This document shows, piece by piece, positions 1-13,532 of a DNA stretch of 13,532 bases. Numbering within the stretch: the stretch's first letter is position 1; each line of letters opens with the position of its first letter. The stretch is from contig JAJRZD010000098.1 in NCBI GenBank assembly GCA_024275415.1, positions 1 through 13,532 of the forward strand. Direction: 5' to 3'. The DNA comes from an archaeon (lineage in GTDB: Archaea > Asgardarchaeota > Thorarchaeia > Thorarchaeales > Thorarchaeaceae). The position numbers and the translations under genes were made by a program. Under the pieces are notes generated by a model that saw nothing but the letters and a program-made list of their open reading frames with translations, was not told the origin of the DNA and ran no database searches.

Positions 1-1219
1 CTCCGAGCAGCCTCACACGGTTGCCCAGCTTGTACAGAGGCTCGGCGAAAATAGTAGGAACCGGAGGTTTCGGAACAGCCTGCCTAGAGGCGTCGTGATT
101 CCCAGGGATTGTGATGACAGTGACACGTTTGTTCAGACGGCGGAGTTTCTTAGCTAGAAAGGCATACTGCTCAATGACATCGGGGATTTGTAGGTTCTTC
201 TCCTGATCCGGATAGACACCAATCCCGTCCACAAGATCGCCTGCGATGAAGAGATACTCTGTCTTCCGGACAAGATCCTTGTCGGTTCCATCTACATCCT
301 TGCCATTGAGCCAGTCAATAAAAGTGTCAAACTCGTCCTCCAGAAATTCCTCGCTCCCACAATGAATGTCGGAAATGAAGGCAGCATATACCTCCCTCTT
401 TGCACGTCCCAAGGTTCTTGCGGTCGGGATATCTGGAAAGAGAATATTGTTTGCAATCATGCGACCATCTTGGTCAATATAACCGGAGATGCAGATTGGC
501 TCATCAAGCAGGATTGAGTTTCCTTTCTCAAGAAGATGCGCGCTCTCAAACCCTTCTCTACCTACAGGGATTATACAAGTTATGGAATCCTCTTCGTCTT
601 CGAGTTCGATGATGATGTTTCGGGAACGCGACACGTTTTTGTCAGCGACAATGCCAAAGACCGTCTGCATTATACGCCGTTGTGATTTGCCACCTTCCTT
701 CCGAACCAATCGTGCTCTCTTTGCGTCATATCGTAATGCCTTTGCGTCCTTTGGAGTCAATGCGGTTTGCGTGTCAATGCGAGACATGTAGATTCTCTTT
801 ATCCGTTCAAAGCGATCCTTGAACAGAGCATGAAAGTCCTCAATGGTTCCTGCTGAACCGACCTTGTCGAACGCGGGATTCTTTAGGATATGAATTCTCT
901 CTTCTGGTGCGGGCTCAGTTGTTCTGGTTGGCTCCATCTGTACATGGTCGGGCTCCAGAGAGGCAGACTTGGGTGGTTTGATAACGATAGTAGTATTGGA
1001 TCCGTGGTCGATGAGTCTGACTAGAAACTCCCGTGAGATAATAGAAGGTATATCGGATTTAGAGTGCCCTCTCACAATCATTTGTACGATATCTTCAGGA
1101 TTTTTGAAACTTGCGATATAGTCCAGCGCATCTGGAGATACCTGATATCCTGACGAGATAAGTGTGTGCAGGATAGTTCGTCTGGTTGTCTGAGTCAAGT
1201 GGTCACCAAGATTAGACAT
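1..1219 (-). CDS. polB: DNA polymerase II (PolD) small subunit DP1, 3' end truncated by the window edge
   Basis: Manual minus-strand translation (absent from the ORF track): MSNLGDHLTQTTRRTILHTLISSGYQVSPDALDY...; phosphoesterase motifs AFISDIHCGSEEF, LFIAGDLVDGIGVYPDQ and TIPGNHDASRQAVPKP. Start is ATG at 1219 or TTG at 1198 (GGTGA upstream of the TTG). Confidence 0.95.
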   Translation of the reverse strand, partial: MSNLGDHLTQTTRRTILHTLISSGYQVSPDALDYIASFKNPEDIVQMIVRGHSKSDIPSIISREFLVRLIDHGSNTTIVIKPPKSASLEPDHVQMEPTRTTEPAPEERIHILKNPAFDKVGSAGTIEDFHALFKDRFERIKRIYMSRIDTQTALTPKDAKALRYDAKRARLVRKEGGKSQRRIMQTVFGIVADKNVSRSRNIIIELEDEEDSITCIIPVGREGFESAHLLEKGNSILLDEPICISGYIDQDGRMIANNILFPDIPTARTLGRAKREVYAAFISDIHCGSEEFLEDEFDTFIDWLNGKDVDGTDKDLVRKTEYLFIAGDLVDGIGVYPDQEKNLQIPDVIEQYAFLAKKLRRLNKRVTVITIPGNHDASRQAVPKPPVPTIFAEPLYKLGNRVRLLG

Positions 1220-1333
1220 GAGGAATCCGTTTTAAACATCTGCTTGGTGATAAGAGATTGTCGTTGCGGTAAGTGTATTAACAGGGTCTTGTAATGTGAA
1301 TGCACATGGCGTGAAACCTTGAGGTCGAAACAT

Positions 1334-2332
1334 GTGAACGTCAGACGTCTACAGCAGACCGGTGTGCAAAAGGACAAGGACACAAAAGAAGAGAAAGGAG
1401 GGTCGTTCCTCATAATCCTGCCCAAGAAATGGGTCGCACGGCAGAACTTGAAAAAAGGAGACCCGGTTGTTGTGACTGAGCGGGAGGACGGATGCCTTAT
1501 TATCGACCCACGGTATTCCAAGACCGGTGAAACCCGTTCTACCTCCATCCCTATCGAGTCCAATCTTAGGTGGTCTATCACAAGCAAATACCTTCTAGGT
1601 TTTGATGAGATTCGCATCATATCGAAAAGTGCCTTGACGAACGAACAACGCAACGAGCTGAAGAAGATAATCAAACGATTTGTAGCGTTGGAAATCACAG
1701 ATGAAACCGAGAATGAAATCGTGATTAGATGTCTTGTTGACCCTTCAACTCTCCCTGTTGACAAGGCGATGAAACGTATGAACTTGATAGCTTCACGGAT
1801 GTTTCAAGACGCGCTGGACGCATACTTTGGGGGCCGGCGAGATTTAGCAGACACTGTTATTGACCGAGATGAGGAAGTAGACCGTCTCTTTTTCCTCATT
1901 GTAAGAGAACTACGATCGGCAATACAATATCCAAGCATGTCTGAAACAATGGGCATCAATCCTGTGGCGGCACTTGACTTTCGATTGGCAGCACAGTACA
2001 TCGAACGGATTGCGGATCTTGCTGTGGATATAGCATCAAAGACTGAGGGATCAATTAGTGAAAAGATTGCTAAGAAACTATCACCACTGGTCGAGAAGAT
2101 AAAAAGGATGCATTCCGAGTCTGTTTCAAATCTGTTCAGGTTCGACCCTGAGAAAGTGGCATGGGTCATTGCTGCCGAAAAGGAAATGATCAAGGACATT
2201 GCTAAAGTGCGAGAGGATATACTTGCTTCTCCGAATGGGGATCTCCAGAAACAACTTCAGATAGTAGACAATCTTCTTAGGATTGGCGAAGCATCAAAGG
2301 ATATCGTGGATCTTGCACTCCCCACAAATTAA
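1334..2332 (+). CDS. phoU: Phosphate uptake regulator PhoU-like protein with N-terminal AbrB/SpoVT domain
   Basis: N-terminus NVRRLQQTG...SFLIILPKKWV...LKKGDPVVV is AbrB-like. PhoU-type repeats follow (RDEEVDRLFFLIVR, AQYIERIADLAVDIA, RIGEASKDIVDL). GTG at 1334 follows GAGG. Confidence 0.85.
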   Translation: MNVRRLQQTGVQKDKDTKEEKGGSFLIILPKKWVARQNLKKGDPVVVTEREDGCLIIDPRYSKTGETRSTSIPIESNLRWSITSKYLLGFDEIRIISKSALTNEQRNELKKIIKRFVALEITDETENEIVIRCLVDPSTLPVDKAMKRMNLIASRMFQDALDAYFGGRRDLADTVIDRDEEVDRLFFLIVRELRSAIQYPSMSETMGINPVAALDFRLAAQYIERIADLAVDIASKTEGSISEKIAKKLSPLVEKIKRMHSESVSNLFRFDPEKVAWVIAAEKEMIKDIAKVREDILASPNGDLQKQLQIVDNLLRIGEASKDIVDLALPTN

Positions 2333-2344
2333 GAGTTGATTGAG

Positions 2345-3724
2345 ATGAAGATATTTGGAACAAGTGGTATCCGAGGTGGGATAGTAGAAAAAGTGACTCC
2401 GAACCTTGCTCTTGATCTGGGACGAGCACTGGGAACGTTCCTTGAGGGGAAAGGTACAGTGGGAGTTGGTACTGATGCAAGAACATCCAATGAGATGCTC
2501 AAGAATGCATTCATCAGCGGGATAGTTTCCACAGGGACTGACGTTGTGGATATTAACAGGGCTCCCATGCCGACTACAGCATCTCATAGCACGATGGAGA
2601 TAGTATCTGCCTCAGTCATCATCACTGCAAGCCACAACCCTCCCTCAGACAACGGGTTCAAGTTCTTCAGGGGAGGGCGAGAGTTCATTCGCACCGAAGA
2701 AGTCTTCTTGGAAGGTCGAGTAAAGGACAGAAACTTTCGTGTTGCAGGATGGTCGTCGATTGGGAAGGTATCTACGTGGGATATCCGCCCGAGCTATTTC
2801 AGACGCGCTCTAGATTTCGTCCTTGAGAGAGGTGAGAAGGCAGATGAGATGCGTGTCCTTGTTGATACTGCCAATGGAGCTGCCTGTGATTACACACCAC
2901 ACCTGCTCCGAGAACTTGGGTTCCGAGTGACAACTGTCAATTCCAATCCAGACGGGCATTTCCCAGGGAGACTTGCCGAGCCGTCTCCTAGCAACTTGGA
3001 GGACACCATGAGAATGGCAAGGGACGGGGATTTTGCTGTGACAATTGCTCATGATGGCGATGGGGACCGCATCGCAGTCATTGATGAGGACGGGCGGTTC
3101 ATTGACCAAAACCGAATCATTGCTCTTTTCGCAAAAGACGAAGTTGAACGAAATGGTGGAGGCAGGGTTGTCGTTTCGATAGACACCTCTAGCGTCATAG
3201 ACGAGGTCGTTTCCGCAGTGGGAGGATCAGTCGTTAGAGTCCCGCTAGGTTCATTACAAGAGACCTTTGAGCTGCCTTGGAGAGATGACATCATCTTTGC
3301 GTCAGAACCCTGGAAACCCATCTTCGTCAGGTTCGGCAGATGGATGGATGGGATTGTCGGTGCGGCACGGATATCGCAGATGGTGGCCGAGCGGGGGAAC
3401 GGTAGCTGTATCACTCTCATGAAGTCCATCCCAGAATATCCCATACTTAGGGAGAACGTGCCTTGCCCTGATGCTATCAAGCCGAAATTCCTCGCTAAGG
3501 TGAAGGAACTCTTGGTGCCCGAATTCAGTGGGATTGAGCAGATACTCGAGGAGGATGGCATTCGCATAGAGCGTAATGATGGCTCGTATGTCCTCGTTCG
3601 AGTGTCTGGGACTGAGCCAAAGGCACGACTCTATATCGGTGCAAAGACACAGAACACCCTTGACATGATTGCGGACACCGCGCGCATAATAATGAAGCAG
3701 GCACGGGATGACTTGAGTCAATGA
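2345..3724 (+). CDS. glmM: Alpha-D-phosphohexomutase (phosphoglucosamine mutase / PMM-PGM family)
   Basis: FGTSGIRG, catalytic TASHNP, metal loop HDGDGDR, phosphate-binding RVSGTEPKAR. Substrate specificity cannot be decided from sequence. Confidence 0.85.
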   Translation: MKIFGTSGIRGGIVEKVTPNLALDLGRALGTFLEGKGTVGVGTDARTSNEMLKNAFISGIVSTGTDVVDINRAPMPTTASHSTMEIVSASVIITASHNPPSDNGFKFFRGGREFIRTEEVFLEGRVKDRNFRVAGWSSIGKVSTWDIRPSYFRRALDFVLERGEKADEMRVLVDTANGAACDYTPHLLRELGFRVTTVNSNPDGHFPGRLAEPSPSNLEDTMRMARDGDFAVTIAHDGDGDRIAVIDEDGRFIDQNRIIALFAKDEVERNGGGRVVVSIDTSSVIDEVVSAVGGSVVRVPLGSLQETFELPWRDDIIFASEPWKPIFVRFGRWMDGIVGAARISQMVAERGNGSCITLMKSIPEYPILRENVPCPDAIKPKFLAKVKELLVPEFSGIEQILEEDGIRIERNDGSYVLVRVSGTEPKARLYIGAKTQNTLDMIADTARIIMKQARDDLSQ

Positions 3725-3769
3725 GAAAGATTAAAACTCGACCAATAAGGAGGAACATACCACTTTCGT

Positions 3770-3872
3770 GCCGAGGTATCCAAGTGGTTACGGAGACGGT
3801 CTCGAACTCTCAGAGATACGAGAGAACCGTTGCCCTTGTGGCTCGTGAGTTCGAATCTCATCCTCGGCGCCA
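3770..3872 (+). tRNA. tRNA-Ser(CGA) with 18-nt intron at 37/38, CCA encoded
   Basis: Acceptor GCCGAGG/CCTCGGC, D stem TCC/GGA, anticodon stem ACGGT/ACCGT, anticodon CGA at 3803-3805, long V arm GCC-CTTGT-GGC, T loop TTCGAAT, discriminator G then CCA. Confidence 0.95.
3807..3824 (+). other. tRNA-Ser intron (canonical 37/38 position, BHB)
   Basis: Central helix CTCG/CGAG with 3-nt bulges AA|C and AG|A. Confidence 0.88.
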
Positions 3873-3901
3873 TTTACTTATCTTGTGTGGACGGAGTAAA
3901 A

Positions 3902-4375
3902 GTGCATATTGAGGTACGCGACTACAGGTCAGAGGATTGGCCATTCTTGGAAGACATAATCCTGCACGCAGAGAATTTTGGAGAAGGTTTTGTGAATTAT
4001 GAGAAGCTGAGGACTGATGTCTTCCTCAAGAACCCGGAGTATGGCACAACGCTGGTCGCGTACGATACGGAGAGTGGCAAAATCGTGGGCTTTATTGCTA
4101 TCCAGTTCGAATGGATGGCTCTTGTGATCTGCTCGATCATCACGCATCACAAGCATCTGCGCCATGGTGTGGGGAGGGCCATGATCGAGAAGGTCAAGGA
4201 GATTGGACGGAGCCATCCCATCGCGGATATAATCCGAGTAGATACCGGCGATTTCATGGAGTATGCTCAGCAGTTCTATCGATCCTGTGGCTTCGAACAG
4301 GCTGCATACGTTCCGCACTACATGAGTTGGAATAACCACCAGATGATATTCGTTCAGCGGCTTCAGAGGCAATAG
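3902..4375 (+). CDS. GNAT family N-acetyltransferase
   Basis: Acetyl-CoA motif A (IITHHKHLRHGVGRAMIE) and AQQFYRSCGFE. The listed ORF start at 3830 lies inside the tRNA, so GTG 3902 after GGAG is preferred. Confidence 0.88.
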   Translation: MHIEVRDYRSEDWPFLEDIILHAENFGEGFVNYEKLRTDVFLKNPEYGTTLVAYDTESGKIVGFIAIQFEWMALVICSIITHHKHLRHGVGRAMIEKVKEIGRSHPIADIIRVDTGDFMEYAQQFYRSCGFEQAAYVPHYMSWNNHQMIFVQRLQRQ

Positions 4376-4390
4376 TGTATTGCCGCTGAA
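4353..4390. terminator. Inverted repeat across the GNAT stop codon, between convergent genes (possible terminator or RNA-stability hairpin)
   Basis: TTCAGCGGC (4353-4361) is perfectly complementary to GCCGCTGAA (4382-4390). Confidence 0.3.
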
Positions 4391-4455
4391 ACTGGAACGG
4401 CTTCAGAGAGAACGATGCGTCAGTGCTCCTGTCTGCTGATGGAGCGACATGTGGC

Positions 4456-4797
4456 CTAGAATGTCAGGACAGAATATCCCTTCTCTATGAATGACAAGAG
4501 GTCACTATGTCCGCTCAGTTCTCCCTTCAGTGGGACACCGAGATTATCAGCAGCCTGTGCTGCATCGAACATGGATGTGCATGCCTTGCAAGCGTGATCT
4601 ATTATGCCCCGCTCTATTGCCTTGTTAAATGGAGGTATGTGTATCGTACCATCGGCAATGCCAATCAGTATCTTGGGCGATGCACACTCCAAGACGACAG
4701 CCACCTCGTGCCCCTTCTCATGGAAATTATTCGCATTCAATAGCAGATGGAAGAGCTGCATCTTGTTATCGTCAGTCGCAAGAAATAATTGCTTCAT
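4456..4797 (-). CDS. DsrE/DsrF-like family protein (113 aa)
   Basis: MKQLFLATDD...FHLLLNANNFHEKGHEVAVVLE...ACKACTSMFDA...LSGHSDLLSFIEKGYSVLTF shows the DsrE-fold pattern with a CxxC. A strong SD precedes ATG 4797. Confidence 0.8.
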   Translation of the reverse strand: MKQLFLATDDNKMQLFHLLLNANNFHEKGHEVAVVLECASPKILIGIADGTIHIPPFNKAIERGIIDHACKACTSMFDAAQAADNLGVPLKGELSGHSDLLSFIEKGYSVLTF

Positions 4798-4800
4798 GGG

Positions 4801-4809
4801 ACCTCCTCC
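4801..4809 (-). promoter_or_regulatory. Shine-Dalgarno site of the DsrE-like gene
   Basis: Minus strand reads GGAGGAGGT-CCC-ATG. Confidence 0.7.
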
Positions 4810-4997
4810 TGTTACATTTGGACTCCTACGATAACTACCTTTCGAGTGTGTCAGCACATTCGACGTAACCACATACTCCTCCCAGCCCTCCAGCGAAAAA
4901 TCGTTCGACGATTCCCAAAGGGGCAAAACCATCATATCCATTCACCAGTCCACCCACATCGGCTCTTTGCGGAGGTTGCCAAGCCAGGTCAACGGCG

Positions 4998-5086
4998 CAG
5001 GGTTTAGGCCCCTGTTCAGTAGTGATTTGGGCGCTGGTATCCAGCACTCGCACGGATCGCGAGTTCGAATCTCGCCCTCCGCACCA
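4998..5086 (+). repeat. 89-bp direct repeat, copy 1 (attL; tRNA-Leu position 27 through CCA)
   Basis: Base-for-base identical to 7488-7576 (offset 2,490). Flanks differ immediately on both sides (gcg|...|ttca versus aaa|...|cctt). Confidence 0.97.
5027..5056 (+). other. Putative tRNA-Leu variable-region intron (relaxed BHB; boundaries uncertain by a few nt)
   Basis: The insertion folds as T-GGG-C-GCTGG-TAT-CCAGC-A-CTC-G. Helix AGTG/CACG has 3 of 4 pairs, with bulges AT|T and GA|T. Removal restores a 14-nt Leu-type V region TTCAGTAGTGATTC. Confidence 0.65.
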
Positions 5087-5266
5087 TTCACATCCTTCTA
5101 AGTGAAGCTATTAGATTCCTGATGTGTTATTGATTGACGAGTTATATCTTCCGCATCAGCCACGGATATCCTGAGTGTACGAGTACATATCCTCTTCGCA
5201 TAACAAGAAGGGGAGTGAACTCGACTGACCAGAAACAGGTCAGAAATTTAAAAGGATCAGCGAACA

Positions 5267-6943
5267 ATGGCACGTTCCAAGGGCGTAACGGTAGCGGTGA
5301 AGGTACCCATCAAGTGGGAGGTCATGACAGGTAGGACTCGGCAACGACTCAGACAGATTGTTGGGAGGGATACCAGAGTCGTCCGTGCGTACTTGGGGAT
5401 CATAGAACAGTATGAGGACGATCTGCTGACCGGAAAAGATAGGACAAGGCTGGATGAAGGTAGATTGGACAGGCTCACCATGACAGCACTTAAGGTGAAG
5501 GCAGGATGTGAGCGGAGAGTTACCGTCCCACATGACTTCAAGGCTCGCTTCCCAAGGGCCTCCCCAAATGAGATTGCCGAATGTCGAAAGACCGCTGTCG
5601 CACTCTATGAGAGTTACTTGAAGCTTAGAGCAAAGAAAGGTCGAGATGCTTCCCGTCCCAAGTCGGTCAATACATCAGGGAGGATACCTCGGTGGATTTA
5701 CGCCCAGCGATTCAAGCTTGTCGAGCGGAAAACTGTGGTCGCCCGATGGTGGGTCGATCTTAGGGACTCCTTGGATTCCTCATTGGAGGGAAGGGCAGTC
5801 CATGACAGGCTTAACATCCCGCTCAAGATATCCCCTTTTCATGAAGAACAAATTCAGAGGGGGAAAGTCAAGGCACTTCAAATCTTCACTGACAGGAGTG
5901 GGAAATGGTGGGCGACCTTCGCGGTTCGAATCCCAACTAATGGCATCCAAGAAAACGATCTACCCGTTGCAATCCTTGGGATTGACCTAGGAATACGCAA
6001 GGCTGTGTGTACTTCCCTTCTCACTCCAGAGAAGACACGGGAGAGTAGATTCTTTGTTCAGAGAGAGAAGGTCAGTCGTATCAGCAGATATGATGATTTG
6101 GTAGCGACATTGCAGCACGAAATGCATACCCGAAAGAACAAAGGTATTGCGTATGACCATGTTGCCAAGAAACTCCGAGCAATCAGATTCAAGCGTGAGA
6201 ATATCTCTCGCGAATATGATAGAGTGTTGGTGCGACAGCTCATCAACTATATCACAGACCTCTCTCAGAAATACACACTCTACATAGCCATTGGTCGTCT
6301 GAAGAACATTACAATGCGTGCGCGACGTGGAACCAACAAGGGAATAAGATTTCGGGCTATGGTCAATTCATGGTCCTTTGCTAGGATTACCCAGAGCCTG
6401 AAGCACGGGCTAGCCCAGATTGGATGGGTCGTGGACGGGAAAGAGCCTCGTTTCAGGGTGGTTCCAGAGGCGTGGACCTCCATCATCTGCTGGAAGTGTG
6501 GGATAAAGGGAAGAAGACCAATGCAGGACTACTTCCATTGTCCCTCCTGTGGACAGAAGACCAATGCAGACAGGAATGGAAGCGTCAACATCGCAGCACG
6601 CATGCTCACGCTCACAAAGTCATTGCACTCTGTGGGAGGACTAGGCCTGTGGGCTAGAGCTCTGGACAGGGCTCGACGTGCACGACCGAAAGCCCAGCGG
6701 AAATCGTCTTCCAAAGGGAAGTCCTTACTCCTCGCGAAGGGATCTGCATCGGAACCCGGGGAGTCCGCGGTAGCTCACTTTGCTCAGACGAGCCTCACCA
6801 GCTTCAGTGATGGGGTCGGTGAGAGTGAGGATGACCCTGCCGTGGGAAGAACTGTGGAAACCCTTGCTGTCGCCGGGAGTGATGCCCCGGCAATCGGACA
6901 GGAGGAGGAAGCCCGGTCCGGAGGAGGGATACCATCCCGATGA
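5267..6943 (+). CDS. tnpB: TnpB (IS200/IS605/IS607-type RNA-guided nuclease) with rearranged RuvC-II site
   Basis: RuvC-I ILGIDLG (D240); RuvC-II IAIGRLKNI (G343 where E is canonical); VVPEAWTS (E401); Zn finger CWKC...CPSC (C408/C411/C425/C428); RuvC-III NADRNGSVNIA (D435); low-complexity C-terminal tail of about 115 aa. Confidence 0.93.
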   Translation: MARSKGVTVAVKVPIKWEVMTGRTRQRLRQIVGRDTRVVRAYLGIIEQYEDDLLTGKDRTRLDEGRLDRLTMTALKVKAGCERRVTVPHDFKARFPRASPNEIAECRKTAVALYESYLKLRAKKGRDASRPKSVNTSGRIPRWIYAQRFKLVERKTVVARWWVDLRDSLDSSLEGRAVHDRLNIPLKISPFHEEQIQRGKVKALQIFTDRSGKWWATFAVRIPTNGIQENDLPVAILGIDLGIRKAVCTSLLTPEKTRESRFFVQREKVSRISRYDDLVATLQHEMHTRKNKGIAYDHVAKKLRAIRFKRENISREYDRVLVRQLINYITDLSQKYTLYIAIGRLKNITMRARRGTNKGIRFRAMVNSWSFARITQSLKHGLAQIGWVVDGKEPRFRVVPEAWTSIICWKCGIKGRRPMQDYFHCPSCGQKTNADRNGSVNIAARMLTLTKSLHSVGGLGLWARALDRARRARPKAQRKSSSKGKSLLLAKGSASEPGESAVAHFAQTSLTSFSDGVGESEDDPAVGRTVETLAVAGSDAPAIGQEEEARSGGGIPSR

Positions 6944-6945
6944 TG
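6600..6945 (+). ncRNA. Putative omegaRNA (reRNA) scaffold overlapping the 3' end of tnpB; boundaries approximate
   Basis: Dense hairpins in the non-domain tail: CTTCC/GGAAG, CTCACC/GGTGAG, GCCGGG/CCCGGC, CGGAC/GTCCG, GGGAT/ATCCC. omegaRNAs typically overlap tnpB 3' ends. Confidence 0.45.
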
Positions 6946-6960
6946 ACGGACAATGCCCTT

Positions 6961-7078
6961 GCTGACCTTGGGACTCTCTGGGTCTTGGGGAGTGGTGACA
7001 CTGGCAGGGGAGGGGCGGAACACAGAGGTTTCTTGCAGTTGTGGTTCACTCACCAGTCACTGCTAGAGATAGGTCAGC
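6961..7078 (+). other. 118-nt rod-like hairpin immediately downstream of tnpB
   Basis: Nested helices: 6961-6968/7071-7078 (GCTGACCT/AGGTCAGC, perfect), 6975-6979/7065-7069, 6990-6998/7050-7058 (8 of 9 pairs), 7004-7011/7029-7036 (with G-U pairs). Confidence 0.55.
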
Positions 7079-7487
7079 TAAACCTTGCGCCGTTAATTCA
7101 AAGGGCGATAAGGGTGCATAGGGGGGATGGTAGTTAGTAGTTTGGGATTGGTTTGAATATTGTTCAAGTATTCTTTAATCTCACCCAACCATTTTGAGTG
7201 ATGGGAGGACGGGTCTTCTAGACATTGCCTTTTCGATAAAATGTCTTGGAATGGGCATGATCGCCAACCCTTCCGGAAGTATTTGAATCATTAGCACCTA
7301 CTGATAGCTAAATCGCAAAATCAGAGATTCTTGATATGTTTGGTGCAGACAAAACAAAGAATGTGAAGGAAGATCTCTATCGTCCTGAAAAAGAGGGGGC
7401 GAATGATTTCTTTGGCTAGTCTGACATAAATGCTCTTGAAAGGCAACTAAATGTAAAATAGAGTCAAAATGGCAAATCGCATAGAAA

Positions 7488-7576
7488 CAGGGTTTAGGCC
7501 CCTGTTCAGTAGTGATTTGGGCGCTGGTATCCAGCACTCGCACGGATCGCGAGTTCGAATCTCGCCCTCCGCACCA
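7488..7576 (+). repeat. 89-bp direct repeat, copy 2 (attR): 5'-truncated tRNA-Leu fragment retaining anticodon arm, intron, T arm and CCA
   Basis: Identical to 4998-5086. It lacks the 5' acceptor strand and D arm (preceded by ...atcgcatagaaa). Confidence 0.97.
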
Positions 7577-7680
7577 CCTTTTGTCCTGTCGTGTTCAAAG
7601 TGAGCAGGTTCTCACGCCTCGTGTGATGGGATTTTCTGTCCTCATCGATTGTGGGCCGGACAATGACAAGAAATGCGGGA

Positions 7681-7821
7681 CTAGTCCTTGGTTTCCCAGT
7701 TATGGGTACACCGAGGGCATCGCCAGCTCTTCTTGTACTTCCCGGGCTCGATGAGTTCCTTTCGCACAACGGCTGTTTCAGTATAGCCACAACGGGGACA
7801 AATCTCAGATGACATTGACAT
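7681..7821 (-). CDS. Small zinc-ribbon protein (46 aa), not in the ORF track
   Basis: Manual translation: MSMSSEICPRCGYTETAVVRKELIEPGKYKKSWRCPRCTHNWETKD*, with two CPRC knuckles. Co-oriented with the upstream membrane-protein gene. Confidence 0.65.
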   Translation of the reverse strand: MSMSSEICPRCGYTETAVVRKELIEPGKYKKSWRCPRCTHNWETKD

Positions 7822-7872
7822 AGAACACCGTCCTTTGGGTCACAGGAAGCCAATTTCTAGTTTACTCTGACA

Positions 7873-8703
7873 TCATATCGGCAATGGTTTGACGCGCCTC
7901 CTGCGTGAGAGGGGCAGCTCTATCATGCCGCGTAGGTGGAGCGCGCCCAACACTGCCACCAAGCTAGCTGTGCTCAGGAGGGACAAACCGATGATTAGGT
8001 CAATGAGGATGATGGGCTGAGCGGTGCCTTGTGTGTTGATATGGATGTACCCCTCCTCGCTGTAATAGTCCAGAGTGGAGCTAGAGAGGGTAGCGTTACG
8101 TGGATAGACCTCATTGGAATATTTCTCTAGCTCGATGGTAAGGATCTTATCGGAATAGTCGATCACAGAGCCGTCAATCAGGCTGATTCGAAGTCCATCA
8201 AGGACTATGTAGCCCCCGAACATGGGTAGGAACTGCGAGCGCGCATCGTCATCGATCAGCATGTATCCACCGAACAGCCGCCCATCAACCACCGTGCCTG
8301 AAGCAGAGAATATCGGTGAGGAGTCTAGGAGGTCATGGTAATACCCGGCGCTGTCGCGCCATTTCGGATAGAAAGCGATCTCCTTGAAGGTCATGTTCTG
8401 CACAAGGGGACGCCCGAGCATCGTCTTTCCAAAGTAGATTCCCATCGAGACCGTGAAGTAGTGCTCGTTCAGGGTAGGCTGGTGATGCTGATAGAGGAAG
8501 TTGATCCTGAAGGAGCTACGAAGGAGTACTACCTCTGTCCCGTCCTCAAGCTCGAATGCCGCACGATAGGTGAAATAGCCGACCTCGATGAACGCACGGG
8601 GGGCTCCGCCCCCAGGCTCCTGGGCGGCCACAGGCTGTGCGTACATTGCAGGGGTGATAGCGATCATGAGGAGGATGCCGATTAGCAGTGTGGGCGTTCT
8701 CAT
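7873..8703 (-). CDS. Hypothetical exported protein with signal peptide and C-terminal membrane anchor
   Basis: MRTPTLLIGILLMIAITPAMYAQPVAA is signal-like. The C-terminus has a hydrophobic stretch (IILIDLIIGLSLLSTASLVAVLGALHL) followed by a basic tail RRRRVK. ATG 8703 is preferred over 8742. Confidence 0.75.
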   Translation of the reverse strand: MRTPTLLIGILLMIAITPAMYAQPVAAQEPGGGAPRAFIEVGYFTYRAAFELEDGTEVVLLRSSFRINFLYQHHQPTLNEHYFTVSMGIYFGKTMLGRPLVQNMTFKEIAFYPKWRDSAGYYHDLLDSSPIFSASGTVVDGRLFGGYMLIDDDARSQFLPMFGGYIVLDGLRISLIDGSVIDYSDKILTIELEKYSNEVYPRNATLSSSTLDYYSEEGYIHINTQGTAQPIILIDLIIGLSLLSTASLVAVLGALHLRGMIELPLSRRRRVKPLPI

Positions 8704-8888
8704 CGTCCTTTCGACCTTACCTAGTATGGTACTAGTTCCCACTTATCCCTAAAATACAGTTGCGTTACCAGCAATTTCAAGTACGTGTAGTCAACGCTGT
8801 AAGATTGCTAACGAAAGGTTCATATCGCCACTGTCATTTGCGTTCATACTGGTCTTTGGAAGACCAACGCAGGGGACGTGGCCTAGTC

Positions 8889-8918
8889 TGCGTCTAGGAA
8901 TCTCCTAGGAGCCTAGAA
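8889..8918 (+). other. tRNA-Trp intron 1 (30 nt, D loop, about 17/17a)
   Basis: BHB: helix CTAG/CTAG, bulges TC|T and AA|C, inner stem GC-G-TCTAGG/CCTAGG-A-GC. Confidence 0.85.
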
Positions 8919-8939
8919 CGGTATGGCGACGGGCTCCAG

Positions 8940-9018
8940 ATCTAGGTCCACTTCGGGCCTGAACTGAGCGGGTCAATAAAGGACGTCGCCTAGGCGAAAC
9001 TCGTAGAACGCGGGGATG
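8940..9018 (+). other. tRNA-Trp intron 2 (79 nt, 37/38)
   Basis: Lies between G37 (8939) and A38-CCCGT (9019). The BHB is relaxed (CTCC/GGGA, 3 of 4 pairs). Confidence 0.75.
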
Positions 9019-9048
9019 ACCCCGTTCGAGGAACGATCGGGAGTTCAA

Positions 9049-9079
9049 AAGGCGATATGATTTCACATATCGCTTGGAA
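9049..9079 (+). other. tRNA-Trp intron 3 (31 nt, T loop, 59/60)
   Basis: BHB: helix TTCA/TGGA, bulges AA|A and AT|T, inner stem GGCGATATG/CATATCGCT, outer pair G53-C61. Confidence 0.87.
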
Positions 9080-9366
9080 TTCTCCCCGTCCCCACCATTT
9101 TGATTCTACTACATGCAGTTTCTCGGTTTCGAAGAGCTGTGACTTCAAATCCTTTCAAGTGATAGAGCAGAGTGAGGGAAGAAATACGCACCACCGAGAT
9201 ACGCACGCCAACTGTTTCTTTGAAGGAGCACGCATCAGGTTCATGGAACAGGTGGCAAGTGGCCTTGGCCACGAGGTCACTTTGCGGTGCCTCGGAACAC
9301 ACGACAAAGGTCACTGGGACTATGAGTTTTGCGATACGCCCTCATAATTCCCCCTTCCCACCAAAG

Positions 9367-9394
9367 CCCTCCACGGATTCGCAGTCGTGGAGGG
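9367..9394. other. Strong GC-rich hairpin in the region upstream of DUF1512
   Basis: CCCTCCACG/CGTGGAGGG, 9 perfect pairs plus one G-T. Confidence 0.45.
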
Positions 9395-9471
9395 AGTCCC
9401 AGTGACCACCTGTTGAGAATGTACGAATAGAAACCATTAAAGCAATTGTCGCTCGGGGAATCGTGATTTAT

Positions 9472-10590
9472 ATGCAGCTTGCAGGTGATAGCGAATTCGG
9501 CTGGATCATTAACATTGCGTTCTTCGCATTCATCGTCATTTTCTCCTTGTACGGCGCGAAGTTCCAGATATGGCAATGGCTGAAACAGATCGAGGCGGGT
9601 CTTATCGAGCTGAAGCGGATGGCGATAGAGTCCCGTCAGACTACGATTGACACGTTCAAGAAGTACGGGAAGGAAGAAGACGAGGTCGCAAAGGAATTGG
9701 ATCGTTGGCTTGATTATTTCACCATCATGCCTGTAGACCTAGACCCGGCAGGAATCTTGAAACGGCTCGACCACCTGCTGGATGAGAGACGGGATCGATT
9801 CCAGGAATTCGTTGCGGATCTTGCACCCAAGGCATCGGCATCTGAACAGCAGTCATTGGAGAACACACTTGAGGTCACTCAAGTCCTGAGCCTGATATTC
9901 AGGATCGTTCGTCATTTTTACATCCTAGGCAAGAAGACTAACAGCCAGCTCATCATCATGCAGGTACAGATGATACTTCCCGAGATCATGAGGCTTGCAA
10001 AGGCATACTATGATGCCCTCGACGCGTTCTCAGAGGGAAAACCGATTGGCGACAGCATAGGACCCCTTATCGTGACCAAGTTCGCCCGAGAGTATGGCGC
10101 CACATCCCAGAGCTATGTCCATGAGGTGTCCCGCGAGGTGGGATACTACCCGGTGGAAGTCGAAGGACGGACAGTCTATGCCATGCGTGCTACAGGCCCC
10201 GGGGGGACTGTAGGAAAGCCAGGCTTCGGAGTACAGAAGCTGGTAGAGGAGAACGGGGGGAACATCGCACGTATAATCACCATCGATGCAGCCCTCAAGC
10301 TCGAAGGCGAAGATCTGGGCAGGGTTTCTGAAGGGACTGGTGCTGCCATTGGAGACCCAGGACCAGAGAAACATGCCATTGAAGAAGCTGCGACTCAACA
10401 CAATATTGCTATTGAAGCCATCGTGATAAAGCAGAATGAGGCAGCTGCGGTGGGTGTGATGGAAAAACGAATCCTCGATTCGGTTCCAGACGTGATAGCT
10501 CGGATCAAGGAGTCAATACGGAAACGAACCAAGCCAGGGGACAAGATCATCTTGGCCGGGATAGGGAATACCATCGGTATAGGTCTCTGA
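9472..10590 (+). CDS. DUF1512 family protein (N-terminal TM helix, C-terminal GPR/HybD-like peptidase-fold region)
   Basis: PVDLDPAGILKRLDHLL, PIGDSIGPL, GPGGTVGKPG, IITIDAALKLEGE, GAAIGDPGPEK and GIGNTIGIG are characteristic of DUF1512. Alternative GTG start at 9463. Confidence 0.88.
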   Translation: MQLAGDSEFGWIINIAFFAFIVIFSLYGAKFQIWQWLKQIEAGLIELKRMAIESRQTTIDTFKKYGKEEDEVAKELDRWLDYFTIMPVDLDPAGILKRLDHLLDERRDRFQEFVADLAPKASASEQQSLENTLEVTQVLSLIFRIVRHFYILGKKTNSQLIIMQVQMILPEIMRLAKAYYDALDAFSEGKPIGDSIGPLIVTKFAREYGATSQSYVHEVSREVGYYPVEVEGRTVYAMRATGPGGTVGKPGFGVQKLVEENGGNIARIITIDAALKLEGEDLGRVSEGTGAAIGDPGPEKHAIEEAATQHNIAIEAIVIKQNEAAAVGVMEKRILDSVPDVIARIKESIRKRTKPGDKIILAGIGNTIGIGL

Positions 10591-10601
10591 GGTGTTTGAG
10601 A

Positions 10602-10970
10602 ATGGGAATGATATCTAAGATTATTGGGCTCATCATTGCTGCAACAGGGACACTGGTCTTCATCCTTGGGATGAACGACCCAGCGCTACAGTTCGTTTGG
10701 TTTTTCATTGGGCTCCTCCTCGTATCGATGGGCTTGAGTCTTATCACGGGGGGACGAAAACAGATTGAGCAGGAACCACCTCCACCCACGCTGACAGAGA
10801 TCCATTGTGACAATCCCGAATGTGATTTCAAAGAAATCAGACAATTCGAAGCAGGAGACTATATCCTCAAACCCATGAAGGCGAAATGTCCAAGGTGTAC
10901 AAGCACAATGACCATCGAGGGCGTCTATGTCGTCAGGGAAGAAAAGGAGAAAGACAAGATCGTAATCTGA
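10602..10970 (+). CDS. Membrane protein with two TM helices and a C-terminal Zn ribbon
   Basis: Two hydrophobic N-terminal segments, then CDNPEC...CPRC and RQFEAGDYI. SD GAGGTG upstream of ATG 10602; likely co-transcribed with DUF1512. Confidence 0.8.
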   Translation: MGMISKIIGLIIAATGTLVFILGMNDPALQFVWFFIGLLLVSMGLSLITGGRKQIEQEPPPPTLTEIHCDNPECDFKEIRQFEAGDYILKPMKAKCPRCTSTMTIEGVYVVREEKEKDKIVI

Positions 10971-11864
10971 TCATGCTGTGAGGATTACTGGGCCTTTCTC
11001 GGATACGAATACAGTATGTTCTGTTTGAGAAACAGGCCGTCCCTTCTTAGATACCTGCACGGGAAAAGCACGAATCGCCTTGTGCTTTAGCAGATTTCTG
11101 AGTTCCTTGACTAGATCCACATCTTTTGATGTCGTACCAATCCAGCGCGCGGCAAACGGGAGAGATCCATACTTCTTGCGAAGATGCAGTCTGAGCTTCT
11201 CGGTAGTACCTTCAAGCGGAGAGTCATTTCCAGTGTTTGCAAATATGTAGATTAGGTCAGAATTAATGACTGTGCCAGCGCCTGATGTGGCAAATGGCTC
11301 AATAGCATAGACTTCGCCGACTTGCACCTTTCCAGTCCCTCGTGTTTTCACATTGGGTACATGCTTTCCGGCATGCAATCTCCAACGTTCGATGTTATGA
11401 CCGGTGAGGTTCCTGATAGGACGGAGACCATATGCCTTTATCACGGATTCTATTGTTTTGCCGATTTCTCCAAGACTGGTGCCGGGCACAAATGCCTCAA
11501 TAGCCTCATGCAATGCATCATAGGTGGCATACACGAATCCCTCAAGTGTACCATCCATGTCGAGTGTTCGCGCTATATCGACGATATAGCCATCAATCTG
11601 CACACCGAGATCTACCTTCACCAGTCCTGACTCGGGAATTAAACTAGTGTCCCCCACAGGGGATGTGTAATGTGCAGCGATATGATCCACGGAAACGTTG
11701 CAGGGGAATGCAGGGCGTCCTCCATATTCGATAATCTTTCGCTCTGCCAGGGTGCAAATAGTGATGATTTTCGTCTTCGGAGTAATCTCGGACTCGACCT
11801 CGCTCATCACCCGAGCAGCGATCTTTCCTGCTTTGACCAATTGAGGGAGTGGGCTTTGTGTCAT
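10971..11864 (-). CDS. map: Methionine aminopeptidase type II, paralog B
   Basis: FPCNVS..AAHYT, KVDLGVQIDGYIVD, TGHNI..LHAG, AIEPFAT, SQTEHTV: all five metal ligands (D, D, H, E, E) present. Start MTQSPL at 11864 is preferred because the listed 11933 overlaps the upstream paralog. Confidence 0.93.
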   Translation of the reverse strand: MTQSPLPQLVKAGKIAARVMSEVESEITPKTKIITICTLAERKIIEYGGRPAFPCNVSVDHIAAHYTSPVGDTSLIPESGLVKVDLGVQIDGYIVDIARTLDMDGTLEGFVYATYDALHEAIEAFVPGTSLGEIGKTIESVIKAYGLRPIRNLTGHNIERWRLHAGKHVPNVKTRGTGKVQVGEVYAIEPFATSGAGTVINSDLIYIFANTGNDSPLEGTTEKLRLHLRKKYGSLPFAARWIGTTSKDVDLVKELRNLLKHKAIRAFPVQVSKKGRPVSQTEHTVFVSEKGPVILTA

Positions 11865-11922
11865 GATGAATCCGGTCAACCGGAGGACATTCAGCTTCTT
11901 AATAGATTCCATATGCGCTGGT

Positions 11923-12834
11923 TCATTCGACATTTCTACGTGTTGATACTATGCATCCCTCATGCCCGACAAAGATGCTATGTTCAAACTGGGACACCAA
12001 ACCGTTCTTGCCTTCGATGAGAACGGGATACCCCCGTACAGCTCCTACCCGCTCAAGATTCTTGATTGCTGTGTCTATATCTGCAGTGCCCTTCAGGTGA
12101 TGGAGCCAGCGTGATGCCCAAGGGAGAGTCCCAAACCGCTGACGGGCGATGTTCCTGACCTGCATGGCGGATCTGTCGAGCTTCTTCTTGTTCTTCAAGT
12201 CGTTAGAATAGATATATGAAACCATACTATGCCTGATAGTGCCATTCCCATTAGTGGCAAATGGCTCCACAGCATACATCTCGCCCACGAGAAACTCAGG
12301 GCTCTTGGCCGCTGAGATATTCGGCACGCTTTTGCCTGCATGAAGAATCCAAGGCTTCAGCTGATGCCCTGATAATTGGTGTACTGGACGCAGTCCGCTT
12401 CTTTTAATCGTCCTCTCTATCACTGCTCCAACCTCCCCAAGCCGAACCCCTGGTCGGATTGTGTCTATGGCTGCATTAAGGGCTTCTTTCGCAGCAAAGA
12501 CATACTTCTCGTATGAACCATCGAGGTCAACGGTGACAGCCGTGTCAGAGAGATAGCCGTTCACATGAGCACCCAAATCAACCTTCACAAGGCCCTTGTC
12601 AGGAAGCACTCTTTTGTCGGCAGGAGGACTCGTATAGTGGGCTGCTTCTTCATTGATCGACACATTACATGGGAACGCTATCCCTGAAGCGCCGTATTCG
12701 AGTATCTTCTTTTCGGCAAGCATACAGACACGGAGAACCTTGATTCCAGGTCTCACATCCTTCACGATATCACTCATCACTCGGGCTGCAATCCTTCCTG
12801 CCAGCAAGAAGTCTGGGTGAGGTTTCGTTGACAT
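11923..12834 (-). CDS. map: Methionine aminopeptidase type II, paralog A
   Basis: FPCNVS..AAHYT, KVDLGAHVNGYLSD, SGHQL..LHAG, AVEPFAT, SQFEHSI: all five metal ligands present. Confidence 0.95.
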   Translation of the reverse strand: MSTKPHPDFLLAGRIAARVMSDIVKDVRPGIKVLRVCMLAEKKILEYGASGIAFPCNVSINEEAAHYTSPPADKRVLPDKGLVKVDLGAHVNGYLSDTAVTVDLDGSYEKYVFAAKEALNAAIDTIRPGVRLGEVGAVIERTIKRSGLRPVHQLSGHQLKPWILHAGKSVPNISAAKSPEFLVGEMYAVEPFATNGNGTIRHSMVSYIYSNDLKNKKKLDRSAMQVRNIARQRFGTLPWASRWLHHLKGTADIDTAIKNLERVGAVRGYPVLIEGKNGLVSQFEHSIFVGHEGCIVSTRRNVE

Positions 12835-12959
12835 GTTTCAAACCTTGGCTTCGGTCGATGTTGTTAATCGTTTTAATATTGGCGGAATGGTTGAAAATGG
12901 ATGTGCTTTCGAAATATACAAGTGCGTAGAATCACTTGTTGGAATGTGAGGAAATCACA

Positions 12960-13532
12960 ATGAAGGTTACATATCTTGGACACGCGTCATTCAAGGTTGA
13001 AGCTGATGGAAAGACCATTTTCGTAGATCCATGGATGACAGGCCCGACATCTCCGACAAGTGTGGATGATATAACGAGTGCTGACCTTTGTCTTGTCACT
13101 CATGACCATGGGGATCATGGATACACTGAAGCTGTTGAGATATGCAAGAAGACCAATGCGACCTTTATTGCCATCAATGAACTCGCTCTCAAAGCGAAGC
13201 AGGACGGAGTTGAGAATGTTCACACCCTTAACATCGGGGGCAGTGTAGAAGTTGGGGGAGTGACAATAACCCTCGTCCAGGCATTCCACTCAAGTAGCAT
13301 AGGAACGCCGACAGGATTCATCGTGCGATTACCCAGTGGGACGTTCTACCACTGCGGAGATACAGGGATTTTCGGTGACATGCAGATATTAGGCGAACTC
13401 TATGGGATAGACCTGTTCTTTGTCCCAATAGGCAGCTATTATGTCATGGGAATCGATGAGGCTGTGAAAGCAGTGGAACTTGTGAAACCAAAGGTGGCCA
13501 TCCCGATGCATTACGATACTTTCCCAGTAATC
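12960..13532 (+). CDS. Metal-dependent hydrolase, metallo-beta-lactamase fold (UPF0173-like), 3' end truncated
   Basis: Manual translation: MKVTYLGHASFKVEADGKTIFVDPW...LVTHDHGDHG...AFHSS...YHCGDTGIFGDM...VPIGSYYVM...IPMHYDTFPVI, with the HxHxDH motif. Confidence 0.93.
   Translation, partial: MKVTYLGHASFKVEADGKTIFVDPWMTGPTSPTSVDDITSADLCLVTHDHGDHGYTEAVEICKKTNATFIAINELALKAKQDGVENVHTLNIGGSVEVGGVTITLVQAFHSSSIGTPTGFIVRLPSGTFYHCGDTGIFGDMQILGELYGIDLFFVPIGSYYVMGIDEAVKAVELVKPKVAIPMHYDTFPVI

Follow-up and report, generated by a model that had tools for sequence, protein, structure and literature searches.

A TnpB unit between tRNA-Leu repeats in a Thorarchaeota genome is probably a stranded, partner-less member of a tRNA-associated element family

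How does a unit of 2.49 kb come to lie between an intact tRNA-Leu gene and a second copy of that gene's 3' part, if the unit carries no integrase? The only recognizable gene inside it encodes TnpB, the ancestor of Cas12 and, in eukaryotes, of Fanzor, and its host belongs to the Asgard archaea, the closest known relatives of eukaryotes. The locus bears on target choice by TnpB-bearing elements that lack a classical Y1 transposase. We analysed the window (a 13.5-kb stretch that is an entire contig of a metagenome-assembled genome, or MAG, of 127 contigs) and delineated the following features.

4456..4941, minus strand: DsrE-like gene of the left flank (Pfam, locus comparison)
4969..5086, plus strand: complete tRNA-Leu(UAG) gene with encoded CCA and a non-canonical intron of ~30 nt (Rfam RF00005 and alignments to orthologues)
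4998..5086, plus strand: direct repeat copy 1, from canonical tRNA position 27 to CCA (repeat search)
5087..5166, no strand: spacer between the tRNA and the conserved TnpB unit (alignments)
5176..5243, plus strand: conserved left unit of ~70 nt, TGTACGAG...GGAGTGAAC... (alignments of 12-23 copies)
5267..6943, plus strand: tnpB, 558 aa, intact (Pfam, motif inspection)
6790..7077, plus strand: predicted guide-RNA (omega RNA) scaffold and right end, 288 nt (RNAalifold)
7078..7094, plus strand: 17-mer in the putative guide slot, antisense to tRNA-Leu 4991-5007 (sequence match)
7095..7487, no strand: AT-rich unique stretch of 393 nt with no convincing gene (homology searches)
7488..7576, plus strand: direct repeat copy 2, the tRNA 3' part alone, intron and CCA included (repeat search)
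7665..8742, minus strand: right flank, consisting of a spacer and a 289-aa ORF (locus comparison)

The two copies of the 89-nt direct repeat are 100% identical, have a spacing of 2,490 nt and enclose 2,401 bp. Rfam model RF00005 recognizes a complete tRNA at 4969-5083 with 45.9 bits (gathering score 29); its anticodon loop is UUUAGGC (UAG, Leu), its variable arm is long, and it contains some 30 additional nucleotides. Alignment to an intron-less orthologue in genome G013 and to intron-bearing orthologues of the same genus places the intron at ~5027-5056, where the variable arm meets the T-stem. ARAGORN finds no tRNA at the locus in its default mode, and with introns allowed it predicts one at the same coordinates as Rfam and labels it Thr(GGU). 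We read this label as the product of wrong intron placement, because the intron-less G013 orthologue aligns as an 88-nt type-II tRNA-Leu(UAG). Counted along the gene, the repeat begins at position 30. This corresponds to canonical position 27, with which the anticodon stem begins, and the repeat extends through the encoded CCA. The initial annotation of this sequence had described an exact 89-bp duplication with these limits, and both the repeat search and Rfam bear it out. No other tRNA detected in the genome has its 3' end duplicated on the same contig.

An intact tRNA gene at one end of an island, followed at the other by a direct repeat of the tRNA's 3' part that begins in the anticodon stem, is the classic layout left by tyrosine integrases. 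Between the repeats, a single ORF is recognized by Pfam (5267-6943; Cas12f1-like TNB domain, E 1e-10), and no integrase is encoded there or across the junction that circularization would create. Two further statements of the initial annotation thus stand: that tnpB is the sole recognizable gene within the 2,401 bp, and that the unit in tRNA-Leu, with its duplicated 3' part, is free of an integrase. A split integrase of the SSV type, spanning the circularized junction, was considered and discarded; the frame found there has only 99 aa and no recognizable features.

The integrase might nonetheless act from elsewhere. It is unlikely that the unit is a non-autonomous integrative element whose circle uses tRNA positions 27-76 as attP, with tnpB as cargo and a tyrosine integrase supplied in trans. 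The layout itself would fit, the genome contains two full matches and one partial match to tyrosine recombinases (contigs C119, C116 and C43), and several relatives have repeat-bounded islets at the same tRNA. However, no tRNA was detected on C119 or C116, which hold the full matches, and the exact 36-nt att word is on no other public contig (metagenome and genome contigs). Integrase domains are likewise absent from the ORFs tested in the tRNA-Leu islets of G013 and G020. A 313-aa ORF of G013 and a 323-aa ORF of G020 were examined as a possible shared hidden integrase, and this candidate was rejected because the two are unrelated to each other. A tyrosine-integrase crossover in the anticodon loop, as initially proposed, would agree with the start of the repeat at position 27, but the tests run gave it no support.

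Comparison of the locus across relatives revealed that the whole segment of tRNA, island and repeat is inverted with respect to the flanks of seven comparator genomes. The DsrE-like gene is downstream of the tRNA-Leu 3' end in G011, G013 and G020, and here faces the 5' end of the tRNA. The flank with the 289-aa ORF is upstream of the tRNA-Leu 5' end in four genomes of the same genus, and here faces the 3' end of the repeat. The same-genus genomes G001, G004, G005 and G006 have an island-free tRNA-Leu beside the same 289-aa ORF, in opposite orientation, and none of these four has an empty site with both the same flanks and the same orientation. A search for inverted repeats that could explain the inversion gave just two candidates: the 8-bp pair of the acceptor stem, and 9 matching nt within the DsrE-like gene.

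An arrangement of this kind, in a 13.5-kb MAG contig with an exact repeat shorter than a read pair, raises the suspicion that the metagenome assembler created the repeat or misoriented the segment. We consider this very improbable. The same internal order (tRNA-Leu, TnpB unit, antisense piece, tRNA 3' repeat) was found independently in G013, a k-mer assembler would not be misled by inverted repeats as short as the 8 bp found at the ends of the segment, and direct repeats give deletions or tandem copies, not inversions.

Repeat-bounded islets are also present at this tRNA in G011, G013 and G023, and the repeat edges differ between genomes (89, 36, 28-34 and 23 nt). The tRNA-Leu of G020 is interrupted immediately 3' of the anticodon by an insert of 3 kb, within which lies a full tRNA-Leu(UAG) in inverted orientation. 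Comparison of the left spacer (5087-5166) with the 362-nt spacer of the G013 sister copy gave similarity within shuffle scores, as did comparison of 7095-7487 with the G013 island. The latter stretch has no homologue in 40 relatives or elsewhere in this genome.

The conserved TnpB unit extends over ~5167-7094, with nucleotide homology to about 14 copies spanning ~5176-7055/7077 and homology to the G013 copy spanning 5167-7094. Its protein has the features of the RNA-guided nucleases of OMEGA systems: a RuvC-I aspartate in GIDLG (D240), a RuvC-III aspartate in NADRN (D435) and a CxxC...CxxC zinc finger (CWKC/CPSC). The usual RuvC-II position is occupied by Gly343, and a relocated glutamate, Glu401, is found in VVPEAWTS; the catalytic motifs are intact. 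The tnpB genes of the window and of the G013 sister copy differ with a dN of 0.195 and saturated dS, and we could show, at the level of sequence, purifying selection on the TnpB of the window. Nucleotide identity between these genes is 80% in the tail and 68% in the body, and the tail past about residue 450 is read through the predicted guide-RNA gene. No close relatives of this TnpB were found on viral contigs.

A structured scaffold overlaps the 3' end of tnpB and ends at the right end of the unit, as is typical of OMEGA modules. Based on 24 copies, RNAalifold predicts 72 pairs, 46 of them with compensatory changes, and pairs the terminal GGUCA with an upstream UGAC. The scaffold probably starts further upstream than this alignment, near 6600. 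It includes the motif GTTCACTCA at 7045-7053, which is conserved in all aligned copies, and it ends in AGGTCAG. GTTCACTCA does not recur as a repeat beyond the guide within 260 nt past any right end. The DNA that follows the right end varies from copy to copy, like guide or flank sequences. On the opposite side, the left unit ends in a hairpin, CTGACC-AGAAACA-GGTCAG (5225-5243), and has TATA-like boxes before and after it, which in relatives are a duplicate spaced 94-95 nt. Conservation in relatives continues leftward into a partner gene.

The unit is a partner-less copy of a multi-copy giant-protein/TnpB family of Thorarchaeota. A long divergent frame is present upstream of tnpB in ~21 of 33 evaluable full copies, and is missing from the window copy, the G013 copy and nine others. 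The giant frames of relatives are homologous to one another and encode 1,533-1,857 aa. Nothing of the giant gene is found in this window or genome, and the genome has no second copy of the TnpB unit. A tree groups the copies of the window and of G013 in one clade (100/99), which is nested within copies that have the partner. The Y1 transposase family PF01797 has no match in this genome, which is 92.9% complete, whereas control genomes respond.

Altae-Tran et al. 2023 (PMC10691335) described the aCas1-associated Asgard TnpB groups Cas1H-Asgard-1 and -2, with the GTTCACTCA motif downstream of tnpB, and named the partner of this Asgard TnpB group aCas1. The identity of the giant partner as a Cas1 homologue could not be shown by our searches. 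These gave no hit in Pfam (N- or C-terminal parts), NCBIfam or, with a four-sequence profile, PDB, and no usable named-cluster match in the ESM Atlas; an AF2 model was unusable (mean pLDDT 35.9). The initial annotation had missed that the unit belongs with this giant-protein (aCas1) group rather than with IS605 elements that use a Y1 TnpA, and had also missed the absent partner, the guide-slot piece and the inversion of the segment.

The family is strongly enriched at tRNA genes: ~15 of ~66 right ends in relatives lie at most 200 nt from a tRNA or abut a tRNA gene or fragment. An intact copy in G011 has the order tRNA-Thr, giant gene, tnpB, right end, and then 15 nt antisense to the 5' end of that tRNA. 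Both ends of four full elements were inspected for target duplications, and a long match (15 nt) was seen in the G011 copy only, where it is inverted and tRNA-derived. G016 contains a TnpB-only unit of 2.09 kb that is bounded by a 12-nt repeat of a tRNA-Ser 3' end, starting 1 nt past the right end. A candidate tRNA 3' repeat after the right end of a G009 copy (contig C54) was not significant and was set aside.

About three quarters of the right ends examined are at non-tRNA sites, with conserved ends and no att repeats. Recurrence of the same tnpB at many such sites had been proposed as a sign of an ordinary insertion sequence (IS) inside a decayed island. That recurrence does apply to most copies, but it coexists with the strong tRNA enrichment of the family. 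We conclude that the locus is not an ordinary IS in a decayed island, because its family is enriched at tRNA genes and because a 17-mer antisense to tRNA-Leu occupies exactly the putative guide slot.

This 17-mer (7078-7094) matches canonical positions of about 21-36 of the tRNA-Leu at 16 of 17 positions, and the single mismatch would be an rU:dG wobble. In the host gene, its target overlaps the left edge of the repeat at position 27. Allowing up to two mismatches, the 17-mer has one match in the 3.5-Mb genome (P about 6e-7 for a fixed position). We assign it to a putative guide slot from the position of the scaffold end and by analogy with characterized TnpBs. A non-autonomous element moved by an integrase in trans would leave both this antisense piece and the family-wide link to tRNAs unexplained.

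The same antisense piece is present in the G013 sister copy, which belongs to another genus. The two pieces are identical at 17 of 20 positions (85%) despite saturated dS in tnpB, and significant similarity between the window and G013 ends at 7094, with unrelated DNA beyond. Conservation to this degree hints that the piece functions today and is not a relic. The best match of both pieces is to a CAAGG-stem variant of tRNA-Leu from other genera, and the 14-nt core of the 17-mer is an exact match to intact tRNA-Leu genes with this stem in G012, G094 and G062. Neither this genome nor G013 has the CAAGG version in its tRNA-Leu genes. The piece therefore appears to have travelled with the module.

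The G013 guide matches its own tRNA at 16 of 20 positions. Candidate TAM-side bases for four tRNA-matching guides are GGAC/GGGC, GATC and GTAC, with no firm consensus. Of the first pair, GGGC accompanies the CAGGG-stem tRNA-Leu of this genome and GGAC the CAAGG-stem tRNA-Leu of the G012 type. Given a wobble at guide position 8, mismatches at three distal positions and a TAM-side base that differs, the TnpB-guide complex is most likely idle today on the adjacent tRNA gene, or acts on it only weakly. We also considered whether a target duplication of 10 bp (positions 27-36) could connect the antisense piece with the repeat. This would suit the window, but was rejected because the G013 repeat starts in the variable arm and has no remnant upstream.

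The overlap between the guide target and the left edge of the repeat could reflect homing. It is possible, if unlikely, that the unit is an RNA-guided homing cassette with a built-in guide against tRNA-Leu(UAG). TnpB would then cut tRNA-Leu genes that lack the cassette, whether on further chromosome copies in a polyploid cell or following DNA exchange. Repair templated by a copy or circle with the cassette, by way of the common tRNA 3' part, would insert the cassette and leave the 3' part of the cut gene as the downstream repeat. The process would parallel the 'mobile ORF' elements of homing endonucleases, which duplicate the 3' end of their host gene. It would agree with the retention of the guide piece (17/20) between copies with saturated dS and next to unrelated DNA, its carriage between genera along with the module, the constraint on TnpB and scaffold, the tested G013 and G020 islet ORFs with no integrase domain, and the TnpB-only unit of G016 with its tRNA-Ser repeat. 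However, the intact left tRNA keeps the target at 16 of 17 positions and would have no protection unless the wobble, the distal mismatches or the TAM difference block cutting. Also, the G013 guide fits its own tRNA at only 16/20 positions, and neither guide has tracked the tRNA of its host. The predicted cut falls 5-12 nt outside the shared homology, and the inverted orientation of the flanks would be left unexplained. The corresponding proposal for Thorarchaeota, that RNA-guided cutting and homologous repair insert or keep small cassettes by means of TnpB modules with a heritable tRNA guide, integrase-free and with duplication of the tRNA 3' part, is equally doubtful.

Neither the label of a plain insertion sequence nor that of a classical integrase island fits the unit. 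We consider it probable, if far from assured, that a member of the Thorarchaeota giant-protein (aCas1)/TnpB family has been stranded here, at tRNA-Leu(UAG), as a non-autonomous remnant. An ancestral element would have inserted antisense into a tRNA-Leu(UAG) gene between positions 36 and 37, and its right end would thereby have come to abut the 5' half of the tRNA. Such elements may bring a tRNA copy of their own, as the intact G011 copy suggests. The module, with about 20 nt of tRNA flank, would later have been carried into other genera with loss of the giant gene, and would now be located just downstream of a working tRNA-Leu. Recombination in the 3' part of the tRNA, whether homologous or site-specific and in trans, may have produced the 89-bp repeat, and the integrase-less islets that G011, G013 and G023 have at this tRNA presumably stem from the same kind of event. 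The repeat was probably not made by the transposase of the family itself, and its exact identity could have been kept by recency or gene conversion. An integrase in trans, homologous recombination or nuclease-triggered repair could each account for the origin of the repeat.

Some features of the locus sit awkwardly with the history of a stranded remnant. At 89 bp, the repeat is far longer than the target duplication of a transposase, and its exact identity contrasts with an arrangement that is old, judging from saturated dS to G013, unless gene conversion has acted. An extra event must also be invoked for the inverted placement of the segment as a whole between its two flanks, and the repeat edges vary between genomes.

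These observations tie one Asgard TnpB family to tRNA genes and indicate that tRNA-derived sequence in its putative guide slot can cross genus boundaries. They also show the family persisting next to the matching tRNA as a lone gene under purifying selection. If the guide is functional, it would be a natural, fixed and self-carried guide on a pre-CRISPR nuclease, and would offer a route to integrase-free, RNA-programmed insertion at tRNA genes. If homing takes place, the unit would be the RNA-programmed counterpart of the mobile ORFs of homing endonucleases and of CRISPR transposons that home to tRNA genes. Even as a relic, the locus documents the ways in which these elements disrupt, replace and rearrange tRNA genes, as seen in intron-bearing and inverted copies and in islets bounded by repeats.

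Several known systems resemble the unit in part. In TnpB/omega-RNA (OMEGA) modules of the IS200/IS605 type, such as ISDra2, the scaffold reportedly overlaps the 3' end of the gene and stops at the right end, and the flank past the right end is said to act as the guide, so that the nuclease recognizes the site in which the element sat. The unit shares with them a nuclease with RuvC and zinc-finger motifs and a scaffold over the 3' end of its gene. Unlike IS200/IS605 elements, it resides in a genome with no Y1 TnpA, its RuvC-II glutamate is relocated, and a piece of flank appears to have been carried to new genomes with the module, which peel-and-paste transposition does not do. Type V-K CRISPR-associated transposons reportedly home to tRNA genes with a dedicated short guide. 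They resemble the unit in having a Cas12-lineage protein and a fixed guide complementary to the adjoining tRNA gene, although guide function is a prediction here. Unlike them, the unit has an intact nuclease site, no Tn7-like machinery, and a different target and insertion geometry.

As in the 'mobile ORF' elements of homing endonucleases, the putative nuclease target is at the edge of the duplicated 3' part of the host gene. Unlike in those elements, the target is not destroyed in the element-bearing allele, where the tRNA keeps 16 of the 17 positions. Tyrosine-integrase islands at tRNA genes have the same layout, but here no integrase is present in the island or in the tested sister-islet ORFs, a tRNA piece occupies the putative guide slot, and the unit is inverted with respect to conserved flanks. 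Casposons, whose transposases are of the Cas1 type, target tRNA-Leu 3' ends in either orientation, a site that is also common to integrase-type elements (Krupovic et al. 2016, PMC4779613). Unlike casposons, the unit has no PolB, terminal inverted repeats or short target duplication that we could recognize, and has instead an 89-bp repeat and a predicted RNA-guided nuclease.

The aCas1-associated Asgard TnpB transposons (PMC10691335) are similar in their Asgard host, in the downstream GTTCACTCA and, as judged from relatives of the unit, in a large divergent partner and multiple copies, but the copy in the window is partner-less. As the guide, that study proposed a variable stretch adjoining the conserved 3' region. 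In our alignments, the variable stretch comes after the final AGGTCA(G/T), and not before GTTCACTCA. The main text of that paper does not mention tRNA, whereas about a fifth of the right ends analysed here touch tRNA genes or fragments.

The window spans one whole contig of 13,532 bp. The MAG that supplied it (3.5 Mb, 127 contigs, 92.9% complete) is a thorarchaeal assembly, and DUF1512, a PhoU-AbrB regulator and intron-bearing tRNAs in the window are signs that serve as independent archaeal markers. A repeat search of the window finds an exact 89-nt direct repeat whose first copy begins at canonical position 27 of tRNA-Leu(UAG) and extends through the CCA, as the initial annotation had described. 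Also upheld are its descriptions of tnpB as the sole recognizable gene between the repeats and of the island as integrase-free; the circularized unit gives no integrase-like frame. The features concerned, in forward-strand coordinates, are as follows.

4969-5083, full tRNA-Leu(UAG), Rfam score 45.9 bits
4998-5086 and 7488-7576, copies of the 89-nt repeat
5267-6943, tnpB, encoding a 558-amino-acid TnpB

The tRNA's anticodon loop reads UUUAGGC and its variable arm is of type II; the discriminator base is A, and the CCA is encoded in the gene. ARAGORN missed it in default mode and mis-assigned it when introns were allowed. Compared with the 88-nt orthologue in G013 (G numbers denote comparator genomes of relatives, C numbers their contigs and L numbers their loci), it carries ~30 extra nucleotides between the variable arm and T-stem (about 5027-5056). 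Because same-genus orthologues have a homologous insert, these nucleotides represent a native, non-canonical intron, which is contained in both repeat copies. A second intron-bearing type-II tRNA is present at 3770-3869 (+; Rfam 43.7 bits), with ~21 extra nucleotides in its anticodon loop; ARAGORN also misses this tRNA by default, and in its intron-permitting mode reports Ser(CGA) containing an intron of 18 nt. At 8872-9096, where a three-intron tRNA-Trp had been claimed, a permissive whole-window Rfam search (E up to 1) found no tRNA.

The surroundings of tRNA-Leu vary among relatives. In G013 and G020, the gene order is S3Ae (reverse), tRNA-Leu (forward), a DsrE-like gene (forward) and PGM (reverse), with an extra reverse tRNA between the last two genes in G020, and in G011 tRNA-Leu is likewise followed by the DsrE-like gene, both forward. 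Four genomes of the same genus (G001, G004, G005 and G006) have a 289-aa ORF upstream of the tRNA-Leu 5' end, and in most of them the homologous stretch begins 43-57 nt ahead of the tRNA. In the window, a gap of 27 nt separates the tRNA 5' end from the DsrE-like gene, and the 289-aa ORF side is next to the 3' end of repeat copy 2, its homology starting at 7665-7683. Since these two sides are swapped relative to relatives, the segment 4969-7576 is inverted with respect to both flanks. The internal order is shared by G013, where its orientation is the expected one. The inverted repeat at the segment's ends is only 8 bp, corresponding to the acceptor stem, and the inverted layout could not be derived from one simple event. 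The order of GNAT, the DsrE-like gene and the tRNA also differs among same-genus genomes (window 4376-7664 versus G001, G004, G005, G006, G011, G013 and G020). The inversion and this variable order together mark the locus as a rearrangement hotspot. In G020 (G020:C5, L048 1582-4670), a 3-kb insert immediately 3' of the anticodon splits tRNA-Leu(UAG). The insert contains a gene for a BNR-repeat protein and a complete tRNA-Leu(UAG) that is inverted, has an intron and differs in its anticodon stem; the old tRNA 3' end still precedes the DsrE-like gene. This insert is likely a case of tRNA replacement without TnpB.

The TnpB protein contains GIDLG (D240), NADRN (D435) and a CWKC/CPSC zinc finger, with Gly343 at the usual RuvC-II site and a relocated Glu401 in VVPEAWTS. 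Its gene is single-copy in this genome, and relatives have up to 34 matches to the family, many being fragments of residues about 445-558 only. Nucleotide homology to ~14 copies extends from about 5176 to 7055/7077, and to the closest copy, that of G013 (72%), from 5167 to 7094. All copies share a left unit of ~70 nt with the terminal hairpin CTGACC-AGAAACA-GGTCAG, a TATA-like box duplicated at a spacing of 94-95 nt, and a right end terminating in ...GTTCACTCAC...AGAAACAGGTCA(G/T). The left unit (window 5139-5255 and all aligned copies) terminates in the right end's GAAACAGGTCAG, with the TATA-like box of tnpB directly after it.

RNAalifold analysis of the last 288 nt in 24 copies predicts 72 pairs, of which 46 show compensatory changes; among the pairings is one at long range, between the terminal GGUCA and a UGAC further upstream. 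On account of these pairs and changes, the last 288 nt of the unit are identified as the guide-RNA scaffold. Relative to G013, the catalytic body has a dN of 0.195 and saturated dS, and nucleotide identity is 80% in the scaffold-overlapping tail versus 68% in the body. Dozens of solo fragments in G006, G007, G009, G012, G017 and others (L083-L113) comprise only the last ~110 codons of tnpB and the right end, which is to say scaffold and flank without the nuclease gene, with a different sequence after each. They may be deletion remnants or guide units usable in trans.

Directly 3' of the scaffold end, in the putative guide slot, the 17 nt at 7078-7094 read antisense to tRNA-Leu 4991-5007 and agree with it at 16 positions. 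This antisense piece covers canonical positions about 21-36, and therefore overlaps the left edge of the 89-nt repeat. It is the sole match in the whole genome at ≤2 mismatches, and the chance of such a match between one fixed position and one tRNA is about 6e-7. Sequence 3' of the right end varies from copy to copy, as would be expected of either a guide or a flank. A bias in its first few bases (T/G, then C-T/C-N-G-A) means that the first six matches of the piece count for slightly less. In G013 the piece is also present, extended to 20 nt and likewise showing the CAAGG form of the anticodon stem. Past 7094 the two loci lose significant similarity, and neither the DNA there nor the left spacers are related. 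The CAAGG stem is absent from the own tRNA-Leu of both genomes, and is found in intact tRNA-Leu(UAG) of G012, G094 and G062 (two other genera), which match the G013 piece at 19/20 positions and the window piece at 18/20. This distribution indicates that the piece derives from, or was aimed at, a CAAGG-type tRNA-Leu and was carried with the module into new hosts.

The piece most plausibly represents flanking sequence of an ancestral antisense insertion into a CAAGG-type tRNA-Leu, between its positions 36 and 37; this flank would have been carried along when the module moved. A bolder reading supposes a functional guide, with TnpB-triggered repair building the tRNA 3' duplication. Retention of the piece across dS-saturated divergence and the overlap of its target with the repeat edge speak for it; the neighbouring tRNA-Leu retains the target, and neither the window nor the G013 guide has tracked its own host's tRNA-Leu, which speaks against it.

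A divergent open frame lies upstream of tnpB in about 21 of 33 evaluable full copies. Where traced, these frames are 1,533-1,857 aa long and mutually homologous, and searches against Pfam, NCBIfam and PDB sequences returned no match. Examples of these giant partners (~1,500-1,850 aa) are L049 1-2538(-) plus L069 5465-8599(-), L060 1-2145(-) plus L070 6544-9099(-), L071 6776-10099(-) and L072 3-2654(+). A conserved stretch in them resembles a PD-(D/E)xK nuclease motif (VDLTIF...VLEIKT). The window lacks the partner, and searches of its genome detected neither the partner nor a Y1 transposase. In a TnpB phylogeny, the window copy groups with that of G013 (100/99), and their clade is nested among partner-bearing copies. 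Partner-less copies are dispersed over the tree, a pattern that indicates repeated loss of the giant partner in this family.

We surveyed about 66 evaluable right ends of this TnpB family. An Rfam-supported tRNA lies ≤200 nt downstream of nine, in all cases antisense to tnpB; six of these, in six genomes, are tRNA-Gly(UCC) abutting the right end. Antisense tRNA fragments abut right ends in the window, G013, G007:C28 and G022:C57, and sense fragments do so in G024:C91 (44 nt) and G016:C24. A TnpB-only unit of 2.09 kb in G016 has tRNA-Ser on one side and, on the other, a 12-nt repeat of the tRNA-Ser 3' end starting 1 nt past the right end. An intact copy in G011:C11 has the order tRNA-Thr(UGU), giant gene, tnpB, right end and a 15-nt piece antisense to positions -1 to 14 of the same tRNA. 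Because about three quarters of the right ends are located away from tRNAs, the association is a strong bias but no rule.

Several further arrangements were observed in relatives. In G011:C11 (L066 around 2380-2409), the terminal motif AGAAACAGGTCAG recurs 29 nt past the right end. The last 13 nt of the scaffold thus bracket the tRNA-antisense 15-mer on both sides, giving a repeat-spacer-repeat layout; L081 has a comparable tandem partial right end. Downstream of end-abutting tRNA-Gly(UCC), L060 4149-4703 and L062 1882-2198 contain arrays of five 19-28-nt repeats with the core TCAGTGGAAGGCT, resembling a conserved scaffold motif; the spacing is 55-60 nt in one of the two genomes and 105-175 nt in the second. 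The TCAGTGGAAGGCT arrays may consist of decayed copies of the right end or form a mini-array of guide units. In G009:C54 (L056 2205-2401), a 68-nt partial tRNA-Val is situated 129 nt upstream of the full gene, directly upstream of a partner-less TnpB copy, and this duplication marks another small repeat-bounded insertion at a tRNA.

The window's unit is most likely a stranded module of the giant-protein/TnpB family, retained beside tRNA-Leu(UAG). Its 89-bp repeat is attributed to recombination within the 3' part of the tRNA, which would involve either a recombinase acting in trans or homologous recombination; the genome has two to three tyrosine-recombinase genes. Target duplication by a transposase was rejected as a source, the repeat being too long. 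The repeat is similar to those bounding integrase-less islets at the same tRNA in G011 (28-34 nt), G013 (36 nt) and G023 (23 nt, three copies).

Altae-Tran et al. (2023) linked two Asgard TnpB groups to "aCas1", and these groups have a conserved GTTCACTCA motif downstream of tnpB (PMC10691335). Because this motif is present at 7045-7053, the window TnpB is assigned to the same group. An AF2 model of the candidate aCas1 partner has a pLDDT of 36. Casposons of the Cas1 type are known to target the 3' ends of tRNA-Leu genes in either orientation (PMC4779613).

What the first reader, a model, noticed from the sequence alone, without database searches (positions are those of the whole stretch)
5267..6943. 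Fanzor-like rearranged RuvC active site in an archaeal TnpB
Seen: D240 and D435 are intact, the canonical RuvC-II Glu is replaced by Gly (IAIG343RL, nt 6293-6295), and a Glu sits 58 residues later in VVPE401AWTS just before the Zn finger (nt 6467-6469), where typical TnpBs read VxPxxTS. Established: eukaryotic Fanzors and their closest prokaryotic TnpB relatives share this Gly/Pro substitution with a compensating downstream Glu. Inference: this is likely an active nuclease of a rearranged clade and not a dead TldR-like protein. If the host is an Asgard archaeon, it bears on the origin of Fanzors. Convergent rearrangement is also possible.
Basis: partly seen in the sequence, partly recalled or inferred. 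Interest (0 to 1): 0.8.

Follow-up and report, generated by a model that had tools for sequence, protein, structure and literature searches.

The report
Asgard TnpB with relocated catalytic glutamate
This is an intact RNA-guided DNA-cutting enzyme gene (TnpB) of a Thorarchaeota (Asgard) genome whose middle catalytic glutamate sits in an alternative place first described in 2023; it is a new copy of a known family, and nothing found here ties it specifically to the origin of eukaryotic Fanzors.

Summary
The ORF at 5267-6943 (558 aa) has D240, G343 in place of the RuvC-II Glu, E401 six residues before the zinc finger, and D435. E401 and D435 are invariant, and D240 and G343 are at least 90% conserved, across 59 relatives.

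The protein belongs to an Asgard-wide branch of the published "E-alt / TnpB2 / RIIr" TnpBs and is probably an active nuclease. A confident model (pLDDT 90) aligns with mimivirus Fanzor2 at an offset that puts E401 on E467 and D435 on D501.

Its "tail" (aa 446-558) is the reading frame running through a roughly 440-nt structured omega RNA. That RNA shows 54 base pairs with compensatory changes.

This copy is single and non-autonomous. It lies in a 2.49-kb island bounded by an 89-nt tRNA-Leu repeat. The 17 nt after the right end are antisense to that tRNA.

The Fanzor-origin idea is not supported:
- RuvC-I reads DLG, not DPG.
- Cas12f and TnpB are at least as close as Fanzor2 by profile and by fold.
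- The same rearrangement occurs in Thermoplasma and haloarchaea.

This scan has already reported the same family on other DNA.

The parts
4968..5086 (+). tRNA-Leu (anticodon UAG) gene, with a 29-nt insertion (about 5028-5056) compared with the orthologue in G013
   Evidence: Rfam tRNA, 45.9 bits against a gathering score of 29. ARAGORN finds nothing. Comparison with the G013 tRNA.
4998..5086 (+). Copy 1 of an 89-nt perfect direct repeat (3' part of tRNA-Leu); left border of the 2.49-kb island
   Evidence: the repeat finder family D1, 100% identity, spacing 2490
5167..5266 (+). Conserved left-end region: GAGTGAAC box 5213-5220, hairpin CTGAC/GTCAG 5225-5243, TATA-like TTTAAAA 5247-5253
   Evidence: Alignment of 13 upstream regions. 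Similarity to the G013 copy starts at 5167.
5267..6943 (+). tnpB ORF, 558 aa. RuvC-I D240 (5984-5986), G343 at the canonical RuvC-II site (6293-6295), relocated Glu E401 (6467-6469), zinc finger C408-C428 (6488-6550), RuvC-III D435 (6569-6571)
6620..7077 (+). Omega RNA scaffold. It overlaps codons 452-558 and runs 134 nt past the stop codon.
   Evidence: RNAalifold on 27 copies gives 92 pairs, 54 with compensatory changes. Solo copies start at 6616-6638. Codon-position identities are flat in aa 446-558.
7028..7077 (+). Terminal hairpin of the right end: arms 7028-7038 and 7060-7070, with GTTCACTCAC (7044-7053) in the loop. Conservation ends at AGGTCAG, position 7077.
   Evidence: Alignments. 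The same motif is reported for Asgard TnpB loci in PMC10691335.
7078..7094 (+). Putative guide: 17 nt directly after the right end, reverse complement of tRNA-Leu 4991-5007 (16 of 17)
   Evidence: Inverted repeat I4. The junction is shared only with G013 among 41 genomes.
7095..7487 (.). Rest of the island. No ORF, no similarity to the G013 island and no second omega RNA copy.
7488..7576 (+). Copy 2 of the 89-nt repeat (displaced 3' part of tRNA-Leu); right border of the island

Best explanation
The ORF encodes an intact TnpB-type RNA-guided DNA endonuclease. It belongs to the branch in which the RuvC-II glutamate has moved from the end of strand beta4 (now Gly343) to just after strand beta5 (Glu401, six residues before the zinc finger). 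The inferred active site is D240/E401/D435.

The protein should bind a roughly 440-nt omega RNA encoded by the last 320 nt of its own gene plus 134 nt downstream. The 3' flank of that RNA would serve as the guide.

The family is a multi-copy mobile element of Thorarchaeota. In its autonomous form it carries a divergently transcribed 1,540-1,800-aa partner gene. It also leaves many protein-less omega RNA units.

The copy in this window has no partner gene and is the only one in its genome. It sits in a 2.49-kb island at the 3' end of tRNA-Leu.

Shown: the residues, their conservation, the fold, the RNA covariation, the copy numbers and the island borders. Inferred: catalysis by E401, guide use, and how the island got there.
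For: - Residues verified and conserved across 35 and 59 relatives. The canonical and alternative Glu are mutually exclusive.
- Family assignment: Pfam PF07282 at 1e-10, NCBIfam guided_TnpB at 80.7 bits.
- AF2 model of residues 1-455: pLDDT 90.3, pTM 0.83. Strands 234-241, 337-344 and 396-400 and helix 434-449 put D240, G343, E401 and D435 at the strand ends or helix start expected for an RNase H fold.
- VIA alignment to the ApmFanzor2 cryo-EM chain: Z 20.1, model 1..452 onto chain 108..518. That offset of 66 maps E401 to E467 and D435 to D501. These are the catalytic residues named in PMC11832414. E467A abolishes activity, and the archaeal E-alt TvTnpB cleaves DNA (PMC10530073).
- Purifying selection between this copy and G013 for aa 1-445: pN 0.17, pS 0.82.
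- Omega RNA: 54 compensatory pairs. Codon-position identity is 0.69/0.80/0.41 for aa 1-445 against 0.70/0.72/0.64 for the tail.
- Mobility: 0 to 34 matches per genome in the same family, and many solo right ends.
- Island.
Against: - No biochemical data exist for this family.
- I could not read coordinates from the model, so the E401-D240-D435 distances were not measured. The residue mapping onto Fanzor2 rests on the range ends and on equal spacing.
- The NCBIfam TnpB score is below the curated cut-off (80.7 against 100).
- The guide position is inferred only from where conservation ends. The variable loop next to GTTCACTCAC is an alternative site.
- This genome has no partner gene, so this copy may no longer move.
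Confidence: 0.75

Rival explanations
1. The protein is a nuclease-dead, TldR-like RNA-guided DNA binder. Loss of the RuvC-II Glu would have inactivated it, and E401 would be incidental.
For: Gly replaces the canonical Glu. The gene is single-copy and has no transposase in this genome.
Against: E401 is invariant in 59 relatives and is exclusive with the canonical Glu. RuvC-III and the zinc finger are intact, unlike described dead derivatives. E401 maps onto the catalytic E467 of Fanzor2. E-alt TnpBs have been shown to be active.
Confidence: 0.07
2. This Asgard clade is the specific sister or source of eukaryotic Fanzors, so the shared rearrangement is inherited and not parallel.
For: It has the same E-x6-CxxC position and the same 34-residue E-to-D spacing as ApmFanzor2. 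The clade spans Thor-, Heimdall-, Odin- and Hodarchaeota. In PMC10711439 all E-alt proteins form one clade.
Against: RuvC-I reads DLG/DFG, not DPG. Profile scores are Cas12f 124 bits and TnpB 114 bits against Fanzor2 63 bits, and SpuFz1 is not listed. Fold Z scores are Cas12f 22-23 and ISDra2 TnpB 21 against Fanzor2 20. There is no IS607 TnpA. The same change occurs in haloarchaea and Thermoplasma, and PMC10691335 reports several independent RuvC-II rearrangements.
Confidence: 0.05
3. This particular copy is a long-resident, host-kept gene. Its guide, aimed at tRNA-Leu, would serve island maintenance or another host function instead of transposition.
For: The same arrangement (tRNA-Leu, tnpB, tRNA fragment) lies next to DsrE and glmM in another genus. 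TnpB divergence (dN 0.20) is similar to that of neighbouring glmM (0.25). The 17-nt flank antisense to tRNA-Leu is kept 16 of 17 between the two genomes, while the other island flanks cannot be aligned. There is no partner gene here.
Against: The junction is found in only 2 of 41 genomes, and none of the six other genomes of the same genus has it. The G013 guide has 5 mismatches in 21 to its own tRNA. The two islands differ in size, in content and in the extent of the repeat, which fits independent site-specific integration equally well.
Confidence: 0.12

Closest known systems
RuvC-II-rearranged TnpBs: 'E-alt' (PMC10711439), 'TnpB2' such as Thermoplasma volcanium TvTnpB (PMC10530073), and RIIr branches (PMC10691335)
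   Same: Gly at the canonical RuvC-II site, a conserved Glu six residues before the first CxxC, a NADxN RuvC-III motif, a D-hydrophobic-G RuvC-I motif, and an omega RNA at the right end.
   Different: The protein is larger (558 aa), with about 110 residues of read-through tail. The omega RNA is about 440 nt. The clade is restricted to Asgard archaea. The partner gene is not a Y1 or serine TnpA. Activity has not been tested.
aCas1-associated Asgard TnpB groups Cas1H-Asgard-1/-2 (Altae-Tran et al. 2023, PMC10691335)
   Same: Asgard host. The conserved GTTCACTCA motif lies downstream of tnpB, here at 7044-7052. Relatives form two-gene elements flanked by repeats.
   Different: This window has no partner gene. 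I could not show that the giant partner ORF of relatives is Cas1-like. I also saw no hypervariable stretch upstream of the motif.
Fanzor2 (ApmFz2, PDB 9B0L) and cyanobacterial pro-Fanzors
   Same: The catalytic Glu is relocated to the same sequence position, the Glu-to-Asp spacing is the same (34 residues), and the overall fold is similar (Z 20.1).
   Different: RuvC-I reads DLG, not DPG. There is no N-terminal NLS extension and no IS607 TnpA. The host is archaeal. Profile similarity is weaker than to Cas12f and TnpB.
Cas12f (AsCas12f, OsCas12f, SpCas12f1)
   Same: These are the best structural and profile matches (Z 22-23; E 7e-35). The compact WED-REC-RuvC-ZnF layout is the same.
   Different: Cas12f keeps the canonical RuvC-II Glu, works with CRISPR arrays and acts as a dimer. 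Here there is no array, and the guide RNA comes from the transposon end.

Membership tests
TnpB (OMEGA RNA-guided endonuclease) | WED-REC-RuvC-zinc finger fold | tested here: met
   Pfam PF07282 at 1e-10. Model pLDDT 90. VIA Z 21.3 to ISDra2 TnpB and 22-23 to Cas12f. NCBIfam guided_TnpB scores 80.7 bits, below its cut-off of 100.
TnpB (OMEGA RNA-guided endonuclease) | Structured omega RNA overlapping the 3' end of the gene and the right end | tested here: met
   92 predicted pairs, 54 with compensatory changes, in 27 copies. Codon periodicity is lost in aa 446-558.
TnpB (OMEGA RNA-guided endonuclease) | Association with a Y1 (IS200/IS605) or serine (IS607) TnpA | tested here: not met
   No transposase ORF lies in the island. 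Relatives carry a giant ORF with no Pfam, NCBIfam or PADLOC family.
E-alt / TnpB2 / RIIr rearranged TnpB | Non-acidic residue at the canonical RuvC-II site plus a conserved Glu six residues before the first CxxC | tested here: met
   G343 and E401-x6-C408. Conserved in 59 relatives. Exclusive with the canonical Glu.
E-alt / TnpB2 / RIIr rearranged TnpB | Alternative Glu completes the catalytic pocket, and cleavage depends on it | tested here: inconclusive
   The topology and the offset-66 mapping onto E467/D501 of 9B0L agree with this. Distances could not be measured and there is no assay.
Fanzor / pro-Fanzor | DPG motif in RuvC-I together with E-alt (PMC10711439) | tested here: not met
   RuvC-I reads GIDLGI here, and D-[LFM]-G in all relatives examined.
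Fanzor / pro-Fanzor | Eukaryotic or giant-virus host, or a cyanobacterial IS607 context | tested here: not met
   Homologues are named Thor-, Heimdall-, Odin- and Hodarchaeota. No serine recombinase is adjacent.
Fanzor / pro-Fanzor | Phylogenetic placement inside or next to the Fanzor clade | not testable with these tools
   No Fanzor or pro-Fanzor sequences could be brought into a tree. Proxy measures do not favour it.
aCas1-TnpB loci of Asgard archaea (Cas1H-Asgard-1/-2) | Conserved GTTCACTCA motif downstream of tnpB in an Asgard genome | tested here: met
   GTTCACTCAC at 7044-7053, conserved in 27 copies. The motif is quoted from PMC10691335.
aCas1-TnpB loci of Asgard archaea (Cas1H-Asgard-1/-2) | Adjacent Cas1-homologue gene | tested here: inconclusive
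   The window and its genome have none. The giant partner ORF of relatives shows no Cas1 signal: PF01867 search, hhalign against a Cas1 alignment with probability 0.9%. Only a weak PD-(D/E)xK lead was found.
TldR-like nuclease-dead TnpB derivatives | Loss of catalytic residues or truncation of RuvC-III or the zinc finger | tested here: not met
   D240, E401, D435 and all four Cys are present and conserved.

The most novel reading that the evidence does not exclude
The Asgard-wide E-alt TnpB clade, to which this gene belongs, could be the lineage from which eukaryotic Fanzors descend. That would mean vertical or early transfer at eukaryogenesis, in place of the proposed cyanobacterial pro-Fanzor route. 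The DPG motif would then be a later eukaryote-side change.
Probability: 0.05. Interest if true: 0.85.

Novelty: new member of a known kind. Interest (0 to 1): 0.3.

Why it matters
This gene adds one more intact example to the published class of TnpB nucleases with a relocated catalytic glutamate. It also confirms that a whole clade of them is spread through Asgard archaea.

For tool builders, E-alt enzymes are of interest because the tested ones lack collateral cleavage.

For evolution, the result is mostly negative. The Asgard host alone does not link this protein to Fanzors.

Two local details are small but testable leads on how this element family chooses and keeps its sites: the island at tRNA-Leu, and a right-end flank antisense to that tRNA.

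Tried and rejected
- My first idea, a single-copy domesticated gene, came from one copy in this genome and about 70% identical one-per-contig homologues. It was rejected for the family as a whole: relatives hold up to 34 matches per genome plus solo right ends.
- The first AF2 run, with 35 close homologues, gave pLDDT 60 and was not used for fold inference.
- Getting Fanzor or pro-Fanzor sequences for a tree failed. A profile search returned only Thorarchaeota. A viral-contig scan gave 77 canonical TnpBs out of 79 and no DPG plus E-alt protein. A plasmid tblastn gave a canonical Gloeobacter TnpB and one haloarchaeal E-alt TnpB.
- Cas1 homology of the giant partner ORF was not detected in Pfam, NCBIfam or PADLOC, in the Atlas for residues 560-1696, or by hhalign.
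- A degenerate second omega RNA copy in 7095-7487 was not found by nhmmer.
- An integrase in the G013 island was not found: the 313-aa ORF has no Pfam hit.
- CRISPR arrays at the two short GTTCACTCAC-like matches in this genome were not found.
- For sequencing runs holding this stretch, none was listed and no RNA holder was listed.
- The paper PMC7307682 is not held.

Full report
**Observation.** The ORF at 5267-6943 on the + strand translates to 558 residues.
- D240 (5984-5986).
- G343 (6293-6295), inside YIAIGRLKN.
- E401 (6467-6469), inside VVPEAWTS.
- D435 (6569-6571).
- A CxxC...CxxC finger at 408-428.

E401 lies 58 residues after G343 and seven positions before C408. Pfam finds the Cas12f1-like TNB domain at 1e-10. 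NCBIfam's guided_TnpB model scores 80.7 bits, below its cut-off of 100.

**The pattern is conserved, not accidental.**
- In 35 homologues of 65-72% identity, D240, G343, E401, D435 and all four Cys are invariant.
- In 59 sequences reaching 24% identity, E401 and D435 remain invariant, and D240 and G343 are at least 90% conserved.
- Of the 50 distant representatives alignable at both motifs, 49 have a non-acidic residue at the canonical site and Glu at the alternative one. The single exception has the canonical Glu and Ala at the alternative position.
- In 79 ordinary NADxN-type TnpBs from viral contigs, that position is Pro in 69, Ala in 8 and Glu in 2.
- In solved Cas12f structures it aligns with Pro.

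**Host and spread.**
- Close homologues are labelled Candidatus Thorarchaeota.
- More distant members of the same branch come from Heimdallarchaeota, Odinarchaeia and Hodarchaeota.
- The window's own genome (3.5 Mb, 93% complete) has one copy.
- Other genomes of the same family have 0 to 34 matches, patchy even within the genus, plus many hits to residues 445-558 only.
- The family is therefore mobile, and my first guess of a domesticated single-copy gene was wrong for the family as a whole.

**Structure.** A model built on the close homologues alone was poor (pLDDT 60). A second model of residues 1-455, built on the diverse alignment, reached pLDDT 90.3 and pTM 0.83.
- It has the RNase H order of elements: strand 234-241 ending at D240, strand 337-344 ending at G343, strand 396-400 followed at once by E401, and helix 434-449 starting at D435.
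- Foldseek and VIA-align rank Cas12f first (TM 0.61-0.66; Z 22-23). ISDra2 TnpB follows (Z 21.3), then mimivirus Fanzor2 9B0L (Z 20.1, rmsd 4.0, 375 residues aligned).
- The Fanzor2 alignment runs from model 1..452 onto chain 108..518. That terminal offset of 66 maps E401 to E467 and D435 to D501.
- These are the catalytic residues seen by cryo-EM (PMC11832414). E467A abolishes cleavage (PMC10530073).
- I could not extract coordinates, so inter-residue distances remain unmeasured.

**The tail is an RNA gene.**
- Pairwise identity by codon position is 0.69/0.80/0.41 for residues 1-445 but 0.70/0.72/0.64 for residues 446-558.
- Between this copy and its G013 counterpart, pS falls from 0.82 in the body to 0.30 in the tail.
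- An alignment of 27 right-end regions, 15 of them protein-less solo units, gives 92 consensus pairs, 54 with compensatory changes.
- The scaffold spans about 6620-7025. It ends in a hairpin (arms 7028-7038 and 7060-7070) whose loop holds GTTCACTCAC (7044-7053).
- Conservation stops at AGGTCAG, position 7077.
- Altae-Tran et al. report the same GTTCACTCA motif downstream of Asgard aCas1-associated tnpB genes (PMC10691335).
- Solo units begin at the equivalent of 6616-6638. By eye, most of them have TATA-like boxes just upstream.

**Element anatomy.**
- Upstream, about 100 nt are conserved among copies. They hold a GAGTGAAC box (the inverse of the right-end motif), a CTGAC/GTCAG hairpin and a TATA-like box.
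- In at least eight of the relatives' loci, a divergently transcribed ORF lies upstream. It is 1,538-1,806 aa long in the four loci read in full.
- That ORF has no Pfam, NCBIfam or PADLOC family. It has a D...ExK-like motif by eye and weak PD-(D/E)xK leads from the Atlas.
- It shows no detectable Cas1 similarity: PF01867 does not find it, and hhalign gives probability 0.9%.
- It is absent from this genome.

**The island.**
- An 89-nt perfect direct repeat (4998-5086 and 7488-7576) is the 3' part of a tRNA-Leu(UAG) gene at 4968-5086.
- A genome of another genus (G013) has the same layout, tRNA-Leu then tnpB then tRNA fragment, beside the same DsrE and glmM genes. Its island is 3.9 kb and the whole unit is inverted.
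- A same-genus genome without this TnpB has an intact tRNA-Leu next to the membrane-protein gene.
- The 17 nt after the right end (7078-7094) are the reverse complement of tRNA-Leu 4991-5007, matching 16 of 17.
- G013 keeps the same flank. This junction occurs in only these two of 41 genomes.
- TnpB divergence between the two copies (dN 0.20) is close to that of neighbouring glmM (0.25).
- I cannot tell whether this reflects long residence or separate site-specific integrations.
- tRNA genes lie within about 1.5 kb of five of 13 full-length copies.

**Comparison with what is known.**
- The rearrangement is published. It appears as "E-alt" with D-hydrophobic-G, set against the DPG-bearing Fanzor/pro-Fanzor clade (PMC10711439). 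It also appears as "TnpB2", including the biochemically active Thermoplasma TvTnpB (PMC10530073), and as several RIIr branches, some found only in archaea (PMC10691335).
- This protein has DLG, so it fails the Fanzor fingerprint.
- The family profile scores Cas12f at 124 bits, a TnpB at 114 bits, Fanzor2 at 63 bits and ISDra2 TnpB at 37 bits.
- A haloarchaeal plasmid TnpB shows the same Gly plus E-alt pattern.
- I could not place Fanzor sequences in a tree.

**Verdict.**
- This is a new member of a known kind. Earlier reports of this scan reached the same reading for sister copies in other genomes, and another first-reader note describes this same island.

Noticed in passing
window 4968-5086: The tRNA-Leu(UAG) gene carries a 29-nt insertion between the variable arm and the T arm, compared with the G013 orthologue. 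ARAGORN misses the gene altogether. This could be a non-canonical intron.
   Followed up: partly
L021:7464-12554 (+), L022:1776-7196 (-), L023:8353-12969 (+), L025:727-5397 (-): A giant ORF of 1,538-1,806 aa is transcribed divergently from tnpB in relatives. It has no Pfam, NCBIfam or PADLOC family, a PD-(D/E)xK-like D...ExK motif near residue 400, and no detectable Cas1 similarity in my tests.
   Followed up: partly
L041-L060 (relatives G003-G024): Protein-less omega RNA units of about 450 nt are dispersed in related genomes. Many have a TATA-like box about 25-30 nt upstream. A G009 subgroup shares a 200-nt left extension, which looks MITE-like.
   Followed up: partly
L027:1491-1526 (G000:C112:2350-2385): A lone 37-nt copy of the right-end tip (GGAAC...GTTTCTTGCAGATGAGGTTCACTCAC) sits elsewhere in this genome, with no omega RNA or tnpB beside it.
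   Followed up: partly
L002, L006, L009, L011, L014, L015, L049, L058, L060: tRNA genes or tRNA 3' fragments lie next to many copies of the element. In L009 and L014 they directly abut the right end. This suggests a preference for tRNA genes as targets.
   Followed up: partly
window 7339-7392: A weak C/D-box snoRNA-like match (snoR121, 24 bits, E 0.12, below the gathering score) lies inside the island.
   Followed up: no
window 10971-11933 and 11923-12834 (- strand): Two adjacent paralogous ORFs of 320 and 303 aa overlap by 11 nt. By eye they look like methionine aminopeptidases. This was not checked against a family library.
   Followed up: no
window 4400-8900 compared with L024 and G005:C7: The whole unit of tRNA-Leu, island and tRNA fragment is inverted relative to the flanking DsrE and membrane-protein genes, compared with G013 and with the empty site of G005. 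The breakpoints are unexplained.
   Followed up: partly
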